A program made the position numbers and the translations under genes. DNA of 64,000 bases from sequence record NC_048046.1; one strand, 5' to 3'. Of this stretch, positions 1 through 64,000 are shown one piece after another. The notes below the pieces were generated by a model. That model searched no databases and had not been told where the DNA came from. It was given only the letters and a program-made list of their open reading frames with translations. Numbering within the stretch: position 1 is the stretch's first letter; every line of letters begins with the position of its first letter.

Positions 1-5
1 CCGAG

Positions 6-704
6 GTGCCTGTCGTGGACGGCACGGCTCGCATTCAGTTCCGTCGCTCGATGACGCCTGGAGCCGTCCCGGCTTCGCTGGAGACGCGCGAGATCGCCTT
101 TAACGAGGTGGACGGGATCATGTACTCGCGTGACGGTTCGGGCAGCCTGCGTCCGACGCCGTGGGGCACGCTGCGCCGTGAGAGCATCCCGGCGACGATT
201 GGCGCGGCCGGACAGACCTATCGCGCGGACGGTGCCTGGGCTGCGCCGCAGCCGGTCTACGACCTGTTCGTCCAGGGCGTCCCCGCCTCTGGCGTCCGTG
301 TTGCGCTGGGCGAGACTTTCGTGGGCAAGTCGACGCGGACGCCGGAATCTGGCCTGCCGTATTACAGTCCGTTCTTCGTACCGCGCACCGTCGACATCGC
401 GAGCCTGTCGGTCGATATCCAGGCGGCTGACATGGGCGTCGCCCAGGTCGCGATCTGGACCATGGATACGGATCGCGTCTTGGGTCAAGCCTTGGTCTCG
501 GCCTTTGTCCCGACCACCGCCTCGGGCGTGCAGACGGCGGCGTCGACCTCGGTCGTGTTGCAGCCGGGTTGGTACGCCGCCTCGCTGATCTACATCGGTC
601 TGGGCGCACCGGTCTTCAACGTCATGGAAGGTCCAGCACAGATCGCTACCGACTTCACCACGCAACAGGGAACGCCGGCCTTCGTGTTGGCGAACCTCCA
701 ATGA
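6..704 (+). CDS. Putative virion structural protein, paralog 1 of 3 (Mtd-N-like N-terminal motif); true start may be upstream of the window
   Basis: ORF; N-terminus RIQFRRSMTPGAVPASLETREIAFNEVDGIMY resembles the IQxKRS...GELAxN motif of phage fibre N-termini; ATGA overlap with the next gene. Confidence 0.65.
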   Translation: MPVVDGTARIQFRRSMTPGAVPASLETREIAFNEVDGIMYSRDGSGSLRPTPWGTLRRESIPATIGAAGQTYRADGAWAAPQPVYDLFVQGVPASGVRVALGETFVGKSTRTPESGLPYYSPFFVPRTVDIASLSVDIQAADMGVAQVAIWTMDTDRVLGQALVSAFVPTTASGVQTAASTSVVLQPGWYAASLIYIGLGAPVFNVMEGPAQIATDFTTQQGTPAFVLANLQ

Positions 705-1378
705 CCGATGTAACCACGCCCAACACCATCTTCGCCAAGGCTCTGAAGATCAATGGCGGCACGGGCGCGCCCGCGTCCCTGGACGAAGGCGAACTCTACA
801 TCGACGAGCAGGGCCGCAAGCTGTACGTCCAGACGGATGCAGGTTTGAATGCGACGCCTCTGGATGTGATGGGTTTCCCGTCGACGATCGGCGTGGACCC
901 CAGCTACGTGCTGGTCAAGGCGGATGCTGGTTCGGAATGGCGTGAACTGAGCGCCGGCGGCGGCGGGTTCGTGCCTGATGACGAGCCCTGGCATATCCCA
1001 GGGCTTGCGCCGGCTTCGGTAGGAAGCCTCAGCTTCCCGGCCGCGTCCGGGCAGAAGAGCCTCATGCGCCTGGGTAAGGCGGGCCTGCTCGTAGGCACGC
1101 GCGTGCGCGCCACCTTCGGGACGGGGTCGCTTGCGATGTCGATCTACGAGTACGACGGCGCCTTGGGTACGCAGGCCTACACGCACACGTACGCGATCGC
1201 GGGCGCGGGCGTCTACACGTTCGCTCCCAACTTCCCGTTCGACGCCGGCGAGTACGCGATCGTCTTCACCTGCCTGTCTTCGGTCATCGTGGAGGCGGTG
1301 GAGGGCTATACGGTCTGGAGCGACGCGCTTCAATCGCACCCGGTCTCGCTTCAGGTGAACTATGTCGATTCAGAATAA
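701..1378 (+). CDS. Putative virion structural protein, paralog 2
   Basis: ATG at 701 overlaps the upstream stop; motif GAPASLDEGELYIDEQGRKLYV. Confidence 0.65.
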   Translation: MTDVTTPNTIFAKALKINGGTGAPASLDEGELYIDEQGRKLYVQTDAGLNATPLDVMGFPSTIGVDPSYVLVKADAGSEWRELSAGGGGFVPDDEPWHIPGLAPASVGSLSFPAASGQKSLMRLGKAGLLVGTRVRATFGTGSLAMSIYEYDGALGTQAYTHTYAIAGAGVYTFAPNFPFDAGEYAIVFTCLSSVIVEAVEGYTVWSDALQSHPVSLQVNYVDSE

Positions 1379-2129
1379 GCACTCGGACACCGAGAACTCG
1401 CTTCCCAATCTGGTGCTGGGCGAGATTGCAGTGAACACCGCCGATGATGTGCTCTGGGTGCGCGCCGGCGGCCGGCGCACGCCTATCCATCTTCCGTCGG
1501 TTCAGCGCGCCATGCCTTATGACGGCCAGTCGGGCGCCCCGCTGGTCTCGACGGGCGGCGCATCCACCTGGGACCCCGGTCTGGCGCCGGTCGCGGTTGT
1601 CGACAACGCGATCAAGGTGGACATTCCGCCTGACGACGGCTTCATGAGCGTGCCGGGCGTGCAGATCATCGGGATCGGGAACGACCGTACGTTGCCGGTG
1701 AACTCGATCCAGATCGAGCACTTTCAGGTGCGCTCCGATCAGATCACCCTGACGTCCCTAGCTTGTGTGATCCGCTCGGCTGGCGCCGGCGCGATCCGCA
1801 TGGGCCTCTTCGACGAAAACGACAACCGTCTGCTGAACCAGCTTTTCAGCACGCCGGCGCAGGGCGTCAATTCGTTCAACTTCAATCTGGTTCTGCCGCG
1901 CGGCCATTATCGCGCGCAGATGTGGAATGCCACCGCCACCGACTTTGGGGTGGCAACCGGTATCCAGACCGATCAGGGGTGGCGCGTGGTTGGCTCGGAT
2001 TTGCAGTTCGTGCGCGGCTACGAAGGCTCGGTCAATCAGAGTAGCGGTCTTGTTCCCATTGCGGGAACGCCGCGACTGTCGCTCACGCCGGGCGTCGACA
2101 AGACGCTCCTGATGCGCTGGCACCTCTAA
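1362..2129 (+). CDS. Putative virion structural protein, paralog 3
   Basis: Motif SLPNLVLGEIAVNTADDVLWV; beta-rich C-terminus similar to the two upstream ORFs; followed by a terminator. Confidence 0.65.
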   Translation: MSIQNKHSDTENSLPNLVLGEIAVNTADDVLWVRAGGRRTPIHLPSVQRAMPYDGQSGAPLVSTGGASTWDPGLAPVAVVDNAIKVDIPPDDGFMSVPGVQIIGIGNDRTLPVNSIQIEHFQVRSDQITLTSLACVIRSAGAGAIRMGLFDENDNRLLNQLFSTPAQGVNSFNFNLVLPRGHYRAQMWNATATDFGVATGIQTDQGWRVVGSDLQFVRGYEGSVNQSSGLVPIAGTPRLSLTPGVDKTLLMRWHL

Positions 2130-2134
2130 ACGAA

Positions 2135-2174
2135 AAACGCCGCCCCATGCGTGATCCTAGGGGCGGCGTTTCTT
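2135..2174 (+). terminator. Rho-independent terminator
   Basis: aaacgccgcccc / ggggcggcgttt stem followed by a T-rich run. Confidence 0.75.
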
Positions 2175-2369
2175 CCGATTTGGGCTCCCTGTACGGCCGA
2201 GAACCTCGCCTGAGTTAATTCACCGTTGGCGCGTCCTTTCCTTCGTCTATTGTGTTGATGTCGCCGGTTGGTCGACACCCAGAGACCTAGAGGGCGCGGC
2301 GCCGTCTGTCAACTCTCGGCGCGCCGGTTTTCTTGACACTGTAGGTTGCTTCGGCTACCCTTCACGATC

Positions 2370-2651
2370 ATGTCTACTGAACGAGTCTATTCGCCGGAAA
2401 ACGAGCCGTTCGACGTTACGCCGAACCGCGCCGCTTTTCTGTGCCTGGAACGTGGGTGGACCAAGACTCCCTTCGAGCGCGTCGCTGTGCCTGAAGTGAC
2501 CCCCGCGCCGGTGTTCGACGCGGATGCAGAATCTGAAATTGAAACCATCGCCTCGCCGGTTCCCGCACGAGGGCGAGGTCGTCGGCGCCGGGCTGTAGAA
2601 GCCGTGCCGGCAGACGTGATCGCTGATCACGACGAAAGCTGGCGTAGCTAG
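2370..2651 (+). CDS. Hypothetical protein
   Basis: ORF MSTERVYSPENEPFDV... downstream of a TCTTGACA promoter-like element. Confidence 0.6.
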   Translation: MSTERVYSPENEPFDVTPNRAAFLCLERGWTKTPFERVAVPEVTPAPVFDADAESEIETIASPVPARGRGRRRRAVEAVPADVIADHDESWRS

Positions 2652-2794
2652 TTCTACCGCGTCCGGCGCGCTCTCTCACATCACAACCTGATCGTGTCGA
2701 CGGTACCCTTTTGCCGTCTGTAGCTCAAGTATTCGTACTTTTGGGTACGCCTCTCTATTGCTCATTGCTTAGTAATAAGCCTTTGAAAATAAAT

Positions 2795-2832
2795 AGAAAA
2801 AGATATTGACCCCTCACTTCACTATGTGTATA
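2795..2832 (+). promoter_or_regulatory. Promoter with AT-rich upstream element, ahead of the first tRNA group
   Basis: aaaataaatagaaaaagata TTGACC ... ctatgtgtataa directly upstream of tRNA-Trp. Confidence 0.55.
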
Positions 2833-2853
2833 AGGTCTTCATCGAAAGTGAAT

Positions 2854-2939
2854 ACGGGAATTCCAGAGCGGTCAAATGGGCTGGTCTCCAAAACCAGCGG
2901 CGCAAGCCTTCGGGGGTTCGAATCCCTCTTCCCGTGCCA
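2854..2939 (+). tRNA. tRNA-Trp(CCA) with a long variable arm
   Basis: Acceptor acgggaa/ttcccgt, G73-CCA, anticodon arm ctggt-ctCCAaa-accag, T-loop ttcgaat. Confidence 0.85.
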
Positions 2940-2949
2940 CTTCGAATAC

Positions 2950-3026
2950 GCGTCTATAGTATATTGGTCTGATTACCCTTCGTTGCCAACGAAGAGAGGC
3001 GGGTTCGATTCCCGCTAGACGCTCCA
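2950..3026 (+). tRNA. tRNA-Gly(GCC)
   Basis: gcgtcta/tagacgc, cttcg-ttGCCaa-cgaag, U73-CCA. Confidence 0.9.
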
Positions 3027-3030
3027 ATTC

Positions 3031-3104
3031 GCGTCCGTAGCTCAATGGTAGAGCAATGGGCTTCCACCCCGTGGTCGTGGGTTCGATCCCCACCGGACGC
3101 TCCA
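3031..3104 (+). tRNA. tRNA-Gly(TCC)
   Basis: gcgtccg/cggacgc, atggg-ctTCCac-cccgt, U73-CCA. Confidence 0.9.
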
Positions 3105-3357
3105 GCTTTTCTTGCAAGCTGCCAGAAATCCTGACATCATCCTGTCGTGAACCGGGAAGCCCCTCTGTTCCTCTCTCCGCCCTGGCCGTGCGGATGAAGT
3201 ACATGCGCTCCCGCCTCTGCTCCCCGCGCCTGTCTTCGGACGGGAAGGCCATATGCCCACAAGGGCGCGCAGGAGTCGTGAGAAGAGGGCGTTGGCGCCG
3301 GGCCAGCAGGAGAAGGCGTTAGGAGCGTCACCCGGTATCATCACCTTTGGAGCGAGC

Positions 3358-4218
3358 ATGGCGCGCCTTTTCGTTTCTCCTGAAGTCGCGAACAACTTCG
3401 TCGTCCACGAGTATGATGAAGTCGCGCGCCGTTCGCCTGAAGTGAACGCTGCCATCTTGGCCGATTATGAGGCGGGCAAGGTAGTCTGCTTGAAGGGATG
3501 GAAGCTCGCGTACGATTCCGCGTTCTTTGCGTCTGTAGCGCTGGAGAATAACCGTCCTGCCAAGAAGCTGAAGAGTTGGGTCGACCAGGAGGGCACTATT
3601 GAGGGTAAGCCTCTTCGTAAGGCGTTGATCCAATCAGGAGCCCCGGAGCATCAGGCCGACCGTTTTGTCGCGCAGGCTGAGTCGCTCGCGCTGCAAATTG
3701 CGCCCGTAATCGACACGATCTTTGCGGGCATGCAGTTTCGCGAACGCCGCTTTACTTGGCGCATGCTGGAGACTCTGCACGAAGACCTTCATGTTGATTC
3801 CTACGGTGAAGACAAGGATGATCACCTTGTCCGGGCCTTCATCAACCTCGATATCGTACCGCGCCTTTGGCATACCAGCTTCAGTGTTGAAGCTCTCTTC
3901 GATCGCTACGGCGATCGCCTCACCGATGCCGAGATCGCTGAGGGTAGTCCGAATAGCCTCATTCGCCTTCTGAGTGAGCGCGTTTTCGGCGGAATGGCGA
4001 ACGCCGGCTTCGATCGAGAGCCGCGTCACGCGGCATTCTTTGACCCCGGAGATATCTGGCTGGTCGATAGCCGCAAGGTTTCCCATCAAATTATGTTCGG
4101 CCGCCGTGCGCTGACGGTGGACTATGTGGCCGAAGCTAACTCCATGGCTCGTCCCGCGCTCTATTACCAGAACGCGGTGCGGGATTACTGCAAGAGGCGA
4201 ACGAACGCCTCGACTTAG
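3358..4218 (+). CDS. Kdo hydroxylase (KdoO)-like Fe(II) dioxygenase
   Basis: Motifs LHVDSY, VRAFINL...PRLW and FDPGDIWLVDSRKVSHQ match the HxD...H pattern of the Kdo hydroxylase family. Confidence 0.7.
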   Translation: MARLFVSPEVANNFVVHEYDEVARRSPEVNAAILADYEAGKVVCLKGWKLAYDSAFFASVALENNRPAKKLKSWVDQEGTIEGKPLRKALIQSGAPEHQADRFVAQAESLALQIAPVIDTIFAGMQFRERRFTWRMLETLHEDLHVDSYGEDKDDHLVRAFINLDIVPRLWHTSFSVEALFDRYGDRLTDAEIAEGSPNSLIRLLSERVFGGMANAGFDREPRHAAFFDPGDIWLVDSRKVSHQIMFGRRALTVDYVAEANSMARPALYYQNAVRDYCKRRTNAST

Positions 4219-4227
4219 GAGAACGAC

Positions 4228-4422
4228 ATGCGTCCTTACTCCCCGCCCACCGATATCGGCCGCACGATCGCCGGCCACGAAGTCCATCACCTCACTGCCG
4301 ATCATCCTCGCAATCACGCGCGCCGCGCCGCCAAGCGGCTGCGTCACGCGGCCCGCCAGTACGATCGCCAACTTATTTGCCAGGAAGTCGCCAACTTTCT
4401 TGACACCGATCGAGCGGCCTGA
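4228..4422 (+). CDS. Hypothetical protein
   Basis: AGGAG RBS; 64-aa ORF. Confidence 0.65.
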   Translation: MRPYSPPTDIGRTIAGHEVHHLTADHPRNHARRAAKRLRHAARQYDRQLICQEVANFLDTDRAA

Positions 4423-4535
4423 TACAAGCGCATCATTATGACGTACCTGATGTCCCTTTACGAACGAGAGGCCCGCTCGGGCCGAGATACGACCGCCGCT
4501 TAACAGCGGCCCTCGTGTCAAGGCCCTGTGCTTAT

Positions 4536-4614
4536 GGGGCCTTCGTCTAAACTGGACTAAGGATAGCCGGCTTTCACCCGGCAGATGCGGGTTCGAACCC
4601 CGTAGGCCCTTCCA
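4536..4614 (+). tRNA. tRNA-Glu(TTC)
   Basis: ggggcct/aggccct, gccgg-ctTTCac-ccggc, encoded CCA. Confidence 0.9.
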
Positions 4615-4629
4615 AGCCATCCTCACTCA

Positions 4630-4704
4630 GGTGCGTTCGTATATCGGCTAATACACCGGACTGTCGATCCGGGAAGACGGGTTCGACTCCCGTACGCACC
4701 GCCA
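4630..4704 (+). tRNA. tRNA-Asp(GTC)
   Basis: ggtgcgt/acgcacc, ccgga-ctGTCga-tccgg, G73-CCA. Confidence 0.92.
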
Positions 4705-4824
4705 AGGATTCCTGATGCCCACTGGTTGATCTCCCTCCTGATGAACGAATTCCAGGAAGGAGGACCCAAATGGTCTCTCTACTAGAGCCTGCCTGCCCTC
4801 CTGGTTCGTTCAGGAGGAGCCACC

Positions 4825-5022
4825 ATGGCCCACAATATCCAGCGCTCCAAGCGCATGTTGACGCTGTCGAACGCGGCGTTGCTTCAGATCATCGCGGGCA
4901 AGACGCTCGCGTCGGCCGCCGCCCGCTTTGAGTTGAAGCGTCGCGGCTACGAAGCCGTCCTCACCAAGAAGGGAGGATGGCACTTGGCCCCCATCACTCC
5001 CCACAACGAGCCGGTGCCTTAG
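4825..5022 (+). CDS. Hypothetical protein
   Basis: Strong GGAGGAG RBS; 65 aa. Confidence 0.7.
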   Translation: MAHNIQRSKRMLTLSNAALLQIIAGKTLASAAARFELKRRGYEAVLTKKGGWHLAPITPHNEPVP

Positions 5023-5037
5023 CGCCGGCTCTTGAGA

Positions 5038-5517
5038 TCACCAGTTGTAGCGGACGAAGACGCCAGAGCCGCTCTTGTGCAGAATTTGCCAACTACGTCC
5101 CGTCCAACGAAGTTGGACGTATGAGTTGGTTAGGTTCTGGTATTGACCGACATCGCTTAGAGCGAAAATGGGCGTCACCCACAGATGCAGCCCAAAGCCG
5201 CTACCCACGGAATCGTCATACGGGTCCACGAAAAGAGGCGTTTCGAGCATCGGGAACGACAGCGTAGCCAACGCGATCGTGGGACTCTGCGGGAAGTCCA
5301 CATTGCTATCGGGAAAAGGGTTGGCGAGACGACTGGTATGGATGGTCAATTCGTCGCCAACCTTCTCACCTGGGGCCAATAGGCCGTAGCGGAAGGTTTC
5401 TTCGCTCGTAGAGGGAATTTCCGCAGGGCGCGGCACAAGGTTCAGTACCGTTTCGCCGTTAGGGTTGAGAATTTCAGCCAGATGGCGTTCCGTAGCGACC
5501 ACTTGCTTAAACAGCAT
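5038..5517 (-). CDS. Hypothetical protein, paralog of 8900..9352
   Basis: GGAG RBS before the ATG at 5517; shares YGxLAPGExxGDE and LRWTGxxW motifs with 8900..9352. Confidence 0.65.
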   Translation of the reverse strand: MLFKQVVATERHLAEILNPNGETVLNLVPRPAEIPSTSEETFRYGLLAPGEKVGDELTIHTSRLANPFPDSNVDFPQSPTIALATLSFPMLETPLFVDPYDDSVGSGFGLHLWVTPIFALSDVGQYQNLTNSYVQLRWTGRSWQILHKSGSGVFVRYNW

Positions 5518-5690
5518 GACGACTCCCATAATCAGTGAAGCCTTCTGCTTATAAGGCGTAGATCAACTGATCAACCCAATTTCCGTCAGGTTCCCGACAC
5601 CCGACCCTGATGGAGATCGCGTCCCCGACGACGCGGCGCGCCTGGATGCCCCCGCCCAGGCGCAAGCGCGGTGCCCGACCACCGCGCCCC

Positions 5691-6386
5691 TTATTCCGGA
5701 AACTGGTAGACGCGGTCCTTCCAGAAGGGCATCCCCTTCACCTCGACCATGCCCAGGCTCTCGACGAACTTGGAAGCTTCGTTGACCTCGGCGCCGTGCA
5801 TCAGCGCTTCGTTGCCACGCTGTTCCATCAGGATCACCGGCCGGCAGTGCAGGATTGTGTCCTTCGCGCCGAACACGACCGGGCCTTCGAAGCCCTCGGT
5901 GTCGATCTTGATGAAGTCGACATCGCCGTAACCGTACGAGTCGATCGTGCGGACTTCGATGGGATCGGTTACGAACGAATCGTCCCACTTGGGAGCTTCG
6001 CCATCCAGGAGCGCGTGCGAGAGTTGCCCGTGGGAGGGCTTGTATTCGAAACGCAGGGCTCCCGGCTCGCGCCCGATTGCGATTAGGTGGGCGACCAAGT
6101 CCGGGTCCTTGTGCGTGTTCAGCACGAGCGCGCCGTGGATTTCCGGAACCGCTTCGAACGCCTCCACTCGTTCGAAGGTGCGCTTCAGCAGCGTTGCCGT
6201 GATCCCGACGTTGGCGCCGACGTCCAGCGCGCGCCGGCGGCGCTTGCAGATCGCGGAAGCTGCCTTCACCTTCTTCACATCCATGTTGGGCAGCCCGTCG
6301 AGGACATCGATCGCCTGGAACCGAGCAGCATCCACGAGAGGGACGTAGAAACCGTGAGCTTTGGCATAAGCGCTGGAATGGGACAA
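5691..6386 (-). CDS. FkbM-family SAM-dependent methyltransferase
   Basis: ALDVGANVG, FIKIDTEGFE, RPVILMEQ motifs. Confidence 0.88.
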   Translation of the reverse strand: MSHSSAYAKAHGFYVPLVDAARFQAIDVLDGLPNMDVKKVKAASAICKRRRRALDVGANVGITATLLKRTFERVEAFEAVPEIHGALVLNTHKDPDLVAHLIAIGREPGALRFEYKPSHGQLSHALLDGEAPKWDDSFVTDPIEVRTIDSYGYGDVDFIKIDTEGFEGPVVFGAKDTILHCRPVILMEQRGNEALMHGAEVNEASKFVESLGMVEVKGMPFWKDRVYQFPE

Positions 6387-7033
6387 CGGAGACTCCTTGA
6401 AGATGTGCGACCCTTGGTAGCTTCAGCACGGACAGCCGTCAACGCATCGTGATTTCTTCACAAACGTTTTCACTGGCTAAGCTTGACTCTGTGGTTAACC
6501 CGACATAACGTCGTTCGTAATGCGGCTGCGCCTCGGCGCGGGCTAAAGGCAGTTCTGGGGGAAGACGGCCCTCGACGTCTTCGGGCGTCTTGCTAGTCGT
6601 CTGGACAAACGGGCTGGTGAGGGGGCGACCGCACTCGACCTCTCCGGTGAGTGACCACCCACAAGCCGCAGGCTGAATTTTTCTCTGACAGTATTCTTGA
6701 CACCCGTCTCGAACTGTGAGAGAAGCAAGACCTCAACACGGCCGAGCCCACTGCGCAAAGCGTACGGCCTCGGTTCTCTTTTTCGCCTTGGATCAGAAGA
6801 TGACCTTCTTGACGCATAAGCCGAGCACTTTGAAGCCCGCCACCGGCGCGGCCTCGCTCGCCCATGCGTCCCTTCTGACGCCGGCGACGAGCAAGCCGTC
6901 GCTATCACGGTCGCTCTAGGACTCCAGTAGTCCTCACAGAAGCGGCCGGATCACCGCCGCTTCTGCTCCCTACGCTTACTCCCCAAAGCACGGCAGACGC
7001 GGCCCCTCCAACTCGGGGATCGTTAACCATTAT

Positions 7034-7110
7034 CTGCGTATAGCTCAGTCTGGTGGAGTGCCCGTTTCGGTAACGGGAGGCCGTGGGTTCAAATCCTACT
7101 ACGCAGACCA
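7034..7110 (+). tRNA. tRNA-Pro(CGG)
   Basis: ctgcgta/tacgcag, cccgt-ttCGGta-acggg, A73-CCA. Confidence 0.9.
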
Positions 7111-7118
7111 ACTTCAGT

Positions 7119-7193
7119 CAGAGTCTGGCCGAGCGGCTAGGCACCGGTTTTGGGAGCCGGACGAGGCAGGTTCAACTCCTGCGGCTCTGACCA
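7119..7193 (+). tRNA. tRNA-Pro(TGG)
   Basis: cagagtc/ggctctg, ccggt-ttTGGga-gccgg. Confidence 0.9.
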
Positions 7194-7194
7194 T

Positions 7195-7271
7195 CAGTGT
7201 GTGGCGCAGTTTGGTAGCGCGCTTGCTCGGGATGCAAGAGGTCGCAGGTTCAAATCCTGCTACACTGACCA
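7195..7271 (+). tRNA. tRNA-Pro(GGG)
   Basis: cagtgtg/tacactg, cttgc-tcGGGat-gcaag (C33). Confidence 0.88.
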
Positions 7272-7277
7272 GTTTAA

Positions 7278-7350
7278 GCTGTCGCGTGTGGATTCACGCC
7301 GGCCCCTTGGTATGGGGAAGTAGAAGGTTCAATTCCTTCCGGCAGCACCA
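7278..7350 (+). tRNA. tRNA-Thr(GGT), atypical compact D-arm
   Basis: gctgtcg/cggcagc, cccc-ttGGTat-gggg, T-arm gaagg-ttcaatt-ccttc, CCA. Confidence 0.75.
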
Positions 7351-7355
7351 AGTTC

Positions 7356-7425
7356 GCCGATGCTTCAGGGAAGAAGTGTCTTTCGTAGTGACGCCAGGAG
7401 GGTTCGAGTCCTTCCATCGGCACCA
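7356..7425 (+). tRNA. tRNA-Thr(CGT), atypical compact D-arm
   Basis: gccgatg/catcggc, loop ttCGTag, T-arm gaggg-ttcgagt-ccttc, CCA; 70 nt. Confidence 0.7.
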
Positions 7426-7465
7426 GTTTAATTCTTGATCCGAGGAGATCAGATGTAGACAAAAT

Positions 7466-7546
7466 GGATCGTGAGCTTAATTCCGGGTGGCCGGGACCGT
7501 CCTCTTAAGTCGAGAGCAAGTGGTTCGACTCCACCACGATCCTCCA
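7466..7546 (+). tRNA. Atypical or degenerate tRNA-Lys(CTT)-like
   Basis: ggatcgt/acgatcc acceptor, T-loop ttcgact, CCA; ctCTTaa loop, but anticodon and D stems pair poorly. Confidence 0.5.
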
Positions 7547-7552
7547 AAACAT

Positions 7553-7642
7553 GGGTGAGTTCTCCGAGCGGTCGAAGGGGAGTGACTCTTAATCACTTGG
7601 ACGAAAGTCCCACCGTGGGTTCGAATCCCACCTCACCCTCCA
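7553..7642 (+). tRNA. tRNA-Lys(CTT) with a long variable arm
   Basis: gggtgag/ctcaccc, agtga-ctCTTaa-tcact, variable hairpin ggac-gaaa-gtcc, CCA. Confidence 0.85.
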
Positions 7643-7650
7643 AGTTTTAT

Positions 7651-7738
7651 CCCTGCGTGGCGAAGTATGGTAGACGCGCCAGTTTCAGATACTGGTGTCC
7701 GAAAGGGCGGGTAGGTTCGACTCCTATCGCAGGGACCA
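7651..7738 (+). tRNA. tRNA-Leu(CAG)
   Basis: Class II cloverleaf, ccagt-ttCAGat-actgg, A73-CCA. Confidence 0.92.
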
Positions 7739-7748
7739 AATTCCAGAT

Positions 7749-7835
7749 GCCCATCTGGTCGGAATGGTAGACGCAGCGCACTCAAAATGCGTGGGCCGAA
7801 AGGCCGTCCCGGTTCAAGTCCGGGGGTGGGCACCA
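7749..7835 (+). tRNA. tRNA-Leu(CAA)
   Basis: Class II cloverleaf, cgca-ctCAAaa-tgcg. Confidence 0.9.
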
Positions 7836-7843
7836 AAGTTAAT

Positions 7844-7931
7844 CGCAGCGTGGCGAAGTCAGGTAGACGCGCCATCTTGAGAGGGTGGTGTCCGAAAGGG
7901 CGGGTAGGTTCGAATCCTATCGCTGCGACCA
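7844..7931 (+). tRNA. tRNA-Leu(GAG)
   Basis: Class II cloverleaf, ccatc-ttGAGag-ggtgg. Confidence 0.92.
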
Positions 7932-7939
7932 AGTTCTGA

Positions 7940-8014
7940 TCTGGTGTAGTCGAGTGGTTAAGACGCTGCATTGTGGATGCGGAGGCTCTGGTTCAATCCC
8001 AGGCACCAGTACCA
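7940..8014 (+). tRNA. tRNA-His(GTG), A73 and no encoded G-1
   Basis: ctgca-ttGTGga-tgcgg, acceptor ctggtg/caccag, ACCA end. Confidence 0.85.
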
Positions 8015-8018
8015 ATAC

Positions 8019-8093
8019 GGGGATGTAGCTCAGGGGTAGAGCGGCTGTTTTGCAAGCAGCGGGTCGGGGGTTCGAATCCCTCCATCTCCACCA
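8019..8093 (+). tRNA. tRNA-Ala(TGC)
   Basis: G3.U70 pair, gctgt-ttTGCaa-gcagc. Confidence 0.92.
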
Positions 8094-8098
8094 ACTAC

Positions 8099-8169
8099 GG
8101 GGCCAGCGCTGGGCGCAGCCATCCTTTGCAAGGAAGGCGGGCGGGGTTCGATTCCCCGTGACTCCACCA
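8099..8169 (+). tRNA. Atypical tRNA-Ala(TGC), minimal D-arm and extended anticodon stem
   Basis: ggggcca/tgactcc with G3.U70; gcgc-tgg-gcgc D hairpin; gccatcc-ttTGCaa-ggaaggc. Confidence 0.7.
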
Positions 8170-8170
8170 C

Positions 8171-8259
8171 GGATGGTGAATTGATCAGGCGATCAGGGCG
8201 GTTTCGAAAACCGAGCGGACCTTCACGGGTCTGGGGTTCAAGTCCTCCGCCATCCGCCA
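8171..8259 (+). tRNA. tRNA-Ser(CGA), 8/4 fold
   Basis: 8-bp acceptor ggatggtg/cgccatcc, 4-bp T-stem gggg/cctc, ttCGAaa loop, long variable arm, G73. Confidence 0.85.
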
Positions 8260-8263
8260 ACAT

Positions 8264-8353
8264 GGAGAGCGAACCGGACAGCCGCGCCGGGACCGATTGG
8301 AAATCGCGTCGGACCTTCACGGGTCTGGGGATGGTGTCCTCCGCTCTCCGCCA
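8264..8353 (+). tRNA. tRNA-Ser(GGA), 8/4 fold, non-canonical T-loop
   Basis: ggagagcg/cgctctcc, cga-ttGGAaa-tcg, T-loop atggtgt. Confidence 0.8.
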
Positions 8354-8357
8354 ACAT

Positions 8358-8445
8358 GGATGTATGGCTGAGAGGCTGAAAGCGCCCGTCTTGAAAACGG
8401 GTCGACCGAGAGGTCGCGGGAGTTCGAATCTCTCTGCATCCACCA
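8358..8445 (+). tRNA. tRNA-Ser(TGA)
   Basis: Canonical 7/5 class II, cccgt-ctTGAaa-acggg, A73. Confidence 0.88.
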
Positions 8446-8519
8446 ACACATGAGGGTCACGACCTCTCTCGCCTGTCGTGAGAAATTCCGGGAAGGATCG
8501 TCCTGGAGCCCGTGGAATT

Positions 8520-8609
8520 GGAGAGCGAACCGGACAGCCGCGCCGGCGCCGATTGCTAATCGAGTGGAGCCTTCACGGGCCTGGGGATGGTGCCCTCCGC
8601 TCTCCGCCA
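8520..8609 (+). tRNA. tRNA-Ser(GCT), 8/4 fold, non-canonical T-loop
   Basis: Near copy of 8264..8353; cga-ttGCTaa-tcg, T-loop atggtgc. Confidence 0.8.
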
Positions 8610-8638
8610 AGTTCAACCGCGAGCAAGGGAGCCGCACA

Positions 8639-8860
8639 ATGACGACGATGACGCAATGCCGACTGGAACGCAATGGCGCGGTCCAAGTCGCCTGGATCGA
8701 GTCGAAGTTCGCCAAGCCGACGAAGGTCGTCAAGATCAAGGTCGACGGCGAGTGGGAAGACGGATGGGTGGTCGCTAAGACTGGCACGACCCTACCGGCC
8801 AAGACGGTCCAGGACCGCGAGCGGGACTTCAAGTCACACCGCCGCGCCACCGACGTGTAA
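8639..8860 (+). CDS. Hypothetical protein
   Basis: AGGGAG RBS; MTTMTQCRLERNG... Confidence 0.7.
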   Translation: MTTMTQCRLERNGAVQVAWIESKFAKPTKVVKIKVDGEWEDGWVVAKTGTTLPAKTVQDRERDFKSHRRATDV

Positions 8861-8865
8861 AGGGG

Positions 8866-8899
8866 AACGCCCCGGTCTCGCGACCGGGGCGTTCTTTGT
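8866..8899. terminator. Terminator between convergent genes, possibly bidirectional
   Basis: aacgccccggtc-tcgc-gaccggggcgtt followed by ctttgttt. Confidence 0.8.
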
Positions 8900-9352
8900 T
8901 TAGGCCGTCACGCCGTCAGTGGCAGCCACGACCAGCCATTGCGTGCCGGTCCAACGCAGGATCACCATCGTCGGCGGGGTCGGGATGTGAGCCCCGACAA
9001 CGCCCAGCGGATTGAACGGCAGGAAGGTCAGTTCCTGGTACTGCTGAGCGTTCCACTGGAATGGCTTGGCCGGCGAGGTCTCCGCCAGATTGAGCGTTTC
9101 CGAAAGCGCGCGCAGCTTGAAGGTGGTGCGATTTGCGGTGTTCGTGCTCGACTCGAACTGAGACGGCAGCGGTAGCAGACGGACGACAATCTCGTCACCG
9201 GGCGACTCACCCGGTGCGAGCCAGCCGTACAGCGTGACGTCGCTGTTATGCTCCAGGCGGATATCCACCTGACGCTCATCATTGCGATTGATCACCGGAG
9301 CCACGACGTAATTATTCGCGGACTGCGGAATCGAGATCAAGGTAGCAGACAT
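8900..9352 (-). CDS. Hypothetical protein, paralog of 5038..5517
   Basis: AGGA RBS before the ATG at 9352; YGWLAPGESPGDE and LRWTGTQW motifs. Confidence 0.7.
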   Translation of the reverse strand: MSATLISIPQSANNYVVAPVINRNDERQVDIRLEHNSDVTLYGWLAPGESPGDEIVVRLLPLPSQFESSTNTANRTTFKLRALSETLNLAETSPAKPFQWNAQQYQELTFLPFNPLGVVGAHIPTPPTMVILRWTGTQWLVVAATDGVTA

Positions 9353-9438
9353 ATGGTAGTTCCTTTGGTTTGATGGACCGGACAACGTCGTCCGGCTCAG
9401 CTTGTTTATAGAACGTAACCGGAACATGCAAGCGGTAA

Positions 9439-10110
9439 ATGGACAGAAATTCTGGCGACGTTAAACTGTGCGCCATGTCCTATCCGATCGCTCCGACCTC
9501 ATTCGAGTCCAACCATTTCGATCCGGCGTGGGTCGATTTGGATTTCTTCTATTCTCAGAGTGGGATTGGTAGCTTTCCCAAGCATGTATGTAAGCGGACC
9601 TTCCAGGCTTCGCTGCCCTACATCCAGAGCGCTCGACACGCGATCGACATTGGTTGTCGCGACGGCGAATACAGTCGCTACTTGCAGACGAGCTTCGCGC
9701 ACGTCTTCGGCTTCGATCCGCGCCGGCGCGAGTACCTTCCGTTCAACGTCGATCTCAAGCGCATGACGCATTTCCTCTGCGCTCTGGGCGATGAGCCCGG
9801 TACGATCAAGATGTCGGGCGGTACCCACAAGCAGTTCGGTCCTAAGCAGCATGTCGCGCCGTGCTTCACGCTCGACAGCTTCGGCCTTCAGGATATCGAC
9901 TACATTAAGATCGACGTCGAAGGATTCGAGAAGAAGGTACTGATTGGCGGTTGGGCAACGATTGACCGTTGCCGGCCGGTGATCGTCATCGAGCAGAACG
10001 ATGTCACGCTGCCGGGGGCAGCGCGCTACGAAGCGCGAGACTGGCTGGAGCAGCGAGGCTATAGCGTAGCTGCGATCAGCAAGGATGACCTGATCATGGT
10101 TCCGCAGTGA
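9439..10110 (+). CDS. FkbM-family SAM-dependent methyltransferase (alternative start 9475)
   Basis: AIDIGCRDG, YIKIDVEGFE, RPVIVIEQ motifs. Confidence 0.85.
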   Translation: MDRNSGDVKLCAMSYPIAPTSFESNHFDPAWVDLDFFYSQSGIGSFPKHVCKRTFQASLPYIQSARHAIDIGCRDGEYSRYLQTSFAHVFGFDPRRREYLPFNVDLKRMTHFLCALGDEPGTIKMSGGTHKQFGPKQHVAPCFTLDSFGLQDIDYIKIDVEGFEKKVLIGGWATIDRCRPVIVIEQNDVTLPGAARYEARDWLEQRGYSVAAISKDDLIMVPQ

Positions 10111-10124
10111 ACAAGGAGACCCAT

Positions 10125-10355
10125 ATGACCGACGCCCAAATCAAGTACATGACCGACCGCTTCCTTGGCTGGAAGCTGCCGGCCAATTTCCAACCCGACG
10201 CCGGAATCAGCTTCCAGCCCGAGTACAACGTCGAGTTCATGGCGAGCCAGGGCAAGCCGCCCATGCGCCACGAGCCGGTCGGCACGAATCTGTTCAGCGC
10301 TGAGCAGGCCCAGGCGATGATCCGCCACATGCTCGAAGGCTTGCCCAGCGATTAA
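10125..10355 (+). CDS. Hypothetical protein
   Basis: AAGGAG RBS; MTDAQIKYMTDRFLGWKLP... Confidence 0.75.
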   Translation: MTDAQIKYMTDRFLGWKLPANFQPDAGISFQPEYNVEFMASQGKPPMRHEPVGTNLFSAEQAQAMIRHMLEGLPSD

Positions 10356-10650
10356 CTGTGTTGACAGGGCTGGCGCCGCGTGCCAGTAATCCTGTCAGCC
10401 AATAGACCCCTGACGGCGTTCGAGCGTTGCGAAGCTCCCGGCAAGCACCGGGCTCCCACAGCATCGTCCCGCCCTCCTGGGATGCGGCTTCGAGCAGGTT
10501 CGTCAGGCCCATCTCACAAAAAGGTGCCTGACGGGGTTGGTGGATTGCCCGATGCGTACGCGCATCTGAAAACCACCACGAGTTCGCCGGTTCGCCGGCC
10601 TTATACGGATGAAGCTCTAGGGTGTCTCGGCGAAGCGCTTCGTCGGGCCT

Positions 10651-10729
10651 AGGATGGGGAGCGCTTCCCATCGTGGAGTGCCGGGTAGTTAACCCGGAGG
10701 CGGGGGTTCGAGTCCCTCCATCCGTTCCA
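10651..10729 (+). pseudogene. Degenerate tRNA-Asn(GTT)-like
   Basis: Good anticodon arm ccggg-taGTTaa-cccgg and T-arm, terminal CCA, but only a 5-bp acceptor and A33. Confidence 0.5.
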
Positions 10730-10852
10730 ATCAAGGTGGGCCAGCGGAGAATTTCATCCGTTCGCTGGATCAAGAAAAGGGACGCCGGGGTCTTGCCGGC
10801 TACCGAGGGCGCGGCACCTGAACCGCCTGCCCCACCGCCTCTCGGAGCCTAC

Positions 10853-11614
10853 ATGCGCATCCTGGTCTTGAGCGACCTGCACCTCGAATTCGGCAACATG
10901 GATCGCAACTGGCAGCCGCCCGAGTGCGACGCGGTGATCCTGGCCGGCGACATCGCGACCGGTGTCTTCGGCGTCATGTGGGCACAGACGCTCCCGGCGC
11001 CGGTCTTTTACGTGCCGGGCAACCACGAGTTCTACGGCAAGCGCCGCTACCTCCACCACATGGAGAAGCTGCACGCGAAGGCGGAAGACTCCAATGTCGC
11101 CGTCATGCAGAACCGCATTATCCAGGGCGAGATCGCCGGCGAGAAGGTCCGCATCCTCGGCGCCACGATGTGGACCGACTTTGGCCTGCATGGGACCGAG
11201 CATTTGTCCCAGGTCGCGGCGCAGCGCGAGATGAACGACTACAAGCAGATCAGGCTGGATCACAGCAAGATGCTGACGGCCGACCACACGCGCAGCCTCC
11301 ACCTGGAATCCCGCTACTGGCTCAGCGAGCAGCTTCGACAGCCGTTCGACGGCAAGACGATCGTCATCACCCACCACGCCCCTTCCGAGCAGTCGATTCC
11401 GCAGCGCTATCGCGGCGATCCTCTGTCGCCGGCCTACGCCGCGCGTCTGGAGAACCTGATCTGCAACTACGAGCCTACGCTGTGGGTGCATGGGCATATC
11501 CACGACAGCCTGGACTACCGCATCTGCGAGACGCGTATCGTCTGCAACCCTCGCGGCTACAAGGGCCACGAACTCAACAAGAACTTCAACCCGCATCTGG
11601 TGGTGGAGATTTAA
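10853..11614 (+). CDS. Calcineurin-like metallophosphoesterase
   Basis: SDLH, GD, GNHE, HH, HGHIH motifs. Confidence 0.92.
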   Translation: MRILVLSDLHLEFGNMDRNWQPPECDAVILAGDIATGVFGVMWAQTLPAPVFYVPGNHEFYGKRRYLHHMEKLHAKAEDSNVAVMQNRIIQGEIAGEKVRILGATMWTDFGLHGTEHLSQVAAQREMNDYKQIRLDHSKMLTADHTRSLHLESRYWLSEQLRQPFDGKTIVITHHAPSEQSIPQRYRGDPLSPAYAARLENLICNYEPTLWVHGHIHDSLDYRICETRIVCNPRGYKGHELNKNFNPHLVVEI

Positions 11615-11616
11615 GC

Positions 11617-11952
11617 ATGCCCCGCAAATGGCGCGTATTCGGTGGAGAGGTCTGGCACTTGCATGCGCCCGCACCGGAGCAGCTACCGACGAACAATCAG
11701 TTCGCGAGCATCTTCCGAGATTGCGATAAGGTTGAATTCGCGGGCGATTACGACACCGAGAAGGAAGCGCGGGATGTCTGGAAGGCTCGGGCGCAGCAGA
11801 CCGTCGACAACGCCTTGATGCGCTTCTTCATCGTCCCTTACGATTACGAAGAGATGTCACCGAAGGAGTGGTGGGCTAAACGCGTCGAGTTCCTATCGCA
11901 GAATATGGACGTACCTGCTATCGGCCGCTCGCGTCCGGAGATTATGCGCTAA
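11617..11952 (+). CDS. DUF4170-like protein
   Basis: VFGGE...WKARAQQTVDNALMRFFIV resembles alphaproteobacterial DUF4170. Confidence 0.7.
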   Translation: MPRKWRVFGGEVWHLHAPAPEQLPTNNQFASIFRDCDKVEFAGDYDTEKEARDVWKARAQQTVDNALMRFFIVPYDYEEMSPKEWWAKRVEFLSQNMDVPAIGRSRPEIMR

Positions 11953-12473
11953 TGGCTTACCGCCAGATCATCCCCATCGACGACAAGCTGCTGACCAAGC
12001 CGTCAGCGCCGATCGAACTCATCAACGGCGAGGTTCCGCAGGATATCCTCGATCTCGCTGGCGACATGCTGGAGACCTGCCGCGCTATCAACGGCGCCGG
12101 CCTCGCGGCGGTCCAGGTGGGCGAGCCGGTTCGCATGTTCGTGATGGACCTCGTCCAGATCAACGGCCCGACCATGGTCTTCATCAATCCGGAGATCATC
12201 GTGCGTTCGGGCGAGACGATCGAGATGCTGGAGGGGTGCCTGTCGATGCCGGGCATCGGCTTCACGCTGGAGCGCGCCGCGACTGTCACTGTCCGGTACA
12301 CTGCGATCGACGGCGAAGAGAAGACCTATGACGCCGGCGGATACGCGGCGATCTGCTGCCAGCACGAAATCGACCATCTCGACGGCATTAGGCATATTGA
12401 CCACTTGTCGAAGCTGAAGCGTTCGCGCTACATGTCCAAGTTCAAGAGCATGCTTCAAGCACGCTCTGGTTAA
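11952..12473 (+). CDS. def: Peptide deformylase
   Basis: GAGLAAVQVG, EGCLS, QHEIDHLDG signature motifs. Confidence 0.95.
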   Translation: MAYRQIIPIDDKLLTKPSAPIELINGEVPQDILDLAGDMLETCRAINGAGLAAVQVGEPVRMFVMDLVQINGPTMVFINPEIIVRSGETIEMLEGCLSMPGIGFTLERAATVTVRYTAIDGEEKTYDAGGYAAICCQHEIDHLDGIRHIDHLSKLKRSRYMSKFKSMLQARSG

Positions 12474-12497
12474 TTAACCCCTTAGCCTGGAGTCCAC

Positions 12498-13697
12498 ATG
12501 TCCCACTTCGCCCTCGTGGTCGTCACGACCACCAACTCGGAAGAACAACTCAAAGCGGTGCTCCAGCCGTTCCACGAGTTCGAGTGTACCGGCACCAGCG
12601 ACCAATATGTCGTCGAGGTCGACGACACGGAGGAGAAGCGCGCGTCCTACGAGACTGCGAAAGGCCGCCGTTACCGTTCGCCGGACGGCGCCCTGCACGA
12701 TCCCTACGACAACATCTACTTCCGCGATCTCACTGCCGATGAACTCAAGCAGGCCGGCACTGAGAAATTCGCCCGTATCCCAGGCCTCTTCATCCACGAT
12801 CAGGACTGGAATGACGGGCGCGGATATCGCTCGAAGGTCCACTTCGTGCCGGCGGGCTGGGAGGACGTCGAAGTTCCCGTCAAGGAGTTCTCCTCGCTCC
12901 GTGACTACATCGCCGGCCAAACCGACCGCAAGGTCATCGTTCAAGGCGGGCTTCCGGACTACAACGATACCCACAAGTACGGCTACACGATCGTCGACGC
13001 CAAGGGCGAGGTCGTGAAGACGGTGCGTCGCACCAACCCAAATGCCAAGTGGGATTGGTGGGAGATCGGCGGCCGGTATCGTGGGCGTCTCCTGTCCAAG
13101 GGCGGCTTCGGTCACCAAGGTCGGCCGGGCACCTTCAATAACGACACCTACCATCAAGGGGGCAGCGACGGCTTGCCGAAGGGCGAGATCGACTTCGAGC
13201 GCATGCGCAAGCTGAACGTCGAAAAGCATCTGGGCTGGGTCGAGGAAGCGTACGCCAAGATGGGTGACATGCCTCGCGTCGAGGTCAAGGCGCTCTGCAT
13301 CGAGTACGCCGGCCTGTTCAACGAGGTGATGCGCCCGAAGTTCGCCGCGATCGACGCCGGCACGTGGAAGGACGGTAACGTCTGGGAGAAGGCGAATGCG
13401 GAGAGCCCACGCTTCGAGGAACTCGGCAACATCCTCAACCCCTTCTACGACTACTTCAACGGCGCCGGCTTCGATCGCGACATCGGCGATCCCTGGGCCT
13501 GGGCGGAGTCCGTCGCGCCCCTGACCGCCTATGCCTTCCTGGGCACGGACGGCGTCTGGCGCGGCTCGGGCGAGATGGGTTGGTTCGGCATTTCGACCGG
13601 GGTGAAGGACTCGGGTGAGTGGAATCGCGAGTTCGCCAAGGCGCTCGCCGCCGTGCCGGACCACCACACGATCTGGGTCGTCGACTGCCACATCTAA
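12498..13697 (+). CDS. Hypothetical phage protein
   Basis: GGAG RBS; 399 aa, genome-typical codon usage; WDWWEIGGRY motif. Confidence 0.85.
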   Translation: MSHFALVVVTTTNSEEQLKAVLQPFHEFECTGTSDQYVVEVDDTEEKRASYETAKGRRYRSPDGALHDPYDNIYFRDLTADELKQAGTEKFARIPGLFIHDQDWNDGRGYRSKVHFVPAGWEDVEVPVKEFSSLRDYIAGQTDRKVIVQGGLPDYNDTHKYGYTIVDAKGEVVKTVRRTNPNAKWDWWEIGGRYRGRLLSKGGFGHQGRPGTFNNDTYHQGGSDGLPKGEIDFERMRKLNVEKHLGWVEEAYAKMGDMPRVEVKALCIEYAGLFNEVMRPKFAAIDAGTWKDGNVWEKANAESPRFEELGNILNPFYDYFNGAGFDRDIGDPWAWAESVAPLTAYAFLGTDGVWRGSGEMGWFGISTGVKDSGEWNREFAKALAAVPDHHTIWVVDCHI

Positions 13698-13751
13698 AAA
13701 AGTTTGCCAGAATAGTTGACACCTCTGGCTCAATGTGAGACACACAATCCC

Positions 13752-13847
13752 ATGATGACCTATCGCAACAACGTGCAGCAAATTCGAGTTCGCCAGTTTA
13801 ACTGGACGGGCCGTTCGCACGTGTGTGATGGAATGGTGGGCGGATAG
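13752..13847 (+). CDS. Possible 31-aa leader peptide
   Basis: Short ORF between a TTGACA promoter and a strong terminator; weak RBS. Confidence 0.3.
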   Translation: MMTYRNNVQQIRVRQFNWTGRSHVCDGMVGG

Positions 13848-13874
13848 CCCACTCCACATCAAACAGATCGAGCG

Positions 13875-13915
13875 AAGGCCCGCCAGGAACCCCTGGCGGG
13901 CCTTTTCTTTTTTCC
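13875..13915 (+). terminator. Rho-independent terminator upstream of the second large tRNA cluster
   Basis: aaggcccgccagg-aacc-cctggcgggcctt plus a T-run. Confidence 0.85.
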
Positions 13916-13966
13916 ACCTTCCGATCCGAGGAGATCGTCATGAACAACGGCGGGTAACCGCCTTCT

Positions 13967-14052
13967 GGGTAGGCACCGGGCACGAGTGAGCCCAACCGAC
14001 TGTAAATCGGCCGCGAAAGCTGTGAGGGTGCGAATTCCCTCCCTGCCCTCCA
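13967..14052 (+). tRNA. tRNA-Tyr(GTA), atypical T-loop
   Basis: gggtagg/cctgccc, ccga-ctGTAaa-tcgg, variable arm, T-loop tgcgaatt. Confidence 0.75.
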
Positions 14053-14053
14053 T

Positions 14054-14128
14054 CCCTACGTAGCTGAGACAGAGTAGCGCCAGAGTGAAATCCTGGAGAC
14101 GGAGGTGCGAGCACTCTCGTGGGGGCCA
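14054..14128 (+). tRNA. tRNA-Phe(GAA), atypical T-loop
   Basis: ccctacg/cgtgggg, loop gtGAAat, T-loop tgcgagc. Confidence 0.7.
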
Positions 14129-14136
14129 TTTTCAGT

Positions 14137-14211
14137 GGCAGGTTAGTTCAGAGGTAGAACGCCGCTATGACATGGCGGATGTCGGGGGTTCAATTCCCTC
14201 ACCTGCTACCA
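14137..14211 (+). tRNA. tRNA-Val(GAC)
   Basis: ggcaggt/acctgct, ccgct-atGACat-ggcgg. Confidence 0.88.
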
Positions 14212-14212
14212 T

Positions 14213-14288
14213 CCTAGTGTAGCTCAGTTGGTAGAGCAGCGGATCGATAATCCGCCGGTCGCCGGTTCAAGTCCGGCCGCTAGGTCCA
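14213..14288 (+). tRNA. tRNA-Ile(GAT)
   Basis: cctagtg/cgctagg, gcgga-tcGATaa-tccgc (C33, U73). Confidence 0.85.
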
Positions 14289-14296
14289 GTTTCTGA

Positions 14297-14372
14297 TGGG
14301 GCATAGCTCAGGGGTTAGAGCGCGCGCTTGATAAGCGTGAGGCCGTTGGTTCGAGACCAACTGTCCCTACCA
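14297..14372 (+). tRNA. tRNA-Ile(GAT)
   Basis: cgcgc-ttGATaa-gcgtg, canonical D and T arms. Confidence 0.88.
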
Positions 14373-14405
14373 ACAAAGGCCGGCGCGGAGATGCGCGCCG
14401 CCTAA

Positions 14406-14481
14406 CGCGAACGGGCCAGATGGGAAGGCTGGGGTGTCACATACCTCGATTGACTGTGTTCGATTCACAGGTTCGCGACCA
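14406..14481 (+). tRNA. tRNA-Val(CAC)
   Basis: cgcgaac/gttcgcg, ggggt-gtCACat-acctc, T-arm ctgtg-ttcgatt-cacag. Confidence 0.8.
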
Positions 14482-14488
14482 TGTTTAT

Positions 14489-14562
14489 TGGGGGATCGTC
14501 TAATGGTAGGACGGTAGAGTCTGGTTCTACAGATATAGGTTCGAGTCCTATTCCCCCATCCA
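14489..14562 (+). tRNA. tRNA-Gln(CTG)
   Basis: U1-A72, gtaga-gtCTGgt-tctac. Confidence 0.88.
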
Positions 14563-14568
14563 AGTTGT

Positions 14569-14642
14569 TCTCGGGTGGTCTAATGGTAGGACATCTGGTT
14601 TTGGTCCAGAGGGTTGGGGTTCGATTCCTTGGCCGAGAGCCA
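14569..14642 (+). tRNA. tRNA-Gln(TTG)
   Basis: U1-A72, tctgg-ttTTGgt-ccaga, G73. Confidence 0.88.
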
Positions 14643-14652
14643 ACTTATTTAT

Positions 14653-14741
14653 TCTCATGTGGCGGAACTGGTAAACGCACCGGACTGTTAATCCGGCGTC
14701 TCGCAAGAGACTTGGGGGTTCGAAGCCCTCCGTGAGAGCCA
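14653..14741 (+). tRNA. tRNA-Asn(GTT) with a long variable arm
   Basis: tctcatg/cgtgaga, ccgga-ctGTTaa-tccgg, variable hairpin gtctc-gcaa-gagac, G73. Confidence 0.88.
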
Positions 14742-14770
14742 ATTTGTCGCAGCCCCGGCTGCGGCGTTAT

Positions 14771-14854
14771 GCCCTGGTAACCCGGCGCGCACTACGAATG
14801 CGCGAGCCGTAGCTGGAGTTGAAAAGGCTGGTTCGAATCCAGCCCAGGGCGCCA
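14771..14854 (+). tRNA. D-armless tRNA-Arg(ACG)-like
   Basis: gccctgg/ccagggc, 8-nt connector, cgcgca-ctACGaa-tgcgcg, 22-nt variable region, canonical T-arm, GCCA. Confidence 0.7.
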
Positions 14855-14859
14855 CCTTT

Positions 14860-14937
14860 AGCGATGTAGCTCAGTGGATTTAGAGCGTTCCCCTACGAAG
14901 GGAAGGGTCGGGGGTTCGAGTCCCTCCATCGCTGCCA
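14860..14937 (+). tRNA. tRNA-Arg(ACG)
   Basis: agcgatg/catcgct, ttccc-ctACGaa-gggaa. Confidence 0.92.
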
Positions 14938-14942
14938 ACCTT

Positions 14943-15025
14943 AGCGTACAGGCCGAGCAGGATTATCGTCAGGCGCCGCCCTCCGAAGGCGGAGAGGCTC
15001 GGTTCGAGTCCGAGGTACGCTGCCA
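14943..15025 (+). tRNA. tRNA-Arg(CCG), enlarged D-loop
   Basis: agcgtac/gtacgct, ccgcc-ctCCGaa-ggcgg. Confidence 0.85.
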
Positions 15026-15142
15026 GACATTGAGAGTTGACAGGCATTTTTAGGCAGCCTATATCCTCTCAAGTGAATTCCAAGCCCGCACCGGGATCGC
15101 TCTGGCGATTAGGCGGGCCTGGGCCTCCTGATCGTCAAGCAG

Positions 15143-15178
15143 AGCCCCCGCGTGGTCCCGGTCCGCGCGGGGGCTTTG
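15143..15178 (+). terminator. Putative terminator after the tRNA cluster
   Basis: agcccccgcg / cgcgggggct followed by ttgt. Confidence 0.6.
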
Positions 15179-15308
15179 TGATTCAGGCGTATCCTGAGTC
15201 AAGGTATTTATAGTTGACAGACAAGTGCCAGGAATCTTGACTCTCCAGGTCGATTCTACTACCGTGCGCTGCATCAACAACGCGTAGCTACCGTCGGGGA
15301 CGAAGGCT

Positions 15309-15473
15309 GTGTCGGACAACGACAAGGGCCAAACGGTGATCCCCGAGGCCCAAGCTGAAAACCAGGGACAGCAGCGCTTTTACGCCCTGCTCAACGAACT
15401 TCGGACGGCACTGCGTCGTCCGTCGACGGAGGCTCATACACCCAACCTGGATGTCGAGACCGACCATGGCTAA
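15309..15473 (+). CDS. Small hypothetical protein (54 aa, below the ORF-track cutoff)
   Basis: GTG start, open for 55 codons, stop overlaps the next ATG. Confidence 0.5.
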   Translation: MSDNDKGQTVIPEAQAENQGQQRFYALLNELRTALRRPSTEAHTPNLDVETDHG

Positions 15474-15945
15474 CCAACCGAATGGAGCAGCGCAGGCCGA
15501 TCGCGTGCGGGAGATCGAGATGCGTCTTTGGGAAGAGGTGGGCACCCAACTCAAGGGTGTCACGGAAGCTATGAAGGAACTCGCGCTCGAAATGCGCGAC
15601 GTTCGTGAACGCCTCATTCGTATCGAGGCCCAGGACCAGCCCAAGAAGCTGGCAAGCCTGGAAGAAGACCTGCGCGAGACGCAGGACGAGATCGCGCGCG
15701 TCGAGAAGGACGCGGCGGACGATCTGGCCCGCGCGACGGCGGTGCATCACCAGGAAATTGGCCTGATCAAGTCCCAGGCCACGGCCGACATCGCCCGCGT
15801 CGAGAAGACCGCGTCGGACGACAAGCTTGCGCTCGAAAAGCGCCTCACTCGCATGGAAATGATCATCGCACCGCTGACCTGCGCGGGCGGCGCCCTGCTG
15901 GCGACGATCATCACGATCCTGGTTCAGAAGTTCACGGGGAGCTAA
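15466..15945 (+). CDS. Coiled-coil protein with a C-terminal transmembrane helix
   Basis: Heptad-rich body; hydrophobic IIAPLTCAGGALLATIITILV tail. Confidence 0.75.
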   Translation: MANQPNGAAQADRVREIEMRLWEEVGTQLKGVTEAMKELALEMRDVRERLIRIEAQDQPKKLASLEEDLRETQDEIARVEKDAADDLARATAVHHQEIGLIKSQATADIARVEKTASDDKLALEKRLTRMEMIIAPLTCAGGALLATIITILVQKFTGS

Positions 15946-16055
15946 ACTACCTGCGGTCGTTTGCCGCATCAGCTTCACAATAGGAAGTAGCTTGTGGCCC
16001 CGTCCGGGCAAGGGTAGCTTAAACGCTATACCAACGCGCCCTCGGAGGGGACCAC

Positions 16056-16292
16056 ATGATTAGCGCCGCTGCCGTCCTGGAATTTCAGGACGACCAAGAA
16101 CAAGAAACGGCGCACACCGCCGACGACTACCAAACGAATTTGATCCGTTTGAGTTCCGAGTTCTTCTCGCTCATTCAGGACGATGTGACGGACGAGGGTA
16201 AGCGCCGCCTGGGTGATCTCCACCGAGCGATCGGGGTCGATCTCCAAAAATTCCGCAAGGCTTCCACTGTGGAGGGTCTTGCGGCCATTTAG
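16056..16292 (+). CDS. Hypothetical protein
   Basis: GGAGGGG RBS; 78 aa. Confidence 0.65.
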   Translation: MISAAAVLEFQDDQEQETAHTADDYQTNLIRLSSEFFSLIQDDVTDEGKRRLGDLHRAIGVDLQKFRKASTVEGLAAI

Positions 16293-16318
16293 TTCCTTAC
16301 GCCGCAAGGGAGCGACGT

Positions 16319-17143
16319 TTGTCCGAAGCTTTTGAGTCTCACTCGTTCGACGATTCCACGTTCGAGCGTCCTCCCACCAAGTCTAAGGCGCAGGCGCGCG
16401 CTGAACGCCGCGCCGATCGAGCGTCAAAGCAGGCGGAGCATCGCGCTCCGCCGCTGGTTCCCAAGACCGAGAACCAGCGCGAGTACATCGAAATTCTCCG
16501 CGATGCCAATAGCTGCATCGCGCTCGGCCCCGCCGGCACCGGCAAGACCTACATCGCCGCCCGCATCGCGGCGCAGCGCAAGATGGCGGGGCACGTCGAC
16601 AAGATCATCATCACCCGCGTGAACGTCTCAAAGCGAGAGCACGCCCTGGGCTTCCTGCCGGGCAACATCGACGCCAAGATGAAGCCCTGGATGACTCCGG
16701 TTGTCGAAGGCCTGCGCGCCGAGGTGTCGGCCAAGGTCATGGACACCTGGAAGGCCGCCGGCGAGTTCGAGATCGTGCCGTTCGAGTTCATGCGTGGTCG
16801 TACCTTCGACAACGCCTTCGTCATCCTCGACGAAGCCCAGAACGCGTCGTTTGACGATCTGGAACTGTTCGTGACCCGTACGGGCCAGGGCTCGCAGGTC
16901 GTGATCTGCGGCGACCCCGGCCAGATCGACATCCCGAACTCGGGCTTGGAGATCATCGCCGACATCGCCGAGGAAGACGGCATCGTCGATCTGATCGAGT
17001 TCACCGAGGAGGACGTCGTTCGCTCGGCCGAGGCCAAGGCCTGGGTCAAGGGCATCGCGAAGTACAAGCGCGCTAAGGCTGCTGCCGCCGGCGACGCACG
17101 GAATCTTGACGGTGTCAACCGTTTCATCCATTCTGGGAATTAA
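16319..17143 (+). CDS. phoH: PhoH-family ATPase
   Basis: GPAGTGKT Walker A, MRGRTF, ILDEAQN. Confidence 0.95.
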   Translation: MSEAFESHSFDDSTFERPPTKSKAQARAERRADRASKQAEHRAPPLVPKTENQREYIEILRDANSCIALGPAGTGKTYIAARIAAQRKMAGHVDKIIITRVNVSKREHALGFLPGNIDAKMKPWMTPVVEGLRAEVSAKVMDTWKAAGEFEIVPFEFMRGRTFDNAFVILDEAQNASFDDLELFVTRTGQGSQVVICGDPGQIDIPNSGLEIIADIAEEDGIVDLIEFTEEDVVRSAEAKAWVKGIAKYKRAKAAAAGDARNLDGVNRFIHSGN

Positions 17144-17193
17144 GGAGTCACGTTTCGGAGGAAACGTGACTCATTTATAGGGTAGAACGGTCG

Positions 17194-17715
17194 ATGGCGT
17201 TTCAATTTGTGGTCGAGACGGGTGAGGGTGATCCCGACGCCAACTCCTACTGCACGGTGGAGTTCGCCGACGACTATTCGGAGATGAACATCCAGCGTTC
17301 CTCGGAGTGGCTAGCTCTGGAGGAAGAGGACAAGCAGCGCATCCTGGCGCGCGCGTCCAAGACGCTGGATGTCCGCTTCAAGTGGAACGGCACGCGCGTC
17401 GATGGAGACTCAGGTCTGAAGTGGCCGCGTGCCGGCATCTACGATGAGGATGGCTTCATCATCGCTGATGACGTCATCCCCGCCATCCTTCAGGAAGCGA
17501 CCGCCGAGTTCGCCCTGTATCTCATGTCGGATGACTGGACCGCGCCGCGTGACGAGGATCAGTTCAAGGAACTGAAGGTCGACGTGATCGACATCAAGTT
17601 CGACACCACCTATCGCCGCTCCTACATCCCACCGACGATCGTGGCGATGCTGGACGGCCTGGGCTCCTCCAACTCGGGCGGGCGCCCGGCTTTCAAGAAG
17701 ATCGTCCGGTCGTAA
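17194..17715 (+). CDS. Putative head-tail adaptor
   Basis: VETGEGDPDANSY N-terminus typical of DnaT-like phage adaptors; position before the tail genes. Confidence 0.7.
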   Translation: MAFQFVVETGEGDPDANSYCTVEFADDYSEMNIQRSSEWLALEEEDKQRILARASKTLDVRFKWNGTRVDGDSGLKWPRAGIYDEDGFIIADDVIPAILQEATAEFALYLMSDDWTAPRDEDQFKELKVDVIDIKFDTTYRRSYIPPTIVAMLDGLGSSNSGGRPAFKKIVRS

Positions 17716-17718
17716 TCC

Positions 17719-18093
17719 ATGGGTCTGAAGAACACGCTCCGTAAGGGGGTCAAGAAGGCGTTCGAAGCGCTGGACGATATCCCCAAGAAGGTCACGTACC
17801 AAAGCGTGTCCGGCCCGCCGGTGCGCGACCTGGATGCGGGCGCCTTCACGCGAGCGTCGTCCAACTACACGTTGCCGATGGTCGTGTTCACCAGCTTCAC
17901 CACGCGTGAGCGGGACAAGGACCCGGCGATCGAGACAAATGATGTCAAGGTGCTCTTCCCCAGCATGGACCTGCCGGTGAATGCCAAGACGCAGGACACC
18001 ATCATCGACGATGAAGGCGTGCTCTGGGAAGTGATCGACAAGAAGACGGACCCCGCTTCGGTCGTGACCATTCTCCAGATGCGAGCGGCCTAA
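17719..18093 (+). CDS. Putative head-closure protein
   Basis: Size, synteny and beta-rich sequence. Confidence 0.6.
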   Translation: MGLKNTLRKGVKKAFEALDDIPKKVTYQSVSGPPVRDLDAGAFTRASSNYTLPMVVFTSFTTRERDKDPAIETNDVKVLFPSMDLPVNAKTQDTIIDDEGVLWEVIDKKTDPASVVTILQMRAA

Positions 18094-18094
18094 C

Positions 18095-18592
18095 GTGGCG
18101 TACAAGCGCAGCGGGAGCAAGCTCGCTGTCCAAGTCGACAATCCCTTCTCCCATGCCTTCGAGCGTTTCTTCGAGCAGGCCCAGGATAGCTTTGAGCGCC
18201 GCGAGAACGCGCTGCTGATCAAGCTGAATGAGAAGATTCTGGAGAACACGCCGGTCTGGGAAGGCGACACGATCCTCAATTGGCGGTGGTCGACTCGCGC
18301 GCCGGACCTGAGCCACGAGGAGCCGCGCGGGACCGGTATCGATCCTGGCCCGACAAATACGATGCCGATCGGGTCCGAGCCGCGCCGTAAGGCCAATGAG
18401 TCGCGTCCTCGTCGTTCGCTGGCCGGCGCCCTGCGCGCCAAGAAGCCGGTCGACATCTATCTGACCAATACGTCGGACAGCGCGGTCGCCCTGGAATATG
18501 GGCTGCTGCCGACGCCGCAGCGGTCTCGTGTCGATAGTTCGAAGGGGATCGTCCGTCTGGCGATCGCTGAAGCTATGGCTGGTGTCCTGTGA
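18095..18592 (+). CDS. Putative neck/tail-completion protein
   Basis: NTPVWEG...VALEYG pattern of HK97 gp10-like proteins; synteny. Confidence 0.6.
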   Translation: MAYKRSGSKLAVQVDNPFSHAFERFFEQAQDSFERRENALLIKLNEKILENTPVWEGDTILNWRWSTRAPDLSHEEPRGTGIDPGPTNTMPIGSEPRRKANESRPRRSLAGALRAKKPVDIYLTNTSDSAVALEYGLLPTPQRSRVDSSKGIVRLAIAEAMAGVL

Positions 18593-18659
18593 TCTGGTTC
18601 GCCGCTTTCCACATCTTGCCCTGGCTGCCGTTCTGGTGGCTTTCTGAGGAGACCTGACC

Positions 18660-19115
18660 GTGTCGATCTTTAACGCCCTCCGACGTGTCCTGGACACGAA
18701 GGCGCTGGCGGCGGCCACGGAAGCAGGGCTCGCCGGCAAGATTCAGTTGATGAACGAAGAGACCGTGAAGGACAAGCGCACGGTTCACGCCGAGTTCTGG
18801 TTCCGAACGGGCGGCTCCAAGCAGTGCGAGCTTGGCCCGAACACGTCGCTCGAAATGACCGTGGGTATCTTCCAGTTCACCGTTTATTCGCCCGAGAACG
18901 TGGGCAGTGGCAGCGGCACTGCGGCGGCCGATATCCTGCGCGCGCGGTTCAATCGTAAGCAGTGGATGGTTGATCCTTACGGCTACATCAGCACCCAGGT
19001 CGCCAACCTCAAGACCCCGATGAGTGGTCCGGTAAACGGCCAGTTCGTGACGATCGTCGACGGTACCTTCTACTACTACCACCGTGACCCCGACGCAGGC
19101 GATTTCCGCGAATAA
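18660..19115 (+). CDS. Putative tail terminator protein
   Basis: GIFQFTVYSP...G.G...AD pattern; directly before the tail tube gene. Confidence 0.65.
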   Translation: MSIFNALRRVLDTKALAAATEAGLAGKIQLMNEETVKDKRTVHAEFWFRTGGSKQCELGPNTSLEMTVGIFQFTVYSPENVGSGSGTAAADILRARFNRKQWMVDPYGYISTQVANLKTPMSGPVNGQFVTIVDGTFYYYHRDPDAGDFRE

Positions 19116-19256
19116 CGCTTGACGACAGCTTGACTGGCTGCTATCTGCCAGGATTCTTGACACTCTCAGGCTTTTCGAGTAGGGTCCACCACATCGGCGC
19201 GCAGACCGGGGCGGTCGCCAGCCAACCCCCTGTTTTGCAACTTTTGGTGGGCAGAA

Positions 19257-21092
19257 ATGGTCCAAATCTTCGCCGACTCCAACCGCGCGGGTCTTCGCTA
19301 CATCAAGGAAGACCCGAACGCCTGGGGCACCACGCCGGTCGATGGTGTGTCGCGCGCGCTGCGCTACACTGGCTCGACCATCAACGCCAACAAGGAAACG
19401 GCGGTCTCGGAAGAAATCCGTGAAGACCGTATGACGGCCGACTACATCGAGACGGGCGCGCGCTCGGCCGGTGACTTCAACGTCGAATTCTCGGCCGGCT
19501 CGCACGACGACTTCCTGGAATCCTTCGTGTTCGGCGCGTGGACGCGCCCGATGACCTTTGACTCCGTCAAGGGCACCAGCCTGGAATGGGCGAACACCAC
19601 GACCCTGTACATCAAGGGCCAGGACGTCACCGACTACTTCTTCCCCGGTCGCCGCGTGAAGACGCTGGGCTTCCTGGAGACCGCCAACAACAACTACTGG
19701 CAGATCAGCACCGTCACCTGGAACGCCGGCGCGAACCGCACCGAGATCGTCGTGACCGATGCGACTGCCGTCGCCGAGTTGGGCTCCTTCTACACCTCGC
19801 TGATCGACGCCAACGACGTCATCGTTCTGAAGAACACCGCGATCCGCGCTGGCACCGCCGGCGAAGCTGCGTTCGACTCGAACGGCTCGAACGCTTTTGC
19901 GGCGGCGATCGCGGCGGGCCAACTGAGCCCCGGTCAGAAGATTTTCGTCGACGGCCTGGGCATCGAAACCGGCACCGTCACGTTCTCGGACCAGCCGGCC
20001 GTGGGTTCGAAGGTCACCGTCTCGGACGGCGACAAGACCCTGGTCTTCCAATTCGGCGGCACCGTGCCTCCGGGCACCGAAGCTGTCGACCTGGGTTCGG
20101 GCGCTGATGCGACCGCTGAAAACTTCGCTGCGGCTCTGAACGGCTTCAACCGCGACGGTTCGCTCCTCGTTTCGGCCACCGCTGCTGCGGGCGTCGTGAC
20201 GCTGAAGAACCTGCGCCGCACCAACGGCTCGATCCTGGAAACGACCGACACGGCCAACGTGATCACGGTCGCTCAGTTCTCGGGTGGTTCGGCTTCGCTG
20301 CACGGCGTGTTCAAGATTGAATCGGTCTCGGACGACAAGATCACCGTCTCGCCGGCGCCGGCGACCTTCGCCAATGGCGCGGGTCTGGCCGTGACGATCA
20401 AGGGCTCGATGCTGCGCAACCCGTCGGAAACCGCCGACATCATCCCGCAGTCGTTCACGATCGAAACCGGCTTCGGCGACGTCAGCCAATACTGGATCAC
20501 CGACGGTCTGCGCGTCGGCACGTTCACCTACAACATCGCCTCGAACGCGATCCTCACCGGCTCGTTCGGCTTCAACGGCCGCCAGACCAAGCGTCAGGGC
20601 GTGACCAAGCTGGGCGCGGCGCCGTACACGGTCCTGGACTCGACGGCCACGCCGGTCGCGAACGCTACGACCAACGTCGGCGCGATCAAGATCAACGGCG
20701 AAGAACTGTCGACCGCGATCCAGTCGATCACGATCTCGGGCAACAACAACCTGCGTGACCAGAACGCCGTCAGCTACAAGTTCCCCGCCGGTATCGGCGC
20801 GGGCCGCCTGGAAGTGACCGGCAACCTCGTAGCCTACTTCGCCGACGGCAGCCTGTGGGACAAGTTCATCGAGCACGACACCGTTTCGGTGGAATTCTCG
20901 ATCGAGGACGTCTTGAGCAACCACTACGAGTTCACGGTCCCCGCCGTCAACTTCACCACGGACACGGTCAACCCGCCGGGCGGCAACCAGGACGTGATGG
21001 AGAACATGGAATACGGCGCCAAGCGCGACCCGATCACGAAGTGCGAACTCCAGATCGACCGCTTCTCGGCGATCTCCGCCGTCACCGCCTAA
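19257..21092 (+). CDS. Major tail tube protein
   Basis: EEIREDRM...GDFNVEFS N-terminus and GRLEVTGNLVAYF C-terminus of tube proteins; strong codon bias. Confidence 0.85.
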   Translation: MVQIFADSNRAGLRYIKEDPNAWGTTPVDGVSRALRYTGSTINANKETAVSEEIREDRMTADYIETGARSAGDFNVEFSAGSHDDFLESFVFGAWTRPMTFDSVKGTSLEWANTTTLYIKGQDVTDYFFPGRRVKTLGFLETANNNYWQISTVTWNAGANRTEIVVTDATAVAELGSFYTSLIDANDVIVLKNTAIRAGTAGEAAFDSNGSNAFAAAIAAGQLSPGQKIFVDGLGIETGTVTFSDQPAVGSKVTVSDGDKTLVFQFGGTVPPGTEAVDLGSGADATAENFAAALNGFNRDGSLLVSATAAAGVVTLKNLRRTNGSILETTDTANVITVAQFSGGSASLHGVFKIESVSDDKITVSPAPATFANGAGLAVTIKGSMLRNPSETADIIPQSFTIETGFGDVSQYWITDGLRVGTFTYNIASNAILTGSFGFNGRQTKRQGVTKLGAAPYTVLDSTATPVANATTNVGAIKINGEELSTAIQSITISGNNNLRDQNAVSYKFPAGIGAGRLEVTGNLVAYFADGSLWDKFIEHDTVSVEFSIEDVLSNHYEFTVPAVNFTTDTVNPPGGNQDVMENMEYGAKRDPITKCELQIDRFSAISAVTA

Positions 21093-21250
21093 TCGGAGAG
21101 TCACGTTTCCCCCGAAACGTGACTACTCCTCCTTCTTTTCCCCGACAGACGCCAGTTTAGCCCTCGGGCTTACGGAGTCTCAGCGCTGAGCAGGGCGTCC
21201 CGGAGTCGGGGCCGGGACGCCCACCCTTCCCCTGACAAGGTATCCCGAAA

Positions 21251-21664
21251 ATGAGCGAAGCTCTCGACCTGTTTGATCTGTTCTCGTCCAACAAGGAATC
21301 CGAAGAAGCCGGCCGCTGGGTCGAACTCGGTTCCGGCACCAGCTTCAAGATTCGTGCGTTCGGCGCCAAGGCCGTCTCCGACCTGCGCGACAACCTGACG
21401 AAGCCCTACGCGCAACTGCTGCGCGTCGGCTCGAAGATTCCGGACGACAAGAACGAAGAGATCGGCCTGAAGGTTCTGGCCGGCGCCGTCATCGCCGACT
21501 GGAAGAACGTCAAGAACGCCGCCGGCGAAGTCGTTCCCTACACCGCCGACGAAGCCTACGCCATCCTGAAGGCCCTGCCGAAGCTCGCCAGCTTCATCGT
21601 GCAGTACAGCCTGGAAGGCCAGAACTACCGCGACGAGGCCAAGGAAGACGGCCTGGGAAACTGA
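21251..21664 (+). CDS. Tail assembly chaperone (gpG-like)
   Basis: Between tube and tape measure; ends at the G GGA AAC slippery site. Confidence 0.85.
   Translation: MSEALDLFDLFSSNKESEEAGRWVELGSGTSFKIRAFGAKAVSDLRDNLTKPYAQLLRVGSKIPDDKNEEIGLKVLAGAVIADWKNVKNAAGEVVPYTADEAYAILKALPKLASFIVQYSLEGQNYRDEAKEDGLGN
21655..21661 (+). other. -1 programmed ribosomal frameshift site (GGGAAAC)
   Basis: X XXY YYZ heptamer before the stop; the -1 frame is open to 22056. Confidence 0.85.
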
Positions 21665-22056
21665 TCAGCGCGCTCGATCAGGCCCTAGAAAACCCTCCCG
21701 ATGCGAATTGGGAGTTTAAGAACACGGCACGTGTGGCGAAGGGGCTCCCGCCCCTTCCGCCACCACCGCCCCCGATCGAGGTCTTCCAAGACCTTCAGTG
21801 GGCATATGCCGGTTTCTGGCGCCTGTCGAACGCGCGCCCCATCGGCATGGCCGGACCTCTCCGAATCCCCTTCTCCGAAATCGCCGGCTACTGCCAACTG
21901 CACGGCTACGATATCGGGAAGCGACTAGACTTCCTCTACTACGTCGAACGGCTCGATGACAAGTTCATGGAGTACGTGAAGAAGAAGCAAGACGAGGAAG
22001 AGCAAAAGAAGGCTCAAAATAATGGCACGCCGCGATCGAATCCTTCGCGGCGCTGA
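21655..22056 (+). CDS. Tail assembly chaperone extension (gpT part of gpGT)
   Basis: -1 frame ORF, FWRLSNARPIGMAGPLRIPFSEI. Confidence 0.8.
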   Translation, partial: GKLISALDQALENPPDANWEFKNTARVAKGLPPLPPPPPPIEVFQDLQWAYAGFWRLSNARPIGMAGPLRIPFSEIAGYCQLHGYDIGKRLDFLYYVERLDDKFMEYVKKKQDEEEQKKAQNNGTPRSNPSRR

Positions 22057-22063
22057 GGGATAG

Positions 22064-25000
22064 ATGGACACCCAACCGCTCAAGCTTAAGGTAGACTCAG
22101 GGCAAGCGCAGGCCGACTTGGCGGCGCTGGCCCGTTCGCTTGACATGGCGGGTGTCGCGGCCCTCAAGACCGCGAAGAATTTCGAGACCGGCATGGCCGG
22201 CGTGTCCAAGGCCATCAACGGCTCCTTGGGCTCTATGGAGAAGTTCGCGAAGGTCGCGGGCCTCCTCTCCAAGATTAAGATGGATGGTTCGGGCGTCTCG
22301 GCGATCGGTGAATTCGCTAAGGCTCTGAACCAAGTCGCGCGCGTCCGCGAGATCGAACAGTCGAAGCTGAACAGCTACCGCAAGTTCATCGAAGTCGGCG
22401 CCCAGGTCTCGAAGCTGCGCTTCGATGGCCAAGCCACCAACAGCATCCTTAAGTTCTCTCAGGCCCTGGACGCGGTGTCCAAGGCCCGCGCGATCACGCC
22501 TGCCAAGATGCAGTCGTGGGTCAAGTTCATCGAGATCACCGCGCGCGCCAGTCAACTGCGCCTGTCGGGCTCGGCGACCAATAGCATCAAGCAGTTTGCC
22601 GAGGCCCTGGAATCGGTCTCGAAGGTGCGCGCCATCACGCCGGCGCGCGTGCAGTCGATCAAGAGCCTGTTCGAGGTTCTGGGCTCGGCGAAGGGCCTGG
22701 GCAACGCCGGCAAGCTGGCGGGCGACTTGGACAAGATTGCGGCGGCAGCGGCGCGTGCGTCGACCGCGCTGAGTTCGATGCCGTCTAAGGTCCGCGCCGT
22801 TTCGCCGGGCTTCCAGGCAGCGACCAAGAACGCAGAATCGCTCCACAAGGAAATCGCCAAGACGCCGGGGCACGCCAGCCGTGCGAGCAAGGGTCTCGGC
22901 GGACTGATCGGCCGCCTGGGTGACTTGGGCGAGCGCTTCAAGCTTTCCTATCAGGCTGGTACGGCGTTCAGTGCCTTCTTCTCGGCCTTCACCTTCGGCC
23001 AGTTCCTCAAGAGCACCTACGAAACCAACATCGCCCTGGCTAAGCTCCAGAAGGCTCTGCTGTTCTCGACCGGTACCTTCAAGGGCGCCCACGAGGCGAT
23101 GGACCGCTTCGTCGGCACGTCGCTGGAACTCGGCCTGAACATCGAGAAGACGGCAGAAGCTTACGGCCGCTTCACGCTGTCGGCTAAGGCTTCGGGTATC
23201 GGTATCACTGACTCCGAAAAGATTTTCAAGTCCGTTGCAGGTACTCTTCAAGTAGTTGGCGCTAATTCTGAGCAGACTGAACTTGCGTTCTATGGTCTGA
23301 CGCAGATGATCCAAAAGGGCAAGGTCAGCGCCGAAGAATTTAATCGCCAGATCGGCGAGCAAATTCCTGGTAATGCTGTTATCGGTGCGCGCGCGCTGAG
23401 TAAGCTTGAAGGCCGCGTGGTCTCTGTTGCTGAATTCTTCAAGCGCATGTCTCTTGGTCAGATTATGTCGACCAAGTTCGTGCCGGCATATGCCGAGGCG
23501 CTGCAAGAAGAGTTCGGTGATCTCTTGAAGGTTGCTCAACGTCGTCCTGACGTCGCGCTGAACAAGCTGACCTCGGCCTTCACGATCTTCAAGAAGAGTG
23601 TGGGTGAAGCGGGCTTCATGGCCTCGCTGGGCCGTGAGTTCGGGCGCCTCACCGACAAGATCATCGTCACCAAGGACGGCCAGACGTCGCTGACGCCGGC
23701 CGCGCAGCGTCTCGCCGATACCCTGGGCAAGAACCTCGCCAGCATGGTGCGCCTGCTCGGTAAGGGCCTGGAGTTCCTGGTCGAGAATCTCGATAGCGTC
23801 GTCGCCGCGATCAAGGGTCTCGCTGCCCTGAAGATCGGCGCGACCTTCATGGACTGGACCAAGAAGGCCAACGGTTTTGCCGGCAGTCTGATCCCGGTCA
23901 AGAACAACGTCGCCGAAGTCGCCAAGACCGAAGCGGCTATCGCCGGCGCTGGAGCGAATGCCGCGACGGCTGCTGCCGCCACCCAGGGCTCGACCATGGG
24001 CGGTCCGGCGCTGTATGCCTCGAAGGGCTCCAAGACCCAGACCTACGACAACCTGCGCAAGCAGGGCTACTCGCACGAGGATGCGACCTTCTACGGCTCG
24101 CTGCCCACCCGAGACAACGAGAAGTTCACGGCGCAGAGCGGCACGCTCATGGGCAATCCTGGGCAGCGCACGCAGCGCCAGTTTGGCCGCCGTGTCCAGA
24201 CCTACAACAACACCACCAACGGTCTGAGCGGAAACGCCGTAGCCTTCGGCATGCGCAACAACGCGGCAGCTACCGCTGCGGCTCAAACGGCGTCTAAGGG
24301 CGCCGGTGCGATGGCGGCTGCCGCTAAGGGCGCTTCCATGGCGTTCGCAGGCCTGCGAGGCGTACTGAACCTGCTGCCCGGCGTCGCGGTTGCGGCCGGC
24401 ATTGCCCTGGCGATCTTCAGCGACAAGATCACCGGTGTGAAGACTGCCGCTGGCAACGATGTCCAAGTTGGCGATATCGCGAGCGGAGCGCTCGGCGCCG
24501 CCGGCAAGGACATCGGCAAGTGGTTCAACGATGCTGCAATCGGTATCGGCGCGCTGTTTGGCGTCTCCAAGGAAAAGGCTGGCGGTAAGTCGCTGGGCGA
24601 GTGGCTCGGTTGGATCGCTGCGGGCCTGATCACCCTGGGTAAGGTTCTGTTCTCTCTCGCCGACTCTCTGGGCAAGGTCATCGGCACGACGCTGGCGAGC
24701 ATCATTGGCGACGTGGTTACTTTCGCTCGCGTCACGGGTCGCGTCTTCAAGGGCGACTTCGCGGGTGCCAAGCAGATCGGCGCAGACTGGCAGAAGCAGA
24801 AGGAAACGAACGCGAAGAACACCGCTGACGATATCGTGGCGGGTACGCGCAACGCCTTCAACATGCGCGGCGTGTACGACGACATCATGGCTCGCGCCAA
24901 GACGGCAGCGGACGGTCGTAATCAAGAGCAGGCTACCGACGCCGCTGTTCAGCGCGAAAACGCCGACATTGAGCGCCAGATGGCTGCGCGTCAGCAGGCC

Positions 25001-28000
25001 TTCAAGGACCAGGAAGCCGCCGCTGAACTGGAAGCTCTGCGCAATCGTGCGAACCTTGGCAGCCTGAGCGCGCCTTCGTGGGACAGCGTCTTCCAGAAGT
25101 TCGCCGACGCTGGCAAGACCACGGCAGAAGCCGCTAAGACGTCTGCGGATGCGGCGTCGACGACTGCTGCTGCCGCGACCGTGGCCGCCAGCGGTGTGAC
25201 CACGGCAGCCAAGGGTACGGCCCCTACGCCGAAGAACCAGAACGTCGCTGGAGCCATCACGGATGCCGCGCGCGTCACGGGCGTAAATGAAGAAGTTCTG
25301 AAGGCGATCGCTTATCGTGAATCGCGCTTCAATCCTACGGCTGCTGCGCAGACGTCGTCGGCGCGTGGCCTCTTCCAATTCACTTATGCGACGGCGCGCG
25401 ACTACGGCCTGACGAAGGCGAAGTCGGTCGATGAGTACAAGCGTAATCCTGGCGATGCGTTCGACGCTCAGGCTTCCTCCTTGGCGGCAGGACGACTGGC
25501 GAACGCGAATGCGGAAGCGATCAAGAAGGCCACCGGCCGCGACGCGACGGGCGGCGAAATCTACGCAGCCCACTTCATGGGCTCGGGTGGCGTCACGAAG
25601 CTGATCAACGCGGTGGGCAAGAGCCCCAACGCAAGCTTCGAGAAGCTCTTCCCGGCCGAAGCCAAGGCGAACGGCTTCACCCAGGGCAAGACCGTCAAGC
25701 AAGTTTACGACAACCTGACGGCAACGGTGGGAGGGACCGCCGGCACGGGCGCGGCGATCAACCCGCGCGCGGCGCTGGACGGCATCACTGAGGTCGAAGG
25801 CGAGTCCCTGACCGCCAAGTATGAAAATCTCAGCAAGCAGCTTGCCGCGATCACGTCTCAGGTTGATCCGGCTGCGGACGCTATCGGCGGCATGCAGGAA
25901 ATCCTGGTGCGTCTGTCGAAGCTGGGTGACGCGAACGCCAAGCTGGTCGAGCAGGGCGTGTCGAGCCAGTTCACGCCGGAAGTCCAGGCGTCGTTGCAGC
26001 GCCTGAAGGATAAGCTGAACCGCGACATCCAGGACGCCGTCAATCCGTTCACGAAGGACGAGCGCACCGCTAAGCAGGCGAATGAAATCACGCAACTGCG
26101 CCTGAAGGGCATGCAGGACGAAGCGGAGTTCAAGGAGAAGCTGAACGGCCTCTACGAGCAAGGCTACGATATCTCCAAGCTCGACACGCAAGAGAACCGC
26201 AATCGCATGAAGGCGACCCGTCAGCAGACGGACGCCCTGGCCGCGCAACTCGAAGTCGTCAACGCCTTGAATGACGCTCAGCAGAAGCGCGTTGAACGCA
26301 CCGGCTCAGCCGCCGATATCGCCTTCGCGCGTGGCGTGAAGCTGCGCGACGGCCAATCGCTCAACGATGCGATCAGCCAGATGTCGCCGGAAGAACTGGC
26401 AGCGCGCCGCAAGGCCGCGAACATCGCCGTGCAGACGCAGCGCGACGATGCGCTGTACAACGCCCAGGGCCAAATCCAGGAAATGGTGGCGACTGCGGGT
26501 CTGAAGGGTCGCGGCAAGTCGCTGCGCGATGACTACAAGACCTTCCTGGAAGATATCAGCGGCCTGACTGACACTTCGCTGTCGCGTCTGGAGCAACGTG
26601 CTGGTCCGGAACTGACGACCCTCGCCAAGAAGGCCGCCGAGATCAAGGACACCCTTGAGAACCCGCCGGGCTTCCAACGTTGGGCCGACGGTCTGGAGCC
26701 GTTGAAGGAGCGCCTGGAGGACATCAAGGCCGGCTTCGCTGAAGACCTGTCGAGTGCGATCACCGACGCTCTGTCGGGCGACGACGTCGACTGGCGCGAA
26801 CTGGTCCACAACACGTCCAAGCAGATGCTGAAGGCGCAGGTTGACAGCCAGCTTGCCGGTCTCTTCAACATCTTCTCGGGCGGCCCGCAGGCCCAGGCTC
26901 AGCAAGTCGCGAGCGGCTTCCCTGGTATGCAGGGCATGCCGGGTATGCAGCAACAGCAGCAGCCGAACATCTTCCAGCGGCTGTTCGGAACGCGCCCGGC
27001 TAATGGCGGCACCAACACGGGCGTTGGCGCTGGCGTGGGCAGTGCCCAAGGTAACGCCGGTCCGAGCACGGGCGGTGGCTTCTTCGGCGGCCTGTTCCGT
27101 GGTCTCTTCGGTGGCGGCACCCCGCCGGCTTCTAGCCTTGCTCAGGCCCCTGGCCAGAACACGGGCTTCAGCAGCGGCATGCCCAGCATCTACGACTTCA
27201 ACGGTTCGCCGAGCGTGGCGCAGGCCGGTTGGGCAAACGGCACGGACCTGCAAGTTGCAGGCCCGACCGTGGACACGTCGTCGGGCCTGGGTCAGGCTCT
27301 GTCGTTCTTCGGTCTCTCGAATGCCGGCATCAAGTCTGAAACGGCGATGAGCGGAGCGTCGGCGTTCGGCGGCAACACGGCCGTGACGACCGGTATCGGC
27401 GCGATCAATGGACCGACGGGCGCGGCCGACGCGATGAACTCGGCCAACATCTCGGTGTCGAACGCCCAGGTGTCGGCCCAGAACATGACGGTTCAGGCTC
27501 AAACGGTCAACCTGAGCGGCAACGTCGCAGGTGGTGGCGGCGCCGGGGGAGCGCCCGGCGTTGGTCCGGCAGGTGCTGCGTCGGCGACGGGCGGCCTGGG
27601 CGGTGGTGCAGGCGCGGGCGGTGGTGGAGCTAATCCGTTCAGCAGCATCTTTGGTGGTGGCGGTAGCGCCGGTATCACGGCGCCTGCCGTCAACCCGGTG
27701 TCGGTGAACGACGCCATGCTGACGCCGTACACGGTCGATCAGACGGGCGGCCCTGGCTTCGTGCCGGCGGGCATGGGTATGCCTGATCTGAGTGGCATGA
27801 CCCCGTTCGGACAGGGCGGCGGAATCACGGGCTGGTTCAGCAACACGTTCGGTAACATGGGTCAAATGGGTCAGCAGGTCGGGCAGCAGGTCATGGCCCT
27901 GGCTCCGTTCCTGCTGGCGAACCTGACCCGCCGCAAGGACAAGAACAAGGAACCGAAGAAGAACATTAACGGCGTGATCGGCGAAGCACGTCCGGTTGAA

Positions 28001-28540
28001 GTTTCGGGTACCCAGGTATCGGCGCACGGCAACATCGCGGCCGACCTGATCAACATGGGCCTGAACGCCGCGACCGGCAACTTCGGCGCCGGCGGCGGCT
28101 GGAGCATCGGCCAGACGTTCGGCAATATGGGTTCTTCGCTGGGCAGCAGCTTCAGCAACATGGGTGCCGGTTTCTCGCGCATGTTCGGCGGTGGTTTCTC
28201 GGAAGGCGGCTATACCGACAAGCCGGTCCACAAGATGGCTCTGGGCGGGTTCTCGTTCGCGAACGCTCCGCATTACTCGGAAGGCACGCCGAACACCTCG
28301 GGCGGCATGCCGGCGATCCTGCATCCGAACGAAGCAGTCATCCCGCTGTCGCGTGGCCGCTCGATCCCGATCGAAATGCCAGAAGATCACGCCGGCCCCG
28401 GCGTGACGAACAACATCACGTCGCGCATCACGGTCGTGGCACCCAATCCGGACGGGTTCCGTAAGTCGTCTGGCGCGATTACCCGTCAGCAGAACCGCGA
28501 TCTGAAGCGCGCGGCCCTGCGTAACCTGAGCAGCCGGTAA
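22064..28540 (+). CDS. Tape measure protein with an embedded lytic transglycosylase domain
   Basis: 2158 aa, Ala/Gly-rich, tape-measure core; SLT motif IAYRESRFNP...ARGLFQF near 25260-25720. Confidence 0.93.
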   Translation: MDTQPLKLKVDSGQAQADLAALARSLDMAGVAALKTAKNFETGMAGVSKAINGSLGSMEKFAKVAGLLSKIKMDGSGVSAIGEFAKALNQVARVREIEQSKLNSYRKFIEVGAQVSKLRFDGQATNSILKFSQALDAVSKARAITPAKMQSWVKFIEITARASQLRLSGSATNSIKQFAEALESVSKVRAITPARVQSIKSLFEVLGSAKGLGNAGKLAGDLDKIAAAAARASTALSSMPSKVRAVSPGFQAATKNAESLHKEIAKTPGHASRASKGLGGLIGRLGDLGERFKLSYQAGTAFSAFFSAFTFGQFLKSTYETNIALAKLQKALLFSTGTFKGAHEAMDRFVGTSLELGLNIEKTAEAYGRFTLSAKASGIGITDSEKIFKSVAGTLQVVGANSEQTELAFYGLTQMIQKGKVSAEEFNRQIGEQIPGNAVIGARALSKLEGRVVSVAEFFKRMSLGQIMSTKFVPAYAEALQEEFGDLLKVAQRRPDVALNKLTSAFTIFKKSVGEAGFMASLGREFGRLTDKIIVTKDGQTSLTPAAQRLADTLGKNLASMVRLLGKGLEFLVENLDSVVAAIKGLAALKIGATFMDWTKKANGFAGSLIPVKNNVAEVAKTEAAIAGAGANAATAAAATQGSTMGGPALYASKGSKTQTYDNLRKQGYSHEDATFYGSLPTRDNEKFTAQSGTLMGNPGQRTQRQFGRRVQTYNNTTNGLSGNAVAFGMRNNAAATAAAQTASKGAGAMAAAAKGASMAFAGLRGVLNLLPGVAVAAGIALAIFSDKITGVKTAAGNDVQVGDIASGALGAAGKDIGKWFNDAAIGIGALFGVSKEKAGGKSLGEWLGWIAAGLITLGKVLFSLADSLGKVIGTTLASIIGDVVTFARVTGRVFKGDFAGAKQIGADWQKQKETNAKNTADDIVAGTRNAFNMRGVYDDIMARAKTAADGRNQEQATDAAVQRENADIERQMAARQQAFKDQEAAAELEALRNRANLGSLSAPSWDSVFQKFADAGKTTAEAAKTSADAASTTAAAATVAASGVTTAAKGTAPTPKNQNVAGAITDAARVTGVNEEVLKAIAYRESRFNPTAAAQTSSARGLFQFTYATARDYGLTKAKSVDEYKRNPGDAFDAQASSLAAGRLANANAEAIKKATGRDATGGEIYAAHFMGSGGVTKLINAVGKSPNASFEKLFPAEAKANGFTQGKTVKQVYDNLTATVGGTAGTGAAINPRAALDGITEVEGESLTAKYENLSKQLAAITSQVDPAADAIGGMQEILVRLSKLGDANAKLVEQGVSSQFTPEVQASLQRLKDKLNRDIQDAVNPFTKDERTAKQANEITQLRLKGMQDEAEFKEKLNGLYEQGYDISKLDTQENRNRMKATRQQTDALAAQLEVVNALNDAQQKRVERTGSAADIAFARGVKLRDGQSLNDAISQMSPEELAARRKAANIAVQTQRDDALYNAQGQIQEMVATAGLKGRGKSLRDDYKTFLEDISGLTDTSLSRLEQRAGPELTTLAKKAAEIKDTLENPPGFQRWADGLEPLKERLEDIKAGFAEDLSSAITDALSGDDVDWRELVHNTSKQMLKAQVDSQLAGLFNIFSGGPQAQAQQVASGFPGMQGMPGMQQQQQPNIFQRLFGTRPANGGTNTGVGAGVGSAQGNAGPSTGGGFFGGLFRGLFGGGTPPASSLAQAPGQNTGFSSGMPSIYDFNGSPSVAQAGWANGTDLQVAGPTVDTSSGLGQALSFFGLSNAGIKSETAMSGASAFGGNTAVTTGIGAINGPTGAADAMNSANISVSNAQVSAQNMTVQAQTVNLSGNVAGGGGAGGAPGVGPAGAASATGGLGGGAGAGGGGANPFSSIFGGGGSAGITAPAVNPVSVNDAMLTPYTVDQTGGPGFVPAGMGMPDLSGMTPFGQGGGITGWFSNTFGNMGQMGQQVGQQVMALAPFLLANLTRRKDKNKEPKKNINGVIGEARPVEVSGTQVSAHGNIAADLINMGLNAATGNFGAGGGWSIGQTFGNMGSSLGSSFSNMGAGFSRMFGGGFSEGGYTDKPVHKMALGGFSFANAPHYSEGTPNTSGGMPAILHPNEAVIPLSRGRSIPIEMPEDHAGPGVTNNITSRITVVAPNPDGFRKSSGAITRQQNRDLKRAALRNLSSR

Positions 28541-28673
28541 CAGCCAACTAGGCTGTCACCGGCGTGCCAGGAATCTTGACGCTCCTGGCGTTTCGTGACA
28601 CTCAGATAGTCCCCGTTAACCACGTCGGTGAAAGCCGGCGCGCCCCTTCACGCACAACGAGTTAACCCCCAGC

Positions 28674-29321
28674 ATGCCCGCTTTCCACGAGGTTCTGTTC
28701 CCTACGGACATCTCCTATGGCAGCCAGGGCGGTCCGAAGTTCAAGACGACCGTCTTCATGGCAGACTCCGGCTACGAGCAGCGCAATATCGACTGGCGAT
28801 CGACGCGCGCCGAGTACGACGTCAGCCACGGCATCAAGCGCCTGGACCAAATGCACGAACTGACGGCGTTCTTCTACGCCCGCATGGGCCGGGCTTACGG
28901 TTTCCGGTTCAAGGACTTCAACGACTATCACCTCCAGGCTGAGACGATCGCGATCGGGGATGGGGTGAAGAAGGCGTTCCAGATCGTCAAGACCTACACC
29001 AGCTTCCAGTCTGAATCGGGTGAGACCTACAGCCACACTCGCAATATCACCAAGATCGCCTGGGGCACGCTGACCCAAGTCATGGTTGGTCTCGCGGCCC
29101 AGACGCCGGACGTCGACTATTCGGTCGACGAGAACACTGGCATCATCACGTTCGTCGATGCGCCGCCTGAAGGCGCCACGATCAAGATCGGCTACTGCGA
29201 ATTCCACGTGCCGGTCCGTTTCGACACCGACCACCTCGATTCGGTCCATGATTTCTGGAACACGCAGTCCTGGTCCTCGATCCCGCTGGTCGAAGTGCGT
29301 GATTGGGGGAACCTGTTCTAA
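28674..29321 (+). CDS. DUF2460 distal tail protein
   Basis: FHEVLFP...SGYEQRN...VPVRFDTD. Confidence 0.9.
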   Translation: MPAFHEVLFPTDISYGSQGGPKFKTTVFMADSGYEQRNIDWRSTRAEYDVSHGIKRLDQMHELTAFFYARMGRAYGFRFKDFNDYHLQAETIAIGDGVKKAFQIVKTYTSFQSESGETYSHTRNITKIAWGTLTQVMVGLAAQTPDVDYSVDENTGIITFVDAPPEGATIKIGYCEFHVPVRFDTDHLDSVHDFWNTQSWSSIPLVEVRDWGNLF

Positions 29322-30949
29322 TGAAGAACCTGACCCCGGCACTCCAGCAGCACCTCCAAAGCGGCGTGACGACAATCTGCACCTGCATGGAGATCATCCG
29401 CCGCGACCAGAAGTCCTACCACTTCACGGATAACGACCAGATCGTCCGTGTCGCCAATGTCGACTACGTGCCGTACGCCTCGTTCGCACGCACGTCGATC
29501 TCCACGTCGCTCGATCTCGAAGTCGACGGCATGGAGATCAAGGGCATCCTGAACTCGAACTACATCTCCCGCGATGATGTCGCCGGCGGCGTGTTCGACT
29601 TCGCCGAGGTGCGTGTCTTCGTTGTCAACTATATGGACCCGGATGGCGGGCAGGCCGTGCTTCGTGTCGGCTGGCTCGGCGAAGTGACCATGAACGAGGA
29701 CGGCACGTTCAACGCCGAGCTTCGCGGCCTCAGCCAAGTCTACGCCTATCGCATTGGCGAAGCGTACGCACCCGAGTGCCGCGCCGACCTGGGTGATCGT
29801 CGCTGCAAGCTCGCCTTGGCGCCGCCGCGCTGGCTACCCAACTACGCCTACAAGCGCGGAGACACGGTGCTTGGCGCGATCAACCCCGCGAACGCCTACG
29901 TCAACCTGTCGCTGGTCAATCCGTCGTTCGATGACGAGGCGGCGGTCACCCTGACCCGCGACGTCGAAGGCTGGACGACCTACGGCGACTCCAAGGGCCG
30001 GTGGACGATCCGTCAGGACCCCTGGTACAACACCAAGGCTCAGGATAGCTACGCCATCTACAACACCGACAATGGCGACCGAGATACGTCGGACCTGGGG
30101 CTCTACCAGGACGTCAACATCGTCGAGCAAGGCGTCGACGCCTACGAGATTGATACGGGCCTCTGCCGGCTCTACGCGACGTTCAAGACGGCGTGCGTCA
30201 ACGGGCGCGAGGCCGGCACGCGCGTGCGCATCTACTGCTACGACGAGAACCACAACCCGATCGGCCCTACGACGCTCTATGACACGGGCCTTCAGAAGAC
30301 CGCTGAAGATCGCTGGTTCACCCAAATCTGCGACAATGTCCTGATCCCGCCGGGCACCCGCATCCTTCGTTTCGATCTCTTCGCTCACAAGCGCTCGCGC
30401 TATGAAGAAGGCGCCGGCTTCGACACGGTTACGGCCGCGATCAACACGCCGGAAGGCGACTTCGCGGGTTCTGATCAATTCGGCGACGTGGCCTTCATGG
30501 CGATGAACTCGGGCCACACCGGCGATACCGAGCCGGCCTGGAGCAACCTGATCGGCAGCGAAGTCGTCGACAACGAGATCACCTGGAAGGCGATCAAGCT
30601 GTGGCGCGTCACGACCTATGTCGACGGTGTGGTTTCCCCGAACAAGCTGCGGCCGACCTACGTGTTTGACGCGGATGGCTATTACGATGGCGGTCTGATC
30701 CGCTGGGAGACCGGAAAGAACGCCGGCCGCGCCCAGGAGATCAAGTTCTGGAAGGATGGCGTCCTGACGCTGTTCCAGCGCCCTTATCACGTGCCCCAAG
30801 AAGGTGACCGCTTCGTCCTCCACCCTGGCTGCGACAAGCGCCGCGCGACCTGTAAGACGAAGTTCGGGAACATCCTGAATTTCCGAGGCGAGCCCGACGT
30901 GCCGGGCCAGGACTCCTACTACAGCGGACCGGATGCTCCGACCTCGTAA
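29321..30949 (+). CDS. DUF2163/BR0599-type tail hub protein with an internal insertion
   Basis: CRADLGDRRC and GCDKRRATCKTKFGNILNFRGEP motifs. Confidence 0.88.
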   Translation: MKNLTPALQQHLQSGVTTICTCMEIIRRDQKSYHFTDNDQIVRVANVDYVPYASFARTSISTSLDLEVDGMEIKGILNSNYISRDDVAGGVFDFAEVRVFVVNYMDPDGGQAVLRVGWLGEVTMNEDGTFNAELRGLSQVYAYRIGEAYAPECRADLGDRRCKLALAPPRWLPNYAYKRGDTVLGAINPANAYVNLSLVNPSFDDEAAVTLTRDVEGWTTYGDSKGRWTIRQDPWYNTKAQDSYAIYNTDNGDRDTSDLGLYQDVNIVEQGVDAYEIDTGLCRLYATFKTACVNGREAGTRVRIYCYDENHNPIGPTTLYDTGLQKTAEDRWFTQICDNVLIPPGTRILRFDLFAHKRSRYEEGAGFDTVTAAINTPEGDFAGSDQFGDVAFMAMNSGHTGDTEPAWSNLIGSEVVDNEITWKAIKLWRVTTYVDGVVSPNKLRPTYVFDADGYYDGGLIRWETGKNAGRAQEIKFWKDGVLTLFQRPYHVPQEGDRFVLHPGCDKRRATCKTKFGNILNFRGEPDVPGQDSYYSGPDAPTS

Positions 30950-31371
30950 TGCTGCGCTCTGAAATCGTCTTCGAAGCTCGTCGCTATCTCGAACGCCCCA
31001 CGCGCTGGACGCACATGGGGCGCACGATCACGGGCGTCGATTGCATCGGTCTGGTCTGCGGCGTCGCCGATCAGTTCCAAATCCAGTACGACGACATCAG
31101 CGGCTATTCGCGTAATCCGGACGGCCGGTTCGTCGATCACGTCAAGAAGTTCATGGTTCTGCGTGAGCCGCAGACTGTGGTGCCCGGCTGCGCGGTCATC
31201 TTCCGCGACAACTATCAGCCCTGCCATATCGGGATCATCTCCGAAAAGTACGGCCGGCACTACCTCATCCATTCTTCCTTGGCGAAGCGGTGCGTCGTCG
31301 AGGAGGAGTACGACCAATTCTGGCAGAAGCGTTTCCGCTGCTCTCTCGATTTCCCTGGCGTGGAGGACTAA
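30949..31371 (+). CDS. NlpC/P60-family tail protein
   Basis: GVDCIGLV...H catalytic pattern. Confidence 0.88.
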   Translation: MLRSEIVFEARRYLERPTRWTHMGRTITGVDCIGLVCGVADQFQIQYDDISGYSRNPDGRFVDHVKKFMVLREPQTVVPGCAVIFRDNYQPCHIGIISEKYGRHYLIHSSLAKRCVVEEEYDQFWQKRFRCSLDFPGVED

Positions 31372-34300
31372 ATGGCCGATCCCGTTTCCTTCATCGTCGC
31401 GCGGGTCGCGCAGGTCGGCGTCAGCTATCTCTTCCCCTCGGAAGGCCCTCGTCTCAAGGACTTGAAGGTCACCGCGTCGACCTATGGCGCCGCGATCCCC
31501 TGGGTCTTCGGCCTGACTCGCGTGCCCGGAAACATGATCTGGGCTAAGCCGATCCGGGAAAAGAAGAAGAAGAAGATGGCCGGCAAGGGCGGCTTCTACA
31601 ACCAGTACACCTATTACGGCACGTTCGCGATGGGTCTCTGCATGGGACCGGTCAAGTCGATCCTGCGCATCTGGGCCGACGGCAAGCTGATCTACGACTT
31701 GACCAACGGGTTCGACCGCAAGGACCAGGACGACATGACGATCAAGCAGACGCTCCAGTCTGCGATCAACAATCCCCAGGCCGTTTCGCCTAAGTACCGC
31801 ATCCGCATGTACATGGGTGATGAAGAGCAACTGCCCGACTCCGCCATGGAGCAGTACCTGGGTGCCGGTAATGCGCCGGCGTTCCGAGGTATGTGCTACC
31901 TCATGTTCGATGACGTCCCTCTGGCCGACTTCGGGAACCGTTTCCCGCAGATCACCGCCGAGGTGTTCGTGGGGTCGACCGAGAACAACGCCCAGGTCGT
32001 TCCGCTGACCCTGTTTGACGGCACCACGCCGATCGACACTGACTACGCGCCGGGCGAGGCCATCTTCGATTGGGAGCGCAGCTTCGCCTATCTGCGCTAC
32101 GACGACACGATGGCGCAGATCAATCTGCGCACTTCCAAGCAGAATCAGCTTTTCACCAACGAGAATTTCCGCTTCCCGGATGGCGGCGGACTCGACAAGC
32201 TGCTCTGCGCCGGTCGCGACAGTTCACTCTACGTCAACTTCGATTCGGCTACCGGTGGATCGGGCCGGTTCGCGCGCCTGGACCCCTACTCGCTCCAATG
32301 CCTGGGTGTTAAGGATTATCCGTCCGAGGTCGTGGCCGCGACGACGGCCTACGATAACCAGTCGATCGAGCACGTCCTGACCGTCTCGGCCGACGGTACG
32401 ACGAAGTGCCTGAAGAAGGCAGACCTCAGCGAAGAGTGGTCGCTGACCTTGCCGGGCAGTATCTTCAAGGTGTGTGCGCGGGATGCGGACGCGACGGGTA
32501 AGCCGACCTTTTTCGTCTTCCATGGCGACGGCGGCACTAACCTCTATCTGGCGCGTGTCCGCGACGGCGCCTACGAGGACGTCTGGGCCGGCTGGGCACC
32601 AGATACGACCACGCCCAGCGCGATCCTGTGGGACAGCGCCGTCCCTGGCGTGATCATGTTCTGGCACGATGGCGCTGCGCCCAATTCTAGCATCGCGAAG
32701 TGGTCGGAGGACTCCAACTCGGAGGTCTGGCACCACAGCATCGTCGGTTACCCAGACGTCTATGACGGCCAGTCGCGGCTACTCAATCAGGTACTCGCGT
32801 GGCAAGTCGACGGGCGCCTGTTCGTGATCGATACGAACACGGGCTACTATCGAGACGATATCGTCGATCCAAGCACCGGCGAGATCAACGACGACGTTGG
32901 TGAGGTCAACTGGCAGGACTACCTGGATCGCTACCCAGACGTCAACGCTGCCTATTACGCGGGCGGCTATGAGGTCGCGTCCTCACCGACCGAGTTCGCG
33001 CAGTGGCACTATCAGCATTACGGCGAAGACGAAGGCCGCACGCTAACCTACATCGGTGACAATCAGGGCCAGGGCTTCGCGCTTCCGCCTGAGTACGCTG
33101 GCATCTCCAGTAAGCTGCAAGGCTACGATGGGTTGCGTGCGGCATTGATCTGCCTGGATGGCATCGAAGGGTCTGCCGGCATCACGACGACGGGCGTGGG
33201 CGTGAGTGTCGGCACCGTCATCCAGCGCATGCTGACGGAAGGTGGCTTGACGCCGGCGCAGATGGTGCTCGACCCGCTTTACAAGATCGGTCTGCGCGGA
33301 TTCGGCTGGGCCTCCGGCACGGACATCAAGTCGATCGTCGAGGAGTTGAAGCGCCTCTACCTTTTTGACCTTGTCGAAAGCGAGGGCATGATTGTCGCGA
33401 TCATGCGCGGCAATCCCGATAATGGCCTGGGCGAGCCCGACATCACGATCCCTCAGAACGTCCTCGGCTCTTCGAGTCCCGACGCGATGGACTTCTGGCA
33501 GGAGACGCGCGCTCAAGAAGCTGACTTGCCTTTCAACGTCACCTTGGCCTACATGAATTGGGAGCAGGACTACGAGACGGGCACGGCCCGCTCGCAGCGG
33601 ATCAGCAACCCATTCCCGACGATGTTTTCGCGCCAGCAACTGGCGTTGGAGATGAACGTCGTCATGACCCCGACCGAAGCCAAGGTCCAGGTCAACAAGA
33701 TTCTCTACGCTCAGTGGTACGAGCGTACGCAGCACGTGTCGCGTCTGCCTTGGGCCTACCTCGCCGTCGATCCGGCTGACATCATTCAGGTTCACATGAA
33801 TGATGGGCGCTCTTACATCGACCGGCTGCATCGAACCGAGCTAGGCGCTGACTTCTCGATCGCGACCGAGAGCTATAGCCAGGATAGCGGCGCCTACGCC
33901 GAGTGGGAAGACTTCGTCAATGGCGATGGCGGTGCGGGTACCGGTACGTCGATCGTAGACGACGCGCCGCAGGTCTCGCTGCCCTTTATCCTGAACACGC
34001 CGCTACTGCGCGACCAGGATGATACGGGCGGGTCCTTCTCGACCTATTACGTCGGCCTGGGCAACGGCTCGCCGGGCGTGTGGAAGGGTGCTTCCCTCTA
34101 CCGCTCGACCAACAACCTCGACTACGACCTGATCGACTCCGGCGCCAGCGATGTCGAATGGGGTACCGTGATCGGTAAGTTGCCGCCACCGCCGGCCAGC
34201 GCTTTCGCGGTGGACTGGAAGACCAAGCTGACCATCTTGCCGGCGGTTAGCTGGTTCGACGTCGACTCGATCACCGATGACGACCTGTGGCTGGGCGCCA

Positions 34301-34968
34301 ACGCGTGCATGGTCGGCAACGAAGTGATCCAGTTCCGCGATGTCGTGGAGAATGAGGATGGAACTTGGACGCTGTCCACGCTGCTGCGCGGCCGGCGGGG
34401 GACCGAGTACGCCTGCGACAACCACGTCGCCGGGGAACGCTTCCTTTTCCTCGATTCCAACACGATCGCCGAGCAAGGCGACTTGATCAACTCGCGCGGT
34501 CAGGCTCGCTTCTTCAAGGGCGTTGGTAATGGCAAGTCGCTGCAAGATGCGACCACGATCCAGATCGCTTACGAACCGCGCGACCTCATGCCCTATGCGC
34601 CCAAGGACATCCGTCGGGAGTTCGGTACGGCCGGCATCGAAGTCACGTGGTCGCGTCGTCCTCGCTTCGGCGGAAACATGATGGACGGCACGGGTGAAGT
34701 ACCCCTGGTCGAGAAGTCGGAACGCTACGAGGCCTATGTGCTTTCGGGGCCGTTCGAGGGAGACCTGTCGCGCGGTGCGGCCCCGACCAACTACCTCCAC
34801 AAGTACGAAGTGACCGAGCCGCGCTTCACGTACAACCTCCTGTCGCAGGGCCTGGATGGGTTCAATCCCGCAACGGACACCTTGTACGTCGTGATTTACC
34901 AGTTGTCGGATTCCGTGGGACGAGGCTTCCCCGGTTACCGTGCCATTCCTCCGTACACCGAGTTCTAG
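31372..34968 (+). CDS. Tail tip/host-specificity protein, copy 1
   Basis: STYGAAIPWVFG...GNMIW, APAFRG, FGNRFPQ, LLRGRRGTE motifs. Confidence 0.88.
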   Translation: MADPVSFIVARVAQVGVSYLFPSEGPRLKDLKVTASTYGAAIPWVFGLTRVPGNMIWAKPIREKKKKKMAGKGGFYNQYTYYGTFAMGLCMGPVKSILRIWADGKLIYDLTNGFDRKDQDDMTIKQTLQSAINNPQAVSPKYRIRMYMGDEEQLPDSAMEQYLGAGNAPAFRGMCYLMFDDVPLADFGNRFPQITAEVFVGSTENNAQVVPLTLFDGTTPIDTDYAPGEAIFDWERSFAYLRYDDTMAQINLRTSKQNQLFTNENFRFPDGGGLDKLLCAGRDSSLYVNFDSATGGSGRFARLDPYSLQCLGVKDYPSEVVAATTAYDNQSIEHVLTVSADGTTKCLKKADLSEEWSLTLPGSIFKVCARDADATGKPTFFVFHGDGGTNLYLARVRDGAYEDVWAGWAPDTTTPSAILWDSAVPGVIMFWHDGAAPNSSIAKWSEDSNSEVWHHSIVGYPDVYDGQSRLLNQVLAWQVDGRLFVIDTNTGYYRDDIVDPSTGEINDDVGEVNWQDYLDRYPDVNAAYYAGGYEVASSPTEFAQWHYQHYGEDEGRTLTYIGDNQGQGFALPPEYAGISSKLQGYDGLRAALICLDGIEGSAGITTTGVGVSVGTVIQRMLTEGGLTPAQMVLDPLYKIGLRGFGWASGTDIKSIVEELKRLYLFDLVESEGMIVAIMRGNPDNGLGEPDITIPQNVLGSSSPDAMDFWQETRAQEADLPFNVTLAYMNWEQDYETGTARSQRISNPFPTMFSRQQLALEMNVVMTPTEAKVQVNKILYAQWYERTQHVSRLPWAYLAVDPADIIQVHMNDGRSYIDRLHRTELGADFSIATESYSQDSGAYAEWEDFVNGDGGAGTGTSIVDDAPQVSLPFILNTPLLRDQDDTGGSFSTYYVGLGNGSPGVWKGASLYRSTNNLDYDLIDSGASDVEWGTVIGKLPPPPASAFAVDWKTKLTILPAVSWFDVDSITDDDLWLGANACMVGNEVIQFRDVVENEDGTWTLSTLLRGRRGTEYACDNHVAGERFLFLDSNTIAEQGDLINSRGQARFFKGVGNGKSLQDATTIQIAYEPRDLMPYAPKDIRREFGTAGIEVTWSRRPRFGGNMMDGTGEVPLVEKSERYEAYVLSGPFEGDLSRGAAPTNYLHKYEVTEPRFTYNLLSQGLDGFNPATDTLYVVIYQLSDSVGRGFPGYRAIPPYTEF

Positions 34969-34969
34969 T

Positions 34970-37900
34970 ATGGCTGATCCTATTTCGTTTGCCGTCGGGA
35001 CGGTCGCCACCATGGGGGTGAGCTACCTGTTTCCGTCTGAAGGCCCGCGCATCAAGGACATGAAGATCAGTGCGTCGACGTACGGCGCACAGATTCCGAA
35101 TGTCTTTGGAGTCACGCGCGTGCCCGGCAACATGATCTGGTCGAACAAGATTCGTGAGACCAAGCGCAAGAAGATGGTTGGGAAGGGCGGTTTCTACAAC
35201 CAATATAAGTATTACTGCACGTTCGCGATGGGTTTCTGCTACGGCCCGATCACGATGCTTCGTAAGCTCTGGGCGGACGGTAAGCTCATCTATGATGCTA
35301 GCGGACAGTCTGAGCTTGAGACCAAGCATAACTATAAGCTGAACGTTTATACGGGTAGCGAGGAGCAATACCCGGACCCGATCATGGAAGCGATCGTCGG
35401 AGAAGGGAACACGCCAGCATATCGCGGCCTGTGCTATGTCGTGTTCGACGACATGCCTCTCGACGACTTCGGCAATCGCATTCCGCAGTTGACTGCTGAA
35501 GTCTTCAATGGCGAAGGCGTCATTGTCGCTGACGGCCCGGATGTTGTTTATCAGAATCCAGAGCCTGAAGAGAATACGGGAGATAATCGTCCTCCCGTGC
35601 TGATGGGCTATCAAATTAATCAAATCGCTGTAGATAGTTTTGGGGGCTATTTTTACGTTCTAGATAAGTCATCTGTCTATCCGGTAATTCGTCAAGTCCG
35701 TATTTCGGATGGACAGGAGTGCGGGCGTTTCAGCTTCATGACGCCTCGGACCGATTCCTGCTATGAGTTCAGCTACGACTCTCAGACTATTGATCAGATC
35801 GTAGGGGTAGCTCCGGGCGGCGAACTACTGTGCTCGATCAGTCTCAATAATAATGTCGCCTATGCCATGATCGATTTGATCACCGGTAATCTGGCAGTGC
35901 ATGGTACGACCGATCCTTTTGGAGGACGCAATTGCGGCTTCGGAACGGGGACGCCGCCTGGGAACGGTTCGAACTATCACGCAGTATCCGTGAACAGTGC
36001 TGGCCAAGCTCAGTTGGGCATTAGCGGGCTGTTCGGCGACGTTTCTATTTACGACTGTACTTCACTTCTCGCGTTCGAAGGTAACCCGCAGAATACTCCT
36101 ACGGGTCATTCGGGCTTTGGATCGTTTCCTATTGTCGGCGCAATCGGGAGCACGTGCCATTTTTATTTGCCGTCTGTAGCGTCCGAGAACAGTAATTTCA
36201 TTACGATCAATCGAGCGACGCGCGTCGCCGATCAAGTGGGCTTCTGGTCTGCGGGCTATATTATGCCTTATCAGCCTCAAGACCCTGATTACGGTTACGG
36301 TCATATTATTGTGCGCAACGCCGTCTACGATGCCACGGATGGGGGAGTGCTCGTAATGTTTACCGTTCGCAAGGCGAACGGTCTCGAAGCCTATATGTTT
36401 GGGAAGTGGTCAGGGGTCACGTATCAACAGCTTTGGGTCAAGGAAGTCCCGATCGAGGCGCCGGGGGTGTATCCGCGCGTGGGCGTCGCACACCAGGGTC
36501 AATATGCTTTCGTGCAGCCCCTCAACTCCCATGTACCGTATCCTACGGTCTGGATCATCGACACGATGACGGGCGAATGGAAGGCGATGTCTGTCTCGGA
36601 GCAGCCGTCTTTCGTGACCTATACCGATGAAACGGAAAGCGAAGTGATCGTTGATCAGTCGGCCTACACGGGCTACCCGATCAAGGATACGCAGTTCATC
36701 GGCTACGATATGCAGTATTACGATCCGATCCGACAAGCGGTGATCACGCTTGGGCCGGACGGCGTTGATAAGATCGTCAAGATCGGTCCCGAGATCGGAT
36801 CGACGACCCTGGGCGCGATTGTCCGCAGCGTGCTCAAGCGGGGAGGCCTGTCCGAGCAACACATGGACATGTCCCGCCTGGAGTCGACTCATGTCTGGGG
36901 CTATGGCTGGGCCGCTGCGACCGACATCAAGTCGATCCTGGAAGAGCTTGAACGCGTCTACCTCTTTGATATCGTCGAGAGCGAAGGCAAGCTGGTCGGC
37001 GTCATGCGTTCGGCAGGGTCCGACGAAGACTTCCCCGGCTCGACGGTCGTGACGATCAAGCAGGGCGCCCTGGGGTCCACGAGTCCCGAAGTCGCTGACT
37101 TCTGGCAAGAGACTCGCATCCAGGAAGCGGACCTGCCGGCGAAGATCAACTTCACCTACATGAACCTGGACGCGGACTATCAGCCCGCCACCGCTTACTC
37201 CAAGCGGATCAGTGATCCGGCGCCGACTATGTTTTCGGCGCAGCAGGTAGCAATCGAGATCAACATCGTCATGAAGCCTTCCGAGGCTAAGACCCAGGCT
37301 AATCGCGCGCTCTACGCTCAGTGGGCTGAACGTACGATGCACAAGACGATTCTGCCCTGGGCCTATTTGCGTCTGGACCCGGCCGACATCATTTCCGTCG
37401 AGATGGATGACGGACGTTCTTATCGCGAGCGCCTGCATCACACCGAAATCGGCGCGGACTTCTCAATTCAATCCGAGACGTACGGCCAGGACAGCGGTGC
37501 CTACGACATTGTCCGCGAGGGTGATGGTGGCGGTGTGCCGTCTCAGCCTATCAAGGCGCCCGGCACGATCACCGGCTTCATCATCAACACGCCGCTACTG
37601 CGGGACCAGGATGATACGGGTGGTTCGTCCAGCCGCTATTACTCGGCGCTCGGCAACGCGAGTGGCGATGGTTGGCGCGGCGGAGAACTGTGGCGTGCGG
37701 AATCGCTTCCCAACTTCGATCAGATTGACACGCCGATCAATGAGGCTGAGTGGGGATATGTTTCGGGTACGCTGCCCCCGCCGCGACACGGCCATTTTGC
37801 CCTGGATTGGGAAAACAAGATCACGATCTGGCCCGGCGTGAAGTGGTTCGAACTCGATTCGATCACGGATGACGAACTGTGGGCTGGCGGCAACGCGGCT

Positions 37901-38560
37901 CTCGTGGGCGACGAAGTGATCCAGTTCCGCGACGTTCGCGAGAACGATGATGGGTCCTGGACCGTCTGGAACTTGCTGCGCGGCCGGCGCGGGACGGAGT
38001 ATGCGACCCACACGCATAAGCAAAGTGAAAAGTTCCTGTACCTGTTGAACGAGAATTCGATCGCTCCCGAGGGGGAAATGATCGACACGCGCGGACAGAA
38101 GCGCTACTATAAGGCCGTCGCTTATGGTCGGACGATCGCGGAGACGCCGCTGATCACCGTCGACTACGAGCCGCGCGATCTGATGCCGTATGCCCCTAAG
38201 GACATTCGGCGCGAATTCTCCTCCGACGGCCGCATCGAAGTTTCCTGGGCGCGCCGCACGCGCATGGGCGGCAACATGCAGGATTACGTGGGCGAGGTCC
38301 CTGTTAACGAGGCTGCCGAGAAGTACGAGGTCTATTTCTACAAGACCCCCTTCATCGGCGATCTGTCTCGCGGCGGCCAAGTTCAGCCGGACTATTTCCA
38401 CTCGGCGGTAGTCACGGAGCCCCACTACAGCTTCCTGCCTAATCCGGCCCAATTTGCCAGTAATCTTGACACTTTGACGGTCGTGGTTTACCAAATTTCT
38501 GCGACGGTCGGTCGTGGATTCCCAGGCACTCGCGATATCGAACCCTGGCAGGACTTCTAG
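34970..38560 (+). CDS. Tail tip/host-specificity protein, copy 2
   Basis: Paralog of 31372..34968 with a different central domain. Confidence 0.88.
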   Translation: MADPISFAVGTVATMGVSYLFPSEGPRIKDMKISASTYGAQIPNVFGVTRVPGNMIWSNKIRETKRKKMVGKGGFYNQYKYYCTFAMGFCYGPITMLRKLWADGKLIYDASGQSELETKHNYKLNVYTGSEEQYPDPIMEAIVGEGNTPAYRGLCYVVFDDMPLDDFGNRIPQLTAEVFNGEGVIVADGPDVVYQNPEPEENTGDNRPPVLMGYQINQIAVDSFGGYFYVLDKSSVYPVIRQVRISDGQECGRFSFMTPRTDSCYEFSYDSQTIDQIVGVAPGGELLCSISLNNNVAYAMIDLITGNLAVHGTTDPFGGRNCGFGTGTPPGNGSNYHAVSVNSAGQAQLGISGLFGDVSIYDCTSLLAFEGNPQNTPTGHSGFGSFPIVGAIGSTCHFYLPSVASENSNFITINRATRVADQVGFWSAGYIMPYQPQDPDYGYGHIIVRNAVYDATDGGVLVMFTVRKANGLEAYMFGKWSGVTYQQLWVKEVPIEAPGVYPRVGVAHQGQYAFVQPLNSHVPYPTVWIIDTMTGEWKAMSVSEQPSFVTYTDETESEVIVDQSAYTGYPIKDTQFIGYDMQYYDPIRQAVITLGPDGVDKIVKIGPEIGSTTLGAIVRSVLKRGGLSEQHMDMSRLESTHVWGYGWAAATDIKSILEELERVYLFDIVESEGKLVGVMRSAGSDEDFPGSTVVTIKQGALGSTSPEVADFWQETRIQEADLPAKINFTYMNLDADYQPATAYSKRISDPAPTMFSAQQVAIEINIVMKPSEAKTQANRALYAQWAERTMHKTILPWAYLRLDPADIISVEMDDGRSYRERLHHTEIGADFSIQSETYGQDSGAYDIVREGDGGGVPSQPIKAPGTITGFIINTPLLRDQDDTGGSSSRYYSALGNASGDGWRGGELWRAESLPNFDQIDTPINEAEWGYVSGTLPPPRHGHFALDWENKITIWPGVKWFELDSITDDELWAGGNAALVGDEVIQFRDVRENDDGSWTVWNLLRGRRGTEYATHTHKQSEKFLYLLNENSIAPEGEMIDTRGQKRYYKAVAYGRTIAETPLITVDYEPRDLMPYAPKDIRREFSSDGRIEVSWARRTRMGGNMQDYVGEVPVNEAAEKYEVYFYKTPFIGDLSRGGQVQPDYFHSAVVTEPHYSFLPNPAQFASNLDTLTVVVYQISATVGRGFPGTRDIEPWQDF

Positions 38561-38608
38561 TCCGCCGGCCCTTCCACCGTCTCTTAAGAGTCACGTTTCG
38601 GTCCAAAA

Positions 38609-39442
38609 ATGACTGACTACACCTCCATCCTCCATATGCCGATGGTGGCCCCCAACCAGAACCAGAAGGAGGCCACGATCAACACCGCCTTGGCGATCGT
38701 CGAGGCCGCGTGCAACGACACGCTGGTGTTGGCCCTGACCGGCAACCGTGCGCTGAACGCTGAGGAGTTCACGCGTTACTTCTTCTTCAAGTTCACCGGC
38801 AATTCCGTCACGCGGAATGTCTCGGTTCCCAACACCCCTCGCTTCTTCACGGTCTCGAACGCCGGCACGGCGTCCATCAACCTGGACGTCATTGGCGGCA
38901 GCGACACGCCGGTCGTGATCGAGGCGGACAAGCGCGTCCTGGTTTACAGCGACGGTACCCAGATCGTGGCGGTCTCGTCGGGCGTATCGGCCCTCGGTAA
39001 CCTCTCGGATGTGACCGGCGCCGGCGATGCAAGCGCGGGACAGGTGCTGAGCTTCGACTCGGGCTCTGGGACCTGGACGCCGACCGACAACATCGCCGAC
39101 CGCGAGTTCTTCACCAACGGCAAGCCGACGGCCTCACAGCGCGTCTATGCCCACACCTTCGTGCGCAACTGCCGCCTCTTCAGCGACTTCACCGGGTCGC
39201 AGGGCCGTGCGGGCACCGCCGCCACCGCGAACGCAGTCTTCAATGTCTACAAGGGCGCCACCTTGGTCGGCACCATGACCGTCGCGGCCGGCTCCACGGT
39301 GTTCACCTTCTCGACCGACACGGGGGGCGGCTCGACCACTGTAACCTACGCGCCCGGCGACACGCTAACGATCCGGGCTCCGTCCTCGCAGGACGCCAAC
39401 CTCGCCGATATCTCCGTCACCCTCAAGGGCGTCTACTTCTAA
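38609..39442 (+). CDS. DUF2793-like tail protein
   Basis: P(N)QNQKEATINTAL N-terminus shared with the next gene. Confidence 0.75.
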   Translation: MTDYTSILHMPMVAPNQNQKEATINTALAIVEAACNDTLVLALTGNRALNAEEFTRYFFFKFTGNSVTRNVSVPNTPRFFTVSNAGTASINLDVIGGSDTPVVIEADKRVLVYSDGTQIVAVSSGVSALGNLSDVTGAGDASAGQVLSFDSGSGTWTPTDNIADREFFTNGKPTASQRVYAHTFVRNCRLFSDFTGSQGRAGTAATANAVFNVYKGATLVGTMTVAAGSTVFTFSTDTGGGSTTVTYAPGDTLTIRAPSSQDANLADISVTLKGVYF

Positions 39443-39443
39443 A

Positions 39444-42400
39444 ATGACCGACTACACGCCGGACCTCCACCTTCCTCTGGTCGCGCCGAACCAGAACCAG
39501 AAGGAAGCCACGATCAACACTGCGCTGGCCATTCTGGAGTCGGCGGCGAATGATTCGGTCACGATCTCGCTGATCTCGGGCAATCTGACGCTCAACGACG
39601 ATCAGTACACGAAGTATTTCCATCACCAGTTCGTCGACCACCTGTCCTCGCGCATCGTTTCGCTGCCGGCGACGCGACGCTGGTTTGCTGTTGAGAACCT
39701 CGGCAGCGGCCCGATTACCTTCAAGGTAACGGGCTCGACTGGCCTGTCCGCAGAACTGCCTTCCGGCAAGATCGGCCTCGTGGTTTCTGATGGCGTCGAT
39801 GTGCGTTTTGTGGTCCCCGATCCCACTGGCGGCCTGGGTCTGCTGCGCGATCTCTCTGACGTTGACGGCATCCCTACGGATGGGCAACTGCTGCGCTGGT
39901 ATGCGGCTGATAGCCTGTGGAAGCCTTGGACCCTGACTTTGCCCTTCAAGGGCTTGAGCGACGTCCCGAGCACGTACGTCGGGCAGGGCGGCAAGCTGCT
40001 GGCAGTGCGTAACGATGGCAACGGCATCGAGTTTGTTTCCTCGGCCGCCAACATCAACTCGTTCGTCGACCTGGACGACACGCCCAATAGCTACAGCGGG
40101 TCCGCCAATTTCACCGTCAAGGTCAACTCCGCCGGCACGGGCCTGACCTTCGCGCTGCCGCGCCTGACCGAAGCTGCCGATTTCCCCTCGAACTACACGG
40201 GAGCCGCCAACAAGCTGCTGCGCGTCAACTCGACCGCTAACGGAGTCACGTTTGACGTCCTGAAGGTCGTCGACCTGAGCGACGGCCCTGGCGCGCCGAC
40301 CGCGCCTAACGCCCTGCGCTATATCCGCGTCAACGCCGCTGGCGATGGCTGGGAGTACGCGACGGGCACCGGCGGCCCTGACCACTTCACGCAACTCGAA
40401 GACACGCCCGACAGCTACACGGGCAAGGCTAAGCAATTCCCCCGAGTCAACGATGCCGAAGACGGCCTGATCTTCTCGACCGTCAAGTTCATCGATCTCG
40501 CCGACGGTCCGGGAGACTTCACGGGCTCCGCGAAGAAGTTTCTGCGCATCAACAACGCGGCGAACGCGATCATCTACGATGCGCCTAAGGTTGAAGACCT
40601 CGCGGATGGTCCCGGCGCGCCGGCGGTTGCACATGCCAAGAAGGTGCTGCGCGTCAACACGGCAGGTAACGCGGTTGAGTACATTACGCTCAAGATCACC
40701 GATCTGGGCGGCTTCCCTTCATCGTTCACCGGCCAGGGCGGCAAGTACCTGATCGTCAAGGGCGATGAATCTGGCATCCAGTTCACCACGGCCTCGTACA
40801 CCACGAGCTTCCTCAATCTGACCGACGTGCCGGCTGAGTCTTATGCTGGGCTCGCGGGCCGTGCCTTCGTGGTCGACCCCACGGCTACGGGCCTCATCCC
40901 TGGGCCGATCATTCCGACTCGCTTGGGTCAACTGGCTGACGTCGAGGACGGTACCGGTACGCCGCAGCAGGGCGACTTCCTGCGCTGGATTGACGGTGTC
41001 TGGCAAGCCGATCCGTTCCCGGTCTCGGGCGGAGGGGGCGGCGCGACCGAATTGGCGGAACTGACGGACGTCGAGATCGCCGCCTCGGACCCGCCGCAGG
41101 ATGGGCAGGTGCTGGGCTTCAGCGCCGCCACCGGAAAGTGGACGCCGACGACCGTTCAGACGACGGTCGTCTCGGACTTGGACGATTTGACTGACGTCAC
41201 GCTCACGTCGCCGGTCAACGGCCAGATCATCGTCTACCGTGACGGTGAGTGGGTCAACGAAGACCCTGCCAGCCAGGGCGTGCCGTCGAACGGTTCGCAT
41301 ATCTACTGGCGCCTCCTGCTGCACGCGACCGACGGCTCGACCGTCCAATACGGCATCCAGGAAATCCAGTTCAAGCAGTCCAAGTTCGGGCCGGATTTGG
41401 CAAACGGTGGCACGGCCTCGGCGAGCACGGACGAATTCGGTACCGTGAGCGGCGCGTTCGACAACGTCATCAGCGGCGCGTGGTTCTCGACCTCGGCCGC
41501 AGACGGTCAATGGATCAAGTACCAGTTCCCGACGCCGGCCGAAGTCCGCTACATGACGATCCAAGGATCGCAGTCGCAGCCTAACACGTCGCCGTCGGCC
41601 TTCTCGGTTCAGTGGTCGGACAACAACGCCGACTGGACGACGGCTTGGGAAGTGACCGGACAGACCGGTTGGGCGCCGGGCCAGACGCGTGAGTTCCACG
41701 CGCCGATCGACCTCTACTTCACCGATCTGGCCGACGCGCCGCAATCGTACATCGGGCAGGCCGCCAAGCTGCTGCGCGTCAAGGGCGACAGTACCGGCCT
41801 GGAGTTCTTCTCGCTGTTCGTGCCGACGACCCTCGGTCAACTGTCCGACGTCGAAGATGGTACGGGTACGCCGCTGGATGGCTACGTCCTGACCTATAAG
41901 GACGGCGTATGGCAGGCTGAGCCGCCGGCGGGCGGGCCGGGCGGAGGCGGTGGCGCGAGCACTTTCCTGGACCTGACCGATACGCCTAACGTTTATGCCG
42001 GCGAGGGCGGCAACGCCGTGCGGGTCAAGATGACCGAGGACGGCCTGGAATTCTATGCGCCCGGCACGGGAGGAGGTGGAGGCGGCGGCTGGCGTGGCGG
42101 CTGGGCGGCGGGAGCCGAGCAGGTCTTCATCACCTTTGAAGATGGGACTCTCAATCCAGCCTTCACCTATGATGCGGCAGGTTTCACGGTGGTTAGCCAG
42201 CCGGATTCTGTTGTGGGTACTAACTTCGCGTTGAAGTTCCGCCCGATCGGAGATGGTGCGACCTGCTATTGCGAACTTCCAATCGAAGACGTGGTCAATG
42301 CAGGTGATTTGACGGTACGCTATAAGGTTTCCTCGGAAAGTCCGGATTTCTTCCGCATCCGCCAGGACGGTGTGCAAGTTCATCAGGACAGCGGTAACAC

Positions 42401-44444
42401 CGGGGTCTACGAGACGTTTACGCTGGCAACGACGGGTGATCACACCCTGCGCTTCTCCTACAGCAAGGACGGCTCGCTAGCGATCGGCGCTGATACTGTC
42501 TACATCTCGCAAATCAGCTACTATAAGACCTTGACCAATCCTTATGTTTATGGGGATACGGTCTCGTACCAGGGTGCGTATTGGTTCTGCCGCCAAGCCG
42601 GAACCAGTGAGGCGCCGGGCGCGGGTGACGACTGGATCAAGCTCCCGGAATATCTCGCCAATCTTAAGGATGTCGACCTCTCGACCCCGCCTTCGAATGG
42701 ACAGGCGCTCGTTTTCGACGGGGTCTCGAACAAGTTCAAGCCGGGCACCGTTTCCGGAGGAGGAGGCGGTTCGGGTAACACCTATAACATCGGCTTGGCG
42801 CCTCGCACGCGCGTTCATCGCGTGGCTGTTCAATCGATCGCGACTGCGACCTGGACGGCAGTTCAATGGGACGCCGAAGCGGAAGATGCGGTCAACGCAT
42901 TCTCCAGCGGCACGAACACTCGGATTACTGTGCCGGCCGGTGTAACCAAGGCACGTGCGACGGGCTACGTGAATTGGGGCACCAACCTGAGTGGAGCCAG
43001 CATCGTCGGCGCTGCGTTGCGCCGCAATGGTGTCGAGACCGGGAGCACGGGAGGAAGCCGGATTGTTGCCTCGCGCAGTGGTCAGTACGAGTCGCACCTC
43101 AACTTCACGTCGGAATGGTTCCCGGTTACGGCTGGGGATTACTACGAGCTGTTCGTCCTTCAACAATCAGGGGTCAACGCCAATCTCAACGGCCCGGTCA
43201 CCAACTTTGGCGAGAACACCTATCTCCAATTTGAATGGGATGACGGGACGCCGACTTCGGCTATCGAAGCGGGCGACCTCCATGCTGCGCACCAGGGATG
43301 GCGGGTAATCGTCACTGACAGCCAAACGGGGACGTTTGCCTCGCTCTCGGAACTGAAGTTCTACGATCGATCAGGTGTGCAGATCGCCACGACGGGCGGT
43401 AAGGTCTTTGACACCAACTCGCACGGTACCTATCCGGCCTCGCAGGCTTTCGATGGGAACACTTCTACGTTGTGGTCGTCGCTCCAGCAAACTTCGACTG
43501 ATGTGCTGGGAGGGCCGGGCTATATCTTTGCCTCGGCCGTTGACGTTGGATCAATCAAGATCACTTCGACTGATACGAGCTTTAATACCACCAATTCGCC
43601 CAAGAATTTCGCTGTCCAATACACCGATGACGATGGGGCAACTTGGCTGACTTACGCTTATTTCAGCGGGCAGACTAGCTGGGGTGACCGAGAAGAACGC
43701 ACTTTCGTCCTCCCGCTGATCGGTACGGCTCGGGTGGGGGGCGCGCGTAAGATTAGCGAACTCCAAGACGTCGCGATCGGTACGCCCAAGCACGGCGATC
43801 TGCTGACCTACGATGGTTTTTCACAGGTCTGGAAGCAGAAGACGCGTTGGGGGTATTCGCCGCCGAAGGCTGCCGATTTCCCGACCCTTTTGGGATCGGT
43901 TTCCCTCACCCTGACCGATGATGATGATGTCGGACTGATGGTTGATTGCGGCCAAAGCACCTTCGGTGACATCCAGCGCATCGCCGTAAAGCCCCTACCC
44001 GCAGGCCTCGCCGATTTTACGGTGACTGCCAAGATCGTCGATCACCTGCTGCCGTACAACTACAACGGTGTCGGGCTCATCATGCGAGAATCCTCGTCTG
44101 GTAAGATCGTGATGTTCGGTATTGAGAACAACACTAACGGCAGCACGACTCAATCGATTCGGAAGCTGCGATATAGCCGCCTGCCCGGCTTGACGGGGTT
44201 TACCAGCAACGTCTATTCGGATTTTACGCCTTCTGGGGCTCAGTGGTTCCGCCTCAAGAGCACCTCAGGCCTATTGACGGCTTGGGTTTCCGTCGACGGA
44301 AAGATGTGGCGGCAAATCTATCTGGAATCGAATGGCGGGTCCTTCAATTCTGGACCTGACCAGATTGGCATTGGCTGCTCGCTCAATGCCAACTACGCAC
44401 TAAACCCTATGTTCTCGATCCCCTATTGGGATCAGAGCTTCTAA
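39444..44444 (+). CDS. Long tail fibre with repeats and carbohydrate-binding-like domains
   Basis: QNQKEATINTAL start; many LxDLxDxPxxYxG repeats; two discoidin-like segments (YWRLL...EIQF, WRVIV...ELKF). Confidence 0.88.
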   Translation: MTDYTPDLHLPLVAPNQNQKEATINTALAILESAANDSVTISLISGNLTLNDDQYTKYFHHQFVDHLSSRIVSLPATRRWFAVENLGSGPITFKVTGSTGLSAELPSGKIGLVVSDGVDVRFVVPDPTGGLGLLRDLSDVDGIPTDGQLLRWYAADSLWKPWTLTLPFKGLSDVPSTYVGQGGKLLAVRNDGNGIEFVSSAANINSFVDLDDTPNSYSGSANFTVKVNSAGTGLTFALPRLTEAADFPSNYTGAANKLLRVNSTANGVTFDVLKVVDLSDGPGAPTAPNALRYIRVNAAGDGWEYATGTGGPDHFTQLEDTPDSYTGKAKQFPRVNDAEDGLIFSTVKFIDLADGPGDFTGSAKKFLRINNAANAIIYDAPKVEDLADGPGAPAVAHAKKVLRVNTAGNAVEYITLKITDLGGFPSSFTGQGGKYLIVKGDESGIQFTTASYTTSFLNLTDVPAESYAGLAGRAFVVDPTATGLIPGPIIPTRLGQLADVEDGTGTPQQGDFLRWIDGVWQADPFPVSGGGGGATELAELTDVEIAASDPPQDGQVLGFSAATGKWTPTTVQTTVVSDLDDLTDVTLTSPVNGQIIVYRDGEWVNEDPASQGVPSNGSHIYWRLLLHATDGSTVQYGIQEIQFKQSKFGPDLANGGTASASTDEFGTVSGAFDNVISGAWFSTSAADGQWIKYQFPTPAEVRYMTIQGSQSQPNTSPSAFSVQWSDNNADWTTAWEVTGQTGWAPGQTREFHAPIDLYFTDLADAPQSYIGQAAKLLRVKGDSTGLEFFSLFVPTTLGQLSDVEDGTGTPLDGYVLTYKDGVWQAEPPAGGPGGGGGASTFLDLTDTPNVYAGEGGNAVRVKMTEDGLEFYAPGTGGGGGGGWRGGWAAGAEQVFITFEDGTLNPAFTYDAAGFTVVSQPDSVVGTNFALKFRPIGDGATCYCELPIEDVVNAGDLTVRYKVSSESPDFFRIRQDGVQVHQDSGNTGVYETFTLATTGDHTLRFSYSKDGSLAIGADTVYISQISYYKTLTNPYVYGDTVSYQGAYWFCRQAGTSEAPGAGDDWIKLPEYLANLKDVDLSTPPSNGQALVFDGVSNKFKPGTVSGGGGGSGNTYNIGLAPRTRVHRVAVQSIATATWTAVQWDAEAEDAVNAFSSGTNTRITVPAGVTKARATGYVNWGTNLSGASIVGAALRRNGVETGSTGGSRIVASRSGQYESHLNFTSEWFPVTAGDYYELFVLQQSGVNANLNGPVTNFGENTYLQFEWDDGTPTSAIEAGDLHAAHQGWRVIVTDSQTGTFASLSELKFYDRSGVQIATTGGKVFDTNSHGTYPASQAFDGNTSTLWSSLQQTSTDVLGGPGYIFASAVDVGSIKITSTDTSFNTTNSPKNFAVQYTDDDGATWLTYAYFSGQTSWGDREERTFVLPLIGTARVGGARKISELQDVAIGTPKHGDLLTYDGFSQVWKQKTRWGYSPPKAADFPTLLGSVSLTLTDDDDVGLMVDCGQSTFGDIQRIAVKPLPAGLADFTVTAKIVDHLLPYNYNGVGLIMRESSSGKIVMFGIENNTNGSTTQSIRKLRYSRLPGLTGFTSNVYSDFTPSGAQWFRLKSTSGLLTAWVSVDGKMWRQIYLESNGGSFNSGPDQIGIGCSLNANYALNPMFSIPYWDQSF

Positions 44445-45094
44445 TGAGCCGCTTCTGGAAGGCCCAGAAGTGGCACCCCAACAAGACCTGCTTCATCGTC
44501 GGTGGAGGCCCAAGCCTTAAGGGCATGGACCTCTCCGGCCTTGACGGACGACTCGTAATCACCGCGAACAACGCCTACCAGTTGGTGAAGGAGCCTGACA
44601 CGATCTTCTTCGCCGATACGCGTTGGTGGCGCTGGCATCGTGAGCGCATCGGCGAGTTCCGAGGACGGATCGTGACTGCGGCGTCGTCGCGCGACTTTGG
44701 TGATGGCCGCGTCTGTCGTATGGGTCGTGACTACAGCTTTACCAAGGACGAGGGACCTGCACTCGCTCGGGACCCCTCGATGCTGTGTGGTGCCGACAGT
44801 GGCTATATGGCGATCAACCTCGCCTACCACTATGGCGTCAGCCGCATCGTGCTCCTGGGCTTCGACATGGGTTTTATGGGCGGCGAGGCCCACTGGCATC
44901 CGGACCATCCGATCGCCACGCCAGAGTCACATTACGTGGATCGATTCGGGCCAACCTATCCCGCCTTGATCGCGGCCTTGAAGAAGGAAAACGTCGAGGT
45001 GCTGCGCAGCACGCCTTCGCGGCTGGACTTCATTCCGGAAGTCGCCTTGGCCGATGCCCTCGAACTGCCGGATCGATTCCACGGCCGTCTCTAG
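44444..45094 (+). CDS. GT29/Maf/MptE-like nucleotide-sugar transferase domain protein
   Basis: FIVGGGPSL, SGYMAINLAYHYG..RIVLLGFDM. Confidence 0.7.
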   Translation: MSRFWKAQKWHPNKTCFIVGGGPSLKGMDLSGLDGRLVITANNAYQLVKEPDTIFFADTRWWRWHRERIGEFRGRIVTAASSRDFGDGRVCRMGRDYSFTKDEGPALARDPSMLCGADSGYMAINLAYHYGVSRIVLLGFDMGFMGGEAHWHPDHPIATPESHYVDRFGPTYPALIAALKKENVEVLRSTPSRLDFIPEVALADALELPDRFHGRL

Positions 45095-45143
45095 GGCGCC
45101 AGTATTCTTGACACGTTAACCCTATTCGCCTTAAGACCTAGGG

Positions 45144-45977
45144 ATGCCCAAGGCTTACGTCCATCTCCTGGAAGCGGTCCACTACCGCCGCGATGCGTTC
45201 GTCAACGGCTTCGCGCGTCTGGGCTATATCGTTGAGCGCGGCACGCCGGCAGTCCCGTTGGCGCCCGATGATGTCGTGGTGATCTGGAATAAGACGGCGC
45301 GTTCTGCCCAGGCTCTTCGGATGGCACGCAAGAACGGTGCGGCCGTCCTCGTGGCCGAGAACGGTTACTTCGGGAAGGACGCTAACGGGCACCAGCCCTA
45401 CGCCCTAGCGCTCGACGGGCATAACGGATCAGGGCGTTGGTATGCGCCAGATTCTTCGCGTCTCGATCGCTTGAATGTACCGTTCGAGCCCTTGCGTGCT
45501 CCTGGGATGGGCAAGGTTCTGATTGCCGATCAACGCGGCATCGGTAGCCAAAAGATGCGCTCGCCGCCCAAGTTCGGCGTGCAGATGTTGGAGCGCCTGA
45601 CGCACCATCAGCCGTTCCGCCAGATCGAGCTTCGAGCGCATCCCGGACGCCATGCTGCCGGGGTGTCGCTGGAGCGTGACCTGGAGGATTGCGACGCGCT
45701 TGTGGTCTGGTCTTCGAATTGCGCAACTCTCGCGCTTCAGAAGGGCATTCCCGTCCACTACTGCGCACCCGCGATCGCCTCGGCCGGCGCCGCTAAGCCA
45801 TTCATGCCGAGCTTGCGCGCCTCCTTCACGGAGACAGAGCGCCGTGAGGCCTTTTCCAATATGGCCTGGGCGCAGTGGTTCCTAGACGAGATCGCCAGCG
45901 GCGAGGCGATGCGCACACTGCTTGACGTATATGCGGGCAAGCTTCCCTCCGTTTCACCGGGCATTGACCTCGCATGA
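45144..45977 (+). CDS. KpsC/KpsS-like GT-B glycosyltransferase
   Basis: ENGYF and LVVWSSNCATLALQKGIPV motifs. Confidence 0.6.
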   Translation: MPKAYVHLLEAVHYRRDAFVNGFARLGYIVERGTPAVPLAPDDVVVIWNKTARSAQALRMARKNGAAVLVAENGYFGKDANGHQPYALALDGHNGSGRWYAPDSSRLDRLNVPFEPLRAPGMGKVLIADQRGIGSQKMRSPPKFGVQMLERLTHHQPFRQIELRAHPGRHAAGVSLERDLEDCDALVVWSSNCATLALQKGIPVHYCAPAIASAGAAKPFMPSLRASFTETERREAFSNMAWAQWFLDEIASGEAMRTLLDVYAGKLPSVSPGIDLA

Positions 45978-46819
45978 TCCGACCGCCTCATAACCCTCTA
46001 TTCCAGCCGCCGGTCTGCATCATCCAGCGTGGTAAGCCCAAGTCTCAGATGCTCGCGGAAGCGATCGTCAAGGGCGCCCGTGGCGGCAAGATCATGGTCG
46101 CGCCGCATGTGAGCGATTTGCCGGCTGGACATGTCCCGGTCGTGATCGGGGCGCACCCCACGACCATCGAGACGCTGCGAGCGCTCCACTACAACGGGCA
46201 CCCCTACGTCTACGTGGATAACGGCTACTTCCATCCGTACAAGAGCGGCGGCTATTTCCGCGCCACCTGCAATGCGCTCCAATGGGTCGATCGCTGGCCC
46301 TACGATCGCGCCGAGGCGCGAAACCGCTGGGAAAGTCACAAGCTGAAGGTCGCGCCCTGGCGGGAAGAAGGCGACCATGTGCTGATCGCCCTTCAGACTC
46401 CGACTTGGTATCAGATGATGGGCGTCGATCAGGACGCCTGGGTGCGCGATGTCCTGGAGCGTCTGACGCCGTGGACGAAGCGTAAGATCATCGTCCGCCA
46501 GAAGCCGCTCAAGGGCATCCAGGTCCCTCCTCTGGAGGAAGAACTGAAGAACGCCTGGGCGGTGGTCGCCTATTCCTCGAACGTCATGCTCGACGCATCC
46601 CTTCAGGGCATCGCTGTCTTCCCGCAGCGGTCGTGCGCCGCGCAAGCCCTGGGCACCGGACAGCTATCGCGTATCGAGGAGCCTCGCCGGGTGTTCGACC
46701 GCGAAGGCGTCTATGAAGAACTCGCAGCAGCGCAGTGGACCGTCCCCGAGATGGAATCCGGGAAGATGTGGAACGACCTGCGCTGCCAGTACCAGCCTGA
46801 ATTTGGACGTCTTGCATGA
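45974..46819 (+). CDS. KpsC/KpsS-like GT-B glycosyltransferase, paralog
   Basis: DNGYF and VVAYSSNVMLDASLQGIAV motifs. Confidence 0.6.
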   Translation: MIRPPHNPLFQPPVCIIQRGKPKSQMLAEAIVKGARGGKIMVAPHVSDLPAGHVPVVIGAHPTTIETLRALHYNGHPYVYVDNGYFHPYKSGGYFRATCNALQWVDRWPYDRAEARNRWESHKLKVAPWREEGDHVLIALQTPTWYQMMGVDQDAWVRDVLERLTPWTKRKIIVRQKPLKGIQVPPLEEELKNAWAVVAYSSNVMLDASLQGIAVFPQRSCAAQALGTGQLSRIEEPRRVFDREGVYEELAAAQWTVPEMESGKMWNDLRCQYQPEFGRLA

Positions 46820-47601
46820 CCCTTCACGTCTTCGTCGGCTACGACATTCGCGAGCACGCCGCCTGGATGGTGTGCCGCGACAGTCTGCTCAATCCGATCG
46901 CCTACGAAGGCGACGCGCCGCTGGATGTCCAGGTCCATCCTGTCTCCCACCGTGAACTGCGCCGCGCCGGCGTCTTCGATCGTCCCTGGCGAATCGACGA
47001 GAAGGGTCAGACCTGGGACGAGCGAGACGGCCGCCCGTTCTCGACCGAGTTCAGTCACTCGCGTTTTCTGGTCCCGTCTCTGGCGCAAGCGATGGGTTTG
47101 ACCGGGCAAGTCGTCTTCGTCGACTGCGATTTCATGTTCATGCACTCGGTGGTCGACATGGTCGATGCGCTCGATCCGACCAAGCTGGTGTCAGTGGTCA
47201 AGCATGACTTCGAGCGGATCGCGGCCGGCACGAAGATGGATGGCATGTCCCAGAGCCGCTACTATCGCAAGCTCTGGTCGAGCCTGATGGTGTTCAACCT
47301 CGATCACGAGGATGCACACCTCTTCCATCCGCACTACGCCAACACCTGGGACGGGTCCAGCCTGCACGGCTTCCAGCCTCTGACGGATGCTGAGATCGGC
47401 GACATCCCCAGCGAGTGGAACCACATCCCCGGCCATTCCTCGGCGAACGAAGTCCCGTCTGCGATCCACTGGTCTTTCGGCGGTCCCTGGATGCCGGCCT
47501 ACGAAAAGGCAGCATGGGCGCCGCTGTGGCGCGCTCGCTACGTCCAGGTGATGCAGGATGCCTTGACCGACGATATCTCCACCACTTTCCCGATCCTGTG
47601 A
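46816..47601 (+). CDS. GT-A fold glycosyltransferase (GT8-like)
   Basis: FVGYD, STEFSHSRFLVP, DxD (FVDCD), RKLWSS, EWNH. Confidence 0.8.
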   Translation: MTLHVFVGYDIREHAAWMVCRDSLLNPIAYEGDAPLDVQVHPVSHRELRRAGVFDRPWRIDEKGQTWDERDGRPFSTEFSHSRFLVPSLAQAMGLTGQVVFVDCDFMFMHSVVDMVDALDPTKLVSVVKHDFERIAAGTKMDGMSQSRYYRKLWSSLMVFNLDHEDAHLFHPHYANTWDGSSLHGFQPLTDAEIGDIPSEWNHIPGHSSANEVPSAIHWSFGGPWMPAYEKAAWAPLWRARYVQVMQDALTDDISTTFPIL

Positions 47602-47603
47602 CC

Positions 47604-48110
47604 ATGCTGATCAGTACCCAATATCAGGCGCTCAATGCGCAACTCCACGCGGACATCGCGACCTACGGCGCCGGCGGCTGGCAGTGGATCGGTCCTGCCC
47701 TGAAGTTCGCTGAGCATCTGGGCGTCCGCACCATCCTCGACTATGGCTGTGGCAAGGCGAGCTTCGGCGAATGGACGCCGGGCGATTATGTCGTGCTCCC
47801 CTATGATCCGGTGACCTATCCCGGTGAGCGTCCGGCTTGCGGCATGGTCGTCTGTCTCGACGTCATGGAACACATCGAGCCGGATTGTCTGGATTCGGTC
47901 CTGCGCCACATCCGCTCGAAGGCTGAACGCGGCGCTTTCTTCGTGATCGCGATGCGGCCGGCTCAGAAGACGCTGGCCGATGGGCGCAACGCCCACCTGA
48001 TCGTGGAGGACGCGAAGTTCTGGATCAACAAGCTCCACGAGCACTTCACGTCTACCGAAATCGTCAACATCGGCCGCCCCGATGAACTGGTCGTGCGTGC
48101 GAAGGTCTGA
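47604..48110 (+). CDS. Class I SAM-dependent methyltransferase
   Basis: ILDYGCGK; DVMEHI. Confidence 0.85.
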   Translation: MLISTQYQALNAQLHADIATYGAGGWQWIGPALKFAEHLGVRTILDYGCGKASFGEWTPGDYVVLPYDPVTYPGERPACGMVVCLDVMEHIEPDCLDSVLRHIRSKAERGAFFVIAMRPAQKTLADGRNAHLIVEDAKFWINKLHEHFTSTEIVNIGRPDELVVRAKV

Positions 48111-48112
48111 GT

Positions 48113-48988
48113 ATGGGTTACGGCGACAAGTTGATGGCGATCGGCGACGCCTGGGCGATGCACCAGCGCGATCCGATGAAGCGGAAGGTGGCGATCGGTG
48201 ATGGCCGCAACATCGATAAGACGGACCTCAATCTGACTTGGGGCCTGGAGCATTTTCTAGCGACTCAGGAAGAGGTCGACGCTGGGTATCCGATCAATTG
48301 GGTCATCAGCTACCCAGGCAATCGCCCCTACATCGACTACGGCGCCGTGCGCTCAGCGCTGGTCAACCAAGGCATTCGGCTCATCAAGCCGCGCAAGATG
48401 ATCGGAAAGCTGGGGCGCTACATCTTCGATCTCTCGTATCGTCCGCGCCCGGCTCCGATCAAGCTAACGCCCGAGGAAGAAGCCATCGCCGCCGAATGGG
48501 CCGCCAAGGGTCCGTTCGTACTGATCGAAGGCTTCACCAAGGCACGCGCCTCGCCGAACAAGCAGTGGCCCGTGGATCGATTCCGCGAAGTCGCCCGCAC
48601 GCTGAAGCGGGAAATCCCGGTCTATCAGATCGGTGCGGCCGGCACGATGCCGCTGCTGCCGAGCTTGCCGCAAATCCGCCCCGAGAGCTTCCGCCAGTCT
48701 CTGGCATACCTGAAGGCGGCTTCGCTCTACATCGGCCCCGAGGGCGGATTGCATCACGGCTCTCGTGCGATGAACACGCGTGCGGTGGTGATCTATGGCG
48801 GGTTCACGTCCCCTCTCATCACGGGGTACCCCGACCTGCACATCAATTTGACCGGGGACAACGAGGGCCGCGCCTGCGGTTCGAAGAACGAGTGCATGCA
48901 CTGTACCAAGGCGCTCCAGAGCATCTCGGCTGGAGAAGTCCTGGCGCACGCTCGTCGGCAACTGGAGAAGGTCCATGCTGGACTCTAA
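48113..48988 (+). CDS. GT9 (heptosyltransferase-like) glycosyltransferase
   Basis: GYGD, NKQWP, YIGPEGGLHH motifs. Confidence 0.8.
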   Translation: MGYGDKLMAIGDAWAMHQRDPMKRKVAIGDGRNIDKTDLNLTWGLEHFLATQEEVDAGYPINWVISYPGNRPYIDYGAVRSALVNQGIRLIKPRKMIGKLGRYIFDLSYRPRPAPIKLTPEEEAIAAEWAAKGPFVLIEGFTKARASPNKQWPVDRFREVARTLKREIPVYQIGAAGTMPLLPSLPQIRPESFRQSLAYLKAASLYIGPEGGLHHGSRAMNTRAVVIYGGFTSPLITGYPDLHINLTGDNEGRACGSKNECMHCTKALQSISAGEVLAHARRQLEKVHAGL

Positions 48989-49238
48989 GCCGGGCTATCA
49001 CGTCGCTGAAATCCCCAAGGGCGTCCTGGGCGAACCGTCCAAGATCGCCGAAGAACACGCCGAGTTCCAGGACGCGGTCTCTCAGGGCATCAAGATCATG
49101 GCCCTGGTCGAACTGGCGGACCTCTACGGCGCCATCAAGAAGTACCTCGAAAAGCACCATCCCGGCGTCACCTTCGACGACCTGGACGCCATGAGCTTCG
49201 TCACCGAAAGGGCATTCATCAATGGCCGCCGCGCTTAA
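48975..49238 (+). CDS. Small protein, possibly MazG-like NTP pyrophosphohydrolase
   Basis: KIAEEHAEF...ELADL acidic pattern. Confidence 0.5.
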   Translation: MLDSKPGYHVAEIPKGVLGEPSKIAEEHAEFQDAVSQGIKIMALVELADLYGAIKKYLEKHHPGVTFDDLDAMSFVTERAFINGRRA

Positions 49239-50076
49239 TTGGCGGGATTTCCCCGTCGCCGACTGTGAGTTCAGTGTCAAAGCGCTGAACGCGATCTGGA
49301 ACGATCACGGACCGAACGCCACCCTGGGCATGCTCGCCTCCAAGACCGATGAGGAACTGGTGCGCTCAGCCCACATCGGACGCAAAACGCTGAAGGAAAT
49401 CCGATCCATGATCGACTACATCTCGCAGCAACACCCCGATCCGGCACCGCAACGTCCGATCTTCATCCCGCACGCGACTATCGACTGGTCGTTGCTGGCG
49501 CGCGCCGTGGACTTCTATCAGGCCCAGGGCTTCAAGTACGTCGAGATGCCCTGGGCGGTCAGCCGCGAGAGTGTCGCGATCACCTGTCCGAAGCCGGAGT
49601 TCACCGCTGAGGTCGACGGTCTGGGCAGCCTCGTGGGGTCGGCCGAGCAGTCGTTCCTGCACATGGACCTCGCCGGCAAGTTGGGTAAGGGGCGCTTCTG
49701 CGCCCTGACGCCGTGCTTCCGGCTGGGCGACTACGAGGACGATCTGCATCACCCCTACTTCATGAAGGTCGAACTCTACGCCAATAACGCCGAGGGCATT
49801 TCGGTGATGATGGGGGACGAGGAGGTGGCTCCGCCCGAAGCGCGTGCTATGATGTCGCTCCTCCACATGATGAGCATCGTCGGCCAGTTCAATCGTTCGG
49901 AGTTGACTGCCGAGGAACTCGCGAATGTCCATGGCGTCCAGACGGCCGAAGGCTACGACATCGAACTGAACGGTATCGAGATCGGCAGCTACGGCGTCCG
50001 CCAGCATGGCGACCACACCTGGGTCTACGGCACCGGTGTCGCCGAGCCGCGCTTCTCGCAAGCCCGCCGCGCCTAG
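49222..50076 (+). CDS. RNAP alphaCTD-like domain fused to a class II aminoacyl-tRNA synthetase-like catalytic domain
   Basis: N-terminal FSVKALN...SKTDEELVRSAHIGRKTLKEI; C-terminal GFKYVEMP (motif 1), CFR..HHPYFMKVE (motif 2), GTGVAEPR (motif 3). Confidence 0.72.
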   Translation: MAAALNWRDFPVADCEFSVKALNAIWNDHGPNATLGMLASKTDEELVRSAHIGRKTLKEIRSMIDYISQQHPDPAPQRPIFIPHATIDWSLLARAVDFYQAQGFKYVEMPWAVSRESVAITCPKPEFTAEVDGLGSLVGSAEQSFLHMDLAGKLGKGRFCALTPCFRLGDYEDDLHHPYFMKVELYANNAEGISVMMGDEEVAPPEARAMMSLLHMMSIVGQFNRSELTAEELANVHGVQTAEGYDIELNGIEIGSYGVRQHGDHTWVYGTGVAEPRFSQARRA

Positions 50077-50152
50077 CCGATTTCTTGACCGCTGTCAACA
50101 ATGCTGGCAGGATGCCGTTAACCAAACTGGCATCTTGCTGAGCCTCTCTGAC

Positions 50153-50764
50153 ATGCAAATTTCCGCCGAGGGGCTGAAGATCATTCAGTCCGCCGAAAAG
50201 TTCGAGCCCAAGTTCTACTACGAGAACGCCCACATCGCCACGGTCGGCTGGGGGCACGCGCTCACGACGCCCGCCGGTCAACTGATCGACTACGATGTCT
50301 TCGGGCGTCCGAAGGCCGACCAACTGGCGCGCGAGGCCATGCAGCGGATGTTCGGTAAGCAGGAGATCACCGTCGCTGAAGCCGACGCGCTCCTGACGAA
50401 GGACTTGGCCCGCTTCGTTGCGGCCGTCAACGCCGTTGCGGACGACAAGACCTACCAGTGCGAGTTCGACGCCATGGTTTCCATGGCCTTCAACATCGGC
50501 ACCGCCGGCTTCGCGAGTTCGGCCGTCGCCCGTCTACACAAGGCCGGGACCCGCAAGGTCGGTCAGGTCTCGATGAGCGCGCTGTCGGCCGCCGCGAAGA
50601 ACAAGGCCTCGCCGACGGACATCAAGATCGCCTTCGTGCGCTGGTCCAACGTCAACGGAGCCTATTCGCTGGGCTTGTTCCGCCGCCGTCTCGCTGAGGT
50701 CATGGTCTACGGCGGCATGAAGGCTGCCGATGCCCTGAAGACCGCCTGGAGTTTCAAGGGCTAA
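50153..50764 (+). CDS. GH24 lysozyme-family endolysin
   Basis: ISAEGLKII..E...TVGWGH and EFDAMVSMAFNIG. Confidence 0.88.
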   Translation: MQISAEGLKIIQSAEKFEPKFYYENAHIATVGWGHALTTPAGQLIDYDVFGRPKADQLAREAMQRMFGKQEITVAEADALLTKDLARFVAAVNAVADDKTYQCEFDAMVSMAFNIGTAGFASSAVARLHKAGTRKVGQVSMSALSAAAKNKASPTDIKIAFVRWSNVNGAYSLGLFRRRLAEVMVYGGMKAADALKTAWSFKG

Positions 50765-51234
50765 TGCAGATGCCGGCAATGCCCAACATGGCTCAGGCGC
50801 AAGGGTTCGCGCAGCGCTTCGCCAATTGGGCGGGCTCCACTGTAAAGACGCTTTGCGATCGTCCTGATCATCTTCAGCGCCTCGCCATCATCGGCGCTGG
50901 CATGGTGGTTCAGTTGACGATGTGGGCGGTCATCCTCATCGTCTGGCTCGGCTATGACCGCACGCCTGAACTCCAGTCGCAGTCGCTTAATTTCATGGGC
51001 TGGGCGCTGATGGGCTCCATGGCTCTGTGGGGCCTAGTTGTCGTCACGCTGCTGGGCACGATCAAGGGCCTCTCGATCGCGGGGCCGGGCGGCTTCGGCA
51101 TCAATCTGCTGACCACGGCTGACGACCCTGATGTCGATCCCAACACGCCGCGCGGTCATGATCATGGCGGCTGGCGCGGAGGGGGCGGGGGGCCGCCGGC
51201 CGACGGCGGGAAGCAAATCCAGGTGACCGAATAG
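50764..51234 (+). CDS. Holin-like membrane protein
   Basis: Two hydrophobic helices; directly after the endolysin. Confidence 0.55.
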   Translation: MQMPAMPNMAQAQGFAQRFANWAGSTVKTLCDRPDHLQRLAIIGAGMVVQLTMWAVILIVWLGYDRTPELQSQSLNFMGWALMGSMALWGLVVVTLLGTIKGLSIAGPGGFGINLLTTADDPDVDPNTPRGHDHGGWRGGGGGPPADGGKQIQVTE

Positions 51235-51735
51235 ATGTTCTCGATCCTTCTCCACATGCTTATCTCGCCGGCGACCCTCTGGGGCGTCGGCGGCCTCGCG
51301 CTGATCGCGGTGGCGCTCTACTTCCTCGCTGGCCCGGTCTTCCTCTGGAAGCTCGCTTCGGACATCCGCACTTGGTTCGCGATCGCGGCCGTGCTGGCGG
51401 TCCTGGCTTTTGCTCACAATGAGAAGCAGAACAGCGACCTGAAGGCGCAGATCGCCCAGGCGGGGGAGCAGAAGACCGCTGATAAGGACGCCCAGAAGAC
51501 TACCGAACTGCGCGTCAAGCAGAAGACGGCCCGCGCGTCCCAGACGCAGCGCTACCAAGCCGCCATCACCAACGCCACCCCCGGAACTGAAGTGGACACC
51601 CTTCTCGATGCAATCGCCGCTGACCAAGCCCCTGTCGTCCGTACTGCGCCGCCTGTCCAAGGCCCTGTTCCTGGCCCCGCTCCTGGTGGTGGTGACGGGC
51701 TGCGCAAGCACCCCGACGTCACTGTTGTCCCCTGA
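51235..51735 (+). CDS. Inner-membrane spanin (Rz-like)
   Basis: N-terminal TM helices plus a coiled coil; overlaps the lipoprotein gene. Confidence 0.7.
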   Translation: MFSILLHMLISPATLWGVGGLALIAVALYFLAGPVFLWKLASDIRTWFAIAAVLAVLAFAHNEKQNSDLKAQIAQAGEQKTADKDAQKTTELRVKQKTARASQTQRYQAAITNATPGTEVDTLLDAIAADQAPVVRTAPPVQGPVPGPAPGGGDGLRKHPDVTVVP

Positions 51736-51988
51736 CAGCCTCTACCCGGAGTCGATCACGTCCTGCGCCCCTGAGCCTGACGTGCCGGCGCGTCCGGCAC
51801 CCAACGTCGCGCGCCCGGAGCCGGTGAAGGCGACCTACGTCAACGACCTGCGGGCTGCCGGCGCAGATTGCCGCGATACGGTCGGGGCCACGGCCCAGCG
51901 CAAGGCAGACTACAAGAAGCAGTACGACGCCGCCACGGCGCCGGCCTGGAAGAAGCTCTTCAAGTTCGGCAAGAAGGACTAGGACCAT
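51608..51988 (+). CDS. Outer-membrane spanin (Rz1-like lipoprotein)
   Basis: Lipobox VTGC, Pro-rich, overlaps the Rz-like 3' end. Confidence 0.7.
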
Positions 51989-52133
51989 GAAGACTGAAGG
52001 TTATCGAGAAATCGACACCGGTTGGATCGGCGATGGCGGCTCGGCCGGTATCGGCGATGGAGGTACGGGCTGCATCGGTGACGGCGGCACCAAGATTTAG
52101 TCCCCGGTCTGAGTCGACTCCTCGACGGAAATC

Positions 52134-52162
52134 TTGACAGATCGCCGTTCGTTCATCATAAT
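52134..52162 (+). promoter_or_regulatory. Sigma70-type promoter
   Basis: TTGACA-N17-CATAAT. Confidence 0.75.
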
Positions 52163-52175
52163 GCGCGTCTCTTGA

Positions 52176-52209
52176 AAAGCTCGCCTCTAATCGGGGCGGG
52201 CTTTCTTTT
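52176..52209 (+). terminator. Terminator-like hairpin
   Basis: aaagctcgcctc-taatc-ggggcgggcttt followed by ctttt. Confidence 0.7.
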
Positions 52210-52217
52210 GCCTTAGA

Positions 52218-52533
52218 TGGCATGGCCCCGTGGAAGCGGGCCAAAGCGGTAGGCGCGGCCTGGGAAACCTCGCACGCACCACACGCTGTCCCGGCTGGAA
52301 AGCCGGCTTATAGCAGGAGGGTCGCCCAGCGCCTCTCCACCCCTGGGACGTTACAGCTACGGCTCTGGCGTCGTCATTGTGAGGTGAGAACTCCTTCCTC
52401 ACACACGCTGGGACGCCGGCGTAAAGTACGAGGGCAAAAGGGACGTCCATGTTGGCGTCCACCCGTCGGAAGAGATGCGGGAGATCGGTCGACTTGTCGG
52501 CCGACTGAAAACCGAGGACCCCGCCACAATGAC
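52218..52533 (+). ncRNA. Candidate structured ncRNA of unknown family
   Basis: No credible ORF; many hairpins with purine-rich loops; two crossing long-range helices. Confidence 0.5.
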
Positions 52534-52534
52534 A

Positions 52535-52569
52535 AAGGCCCGCCGGAGTGATCCGGCGGGCCTTCCTTT
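52535..52569. terminator. Bidirectional terminator downstream of the TROVE gene
   Basis: aaggcccgccgga-gtga-tccggcgggcctt, T-runs on both strands. Confidence 0.85.
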
Positions 52570-52589
52570 AATCGGCTTCCGGCGCCCGC

Positions 52590-53999
52590 TTAGTCGCGGA
52601 CACCCTCCGGCAGAAGCGCCTCGCCGATGACGCCGGCCGCTTCGGCTTCATGGATGAAGCGCAGGACCGATTCCGAGAAGCCGTCGATGTGCGTCCACTT
52701 GCCGTAGCCCACGCCGTTCTTGTTCGAAGCGACGTTGATCACGTACGAGTGCTTTGCCTTCGGCGCCGGCATGCTGCCGCCGCCCAGCATGTGGTTGACG
52801 CTCGCGCCCGAGGCTTGCTCATCGGTGATGATGATCAGGCGATCGAACTCGAACTTCGCCTGGACAGTGGCGACGGCTTGAACGAGCGCCGTGCCACCGT
52901 AAGGCTGCGAGCGAGCGATCGCTTCGACGCCGGCCATGCCCTTGCGAGCCGGCACTTCCACCACCGAGTTCGAGAAGCTGATCACGCGCAGGTCTTCGGC
53001 CGGGATGACCGAAGCCAGGGCGCAGGCAGCATCACGACGCGTCAGATCGGACTTGGCCGACAGGCGGTCCCGCATCGAACCCGACACGTCCACCATGACC
53101 ACGGTGCGGCCCGGCAGCTTCGGCATGTCGGCGATCGACGCGATCAGCGCTTCATCCAGGGCCGGTTCGAACGACGGTGCCGCACGAGCCGCCGCGATGT
53201 AGCGGAACGGCAGGACGCGGTGCGCGCCGCCCTTGCGGGCCTTAATCGCATCGATCACCAGCTTGCGGTCGACGCCGGCCTGTTCCATGTTGCGCAGGTT
53301 GCGCAGCAGGGCGAGGTAGCCGAGCTTCTTGTCTTCCAGCAGACGGGTGAACTCCGCCTTCTTGTCACCGCCGGCCGACAGCGCGACTTCCCAGGTGTCC
53401 GGCGACTCCAGCGTCTGTTCGACCAGACCCTTGTACAGGGTTTGACGTTCGTCGTTGGCGGCCTTCGGGTGGCTCAGGAACAGCACGTCACGCAGACGCA
53501 CCTCCTTGGCGCGGTCGTACTTGGCGATCTGGTACGCGTCGAACTTCGCGAACGCCTTGGCGAGGCCCAGCTTCATTTGCTTGGACAGCGGAGCCTTGCG
53601 GGCGCCGTCGCGCGGCGGGTTGTACTTCCAGTACAGCGCCACCAGTTCCGACAGTTCGTCGGCGCGCTGGATCACGCGGGCGATCGTCTCGGAGACGAGG
53701 CCGTTGCCCGAGCCGCGCTTGGCCAGGGTGACGAGCAGCAGCAGCGGCACGTGACGCAGGTTGGCGACTTCACGGGCTTCGATGGCGATCTGAGCCAGGG
53801 TGTCGACCGGGACCTGCTCGGCCAGCTTGGCGATGCGGGTGCTGATCTCGACGCCGTCCTCGTAGGCCTCGTTCTCGAACAGGAGGCAGGACATCACCGA
53901 CCGGCGCAGCGCCTGGACGGTCGTCATGCGGGCAGCGGTCGCGCCCTCGTGCGTCTTTTCGGTGAAGGTGTTCTTGGTCGAACGGTTGGTCGATGCCAT
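52590..53999 (-). CDS. rsr: Ro60/TROVE-domain RNA-binding protein with a C-terminal vWA domain
   Basis: THEGA, LRRSVMSCLLFE, DTWEV, LGYLALLRNLRNM, LPFRY, vWA MIDAS DVSGSM and ITDEQ. Confidence 0.92.
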   Translation of the reverse strand: MASTNRSTKNTFTEKTHEGATAARMTTVQALRRSVMSCLLFENEAYEDGVEISTRIAKLAEQVPVDTLAQIAIEAREVANLRHVPLLLLVTLAKRGSGNGLVSETIARVIQRADELSELVALYWKYNPPRDGARKAPLSKQMKLGLAKAFAKFDAYQIAKYDRAKEVRLRDVLFLSHPKAANDERQTLYKGLVEQTLESPDTWEVALSAGGDKKAEFTRLLEDKKLGYLALLRNLRNMEQAGVDRKLVIDAIKARKGGAHRVLPFRYIAAARAAPSFEPALDEALIASIADMPKLPGRTVVMVDVSGSMRDRLSAKSDLTRRDAACALASVIPAEDLRVISFSNSVVEVPARKGMAGVEAIARSQPYGGTALVQAVATVQAKFEFDRLIIITDEQASGASVNHMLGGGSMPAPKAKHSYVINVASNKNGVGYGKWTHIDGFSESVLRFIHEAEAAGVIGEALLPEGVRD

Positions 54000-54038
54000 G
54001 GTCGGGTCGGCTCCTCTACTGCGTCAAAGGTTGACCGC

Positions 54039-54172
54039 AAGGTTGAGGGGGAACAAGTCGTCCACGGGGTGCGTCTACCAATTCCGCCATCCCTTTCCGA
54101 AGATCGGGAGCAGGGCTCGAACCTGCATTTCGCTTTACCGAAGTATCCGTGTACTACGCCACCCTCAACCTT
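54039..54172 (-). ncRNA. Y-RNA-like unit 1 (permuted tRNA module, T-arm before D-arm)
   Basis: Terminal stem aaggttgaggg/ccctcaacctt; UGGCGUAG core; T-arm gcagg-ttcgagc-cctgc, then D-arm tggcggaattggtagacgc. Confidence 0.85.
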
Positions 54173-54187
54173 ACGGCTGATGACTTG

Positions 54188-54349
54188 GAGAGGTTGAGGG
54201 GGAACTGGCGAGCACGGTTTCTTATTCCGGTGCGTTTGGCCACTCCGCCACATGATCCTGTTGGGGATCAAGGTGGGACTCGAACCCACGTGCCCTTTCG
54301 GACGCCGGTTCCACGAAGTATCCGCACTCTGCGCCACCCTCAACCTCTC
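54188..54349 (-). ncRNA. Y-RNA-like unit 2 (permuted class II tRNA module)
   Basis: 13-bp terminal stem; Leu-type variable arm gtccgaaagggc, T-arm, acceptor closed by ccaaca, D-arm. Confidence 0.88.
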
Positions 54350-54362
54350 GGTCGTTGGTGTC

Positions 54363-54506
54363 GAGGTAGAGGGGGAACAGTCGGCAACGCGTTTTTAGCG
54401 CTCTACCACTGAGCTACCTTGGGCTTTTGGCCCTCGGGTTGGACTCGAACCAACGACCTCTCGATTAACAGTCGAAGAACTCGTCGCCTACGCCACCCTC
54501 TACCTC
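54363..54506 (-). ncRNA. Y-RNA-like unit 3 (permuted tRNA retaining an Asn GTT anticodon hairpin)
   Basis: gaggtagaggg/ccctctacctc stem; tcga-ctGTTaa-tcga, T-arm, acceptor, D-arm tagctcagtggtagagc. Confidence 0.88.
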
Positions 54507-54508
54507 AA

Positions 54509-54648
54509 TCGGCGTGTAGGTTGACACATGGGGAACTGGCGCCGTCGGTTTAGGGGGATCGAACCCCGTGGCGCGGATTTGCGGCCGCACCATTTCAACC
54601 AGCGAAGTAGCCGAAAGCTACGCCACCATGTGTCAGCCTACACGCCGA
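54509..54648 (-). ncRNA. Y-RNA-like unit 4 (non-permuted, D-armless, Cys-like module)
   Basis: About 22-bp terminal stem; gcgg-ccGCAaat-ccgc, then T-arm gggg-ttcgatc-cccc. Confidence 0.8.
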
Positions 54649-54661
54649 CACCCCGATCATT

Positions 54662-54832
54662 AGGCGGTGGGGGAACAAGCGATCCCACAACCTTAGGCGC
54701 TCTAACCGCTGAGCTACACGCCCATCATCAATTCAGGCCGGAGCCTGGACTGGTGGTGGACGCGGCTGGATTCGAACCAGCGACCTCCCGCTCCTAATGC
54801 GAAGTAAGTGACATCTACGCCACCCACCGCCT
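54662..54832 (-). ncRNA. Y-RNA-like unit 5 (permuted tRNA with an internal ACCA)
   Basis: aggcggtggg/cccaccgcct stem; T-arm gctgg-ttcgaat-ccagc, cgcgtcc-ACCA, linker hairpin, gggcgtg plus D-arm. Confidence 0.88.
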
Positions 54833-54842
54833 CGTGATCGGT

Positions 54843-55018
54843 GTCGAGTGCGTTTTGGAGGGCTCAGGGGAATGAACGAGAAGGCACTTTGGATGCCGGT
54901 TGTTCTACCGCTGAACTACACCCGAGTTGCCCCGGATGGTGGGATTCGAACCCACGACCCACTGGTTGGAGAAGAAATCCTCCTCTACGCCACCTGAGCC
55001 TTCCAAAACGCACTCGAC
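54843..55018 (-). ncRNA. Y-RNA-like unit 6 (permuted tRNA module)
   Basis: 26-bp terminal stem; T-arm gtggg-ttcgaat-cccac, acceptor catccgg/tcgggtg, D-arm tagttcagcggtagaac. Confidence 0.88.
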
Positions 55019-55047
55019 CTGCCTTTGACGACAGACCAACCCGATCA

Positions 55048-55144
55048 GCGGTGGGGGAACGAGCGCCCCCAGGGAGACTAGACCTTTCAGTCCGGTCGCT
55101 TGGTTATGGTAAGCGAAGTACCCGAGGACTACGCCACCCACCGC
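55048..55144 (-). ncRNA. Y-RNA-like unit 7 (no tRNA module)
   Basis: gcggtggg/cccaccgc stem; same UGGCGUAG-N8-UACUUCG and GUUCC core; two small apical hairpins. Confidence 0.8.
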
Positions 55145-55154
55145 AAATCTGGTC

Positions 55155-55233
55155 GTCCGGGAATTGTCGAGGTCGGAAATGGGCCGAAGCCCGCTCTATG
55201 CAAAAGAAGTAACCGATCTCTGTCGCCACGGAC
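55155..55233 (-). ncRNA. Y-RNA-like unit 8 (short, divergent)
   Basis: gtccg/cggac stem; UGGCGACAG-N8-UACUUC; AUUCC 3' strand; inner helix still pairs. Confidence 0.6.
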
Positions 55234-55239
55234 AGTGAC

Positions 55240-55278
55240 CTTGTCACATAGGGCGATTCCGATGTCAACAATGCTGGC
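55240..55278 (-). promoter_or_regulatory. Promoter of the Y-array/rsr unit
   Basis: Minus strand GCCAGcattgTTGACA...ctatgt directly upstream of unit 8. Confidence 0.6.
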
Positions 55279-55374
55279 AAACTTTTTTCGAGAAATGTGT
55301 GCCTGACTGTCAGACATGAAAAAGCCCCGCAACGTCCGGACGTCACGGGGCTTCCCCAGGTAGGTGATGGCGAC

Positions 55375-56106
55375 CTAGAGGTCGCTCACCTTCCCTACCA
55401 CCTTGCCGAGGAAGTGCAACTCCTCCGGATCGACCTCGTCGAATTTCTTGCGATCGGCCGAGTAGACGCGGTAGGGGCCGTTGCGATGCGGGCGCGTGAT
55501 CGACGCGACCGAGGCGATGCCGTTCTGGGCGTAGACGTACTCGGCGTGGGAGGAGCCGGGTTCGGAACCACGGCGCACGACCGCGACGTCGCCGGGCTTC
55601 AGGTTGGTGGAGAAGTCGTTGACTGTGTAGAGGGCTAGGGCTTGGGGCGAGACCTCGAATCTGGAGACGATCCAGTCTTCATCGAAGGTCCAGGGCTTGA
55701 GGGCGATCCAGACTTCGCCGTCGGCGATGTAGTCGACCTCTTCGATCATGCCGGGCATGTCGGTGGATTCTTCGCCGATCCCGAAGGCCAGCCACTGCGG
55801 GTCGCACTTGAGCACCGTGGCGAGCAGGACGATCTTGGACAGGTCGGGAACGACTTCGCCCGACTCGTACATGCAGTACGCCGAGCGGGAGAGCACTTTG
55901 TGCTCATGCTGCTTGTTGTTCCAGAAGATGATCTGGCGGGCGACGTCGAGTTGGCTCAGCCCAAGGGCGTCGCGCTTCTCCTTCAGTCGATCCTTCAGAC
56001 CCTCGATCATTTCCAGAGGCGTCGGGGAAGAGCCACCGCGCGCCTTCGATTGAGTGGGGCGCTCGGTGGTGTTGACCGACTCCCTCATCATCGTAACCTG
56101 TTGCAT
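55375..56106 (-). CDS. XRE/Cro-CI HTH transcriptional regulator with an S24-like C-terminal domain
   Basis: RDALGLSQLDVA...SRSAYCMYESGEVVP...DPQWLAFG. Confidence 0.8.
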   Translation of the reverse strand: MQQVTMMRESVNTTERPTQSKARGGSSPTPLEMIEGLKDRLKEKRDALGLSQLDVARQIIFWNNKQHEHKVLSRSAYCMYESGEVVPDLSKIVLLATVLKCDPQWLAFGIGEESTDMPGMIEEVDYIADGEVWIALKPWTFDEDWIVSRFEVSPQALALYTVNDFSTNLKPGDVAVVRRGSEPGSSHAEYVYAQNGIASVASITRPHRNGPYRVYSADRKKFDEVDPEELHFLGKVVGKVSDL

Positions 56107-56446
56107 GCCTTCATCCTTGTCGGAGCCCGTTGGGGGCGAATTGGTTATCCCCTGCCAGCACGGTTAACACGCCATGTCAGCAGTAGTTGCATGCCGAACG
56201 TAGTCTTCGTCTGGCAACAAATCAACTCCAGACGAGATATAGCGGCCATCATTTGTTAAGAACACATCCTATAGTACGTGCAGAAGCACAGGTTGCAGTA
56301 AAGAGCTTGGCAGTAGAAAACCCAAGCCAGGAAGGGAGTTGCCGTGAATCACGACAGCCGGACCGGCCTTTCGGCCAGCCCGGCTGTCATGGGGTAGTTT
56401 GTCCCAGGTGTGACGGCTAAGCCACACATAAATAGGTGAAAATAGT

Positions 56447-57094
56447 TTACGAAATTCCGGTCGACCCGAATCCGCCGGTGCCGCGCTCGGTCTGGTCAAG
56501 CTCCGCAACGACGTCGAAACGGATGCGGACATAGGGCGCGAAGACGGCCTGGGCAATCCGATCGCCACGATTGATGACGAACGGCAGCTTGCCGTGGTTG
56601 ATCAGGATCACCTTGATCTCGCCGCGATAGTCGCTGTCGACGGTGCCGGGCGAATTCAGGACGGTGATCGACGACTTGGCAGCGAGGCCCGAGCGCGGTC
56701 GAACTTGCAGTTCCAGCCCGGTCGGCAGAGCGACCGTGACGCCGGTCGGGATGATACCGACGTCGCCCGGCGCGATCGTGAAGGGTTCATCCTCTGGGAT
56801 CGCGGCGCGCAAGTCTAGGCCGGCGGACCCACGGGTCTCGTAGGCCGGCAGTGGTAGGCCCTGGGCGTGTTCCAGAGCCACGAATGCGACGGGAACGCTG
56901 TTGTGCTGATCCTGAACGTAGGCCAGGGCCGCCTCCCAGGTCAGCACCGTGTTGTCGTCCAGGTAGACGGCCTCTTGGTCGTCAGTCGAGACGTTCGTGC
57001 GCCGGCCGAGCGCCTCGAACAGCTTGGCGAGTTCGTAGGCGCGTTCAGCCCGATTGGCGCGGGTATAGGTGATGATGACGGTCGGGGTCGCCAT
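56447..57094 (-). CDS. dut: Trimeric dUTPase with an N-terminal extension
   Basis: AGLDL, RSGLA, GTVDSDYRGE, RIAQ, RGTGGFGSTG. Confidence 0.95.
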   Translation of the reverse strand: MATPTVIITYTRANRAERAYELAKLFEALGRRTNVSTDDQEAVYLDDNTVLTWEAALAYVQDQHNSVPVAFVALEHAQGLPLPAYETRGSAGLDLRAAIPEDEPFTIAPGDVGIIPTGVTVALPTGLELQVRPRSGLAAKSSITVLNSPGTVDSDYRGEIKVILINHGKLPFVINRGDRIAQAVFAPYVRIRFDVVAELDQTERGTGGFGSTGIS

Positions 57095-57097
57095 GGG

Positions 57098-58504
57098 TTA
57101 TTCCTTCAGGTAGGTGCGGAGATCGGAGGCGCCGCCGATGAATTCGACTTCTTCGTCGCCATTGAGGGTGAAGATCATGGGCGAGGACTGCCAGCCGGTG
57201 GCGCCCCACTTCGAATTGACTTCGGCGAACTTGGCTTGACGCTGTTCCGCTTCCGGCAATTCGATGGCTTCGAAGACTAGGCCCTTGGCCTTCAGCAAGG
57301 CCTTGGCGTCGTCGCAGTGCTGGCAGCCGGGCTTGGTGTAGACCCGGAACTCCGGCTCGATCTGCATGTCGATCGTGATCGAGCCCCCGTGGGACAGCGG
57401 CAGGACGAGTTCGATCGGATGCACGACCCCTTCCGGAACTGCGCAGAAGCCGTCTTCTTCGCAGCCGTCGGTCGCTTCGGCCGCGAGCAGCTTGGCGATC
57501 TTGCCGGCGCCGCCTTCGATCAGCAGAGGACCGCGCTTCAGGAAGTCGAAGGCGTTCGGCCAGCCGGGCGTCTCGCCCTTGCCGTACTCCGTCGAGCGCT
57601 GCTCAAAGAAGTTGGTGTGGGTCGGCGCGTTCATGATCCAGTCGAGCCAGTCGAACGGATTTTCCTTCACACCGTAGTTCGGCTTCAGGCCGAGTTGCAG
57701 CAGGCGGCGGTCCGCGATGTAGCGGATGTATTCCTTGGCCTCGGCGGCGGTGAAGCCTTCGACCTCGCCCAGGTTGGTGCATTGGTCGATGAAGGCGTCT
57801 TCCAGGGTGACCATGGCGCGACAGGCGTCGTAGACACGCTTCTTGGTCTCGTCGTTCCAGGCGCGCGGATGCTCCTTGATCAACTCGTGCAGGAGCTTGA
57901 TCATCGATTCGACGTGCAGCGATTCGTCACGGATCGACCACTCGACGATCGTGGTCATGCCCTTCATCAGGCCACGACGCTGGAAGCTCATCAGCAGCGC
58001 GAAGCTAGAGAAGAGTTGCATGCCTTCACCGAAGGCGCTGAAGACGGCGATGTCCACCATCAGGTCGGCGATGCCCTTGCCGGACTCGCGCTCGAACATG
58101 TACTCATGCTTCTTGCGCATCGCCTCGTATTCCTGGAAGGCCTTGTATTCGACCTCCGGCAGGCCCAGGGTCTCGATCAGCGTCGAGTAGGCGTCGATGT
58201 GATTGGCCTCGGCCGCGATGAACGCGCCGATCATCATGCGCAGTTCAGGCAGCTTGAAGCGCGGGGCGTACTTGTCGAAGTAGCCGGAGGCGATGTCGAT
58301 GTCGGCCTGGGTGAAGAATCGGAAGAGTTGGGTCAGCAGACCCTTCTCCTTCGGATTGAGCTTCATGTTCCAGTCGAGAATGTCCTTGTCCATGGGTGCC
58401 TCGTGGGGCTCCCAGGCAATGTCACGCATCAACTTGTAGGCCTTGTAAGCCCAGGGGTATTGGAAGGGCTTGTAGTAATCGCGGGTCGAGAAAAGGTCGG
58501 ACAT
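57098..58504 (-). CDS. nrdB: Class I ribonucleotide reductase beta subunit fused to a C-terminal glutaredoxin
   Basis: EANH, EGMQLFSSF, RDESLH iron ligands; C-terminal YTKPGCQHC...SPMIF. Confidence 0.92.
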   Translation of the reverse strand: MSDLFSTRDYYKPFQYPWAYKAYKLMRDIAWEPHEAPMDKDILDWNMKLNPKEKGLLTQLFRFFTQADIDIASGYFDKYAPRFKLPELRMMIGAFIAAEANHIDAYSTLIETLGLPEVEYKAFQEYEAMRKKHEYMFERESGKGIADLMVDIAVFSAFGEGMQLFSSFALLMSFQRRGLMKGMTTIVEWSIRDESLHVESMIKLLHELIKEHPRAWNDETKKRVYDACRAMVTLEDAFIDQCTNLGEVEGFTAAEAKEYIRYIADRRLLQLGLKPNYGVKENPFDWLDWIMNAPTHTNFFEQRSTEYGKGETPGWPNAFDFLKRGPLLIEGGAGKIAKLLAAEATDGCEEDGFCAVPEGVVHPIELVLPLSHGGSITIDMQIEPEFRVYTKPGCQHCDDAKALLKAKGLVFEAIELPEAEQRQAKFAEVNSKWGATGWQSSPMIFTLNGDEEVEFIGGASDLRTYLKE

Positions 58505-58554
58505 AAGCGGCGCTCGAAAATGGAGAGAAGGGCAAGTGGGGGAGGGCCGGAGCC

Positions 58555-61368
58555 CTACCCCTCGCAGGCGATGCAGGTGGAGTCGTCGAGCGGATTGGCC
58601 GACAGACCGTTGGAAGGCGGCGCTTCCACCTCGACCGACGCGGTCTTCGCCCGCTCGATCTTCTCGTTGGTGTTCTCTGCGCGCTTGGGCGTCGTCGAAC
58701 GGTAGTAGTAGAGGCTCTTGATCGGCGCGCCTTCGGCGTCCGGGTCCCAGGCCAGATAGTGGACTTCCGACATGTAGCCGGCGTCCGCATCGTGCGGGAA
58801 CGCGGTGTTCACCGACTGAGCTTGGTCGATGTCTTCCTGGCGGTCGCGCGCCAACTGGACAACCCAGCGCATGTCCAGTTCGGTGAAGGTCTTGAAGACC
58901 TCCATCAGGTTTTCCCAGACCTCGGCATCGATCTCGATACCTTCCACGCCCAGGTCGTCGAAGACGTAGTAGGGAGCCTTGCCGAGTTCCTTGACCAGGG
59001 TACCCAGGCCCTGCACCGAGCCTTCGTTGGCGATGATCGCCTTCCAGACGCCTTGCGTGTCCAGGCCGAGCTTGGCCAGTTCGCGGACCAGCCACGGGTT
59101 CTTCACAGGGAAGGAGCCCGACAGCGTCTTGTGCAGGTAGGCGTTCGCGCGCCACGGTTCGATCGACGGCGACGTGTTGCCGCAGAGGATCGACGACGAC
59201 GCGTTCGGCGCGATCGCCATCTTGTGGGCGAAGCGCTCGCCCGTGCCGGCCATGTCCGGAGCTTCACCGCGCTCAGCGCCCAGCTTCAACGAAGCGGCAT
59301 CCGCCAGGGAGCGGATGTGCTTGAAGATCGCACGGTTCACCTTGCGAGCCTTGTGCGACTCGAAACGGATCATGTGCTTCTGGAGATAGGCGTGGAAGCC
59401 CAGCAGGCCCAGGCCAACCGAACGCTCTTGCGTAGCCGAGTAGATCGCGTAGGCCAGCGCCTCAGGCGCCTGCTCGATGAACACCTGGAGGCAGTTGTCC
59501 AGCATGCGCATCAGGTCTTCGATGAAGTGCGGATCGTCGACCCATTCATCGTACTTCTCGGCGTTGACGCTCGACAGGCAGCAGACAGCGGTGCGCTTCT
59601 TGCCCTGGTCGTCGCGGCCGGTTGCCAGCGTGATCTCGGTGCAGTTGCCGGTCAGGGTGCCGTTGAAAACGGCGCGATGGCGCAGCGGCTCGGTGACGCA
59701 GTACGTGTCGGTCTTGAACGGGATCGGCACGACGTCGGCTACGACCGGGTGGGTCTTCTTGGTCGTGGCGCGGCCCGTATGCTTCAGAAGCATACCGCCC
59801 TGGTTCAGCCACCACACGTCACCTTCGTCCAGCATGAAGGCGTTGCCGGCGTCGGTGATGCGGATGCGCGGCGTCAAGAAGGCTTCGAGAGCATCCAGGC
59901 GCATCTGGTTGACCATCGCTGCGTCGTTCAGGGTCACGGTGAGGTACTTGCCCTCGGCGCCCAGGTCGACCCAGCTACCGCCGGCGTCCATGATGCCCGC
60001 GAACCAAGCCAGACGTGCGGTCTCCGTCCACCCCGTCGGCGCGCGGCCCGAGGGGATCGACTTCGGCTCGTAGCGGATCGTGAATCCGCCCGCGAGCGCA
60101 TCAGCCGAGGCGTTGACCGAATGTTGCATCAGGCGCTTCGTCACGGCGTCACCGGGAATGTCCGGCGAGAACACCGTCAGGCGATTGGCATCTTCGAAGC
60201 CTGCGAACGTAGCGTAGCCCGCCGTGTAGGCGACATCGACGCTATAGTCGTGGCCGCCTTCGATAATCGGATGAGCCGCCGGCTCCAGGATCGTGCCGAC
60301 CTTCAGAGCGCCGGCGCGGATTTCCGTGCCGTCCTTGGCGTAGAACTTGTGGTAGGGCGTGACGTCCAGGTGGCTGCCGTCTTCGAACCAGACACGGACC
60401 AGTTCTTGAGCCTTGCCGGTTTCCTCGACCGTGACCTTCGACCACGCGTCGCCGTTCCAGACCTCGACTTCCTGACCAACCAGGGCGCCGATCGGCTTGT
60501 GGCCCAGCTTGGTCAGCAGTTCGGTGTACGGTGCGACGCACAGGTTCGACTGGTTGACGCGCAGGCCCTTCTTCTTCTGAGGCTCCGGCAGGGCGCGGTT
60601 CGCCACGTCCACGAAGAACATGTACGGCTCGCCGGTCTGCTTGCGCGTCTCCATGATCTGCTTCCACATCTCGCGGGCAGAATGGGTCGCGACGACCTGC
60701 TTGGACTTCGGATCGACGAGATCGAACGGCGCATCGTCGCGCACCGCTTCCATGAACTTGTCGGTGATGCAGAGGGCGTTGTGCAAGTTGATGAACTTGC
60801 GGTTCGCGTCACCACCGGTCGGCTTGCGCCCGGTGATGAATTCCATCACTTCGGGGTGGTCGATATCCATGTAAGCGGCGTACGAGCCACGGCGGGTGCC
60901 GCCCTGGCTGACCGACAGAATGATGCGATCGACGGCCGCGATGAACGGAATGACGCCGGTGGACGACGAGCCTTGCGAGGTCTTCGTGCCGTTGGAGCGC
61001 AGCGGCCAATAGCCGCCGACGCCGCCGCCGACGCTGGACAGCCAGCCGGTTTCGGTCCAGTGATCGAAGATGCCTTCACGGCTGTCTTCGGCGGTCGAGA
61101 GGAAGCAGGAGATAGGCAGGCCGCGCGACGTGCCGCCGTTGCTGAGCAACGGAGTGGCAAACATGAACCAGCCCTTCGACACAGCGTCGTACAGACGCTG
61201 GGCATGCTCAGCGTCGTCTGCGAACGCGGCCGAAGCGCGAGCGAAGGCATGCTGCGGCGAGGTTTCGCCGTCGATCAGGTAGCGATCTCGAAAGGTCTGG
61301 AGCGTGAATTCGTCGAACAGGCTGTCGCGGGAGAGGTCGAAGGTAACGAGGTGCGGGTCGACGGCCAT
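58555..61368 (-). CDS. nrdA: Class I ribonucleotide reductase alpha subunit, intein-containing
   Basis: TPLLSNGG, ISCFL, SNL[intein]CTE, AIAPNASSS, IDQAQS, C-terminal CIACEG. Confidence 0.95.
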   Translation of the reverse strand: MAVDPHLVTFDLSRDSLFDEFTLQTFRDRYLIDGETSPQHAFARASAAFADDAEHAQRLYDAVSKGWFMFATPLLSNGGTSRGLPISCFLSTAEDSREGIFDHWTETGWLSSVGGGVGGYWPLRSNGTKTSQGSSSTGVIPFIAAVDRIILSVSQGGTRRGSYAAYMDIDHPEVMEFITGRKPTGGDANRKFINLHNALCITDKFMEAVRDDAPFDLVDPKSKQVVATHSAREMWKQIMETRKQTGEPYMFFVDVANRALPEPQKKKGLRVNQSNLCVAPYTELLTKLGHKPIGALVGQEVEVWNGDAWSKVTVEETGKAQELVRVWFEDGSHLDVTPYHKFYAKDGTEIRAGALKVGTILEPAAHPIIEGGHDYSVDVAYTAGYATFAGFEDANRLTVFSPDIPGDAVTKRLMQHSVNASADALAGGFTIRYEPKSIPSGRAPTGWTETARLAWFAGIMDAGGSWVDLGAEGKYLTVTLNDAAMVNQMRLDALEAFLTPRIRITDAGNAFMLDEGDVWWLNQGGMLLKHTGRATTKKTHPVVADVVPIPFKTDTYCVTEPLRHRAVFNGTLTGNCTEITLATGRDDQGKKRTAVCCLSSVNAEKYDEWVDDPHFIEDLMRMLDNCLQVFIEQAPEALAYAIYSATQERSVGLGLLGFHAYLQKHMIRFESHKARKVNRAIFKHIRSLADAASLKLGAERGEAPDMAGTGERFAHKMAIAPNASSSILCGNTSPSIEPWRANAYLHKTLSGSFPVKNPWLVRELAKLGLDTQGVWKAIIANEGSVQGLGTLVKELGKAPYYVFDDLGVEGIEIDAEVWENLMEVFKTFTELDMRWVVQLARDRQEDIDQAQSVNTAFPHDADAGYMSEVHYLAWDPDAEGAPIKSLYYYRSTTPKRAENTNEKIERAKTASVEVEAPPSNGLSANPLDDSTCIACEG
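59644..60540 (-). mobile_element. Intein (299 aa) in the NrdA active-site loop with a degenerate LAGLIDADG region
   Basis: N-terminal CVAPYT; C-terminal YCVTEP..H..VFNGTLTGN followed by Cys+1. Confidence 0.92.
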
Positions 61369-61553
61369 GTACGGTTCCGAAGAAAAAGGCCCTGCACAGC
61401 AAAAGTGCTGTGAAAACAGGGCCTTACGTTTGTGACGAAAGGCGTTAACGATACTTCTCCAGGGCTCTAAAGTCAAGATTCCTGGCAGTTCAGAAAGGTA
61501 AATTGATTCCTTGACTGGCTAAGTCTCAGAAGCCCTTTGGGAAACGTGACTCC

Positions 61554-61778
61554 TTAGGAGTCCTTGAACTTCAAACCGGCCGCCTTGAGCACCTTTTCGG
61601 TGTTCGCCGGCTTGCCGTCGAGCAGGAAACCCTGCTTGGTGATCTTCAGGCGCTGGCCCAGGATGATCTCGGCGGTGTCGATCAGCGGGGGCGGGTCGTC
61701 GAACGGAACCGTGGGGAAGTTGTCTTCGCGCGGAAGGCGAAACTGGAGCTTCGGATTGGGGGTCTTGTCTTCGGACAT
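61554..61778 (-). CDS. Hypothetical protein
   Basis: In the co-directional gene run; 74 aa. Confidence 0.65.
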   Translation of the reverse strand: MSEDKTPNPKLQFRLPREDNFPTVPFDDPPPLIDTAEIILGQRLKITKQGFLLDGKPANTEKVLKAAGLKFKDS

Positions 61779-61796
61779 ACGCGTACGCTCTACTGA

Positions 61797-62159
61797 CTAG
61801 GTGCCGGACGCGCGGTCGTGATAGCCCGTCTCGATCGCCTCGGGAGCGATGATCTTGACCTTCTGGATGCGGTGCGGAGGGTAATGGACCAGGATGTTCG
61901 GCTGATTTTCCTGGACCGAGCGGTAGCCCGTAGCGATGATCGCCGAGACGTGCTCGCGGGCTGAGGACATGGAGTCTACGTCGTAGTTAAACGTGACTCC
62001 ATCATCCAGGTAGATCACGATCCGATAGCTCGCCGGCGCCGGTTGGATGAAGGGCTGGCCAGCCGCGTCCCGCATTTCCCGCGCCAGAAGGGGCGGGAAA
62101 CCGGTCGAGTTGAAGTCGCTCTCGAAGATGGGGCCGCCGTCGAGATACTCGGTCGACAT
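61797..62159 (-). CDS. Hypothetical protein
   Basis: ATG at 62159; YRIVIYLDDG...SAREH motif. Confidence 0.7.
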   Translation of the reverse strand: MSTEYLDGGPIFESDFNSTGFPPLLAREMRDAAGQPFIQPAPASYRIVIYLDDGVTFNYDVDSMSSAREHVSAIIATGYRSVQENQPNILVHYPPHRIQKVKIIAPEAIETGYHDRASGT

Positions 62160-62163
62160 GACC

Positions 62164-62586
62164 TTAAGCCTCCGGCGTGGGCTCTTGTGGCAGATCGACG
62201 TCGCCGATGCTGCCGTCCAGCGCCTTGTCGGCGGTGGCGAAAGCGTCTTCAACCGAGGCGCCTTCAGCGAGTTGCTTGTGGACGTTGCCGAGCGTCTGGG
62301 CGACGAGGCCGACGGCGTCCTGGAGCGCTTGCGGGCGCTGGCGAATGATGGTCGAGATGGCGAGCGCCATGATGTCGACGATCGACACCGGATGCGACGT
62401 GTTCGGGTAGAGTTCTTCCATCCGGGCGCCGTGAAGGCCCAGGCCGACCGTAAAGCCGCCGGTGCCGGGGATTTCGGTCAGGGTGATGACGGACTTGGCG
62501 GCGTCGCCCGGCTTGTAGGAGAGCTTGGAGGCCAGCGCCTTCTCGGCGGCGCGGCGTTGAACTCGGGACTTGGAGGCGGAGGTCAT
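62164..62586 (-). CDS. Hypothetical protein
   Basis: AAGGA RBS; 140 aa. Confidence 0.7.
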   Translation of the reverse strand: MTSASKSRVQRRAAEKALASKLSYKPGDAAKSVITLTEIPGTGGFTVGLGLHGARMEELYPNTSHPVSIVDIMALAISTIIRQRPQALQDAVGLVAQTLGNVHKQLAEGASVEDAFATADKALDGSIGDVDLPQEPTPEA

Positions 62587-62594
62587 GAGGGTCC

Positions 62595-62885
62595 TTAAGC
62601 GGTGGTGAACTTGGCGATGCGATTGCAGGCATCGACTTCGTTGATGGGGCCGGCGTCCAGGAGTTCGTTCATGCGCTGCTCGATCGTCCCGTCGTGATCC
62701 AGCGACAGGATCGCCAGCCCGTAGAGAAGAGAAAGCGAGGCCGCGCGCCGAATGTTGGGCTTGGACGGGGTGGTGGTGATGATCTGGACGTCGCCCTCGG
62801 GCTCGTCGTACGCAGTCAGACTGAAACGGGCTTCAGCTTCCTCGTGGGCGGCCTGGATCACATCGAGAGCAGCGGCTTGGGACAT
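62595..62885 (-). CDS. Hypothetical protein
   Basis: 96 aa, co-directional. Confidence 0.65.
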   Translation of the reverse strand: MSQAAALDVIQAAHEEAEARFSLTAYDEPEGDVQIITTTPSKPNIRRAASLSLLYGLAILSLDHDGTIEQRMNELLDAGPINEVDACNRIAKFTTA

Positions 62886-62970
62886 CGGGGAACGAACTCA
62901 TTGCCAGGAAAACTGACATCTTAGTAGCCAGGAATCCTGGCGCCGGTCAACGTAGTTAATGCGGTGAAGC

Positions 62971-63345
62971 TTAATTTTCCAGGGGTGTGAATACGTCGCA
63001 GTCGACGGAGGGGGCGCGACGCCATCCACCGTAGATCGGCTTGCCCCACATCTTGGCCCAGGCGATCTCACGGCGAGTGCTGAATCCGATGTAGTGCTGG
63101 AAGGCGCTAACCTCGCTTTCGTGCAGCGTGAGTCCGTCGCCGCCGACGATCAGGATCGCGTCGCTCTCCACGATCTTCCGGAAATGGACGAGATCGAGCA
63201 TAATCTTGTCCTCCTCGGTCATGTCGTCTTCGTGGTGCCCGAAGCTGGCGACCGAGTAGACGATATGCCCGGCCTTCGAGAGGACACGGTTGGCGTGGGT
63301 GAAGGCGTCACGATACTTGGTCGAGCCGCAGAGGGTGATCTTCAT
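62971..63345 (-). CDS. Nucleoside 2-deoxyribosyltransferase-like protein
   Basis: ITLCGS, HFRKIVESDAI, YIGFSTRREI pattern. Confidence 0.6.
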   Translation of the reverse strand: MKITLCGSTKYRDAFTHANRVLSKAGHIVYSVASFGHHEDDMTEEDKIMLDLVHFRKIVESDAILIVGGDGLTLHESEVSAFQHYIGFSTRREIAWAKMWGKPIYGGWRRAPSVDCDVFTPLEN

Positions 63346-63348
63346 GGG

Positions 63349-63555
63349 TTATTCCTTCCAGAGGCGGTCGACGAAGGCGCAAAGCGCGGTTTCGGCGCGG
63401 TCCTCGGCATCGATCAGGTCTTGAGGCTCGCACCACTGACCATCACCCGGCGGCCCGCCATTCGTCGCGTTCACGACGGTCTGGCGGTAGCGCTTCAATA
63501 GGCGGATGAAATCCGCCAGTTGAGCCGATTGGGCATCACTGGCCGTGCCCATCAC
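63349..63555 (-). CDS. Hypothetical protein
   Basis: 68 aa, overlaps the upstream stop. Confidence 0.6.
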   Translation of the reverse strand: MMGTASDAQSAQLADFIRLLKRYRQTVVNATNGGPPGDGQWCEPQDLIDAEDRAETALCAFVDRLWKE

Positions 63556-64000
63556 AGTCGCTCGTTCGGGACGAACTTACGGAATTGGGCGAAGCCGCTG
63601 AAGTTGCCCTGGACGTAGTCCGGATCGCTCATCAGCAGCGGCCGAGCCTGATGTTCCAGCGGCGAAGCGTGCTTCGGATCGGCGCCGGCGAGGCGCAGAT
63701 AGAGGTTCAGGTCGGTCTCGATCTCGGGGCGGGCTCCGTCGTGCTTCGAATACGAGACACGGCAGCAGCGGGCAGTCGAGATCGCCAGGAGCAAGGCGTT
63801 GCGAGCCGAGATCGCGTGATGGCCTTCCAGACCCTTGAGGCCCATCAGATCGTAGATCACCTTCGGGACCACCTCGCCCGGTAGAGCGCGTTGGCGAGCG
63901 ATGTTGTCGGCGTCGACGACATCCTGCTGGGTGATGTAGGGCAGGTGCCATTCGCCGTGCTTGAGCACCTTCGGCGTCGCCGCCTCTCGGGCCTCCAGCA
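63552..64000 (-). CDS. ThyX-like protein, C-terminal part (runs off the window)
   Basis: WHLPY, STARCCRVSY, HASPLEHQA motifs seen in phage ThyX-like proteins. Confidence 0.6.
   Translation of the reverse strand, partial: LEAREAATPKVLKHGEWHLPYITQQDVVDADNIARQRALPGEVVPKVIYDLMGLKGLEGHHAISARNALLLAISTARCCRVSYSKHDGARPEIETDLNLYLRLAGADPKHASPLEHQARPLLMSDPDYVQGNFSGFAQFRKFVPNERL

Follow-up and report, generated by a model that had tools for sequence, protein, structure and literature searches.

The product of gene 446 of the giant Caulobacter phage CcrPW, which lies in the 64,000-nucleotide stretch of record NC_048046.1 analysed here (the window), joins an RNA polymerase alphaCTD-like domain to a minimal core with the fold and motifs of a class II aminoacyl-tRNA synthetase, and the gene overlaps that of a small MazG-like protein, gp447, with which relatives of the core are near-obligately paired and in 18 loci fused. 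The class II ATP- and substrate-site residues of the core, aligned to those of seryl-tRNA synthetase (SerRS), are fully conserved, and the twin metal-binding motifs of the partner are conserved as well. Since it so rarely occurs without the MazG-like protein, as a neighbour or in one chain, the core looks like one half of an uncharacterised two-enzyme system. The protein is almost certainly not a translational histidyl-tRNA synthetase (HisRS) or SerRS. The reading that we favour, with somewhat less than even confidence, is that gp446 is the amino-acid-adenylating (SerRS-type) subunit that forms, together with gp447, a two-enzyme host-takeover module directed at nucleotides or tRNA 3′ ends.

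The open reading frame encodes a protein identical to YP_009809309.1 of CcrPW, and its orthologue in CcrColossus is gp133 (Table 1). RefSeq and PHROG label gp446 'histidyl tRNA synthetase', some GenBank records name its relatives 'putative seryl-tRNA synthetase', and labels of the two kinds are attached to relatives in at least 246 phage records. In the AlphaFold2 (AF2) model (pLDDT 92.8), the linker is the sole low-confidence stretch between the two domains, and the pTM of 0.76 means that their mutual placement is not fixed. The gp447–gp446 pair is flanked by a glycosyltransferase block upstream and a lysis cassette downstream. No promoter- or terminator-like site was found on the + strand from about 47.1 kb to 51.4 kb, and CcrColossus has an annotated terminator at the place equivalent to that of the first strong terminator-like hairpin downstream of the pair; by inference only, the pair appears to be co-transcribed with both flanking blocks. 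PADLOC returned no match for gp446, gp447 or a natural fusion of core and partner.

Table 1. Features of the gp447–gp446 pair and its surroundings (positions in the window).
Feature	Position	Strand	Basis or remarks
Partner gp447, 87 aa, putative MazG/PRA-PH-like all-alpha pyrophosphohydrolase	48975..49238	+	PHROG 6408, E = 7.5e-38
Target ORF, 284 aa (CcrPW gp446)	49222..50076	+	alphaCTD, linker and minimal class II core
alphaCTD-like helix-hairpin-helix domain, residues 10–62	49249..49407	+	Pfam PF03118, PDB matches, AF2
Pro-rich flexible linker HPDPAPQRPIFIPHATID, residues 71–88	49432..49485	+	AF2 block, pLDDT 72–83
Minimal SerRS-like class II core, residues 86–284	49477..50073	+	PHROG 4806, PDB profile, Foldseek, BFVD
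Motif 1, GFKYVEMPW (dimer interface of class II enzymes)	49528..49554	+	G103/P110 at least 90% conserved, W111 invariant
LVGSAEQSF	49630..49656	+	Aligns to SerRS 'TxE' substrate loop (E. coli LIPTAEVPL)
Motif 2, TPCFRLGD...HHPYFMKVELY	49708..49779	+	Invariant Arg167; F180/K182/E184
YDIELNGIEIGSYGVRQH block	49954..50007	+	Collinear with SerRS YDLEVW...REISSCS
Motif 3, WVYGTGVAEPRF (YGTGVAEPRF)	50020..50055	+	G270, T271, P276, R277 invariant
First strong intrinsic-terminator-like hairpin downstream of the pair	52176..52204	+	Sequence scan

The first-pass annotation, made from the letters of the window alone, had proposed an alphaCTD-like domain at the N-terminus, and profile searches bear this out. 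Pfam RNA_pol_A_CTD (PF03118) matches residues 10–62 at 25.9 bits, above its gathering cutoff of 23.8 (E = 8e-6), the same model matches 13 relatives (best E = 1.7e-9), and a phmmer search of the PDB with gp446 retrieved chains of RNA polymerase alpha or its alphaCTD only (best E = 9e-4). Like the alphaCTD of RpoA, the domain contains both helix-hairpin-helix units, and its helices (residues 19–29, 35–39, 43–47 and 54–70) are modelled by AF2 with pLDDT values of 96–98. Identity to the E. coli alphaCTD is only 21–32%; in the alignment to residues 245–329 of E. coli RpoA, D259/E261, N268, G296 and K298 are kept, and the replacements of R265 by Lys and of S299 by Thr are conservative. Residues matching the 261, 265 and 287 determinants are represented in gp446, the positions of the DNA-binding '265 determinant' being conserved, and the clade that carries the fusion shows almost no variation in its hairpin N-[IV]-G-R-[KR]-[TS]. 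Unlike in RpoA, however, the domain is detached from the alphaNTD and placed N-terminally on an enzyme: the NCBIfam rpoA models match gp446 over their C-terminal ~55 positions only, with scores of 17–21 against cutoffs of 228–302, and no alphaNTD was found with them. A homology search restricted to the alphaCTD region, aimed at its origin in host rpoA or elsewhere, returned the query alone.

Fusion of the alphaCTD to the core occurs in 27 proteins of 42–85% identity that form one clade, confined to jumbo phages of Caulobacter and Brevundimonas. Its recurrence in the independently sequenced CcrColossus and in Brevundimonas phages disposes of the earlier concern that it might be a frameshift artefact. 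More than 95% of the relatives of the core lack the alphaCTD and are stand-alone cores of ~185 aa; given this distribution and the single clade of fusions, the domain is an accessory gained once and not the heart of the system. The question raised in the first pass, whether relatives encode the two domains separately, therefore has a divided answer, in that the core does stand alone but the alphaCTD is absent from those relatives altogether. That the alphaCTD is an add-on of single origin had escaped the first reading. Within the alphaCTD-fused clade the partner gene is always retained, and no other N- or C-terminal extension in the core family contains a recognisable Pfam domain, except PRA-PH.

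The class II assignment of the remainder of the protein is equally well founded. The three motifs reported in the first pass are present in order (GFKYVEMPW, TPCFR(167)...FMKVELY and YGTGVAEPR(277)), and the lack of an anticodon-binding domain, also reported then, follows from the end of the protein, seven residues past the motif 3 arginine. PHROG 4806 matches residues 86–281 (E = 4e-41), and the fold is supported by Foldseek, whose best 50 matches in the PDB are all class II catalytic domains (E 5e-9 to 2e-7), with PylRS and PheRS cores placed about level with those of SerRS. The core family is discrete, comprising ~1,700 clusters of mostly ~185-aa, stand-alone proteins whose N-terminus lies ~5 residues ahead of the helix in front of motif 1, and it was cleanly separated from canonical synthetases in a search of 1.84 billion proteins. 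Among 73 core sequences, with pairwise identity of roughly 40%, R167, F180, K182, E184, D246, E253, S256, T271 and R277 are invariant (73/73) and collinear with the TxE, motif 2, E-x-x-S and motif 3 elements of SerRS. The LVGSAEQSF segment, placed by HMM alignment to the E. coli and Aquifex SerRS, has Ser for the Thr of the TxE loop, and its G139, S140, E142 and Q143 are likewise invariant in all 73; in the YDIELNGIEIGSYGVRQH block, so are G255 as well as D246, E253 and S256, and R260 is present in 72 of the 73. The Glu of the canonical fRxE of motif 2 is replaced by Gly-Asp in gp446, the position being Glu in 34 of the 73 sequences and Gly followed by Asp in 32. To our knowledge, this core would be the smallest natural class II synthetase-like enzyme with a full active site; a literature search for a link between phage mini-synthetases and MazG found no paper on the core family.

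By profile, the core is closest to SerRS. A search of the PDB with the family profile recovered SerRS in ~20 entries with E no higher than 1e-3 (down to 1.3e-6), the best being bacterial, eukaryotic and archaeal cores, followed at a distance by AspRS (E = 0.07) and PylRS (E = 1.4); the same search yielded no match to LysRS or EpmA, detected no similarity to methanogen-type SerRS and contained no HisRS or HisZ chain at E ≤ 10. The nearest full synthetase in BFVD is a viral SerRS (2e-9). With the class IIa SerRS core, gp446 shares the TxE loop, motif 2 (TPCFR / F-x-K-V-E), the YD-x-E strand, E-x-x-S and the motif 3 pattern G-T/S-G-x-A-x-x-R. It differs in lacking ~170 leading residues, the C-terminal tail and the N-terminal coiled-coil arm by which SerRS binds the variable arm of tRNA-Ser (its own N-terminus being an alphaCTD), in the deletion of several loops, including six residues of the motif 2 loop relative to E. 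coli SerRS, and in having a MazG-like partner. PylSc, or N-terminally truncated PylRS, and PheRS alpha are the top Foldseek matches (E ~5e-9, TM ~0.46–0.51 over the two-domain query) and resemble the core as compact class II domains, theirs acting alongside a separate tRNA-binding module; identity to PylRS and PheRS alpha is nevertheless only 13–18%, and the profile ranks PylRS far below SerRS (1.4 vs 1e-6). Since Foldseek cannot separate PylRS, PheRS and SerRS, the subclass is best given as SerRS-like, not certain.

Pfam matches of the individual members tell a partly different story, favouring the D/K/N and F models over the 73 sequences: tRNA-synt_2 matches 21 of them (best 7e-8, mostly below cutoff) and tRNA-synt_2b matches three, weakly. 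NCBIfam gave sub-threshold rpoA and aspS fragments only for gp446. A class IIb (AspRS-like) reading of the YDIELNGIEIGSYGVRQH block, which draws support from the weak Pfam tRNA-synt_2 and NCBIfam aspS matches, looks less likely, since the family profile prefers SerRS by ~5 orders of magnitude and the block is collinear with SerRS.

The last 17 nt of the gp447 gene overlap the start of the gp446 ORF. This upstream gene, which the first-pass annotation had missed, provides the decisive context. In 118 of 121 sources the partner is next to the core or fused with it, lying on the same strand upstream in 88, downstream in 12 and within one ORF in 18, and no other neighbour recurs in more than ~20% of 117 loci. 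Between CcrPW and phi92 the partner has diverged less than the core (51% vs ~30% identity), and 101 unique partner sequences show 89–99% conservation of the twin motif E26-E27-x-x-E30-x-x-D33 / E46-x-x-D49. Pfam PRA-PH, the sole Pfam signal of the partner, stays below cutoff (E 0.02–0.055) but falls on the same motif in four independent homologues and reaches 0.0023 on the fused protein P0186. The predicted fold of a natural core–partner fusion (pLDDT 95.9, pTM 0.88) has a C-terminal domain of three long helices (pLDDT >95), for which BFVD offers a 'MazG-like domain protein' (40% identity, rmsd 2.0). Comparison of the partner with E. coli MazG by hhalign is non-significant (probability 1.7%), and the partner profile has no significant relative in the PDB, so that, on sequence grounds, we regard the assignment to MazG as weak.

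A functional clue comes from Pectobacterium phage PcCB7V, whose protein QQG33500.1 matches the HMM of the partner family at E = 6e-38 and is the only twin-motif ORF of <200 aa within four genes of the NTase QQG33502.1, which anchored the published Atd1 screen. By elimination, as the paper prints no accession, QQG33500.1 is probably Atd1, which would place Atd1 in the same family as gp447, with the twin EExxE / ExxD motifs. Atd1 hydrolyses ppGpp while leaving NTPs intact, brings down the (p)ppGpp level of the cell and acts as an anti-TIR counter-defence by protecting against abortive infection of the TIR type; it is active alone both in vitro and in vivo (10.1101/2022.06.09.495361). Because Atd1 works alone, ppGpp can be hydrolysed without the core; because it cleaves ppGpp and not GTP, the 3′-pyrophosphate is required. 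In the study of Ho et al. (10.1101/2022.06.09.495361), Atd1 is a stand-alone, NTase-associated anti-defence gene and a synthetase-like partner is never mentioned, whereas in our survey their NTase lies near the module in only four of ~117 loci, the constant companion being the class II core.

Under the two-enzyme reading that we favour, the core would bind a small amino acid, serine being the likeliest, together with ATP and form an acyl-adenylate; in complex with the pyrophosphatase, it would then act on a nucleotide carrying a ribose-3′ function, candidates being the CCA-3′ end of tRNA and an alarmone of the (p)ppGpp type. Infected cells would thereby be kept out of starvation or abortive-infection arrest. 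In the Caulobacter/Brevundimonas clade only, the alphaCTD would anchor the complex on nucleic acid or on partners of RNA polymerase, with the DNA minor groove, UP-element-like sites or RNA as possible targets. The tRNA-rich neighbourhoods described below also speak for this reading. Against it stand the ambiguous subclass of the core, its shortened motif 2 loop with Gly-Asp for the canonical Glu in half of the family, the weak sequence link of the partner to MazG, the activity of Atd1 alone, the fused proteins on archaeal or CPR-like contigs, and the 34 kb that separate gp446 from the tRNA arrays of CcrPW.

A link of the module to tRNA is plausible, and one alternative, which we consider rather unlikely, makes the core an enzyme of the tRNA acceptor end. 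It would dock the CCA-3′ end and either charge deacylated tRNAs without anticodon recognition or, with the MazG-like subunit, repair 3′ ends blocked by host toxins, the alphaCTD replacing the SerRS arm as an all-purpose grip on nucleic acid. All class II cores dock the CCA-3′ end of tRNA, and defences of the CapRel/toxSAS type put a 3′-pyrophosphate on tRNA, the same chemical group that Atd1 cuts; the dependence of Atd1 on the 3′-pyrophosphate of ppGpp, with GTP not cleaved, fits this proposal, as does the position of the alphaCTD at the N-terminus, where SerRS has its tRNA-binding arm. The neighbourhoods point the same way, with tRNA genes within ±6 kb of the module in 28 of 60 loci, ~12 loci (CcrBL9 included) inside tRNA arrays, a YqeY/GatB-like gene of tRNA-binding type directly downstream in phi92, a CCA-adding enzyme and Pth nearby in PcCB7V, and DTD2, Trm1 and RtcA in archaeal loci. 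CcrPW itself encodes tRNAs with long variable arms; its gp446 lies 34 kb away from the tRNA arrays. Against the proposal, the YqeY-like neighbour (phi92 only, plus one weak match) and the CCA-adding enzyme and Pth (PcCB7V only) are lineage-specific, and more than 95% of the core family has no RNA-binding appendage of any kind. The motif 2 loop, which in SerRS contacts the acceptor stem, is shortened, SerRS truncated at its N-terminus loses tRNA charging, and the phage itself would be poisoned by indiscriminate serylation.

A bolder version of the same idea, which we hold to be distinctly improbable, is a rescue machine for tRNA 3′ ends, in which the pyrophosphatase would strip the 3′-pyrophosphate left by CapRel/toxSAS and the CCA-docked core would at once re-acylate or shield the end. 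The ~185-aa core would then be the smallest natural enzyme of class II synthetase type, the alphaCTD of the Caulobacter/Brevundimonas phages would take over the grip on nucleic acid from the lost SerRS arm, and the phage tRNAs with long variable arms might be the preferred clients.

Also unlikely is a small-molecule pathway in which the MazG-like subunit would convert a (modified) NTP to NMP and PPi and the core would ligate a carboxylate or amino acid, in the manner of PurZ–MazZ or AsnA, with ppGpp hydrolysis as a side activity. In its favour, the fusion of two enzymes suggests consecutive steps. The fused core–partner proteins are found on contigs resembling genuine DPANN-archaeal or CPR genomes (DTD2, Trm1 and RtcA being encoded there), in which, as far as we know, (p)ppGpp signalling is not expected. 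In these cellular genomes, a small radical-SAM/Fer4_12 enzyme flanks the fused gene in 8 of 17 fused loci, an AAA_28 kinase-like protein with or without CYTH lies beside it in four loci and a conserved 279-aa protein of unknown function in nine, a context that suggests more general nucleotide chemistry. The small size of the core and its lack of macromolecule-binding domains would also suit a small-molecule substrate. The phage loci, by contrast, contain none of the radical-SAM, kinase or CYTH genes, the residues aligned to the alpha-amino-acid-binding residues of SerRS are invariant, and we know of no candidate product. Atd1 is moreover inactive on rNTPs (10.1101/2022.06.09.495361).

The reading offered in the first pass, a paralogue that modifies proteins in the manner of EpmA or the amino acid:carrier-protein ligases, with the alphaCTD mimic recruiting host activators or DNA and the core aminoacylating a protein, now seems very unlikely. 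Stand-alone class II paralogues that aminoacylate proteins do exist: the amino acid:[carrier protein] ligases and EpmA/PoxA are truncated class II cores that have dispensed with the anticodon-binding domain, form adenylates and use a non-tRNA acceptor, and the intact catalytic residues of gp446 and the retained 261, 265 and 287 determinants of its alphaCTD accord with such a role. The gp446 core is, however, ~100 aa smaller than these enzymes and shows no similarity to EpmA, LysRS or methanogen-type SerRS in the PDB profile search, and the 117 loci contain no EF-P/EpmB or carrier-protein neighbour, nor any other conserved protein partner save the MazG-like enzyme. The alphaCTD, missing from almost the whole family, cannot define the substrate. 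The charging of Y RNAs, also proposed in the first pass, is not favoured either.

A non-catalytic role is highly improbable. The core could sense a ligand and regulate the MazG-like enzyme accordingly, much as HisZ regulates HisG, or the alphaCTD could be a decoy in competition with host RNA polymerase alpha over UP elements or activators. In HisZ, a class II paralogue without tRNA function is known to serve as the regulatory subunit of a nucleotide-metabolising enzyme, the HisZ–HisG (HisE/PRA-PH) pathway includes a PRA-PH of MazG fold, and both the activity of Atd1 alone and the good conservation of the alphaCTD would be in keeping with such a role. The analogy is conceptual, as the core is SerRS-like and not HisRS-like as HisZ is, and HisG is absent here. 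HisZ is non-catalytic, whereas the gp446 core retains its catalytic residues, the motif 2 and motif 3 arginines, E253/S256 and the substrate-loop residues being invariant in all 73 sequences, as is typical of an active enzyme; the decoy would be limited to the one clade with an alphaCTD.

That gp446 is a bona fide histidyl- or seryl-tRNA synthetase supplementing host translation, as the public annotations and, for seryl, the SerRS-like core would have it, is almost certainly wrong, the histidyl label being rejected for want of any HisRS match (E ≤ 10) when the PDB was searched with the family profile and of a C-terminal anticodon-binding domain, and the seryl one contradicted by the missing coiled-coil arm and C-terminal extension, by a core of ~185–200 aa against the 420–430 aa of SerRS and by the clean separation of the family from canonical synthetases.

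Our results correct a propagating misannotation as 'histidyl tRNA synthetase' or 'seryl-tRNA synthetase' and connect Atd1, an anti-defence enzyme already described, with a constant partner that had gone unnoticed, so that the unit studied so far may be half the system and (p)ppGpp may not be the sole or true substrate of the Atd1-family/core system. An alphaCTD grafted on an enzyme would be an unusual way to direct catalysis to DNA or RNA polymerase, and the ~185-aa core is relevant to research on minimal 'urzyme' synthetases and to the question how acceptor specificity can be gained in trans by a catalytic core. As the family occurs in well-studied, genetically tractable phages, including phi92/rV5-like coliphages, T4-like Acinetobacter phages and Caulobacter phages, these readings are directly testable.

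The public labels of gp446 in Caulobacter phage CcrPW and of CcrColossus gp133, its 91%-identical orthologue labelled 'putative RNA polymerase alpha subunit C-terminal domain protein', each cover one half of the protein. Residues 10-62 match the Pfam model RNA_pol_A_CTD (25.9 bits against a curated cutoff of 23.8, E=8e-6), the same model is matched by 13 relatives (best 1.7e-9), and phmmer against the PDB returns exclusively RNA polymerase alpha or alphaCTD chains, all of which bears out the N-terminal alphaCTD proposed in the first-pass annotation. The fusion is not a sequencing artefact, as it recurs in CcrColossus, in Brevundimonas phages and among 27 proteins at 42-85% identity. Aligned with residues 245-329 of E. 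coli RpoA, the domain has a nearly invariant second helix-hairpin-helix (N-[IV]-G-R-[KR]-[TS], corresponding to N294-L-G296-K-K298-S299). Most members carry K or R at the R265 position (K20 in gp446), the N268 position is N23 in gp446, and D259 and E261 are conserved. We take these positions to be the DNA minor-groove '265 determinant' and the sigma-contacting '261 determinant' of the E. coli literature.

The remainder of the protein is a minimal class II synthetase-like core. PHROG 4806 covers residues 86-281 (E=4e-41), and motifs 1 (GFKYVEMPW), 2 (TPCFR...FMKVELY) and 3 (YGTGVAEPRF) are extremely conserved in a 73-sequence alignment. In the AlphaFold2 model (pLDDT 92.8), a helical N-domain is joined to an alpha/beta core by a Pro-rich linker of lower confidence (residues ~71-88); every one of its best 50 Foldseek matches in the PDB is a class II catalytic domain (PylRS, PheRS-alpha or SerRS, E about 1e-8). 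Because the C-terminus lies 7 residues past the motif 3 arginine, there is no anticodon-binding domain, again as anticipated from the sequence.

When the whole PDB was searched with a profile of the core alone, SerRS came out on top, with about 20 distinct sequences at E<=1e-3 and a best E of 1.3e-6; weaker matches to AspRS (0.07), AsnRS (0.43) and PylRS (1.4) followed. HisRS is absent from the matches at E<=10, leaving the 'HisRS' label without support, and that identity was rejected. The E. coli SerRS and gp446 cores are collinear throughout (LIPTAEVPL/LVGSAEQSF, TPCFRSE/TPCFRLG, HQFDKVEMV/PYFMKVELY, TYDLEVW/GYDIELN, REISSCS/IEIGSYG and LNGSGLAVGR/VYGTGVAEPR), and the closest full-length synthetase in BFVD is a giant-virus SerRS (2e-9). 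On the contrary side, single-sequence Pfam matches favour the D/K/N and F models, and Foldseek does not separate PylRS, PheRS and SerRS. With moderate confidence we call the core SerRS-like. Invariant in all 73 core sequences are W111, T121, G139, S140, E142, Q143, P164, C165, R167, F180, K182, E184, L185, D246, E253, G255, S256, W267, G270, T271, P276 and R277, presumably the ATP-, Mg2+- and serine-binding positions of SerRS structures. With pairwise identity at about 40%, such invariance points to a catalytically active, adenylate-forming enzyme whose most plausible substrate would be serine.

By contrast with SerRS, the core lacks both the coiled-coil arm and the C-terminal tail, its stand-alone members start just before motif 1, its motif 2 loop lacks six residues, and the fRxE glutamate is replaced by Gly-Asp in half of the family, including gp446. 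It resembles the stand-alone class II paralogues (amino acid:carrier protein ligases, EpmA, AsnA and HisZ) in having shed tRNA-recognition modules; in membership tests, gp446 falls outside SerRS proper, HisRS, the amino acid:carrier protein ligases and, by genomic association, EpmA. The gene was already in databases under a wrong name, and the alphaCTD had been noticed by the CcrColossus annotators. Relative to the searchable literature, three features are new: an active site that is complete within ~185 aa, a constant partner of the MazG-like/Atd1 type, in places joined to the core in Rosetta-stone fusions, and the alphaCTD graft.

Searching 1.84 billion representative proteins with the profile recovered 1,677 clusters at E<=1e-3 (1,159 at E<=1e-30), almost all 175-215 aa long; no canonical synthetases occurred among these matches, and the core is therefore a discrete family. 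By tblastn, it is present in 246 phage records, encompassing phi92/rV5-like coliphages, T4-like Acinetobacter phages, Microcystis Ma-LMM01, other Caulobacter jumbo phages and Vequintavirinae of Cronobacter, Pectobacterium and Erwinia. Among cellular species it occurs in just 35 of about 186,000. The phage records disagree on its name ('histidyl tRNA synthetase', 'putative seryl-tRNA synthetase', 'putative tRNA synthetase' or hypothetical) and on that of the partner ('phosphoribosyl-ATP pyrophosphatase', 'MazG-like' or hypothetical). All 27 proteins with an N-terminal extension belong to one clade of 30 in a maximum-likelihood tree (support 98/83), and thus the alphaCTD was gained a single time, in the lineage of the Caulobacter/Brevundimonas jumbo phages; the three short members of the clade could be losses or truncated calls.

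The pairing of the core with a MazG-like protein is nearly obligate. The CcrPW partner, gp447, is 51% identical to phi92 gp197 (annotated with a MazG-type fold) and 67% to its CcrBL9 equivalent, and the partner is more conserved than the core. A phmmer search of all ORFs in 121 sequences (120 fetched loci and the window) detected a homologue in 118: 88 upstream on the same strand, 12 downstream and 18 in the same ORF, the latter encoding proteins of 265-298 aa with the core N-terminal and the MazG-like domain C-terminal. Every other neighbour is confined to about 20% of loci or fewer. All alphaCTD-fused relatives examined have the partner first, then the extended core and then lysozyme. Across 101 unique partner sequences, the motifs E26-E27-x-x-E30-x-x-D33 and E46-x-x-D49, the twin metal-binding signature of all-alpha NTP pyrophosphohydrolases, are kept at 89-99%, together with Y8, H9, K23, T77, F81 and R86. 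The family (PHROG 6408) is annotated 'unknown function', and its sequence can be tied directly to MazG and PRA-PH only weakly. In the model of a natural core-MazG fusion (pLDDT 95.9, pTM 0.88), the C-terminal domain forms three long helices and superimposes on a phage 'MazG-like domain protein' (40% identity, rmsd 2.0 A).

Ho et al. screened uncharacterised ORFs of <200 aa within four genes of phage NTases and described Atd1 of Pectobacterium phage PcCB7V, a MazG-like protein with twin catalytic motifs (10.1101/2022.06.09.495361). Purified Atd1 cleaves ppGpp (Km about 50 uM), not rNTPs or c-di-GMP, and in cells Atd1 lowers (p)ppGpp and protects against TIR-STING and retron-TIR; Table S1 gives the NTase as QQG33502.1, the Atd1 accession is not printed, and a synthetase is nowhere mentioned (10.1101/2022.06.09.495361). 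Because of the missing accession, we identified Atd1 by elimination as a member of the partner family: QQG33500.1 (86 aa; E=6e-38 against the partner HMM) is the sole twin-motif gene among the eight within four positions of QQG33502.1. PcCB7V also encodes the mini-synthetase. The NTase lies near the module in just 4 loci, and thus the class II core is the constant companion of the Atd1 family. The PcCB7V region concentrates tRNA-3'-end and nucleotide enzymes.

Features of the CcrPW window and of related loci (window 100% identical to CcrPW, Dolichocephalovirinae, Colossusvirus, genome 308 kb; window position = record position - 62,000)
Feature	Sequence	Position	Strand	Remarks
tRNA-Trp(CCA)	window	2854-2939	+	long variable arm
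tRNA-Lys(CTT)	window	7553-7642	+	long variable arm
tRNA-Asn(GTT)	window	14653-14741	+	long variable arm
Sugar-modifying block	window	44445-48988	+	between giant tail protein gene and MazG-like gene
gp447, partner, 87 aa	window	48975..49238	+	directly upstream of gp446; 17-nt overlap with its start
gp446, 284 aa	window	49222..50076	+	YP_009809309.1; RefSeq label 'histidyl tRNA synthetase'
TROVE/Ro60-like 'RNA-binding protein' gene	window	~52590-54000	-	CcrColossus gp139 orthologue; just past lysis cassette
gp195, YqeY/GatB-like	phi92 (L003)	4592-5026		directly downstream of the pair
CTA-anticodon (amber-reading) tRNA	L041	12076-12151		large viral contig with module; ARAGORN 'tRNA-Pyl'
CTA-anticodon (amber-reading) tRNA	L071	211-286		large viral contig with module; ARAGORN 'tRNA-Pyl'
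Atd1 region	PcCB7V	100.5-107.2 kb (L126 594-4076, L130)		in order: CCA-adding tRNA nucleotidyltransferase, peptidyl-tRNA hydrolase, three small ORFs, MNT-like NTase, Atd1-like MazG, mini-synthetase
Conserved fused-gene cluster	L094, L097, L099, L103, L108, L110, L120	about 4000-7500 each		binned to DPANN archaea and Methanosarcinales; CYTH domain in L110

We consider it likely that gp446 is catalytically active as a class II enzyme outside translation and that its function is coupled to that of the MazG-like protein; we are less sure of any specific acceptor. The tRNA CCA-3' end, for charging or repair, is an unlikely rival acceptor. tRNA genes lie within +-6 kb in 28 of 60 sampled loci, about a dozen of them inside tRNA arrays; the CcrBL9 pair is flanked by tRNA-Thr and tRNA-Glu/Asp, the phi92 pair is followed by gp195 (PF09424, E=5e-7; PHROG 1460 'tRNA amidotransferase'), and genes for a CCA-adding enzyme and Pth lie near the PcCB7V module. 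These YqeY-like and CCA-enzyme/Pth neighbours are lineage-specific, with one weak YqeY-like match elsewhere (L041), and the CcrPW pair, 34 kb from the tRNA arrays, closes a glycosyltransferase/methyltransferase block just ahead of the lysis cassette; block, pair and cassette are not separated by any convincing promoter or terminator. The long variable arm, normally confined to tRNA-Ser/Leu/Tyr, is the main SerRS identity element. The window's tRNA-Trp, tRNA-Lys and tRNA-Asn (86-90 nt, encoded CCA) have base-paired variable arms with 3-5 bp stems and score 38.6-53 bits in Rfam, below the other window tRNAs; CcrBL9 has a similar 87-nt tRNA-Lys(CTT). Mis-serylation, or a tie of these tRNAs to the SerRS-like core, is conceivable.

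Several further observations concern the surroundings. The CTA-anticodon tRNAs of two viral contigs may be suppressors from phages with recoded stop codons. Across the window, neither Y RNA nor any other Rfam family besides tRNA attains its gathering score. The sugar-modifying block (including alpha-2,3-sialyltransferase-like, nucleotide-diphospho-sugar transferase-like, FkbM/class I methyltransferase and GT9 heptosyltransferase-like genes), kept in CcrColossus and in a metagenomic relative (L128; MptE-like and Methyltransf_23 genes), suggests glycosylation of virion or host structures.

The fused core-MazG genes lie on contigs resembling real DPANN-archaeal or CPR genomes (neighbours include archaeal DTD2, Trm1, RtcA, an AI-2E transporter and an ATP-grasp protein). 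A small radical-SAM/Fer4_12 protein directly adjoins the fused gene in 8 of 17 fused loci; 4 loci have an AAA_28 kinase-like protein, sometimes bearing a CYTH domain, and 9 a divergent 272-290-aa protein without assigned function; none of these genes is found beside the phage versions of the core. The cluster's radical-SAM enzyme matches just generic MoaA/NrdG/viperin N-terminal regions. The archaeal cluster, which may represent an uncharacterised nucleotide-modifying pathway, suggests an acceptor within a small-molecule nucleotide pathway, a reading that we regard as improbable, slightly more so than the tRNA end. The occurrence of the family in archaea, which to our knowledge generally lack RelA/SpoT-type signalling, speaks against (p)ppGpp as its universal substrate.

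Since ppGpp is cleaved and GTP is not, Atd1 needs a 3'-pyrophosphate, and class II cores are built to hold A76; on these two grounds, 3'-pyrophosphorylated tRNA is an attractive candidate substrate. The mechanism that we favour, possible as a whole while falling somewhat short of probable, is that gp446 would form an aminoacyl-adenylate, probably seryl-adenylate, and that the gp446-gp447 complex would act on a nucleotide with a ribose-3' function, with the effect that infected cells would stay out of starvation or abortive-infection arrest. In Caulobacterales phages, the alphaCTD would tether this complex to nucleic acid or to RNA polymerase surroundings.

What the first reader, a model, noticed from the sequence alone, without database searches (positions are those of the whole stretch)
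52590..55278. Phage Ro60 gene preceded by a tandem array of eight Y-RNA-like units
Seen: the 1.2 kb upstream of the TROVE gene has no credible ORF. On the same (minus) strand it holds eight consecutive self-closing units. Each has its own terminal stem (5-26 bp), then a shared core: 5' UGGCG(U/C)AG-N8-U(A/U)CUUC and 3' G-N3-(G/A)UUCC (unit 1 has one extra base; unit 8 reads UGGCGACAG). The N8 segment differs in every unit but always pairs with the 3' strand, e.g. gagtgcgg/ccgtgctc, ggcgacg/cgttgcc, gatgtcac/gtgggatc, gaggagg/ccttctc, gtcctcggg/cctgggggc. This is compensatory covariation across paralogs. A promoter sits 5' of unit 8 and I see no terminator before the rsr RBS. Established: bacterial Ro60 (Rsr) binds Y RNAs encoded next to it, and YrlA-type Y RNAs mimic tRNA; usually one or two are reported per locus. 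Inference: this is an amplified, diversified Y-RNA repertoire co-transcribed with its Ro60, possibly acting as tRNA decoys or RNA-decay tethers. I cannot check whether an array this large has been described.
Basis: partly seen in the sequence, partly recalled or inferred. Interest (0 to 1): 0.95.

Follow-up and report, generated by a model that had tools for sequence, protein, structure and literature searches.

The report
Eight Y RNA genes before phage Ro60
Caulobacter phage CcrPW carries, just upstream of its Ro60 gene, eight different small-RNA genes of the Y RNA type, five of them with a tRNA-like body; this is the largest such set found among about 125 related loci and belongs to a widespread family that current RNA databases miss.

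Summary
The window is Caulobacter phage CcrPW. On the minus strand, between a terminator with a conserved TTGACA box and the Ro60 (TROVE+vWA) gene, lie eight self-closing units. They share 5' U-GGCG(U/C/AC)AG-N8-U(A/U)CUUC and 3' CG-N3-4-(G/A)UUCC.

Both enclosing helices covary strongly, among the eight paralogs and across 77 relatives. A covariance model built from relatives finds exactly these eight sites in the 64 kb, and nothing else.

The units are divergent YrlA/YrlB-type Y RNAs. Five hold a circularly permuted tRNA-like body (T arm, closed acceptor stem, D arm). Two of those also have an anticodon-like stem-loop. One unit has only a T arm, and two are plain hairpins. Rfam's YrlA model scores them below threshold.

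Arrays are normal in this Ro60 clade: 1-8 units in phages of Caulobacter, Brevundimonas and Xanthomonas and in viral contigs, and 1-7 in bacterial genomes. Eight is the maximum seen. Units are collinear orthologs across phage genera, so the array is old, not a recent amplification.

Ro60 binding, co-transcription and processing are inferred. Function (exonuclease tether or tRNA decoy) is untested. Verdict: a new variant of a known kind.

The parts
55318..55357 (-). Intrinsic terminator of the upstream HTH gene. It marks the 5' boundary of the Y RNA-Ro60 transcription unit.
   Evidence: G+C-rich hairpin followed by a T run. It is picked up as a hairpin match. The equivalent site is annotated as a terminator in CcrColossus and is conserved in position in five phages.
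55263..55268 (-). Candidate -35 box TTGACA of the array promoter.
   Evidence: TGTTGACA is invariant in CcrPW, CcrColossus and three Brevundimonas phages while its flanks vary. It lies 34-35 nt before the unit 8 stem. No E. coli-type -10 box was found. Function is inferred.
55154..55234 (-). Unit 8: short Y RNA (81 nt). Core reads UGGCGACAG. The body is a GGGC-UUCG-GCCC hairpin with no tRNA parts.
   Evidence: R2 57.8 bits, E 4.6e-15. Ortholog is first in the Brevundimonas arrays at 70-74% identity.
55048..55144 (-). Unit 7: Y RNA (97 nt) with two small hairpins and no tRNA parts.
   Evidence: z -2.5. R2 61.7 bits, E 3e-16.
54843..55018 (-). Unit 6: YrlA-like Y RNA. The core unit is 54861-55000, and the closing stem is 8+17 bp. 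It has a T arm, an acceptor-like stem of 7-8 bp capped by GCAA, and a D arm.
   Evidence: Rfam YrlA 33.4 bits, E 4.6e-5. Fold (z -3.4). R2 41.3 bits, E 4e-10; not in the training set. Compensatory CU/AG to UC/GA change in the closing stem against CcrColossus.
54662..54832 (-). Unit 5: YrlA-like Y RNA (171 nt) with all four tRNA arms. The anticodon-like arm is UUCGC-AUUAGGA-GCGGG. After the T arm, the acceptor 3' strand is followed by an encoded A-CCA-CCA and a spacer hairpin. Then come the acceptor 5' strand GGGCGUG (G3:U70) and the D arm.
   Evidence: Rfam YrlA 30.5 bits and beta-tmRNA 26.5 bits, E 5e-6. Once rotated in silico, ARAGORN draws a full 77-nt cloverleaf. ACCACCA is conserved in CcrColossus. 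R2 53.8 bits; not in the training set.
54510..54647 (-). Unit 4: Y RNA. The core unit is 54522-54635, and the closing stem is 10+11 bp. It has a 7-bp hairpin and a T arm only, with no D arm and no acceptor stem.
   Evidence: z -3.3. R2 65.1 bits, E 3e-17.
54361..54508 (-). Unit 3: YrlA-like Y RNA (148 nt) with an anticodon-like arm UUCGA-CUGUUAA-UCGAG, AGGUC, a T arm, an imperfect closed acceptor stem and a D arm.
   Evidence: Rfam YrlA 29.9 bits and tRNA 25 bits on its 5' half. The rotated form is drawn by ARAGORN as a cloverleaf with loop triplet GUU. An RNAalifold consensus of 18 orthologs recovers all helices. R2 50.3 bits; not in the training set.
54188..54349 (-). Unit 2: YrlA-like Y RNA (162 nt) with a class-II-like long variable arm (GUCC-GAAA-GGGC), a T arm, a closed acceptor-like stem, and a D arm read by eye as class-II type (GGCGGAGUGGCCAAACGC).
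   Evidence: R2 54.4 bits. Ortholog is last in the Marchewka array at 70% identity.
54034..54177 (-). Unit 1: YrlA-like Y RNA (144 nt) with a 16-bp closing stem, a small hairpin, a T arm, an acceptor-like hairpin capped by UUCG, and a tRNA-Leu-type D arm (GGCGGAAUUGGUAGACGC). Its 3' core has one extra base.
   Evidence: z -3.5. The D arm aligns closely to the phage's own tRNA-Leu(CAA) D arm. R2 58.0 bits.
54011..54016 (-). Ribosome-binding site GAGGAG of the Ro60 gene, starting 18 nt after unit 1.
   Evidence: Read from the sequence.
52590..53999 (-). Ro60 homologue (469 aa; TROVE ring plus vWA domain).
   Evidence: Pfam TROVE 1.3e-18 and vWA_Ro60 2.7e-6. Closest solved structure is Thermus phage phiLo Ro60, 9KOP/9L5Y, E 6e-21 over residues 14-451. 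Annotated 'RNA-binding protein' in the CcrPW record.
52530..52562 (-). Intrinsic terminator after the Ro60 gene: 11-bp perfect stem GGCCCGCCGGA / UCCGGCGGGCC, loop UCAC, tail UUUGUCAUU.
   Evidence: Read from the sequence. The equivalent site is annotated as a terminator in CcrColossus. It was not listed by the simple scan.

Best explanation
This is an operon of eight distinct Y RNA genes followed by the gene for their protein partner, a phage Ro60.

Shown here:
- There are eight self-closing RNA units with a shared two-strand core, enclosed by two helices that covary.
- The core is a close variant of the published bacterial Ro60-recognition motif.
- Five units have the permuted tRNA-like body that defines YrlA.
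- Such arrays are conserved and collinear upstream of Ro60 in many phages and bacteria.

Inferred:
1. Transcription starts a few bases before unit 8, from a promoter with a conserved TTGACA box. It reads through all units and the Ro60 gene to the terminator at about 52530.
2. Host RNases cut the precursor into individual RNAs of 80-175 nt. RNase P may also nick the acceptor-like loop of units with a 7-bp stem, above all unit 5, which encodes ACCA.
3. Each RNA binds the outer face of the Ro60 ring through the conserved module: terminal stem, then U-GG:CC, then the internal loop CGUA / G-N3-GUU, then the 8-9 bp inner stem.
4. The variable bodies (tRNA mimics of class I and class II type, a T-arm-only body, plain hairpins) act as adaptors. 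They tether Ro60 to different partners or gate its cavity. One protein thereby gives up to eight different ribonucleoproteins during infection.

The most likely partners are host 3'-5' exoribonucleases such as PNPase, as in the known Ro60-Y RNA-PNPase machine, and proteins that recognise tRNA.
For: Identity of the window and gene:
- The window is phage CcrPW, with a Ro60 gene.

The units are real and specific:
- The motif is specific to the array.
- Covariation holds among the paralogs.
- Across 77 units from 33 loci, 85.9% of cells pair against 60.9% shuffled. The covariation score is 0.668 against 0.205, 0 of 500 shuffles reach it, and slid controls are at most 0.16.
- The CM finds exactly eight hits in 64 kb.

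Conservation with Ro60:
- 137 hits in 42 phage loci and 274 hits in 80 bacterial loci. All are on the Ro60 strand and upstream of the gene.
- Units are collinear orthologs across phage genera.

Link to known Y RNAs:
- Sub-threshold YrlA hits.
- An unfitted RNAalifold consensus of 18 long units recovers the terminal stem, inner stem, anticodon-like arm, T arm, closed acceptor stem and D arm. 25 of 34 pairs show compensatory change.
- A more distant Rhizobium phage unit carries the classical GCGAAAG motif together with UUACUUC.

Transcription unit:
- Conserved -35 box and flanking terminators.

Precedents:
- Y RNAs lie upstream of rsr and are processed from one precursor in M. smegmatis and D. 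radiodurans. M. smegmatis YrlA is cut by RNase P and receives CCA (PMC4201824).
- Phage phiLo Ro60 binds two upstream Y-like RNAs and forms complexes with host PNPase in vitro (PMC12135203).
Against: - There are no expression, processing or binding data for this phage.
- Rfam YrlA scores (30-33 bits) are far below its gathering score of 69, here and in 20 related loci.
- The core differs from GNCGAA at one position (U or C for A).
- The E. coli-type promoter scan found nothing.
- Two weak terminator-like hairpins lie inside the array, at 55039-55014 and 54897-54883. The second is annotated as a terminator in CcrColossus, so read-through to Ro60 may be partial.
- The protein is far from the curated bacterial Rsr model (28 bits against a cut-off of 900).
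- The role of the tRNA-like domain is unknown even for the well-studied YrlA.
Confidence: 0.82

Rival explanations
1. Same RNAs, different job: the tRNA-like bodies are decoys or sensors in the conflict over tRNA. They imitate several tRNA classes, including anticodon loops. They either soak up host tRNA-cleaving defence nucleases or, once cut, report the attack to Ro60 and to RNA repair or decay enzymes.
For: - u3 and u5 have 5-bp/7-nt arms placed exactly where an anticodon arm sits, with Y/A32-U33-NNN-R37.
- In 19 such arms from relatives the stems are conserved, U33 is kept in 18 of 19 and R37 in 19 of 19. The middle triplet shows 14 different values.
- In 12 closely related Acidobacteriota orthologs the three triplet columns carry 1.55-1.73 bits of entropy against a mean of 0.46, while U33 is invariant.
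- Orthologs of u3 read GUU, UGU and GCU.
- D arms of both class I and class II types are present.
- The phage also carries 25-26 tRNA genes and a histidyl-tRNA synthetase gene.
- The bacterial rsr-yrlBA-rtcBA operon is induced by damaged tRNA (abstract of PMC7790460).
Against: - Triplet variability could simply reflect absence of constraint.
- Only 2 of the 8 units here have the anticodon-like arm, and 3 units have no tRNA body.
- No tRNA-targeting defence is known to act on this phage.
- Nothing was tested experimentally.
Confidence: 0.22
2. Some units are genes for usable split or permuted tRNAs. After RNase P cleavage and 3' trimming, unit 5 would expose an acceptor stem with G3:U70, A73 and CCA. 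It could then be charged (alanine identity) and act in translation or in tmRNA-like ribosome rescue.
For: - The rotated u5 gives a perfect cloverleaf with encoded ACCA, conserved in CcrColossus.
- There are sub-threshold tmRNA hits.
- N7-N-CCA follows the T stem in 6 of 83 units, against about 1.3 expected.
- M. smegmatis YrlA is cut by RNase P and gets CCA in vivo.
Against: - The two halves would stay joined to a bulky Ro60-binding stem inserted between positions 26 and 27. That is hard to fit on a ribosome.
- The Brevundimonas ortholog has a closed 8-bp acceptor hairpin without CCA.
- Other units have imperfect or capped acceptor stems.
- ARAGORN finds no tmRNA and no tag reading frame.
Confidence: 0.05
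3. The array is decayed tRNA-gene debris, a cis-acting leader of the Ro60 mRNA, or a cluster of small mobile inverted-repeat elements. In this reading it has no role as separate RNAs.
For: - The units contain tRNA pieces, and annotators have called tRNAs inside them: tRNA-Gln in CcrColossus, tRNA-Ser in Gurke, tRNA-Thr in 10KY502B.
- Each unit has terminal inverted repeats.
Against: - The non-tRNA core is the most conserved part.
- The helices covary instead of decaying.
- Units are kept in order, and on the Ro60 strand, in more than 120 loci from distant hosts.
- The terminal repeats differ between units, unlike copies of a mobile element.
- None occurs elsewhere in the 64 kb.
Confidence: 0.03

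Closest known systems
YrlA (Rfam RF02553), the tRNA-like bacterial Y RNA of Salmonella, Mycobacterium and many other bacteria and some phages (Chen et al. 2014; Wang et al. 2018)
   Same: - Encoded next to Ro60 on the same strand.
- The 5' and 3' ends form a long stem that carries the motif G-N-C-G-A-A-(N)-G or a close variant.
- A UAC/YUAY element follows.
- The body has a T arm, a closed acceptor-like stem and a D arm in permuted order.
- It can be part of a polycistronic precursor.
- CcrColossus is named among phages with Y RNA-like RNAs (PMC12135203, citing the 2014 survey).
   Different: - The core is GG(C/U)G(U/A/C)AG.
- The 3' strand (CG-N3-GUUCC) is conserved too. Only the 5' strand is said to be recognisable in the Salmonella and Mycobacterium RNAs.
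- Some units add a true anticodon-like stem-loop, which the Salmonella YrlA structure lacks.
- Class-II-like variants occur.
- Rfam's model scores at most 33 bits.
- There are eight units per locus, against two per characterised species.
YrlB / Yrn2-type hairpin Y RNAs
   Same: Units 8 and 7 (plain hairpins) and unit 4 (T arm only) resemble the second, non-tRNA-like Y RNA found with YrlA in each studied species. M. smegmatis YrlB also has a possible T arm.
   Different: Here the hairpin units share exactly the same two-strand core as the tRNA-like units. No homology to YrlB or Yrn2 sequences was tested.
Thermus phage phiLo Ro60 with Yrl1 and Yrl2 (PMC12135203)
   Same: It is a phage Ro60, and the closest solved structure to this protein (E 6e-21). 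Y-like RNAs lie upstream. Binding to Ro60 and host PNPase was shown in vitro.
   Different: It has two RNAs, defined by a CGAA motif, against eight here. My model does not detect the reported upstream RNAs. It gives one weak hit downstream of the phiLo gene instead.
Deinococcus radiodurans rsr locus (Yrn1, Yrn2 and small RNAs a, b, d)
   Same: Several small RNAs are encoded upstream of rsr and made from a polycistronic precursor that includes a tRNA. Some have T arms.
   Different: Only two are accepted as Y RNAs. The Ro60-binding helix is of the metazoan type and the arm order differs. There is no uniform repeated core.
Circularly permuted tRNA genes and two-piece (permuted) tmRNA
   Same: The T arm and acceptor 3' strand come before the acceptor 5' strand and D arm. 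Unit 5 even encodes ACCA followed by a spacer.
   Different: An extra Ro60-binding helix sits at the 26/27 junction. No tag reading frame is present. Matches are sub-threshold only.

Membership tests
Y RNA (Ro60-bound noncoding RNA) | Encoded close to, and on the strand of, a Ro60/TROVE gene | tested here: met
   All eight units lie within 1.25 kb upstream of the TROVE+vWA gene on the minus strand. The same holds for 411 hits in 122 related loci.
Y RNA (Ro60-bound noncoding RNA) | Long stem formed by the 5' and 3' ends that contains a conserved Ro60-binding sequence | tested here: met
   Terminal and inner helices covary. An invariant core lies between them.
Y RNA (Ro60-bound noncoding RNA) | Physically bound by Ro60 and stabilised by it | not testable with these tools
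   Needs pull-down or gel-shift experiments.
Y RNA (Ro60-bound noncoding RNA) | Discrete RNA of roughly 80-130 nt | not testable with these tools
   Predicted unit lengths are 81-171 nt. Real ends are unknown.
YrlA (Rfam RF02553) | Score at or above the family's gathering threshold (69 bits) | tested here: not met
   Best scores are 33.4, 30.5 and 29.9 bits for u6, u5 and u3. There are no YrlA hits at threshold in the window or in 20 related loci.
YrlA (Rfam RF02553) | 5' motif GNCGAAN0-1G | tested here: inconclusive
   The units read GGCGUAG (six), GGCGCAG (u2) and GGCGACAG (u8), which is one position off. Relatives read GGUGAAG or GGUGAAAG, and a Rhizobium phage unit reads GCGAAAG.
YrlA (Rfam RF02553) | Permuted tRNA-like domain: T arm, closed acceptor-like stem, then D arm | tested here: met
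   Present in u6, u5, u3, u2 and u1. Absent from u8, u7 and u4.
tRNA gene | Canonical cloverleaf in native order, detected by tRNA finders | tested here: not met
   ARAGORN finds 25 tRNAs in the window, none in the array. Rfam tRNA hits there are below threshold, at 25 and 23 bits. At a lowered ARAGORN threshold there are only two dubious calls.
tmRNA (one- or two-piece) | tRNA-like domain plus a tag-peptide reading frame, above family threshold | tested here: not met
   beta_tmRNA 26.5 bits against 84, and permuted tmRNA 24.2 against 47, on unit 5 only. ARAGORN reports no tmRNA.
Ro60 / Rsr protein | TROVE (HEAT-repeat ring) domain followed by a vWA domain | tested here: met
   Pfam TROVE 67.9 bits and vWA_Ro60 27.8 bits, both above their cut-offs. 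Full-length match to phiLo Ro60 structures.
Ro60 / Rsr protein | NCBIfam equivalog RNA-bind_Rsr (cut-off 900 bits) | tested here: not met
   28.1 bits. This is a separate clade of TROVE+vWA proteins.

The most novel reading that the evidence does not exclude
One Ro60 is served by a panel of complete tRNA look-alikes. Their anticodon-like triplets are kept free to change, or are driven to change, while the rest of the loop and scaffold stays fixed. The array would then be a programmable set of tRNA mimics used in the phage-host contest over tRNA. It could bait or sense anticodon nucleases, or capture tRNA-handling enzymes. The same device would be reused by soil bacteria together with a BCS1-like AAA ATPase.
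Probability: 0.2. Interest if true: 0.85.

Novelty: new variant of a known kind. Interest (0 to 1): 0.62.

Why it matters
Why one Ro60 protein needs several Y RNAs, and what the tRNA-like domain of bacterial Y RNAs does, are open questions.

- **A workable test system.** This locus gives eight different partners for one Ro60, in a phage that grows on the laboratory model Caulobacter crescentus. Deletion, pull-down and processing experiments are straightforward.
- **A sharper definition of the binding module.** The comparative set defines a two-strand consensus for the Ro60-binding module.
- **A model that fills a database gap.** The covariance model finds more than 400 units in about 120 loci where Rfam calls no YrlA at threshold in the 21 loci scanned.
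- **Annotation errors explained.** Several tRNA genes annotated in related phages are the 5' halves of such units.
- **A lead on function.** The anticodon-like loops have a fixed frame and a variable triplet, which hints at a link to tRNA-centred phage-host conflict.

Tried and rejected
- **Rfam at curated thresholds.** Nothing in the array or in 20 related loci. Only the permissive scan linked it to YrlA.
- **E. coli-type promoter scan.** No site. I relied on conservation of TTGACA instead.
- **First model with filters off.** R1 was built from units with the interior cut out. With filters off it truncated long units because of its length limit. With default filters it missed u3 and u6 and hit u5 only partially. 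I rebuilt it from its own full-length hits as R2.
- **Regex-only counting in bacterial loci.** The background was high: 65 matches on the wrong strand against 219. I dropped it in favour of the model.
- **ARAGORN on the native array.** No credible tRNA.
- **Coding hypothesis.** The ORFs are not conserved and have no domains.
- **Descent of the tRNA-like bodies from the phage's own tRNAs.** Only generic tRNA similarity was found, apart from the unit 1 D arm against tRNA-Leu.
- **Longer flanks for two Acidobacteriota loci.** Their arrays do not extend beyond 3 kb.
- **Bacteroides phage crAss001 (37% Ro60 identity).** No hit with R2.
- **Literature.** The supplementary tables of Chen et al. 2014, which would say how many YrlA were listed for CcrColossus, are not held. 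Three reviews are not held either. I therefore cannot exclude that some of these units were listed in 2014.
- **Curation of alignment A1.** I removed 9 motif-anchored candidates by eye before building it. Their 3' anchor had landed on a T loop or a spurious site.

Full report
**What the window is.** The region is 100% identical to Caulobacter phage CcrPW (308 kb, Colossusvirus) and 94% identical to CcrColossus. The gene at 52590-53999(-) encodes a 469-aa protein with a TROVE domain (E 1.3e-18) and a Ro60-type vWA domain. Its closest solved relative is the Ro60 of Thermus phage phiLo (E 6e-21 over nearly the full length). It is far from NCBI's curated bacterial Rsr model (28 bits against 900). 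The surroundings are typical of a jumbo phage: ribonucleotide reductase, dUTPase and an HTH protein upstream, lysis genes and a histidyl-tRNA synthetase downstream, and 25-26 tRNA genes elsewhere in the window. The 1.3 kb between the HTH gene and Ro60 is unannotated in CcrPW, apart from a 42-aa 'hypothetical protein' on the opposite strand. In CcrColossus it carries one 'tRNA-Gln' and one 'terminator'.

**The observation.** Reading the minus strand and locating the motifs gives eight units. Each is closed by its own terminal stem of 6-16 uninterrupted pairs; in units 6 and 4 the stem continues to 25 and 21 pairs after a single mismatch. All share U-GGCG(U/C)AG (UGGCGACAG in unit 8), eight variable bases, and U(A/U)CUUC. 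On the 3' side they share CG-N3-(G/A)UUCC, with N4 in unit 1. The 5' pattern occurs 7 times in 64 kb against 0.01 expected.

I fixed the 3' anchor by motif alone. Cognate strands then pair much better than non-cognate ones, for both the terminal and the inner helix, and none of 20000 permutations did as well. A direct count on the eight paralogs gives 90.8% paired cells against 65.5% when shuffled. Fourteen of 19 pairs change on both sides, and the covariation score is 0.699 against 0.191, with slid controls at most 0.156. Folding energies beat shuffles for five of six units tested (z -2.5 to -4.5); unit 8 is weak at -1.4. The ORFs in the region have no domain hits and are not conserved in CcrColossus.

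**Relatives.** Ro60 homologues are preceded by the same kind of noncoding stretch in several groups: Brevundimonas jumbo phages (about 70% protein identity), 44-kb Xanthomonas/Xylella phages (57%), 33 further viral metagenome contigs (41-60%) and 80 bacterial genome contigs. The bacterial contigs include Asticcacaulis at 61%, Hyphomonadaceae, a Mesorhizobium MAG and many Acidobacteriota at about 50%.

I anchored units by motif only and obtained 90 distinct units from 33 loci, with the same cognate-pairing signal. I aligned 77 of them with the interior excised, after dropping nine mis-anchored candidates by eye. On that alignment 85.9% of cells pair (60.9% shuffled). Sixteen of 21 pairs show double changes, in 464 cells against 175 when shuffled. 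The covariation score is 0.668 against 0.205, and slid controls are at most 0.16. The consensus is:

terminal stem - U - GG(C/U)G(U/A/C)(A)AG - 8-bp stem - UACUUC ... stem - CG-N3-(G/A)UUCC - terminal stem.

**A covariance model.** I rebuilt it from its own 75 full-length hits as R2. R2 finds exactly the eight units in the whole window on both strands (41-65 bits, E 4e-10 to 3e-17) and nothing else up to E=1. Units 3, 5 and 6 were not in its training set.

Over 42 phage loci R2 gives 137 hits, and over 80 bacterial loci 274 hits. Every hit is on the Ro60 strand and upstream of the gene. Counts per locus are:
- 8 in CcrPW and CcrColossus
- 6 in phages Gurke and Kikimora
- 5 in four other Brevundimonas phages
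- 4 in the Xanthomonas phages (5 by motif)
- 1-5 in viral contigs
- 1-7 in bacteria, with one locus at seven and seven loci at six among the first 40

Ten-kb flanks for two Acidobacteriota loci show that their arrays are bounded, at 5 and 4 units. Eight is therefore the largest number seen, but arrays are the rule in this clade.

**Age of the array.** Paralogs within CcrPW are only 39-71% identical. Each is 87-99% identical to its CcrColossus counterpart. The best matches in Brevundimonas and Xanthomonas phages (61-76%) follow the same order. The array is therefore old and maintained, with units gained and lost, and is not a recent tandem amplification. Between the two Caulobacter phages the closing stem of unit 6 shows a compensated double change: GGCUCAGG/CCUGAGCC against GGUCCAGG/CCUGGACC.

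**What the units are.** A permissive Rfam scan of the array gives YrlA as the top family for units 6, 5 and 3 (33.4, 30.5 and 29.9 bits; E 5e-5 to 5e-4). These scores are well below the gathering score of 69. No YrlA hit reaches threshold in the window or in 20 related loci holding about 100 units.

The published features of YrlA are a 5' GNCGAAN0-1G motif thought to contact Ro60, a conserved YUAY, and a T arm, closed acceptor-like stem and D arm in that permuted order (PMC4201824). Here the motif is GGCG(U/C)AG. Relatives have GGUGAAG or GGUGAAAG, and a more distant Rhizobium phage unit has GCGAAAG followed by UUACUUC. UAC follows after eight bases.

Units 6, 5, 3, 2 and 1 have the permuted tRNA-like body. 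Unit 4 has only a T arm plus a 7-bp hairpin. Units 7 and 8 have simple hairpins. This recalls the second, hairpin-type Y RNA (YrlB, Yrn2) that accompanies the tRNA-like one in each studied species. I conclude that these are divergent YrlA/YrlB-type Y RNAs. They fail the formal Rfam membership test and have a slightly different core.

**Respects in which they differ from described YrlA.**
1. The 3' strand of the binding module is conserved as well. Only the 5' strand is said to be recognisable in the Salmonella and Mycobacterium RNAs.
2. Units 3 and 5 carry a 5-bp/7-nt hairpin exactly where a tRNA anticodon arm sits, 5 nt (AGGUC) before the T stem. I rotated the sequence in silico and left out the Ro60 module. 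ARAGORN then draws unit 5 as a complete 77-nt cloverleaf with G3:U70, A73 and an encoded CCA, and unit 3 as a cloverleaf with loop CUGUUAA. The Salmonella YrlA crystal structure lacks an anticodon loop.
3. An unfitted RNAalifold consensus of 18 such units from phages and bacteria recovers all six helices, with compensatory changes in 25 of 34 pairs.
4. The bodies imitate different tRNA classes. Unit 1 has a tRNA-Leu-type D arm that aligns closely to the phage's own tRNA-Leu(CAA). Unit 2 has what I read as a class-II-type D arm and a long variable arm. Units 3, 5 and 6 are class I.
5. Unit 5 encodes ACCACCA after the acceptor 3' strand, then a spacer hairpin, then the 5' strand. This is conserved in CcrColossus but absent from the Brevundimonas ortholog. 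It explains the sub-threshold tmRNA hits. It also makes unit 5 a candidate for RNase P cleavage, as shown for M. smegmatis YrlA.

**The anticodon-like loops.** I examined 19 such arms. The stems are nearly constant (UUCGC/GCGGG or UUCGA/UCGAG). Position 32 is a pyrimidine in 18 of 19, position 33 is U in 18 of 19, and position 37 is a purine in 19 of 19. The middle triplet takes 14 different values. In 12 closely related Acidobacteriota orthologs the three triplet columns have 1.55-1.73 bits of entropy against a mean of 0.46 for all columns, while U33 is invariant. Orthologs of unit 3 read GUU (CcrPW, Tenjo), UGU (10KY502B) and GCU (Gurke). This fits either no constraint on the triplet or selection for change. 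I could not distinguish the two.

**Transcription unit.** The HTH gene ends in a hairpin-plus-T-run terminator (55357-55318). An invariant TGTTGACA follows in all five Caulobacter and Brevundimonas phages, 34-35 nt before the first base of the unit 8 stem, while the flanks diverge. The E. coli-type scan finds no full promoter, as may be expected for an alphaproteobacterial host. Unit 1 ends 35 nt before the ATG, with GAGGAG in between. A perfect 11-bp terminator follows the gene (annotated in CcrColossus). Two weak terminator-like hairpins lie inside the array. Co-transcription and processing are thus likely but inferred. They have precedents in M. smegmatis and D. radiodurans.

**Mechanism.** The best-supported account is that the phage makes one precursor, which host RNases cut into eight Y RNAs. 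Each docks on Ro60 through the common module and presents a different body. The known function of such bodies is to tether Ro60 to another protein. The precedents are PNPase in Deinococcus and Salmonella, and phiLo Ro60-Yrl-PNPase complexes in vitro. They may also gate the Ro60 cavity. The tRNA-decoy or sensor idea is attractive given the anticodon-like loops and the phage's heavy investment in tRNAs, but it has no direct support. The idea that unit 5 becomes a chargeable tRNA or tmRNA-like molecule is unlikely. Reading the units as tRNA debris, an mRNA leader or mobile repeats is contradicted by the covariation and by conservation with Ro60.

**Novelty.** Y RNAs next to bacterial and phage Ro60 genes have been known since 2014. 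A 2025 paper states that the 2014 survey found Y RNA-like RNAs in CcrColossus. That survey reported 355 candidates in 276 genomes and at least two Y RNAs in each species studied experimentally. Three abundant RNAs upstream of an Rsr-like gene were noted in a Listeria phage, and two in phiLo. I found no description of an eight-member array, of arrays as a clade-wide feature, of the two-strand consensus, or of anticodon-like arms with a variable triplet. I rate it a new variant of a known kind.

Noticed in passing
L001:3580-3647 (CcrColossus); L005:3284-3358 (Gurke); L007:2621-2688 (10KY502B); window 54069-54197(+): tRNA genes annotated in related phages (tRNA-Gln, tRNA-Ser, tRNA-Thr) are the 5' halves of Y RNA units: Ro60 core, anticodon-like arm and T arm. 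The 42-aa 'hypothetical protein' gp439 of CcrPW lies inside unit 1 on the opposite strand and is probably spurious.
   Followed up: partly
L077:1445-2746; L086:1556-2700; L127:7617-8912; L128:7958-9166: In Acidobacteriota loci a BCS1-like AAA+ ATPase gene (BCS1_N + AAA) sits between two groups of Y RNA units, all upstream of Ro60 and on the same strand. This suggests a three-part system of Y RNAs, ATPase and a vWA-bearing Ro60. An antisense ORF6N-family gene call also lies between the ATPase and Ro60.
   Followed up: partly
L005:6860-7205 and L003:7476-7733: Brevundimonas phages Gurke and Marchewka carry a circularly permuted tmRNA (Rfam RF04321, 57-58 bits, above threshold) 2-3 kb downstream of the Ro60 gene, among tRNA genes. 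No tmRNA is found in the CcrPW window.
   Followed up: no
window 2854-3104, 4536-4704, 7034-8445, 14054-15025; 49222-50076: There are 25-26 tRNA genes in four clusters. Several have unusual lengths in ARAGORN's calls (a tRNA-Lys of 90 nt and a tRNA-Asn of 89 nt). A histidyl-tRNA synthetase gene lies 2.5 kb from the Ro60 gene.
   Followed up: no
L132:4521-4588 (Thermus phage phiLo): The model gives one weak hit (21 bits, E 2e-4) with GGGUACUUC just downstream of the phiLo Ro60 gene. The published Yrl1 and Yrl2 lie upstream. This may be a third Y-like RNA or a chance match.
   Followed up: no
L131:1743-1879 (Rhizobium phage RHph_TM30); L130 (crAss001): A Rhizobium phage with a 37%-identical Ro60 has one unit with the classical GCGAAAG motif, UUACUUC and a T arm, at the start of a 1.2-kb noncoding stretch. 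crAss001-like Bacteroides phages also encode this Ro60 clade, with about 900 nt of noncoding DNA after the gene, but give no hit with the model.
   Followed up: partly
window 52100-52530: About 430 nt between the Ro60 terminator and the next annotated gene has no annotated feature, no Rfam hit and no hit with the Y RNA model.
   Followed up: no
window 54715-54781(-): The acceptor/T-arm part of unit 5 gives sub-threshold matches to beta-proteobacterial and permuted tmRNA models (26.5 and 24.2 bits). The cause is UCCACCA plus a G3:U70 acceptor stem.
   Followed up: partly
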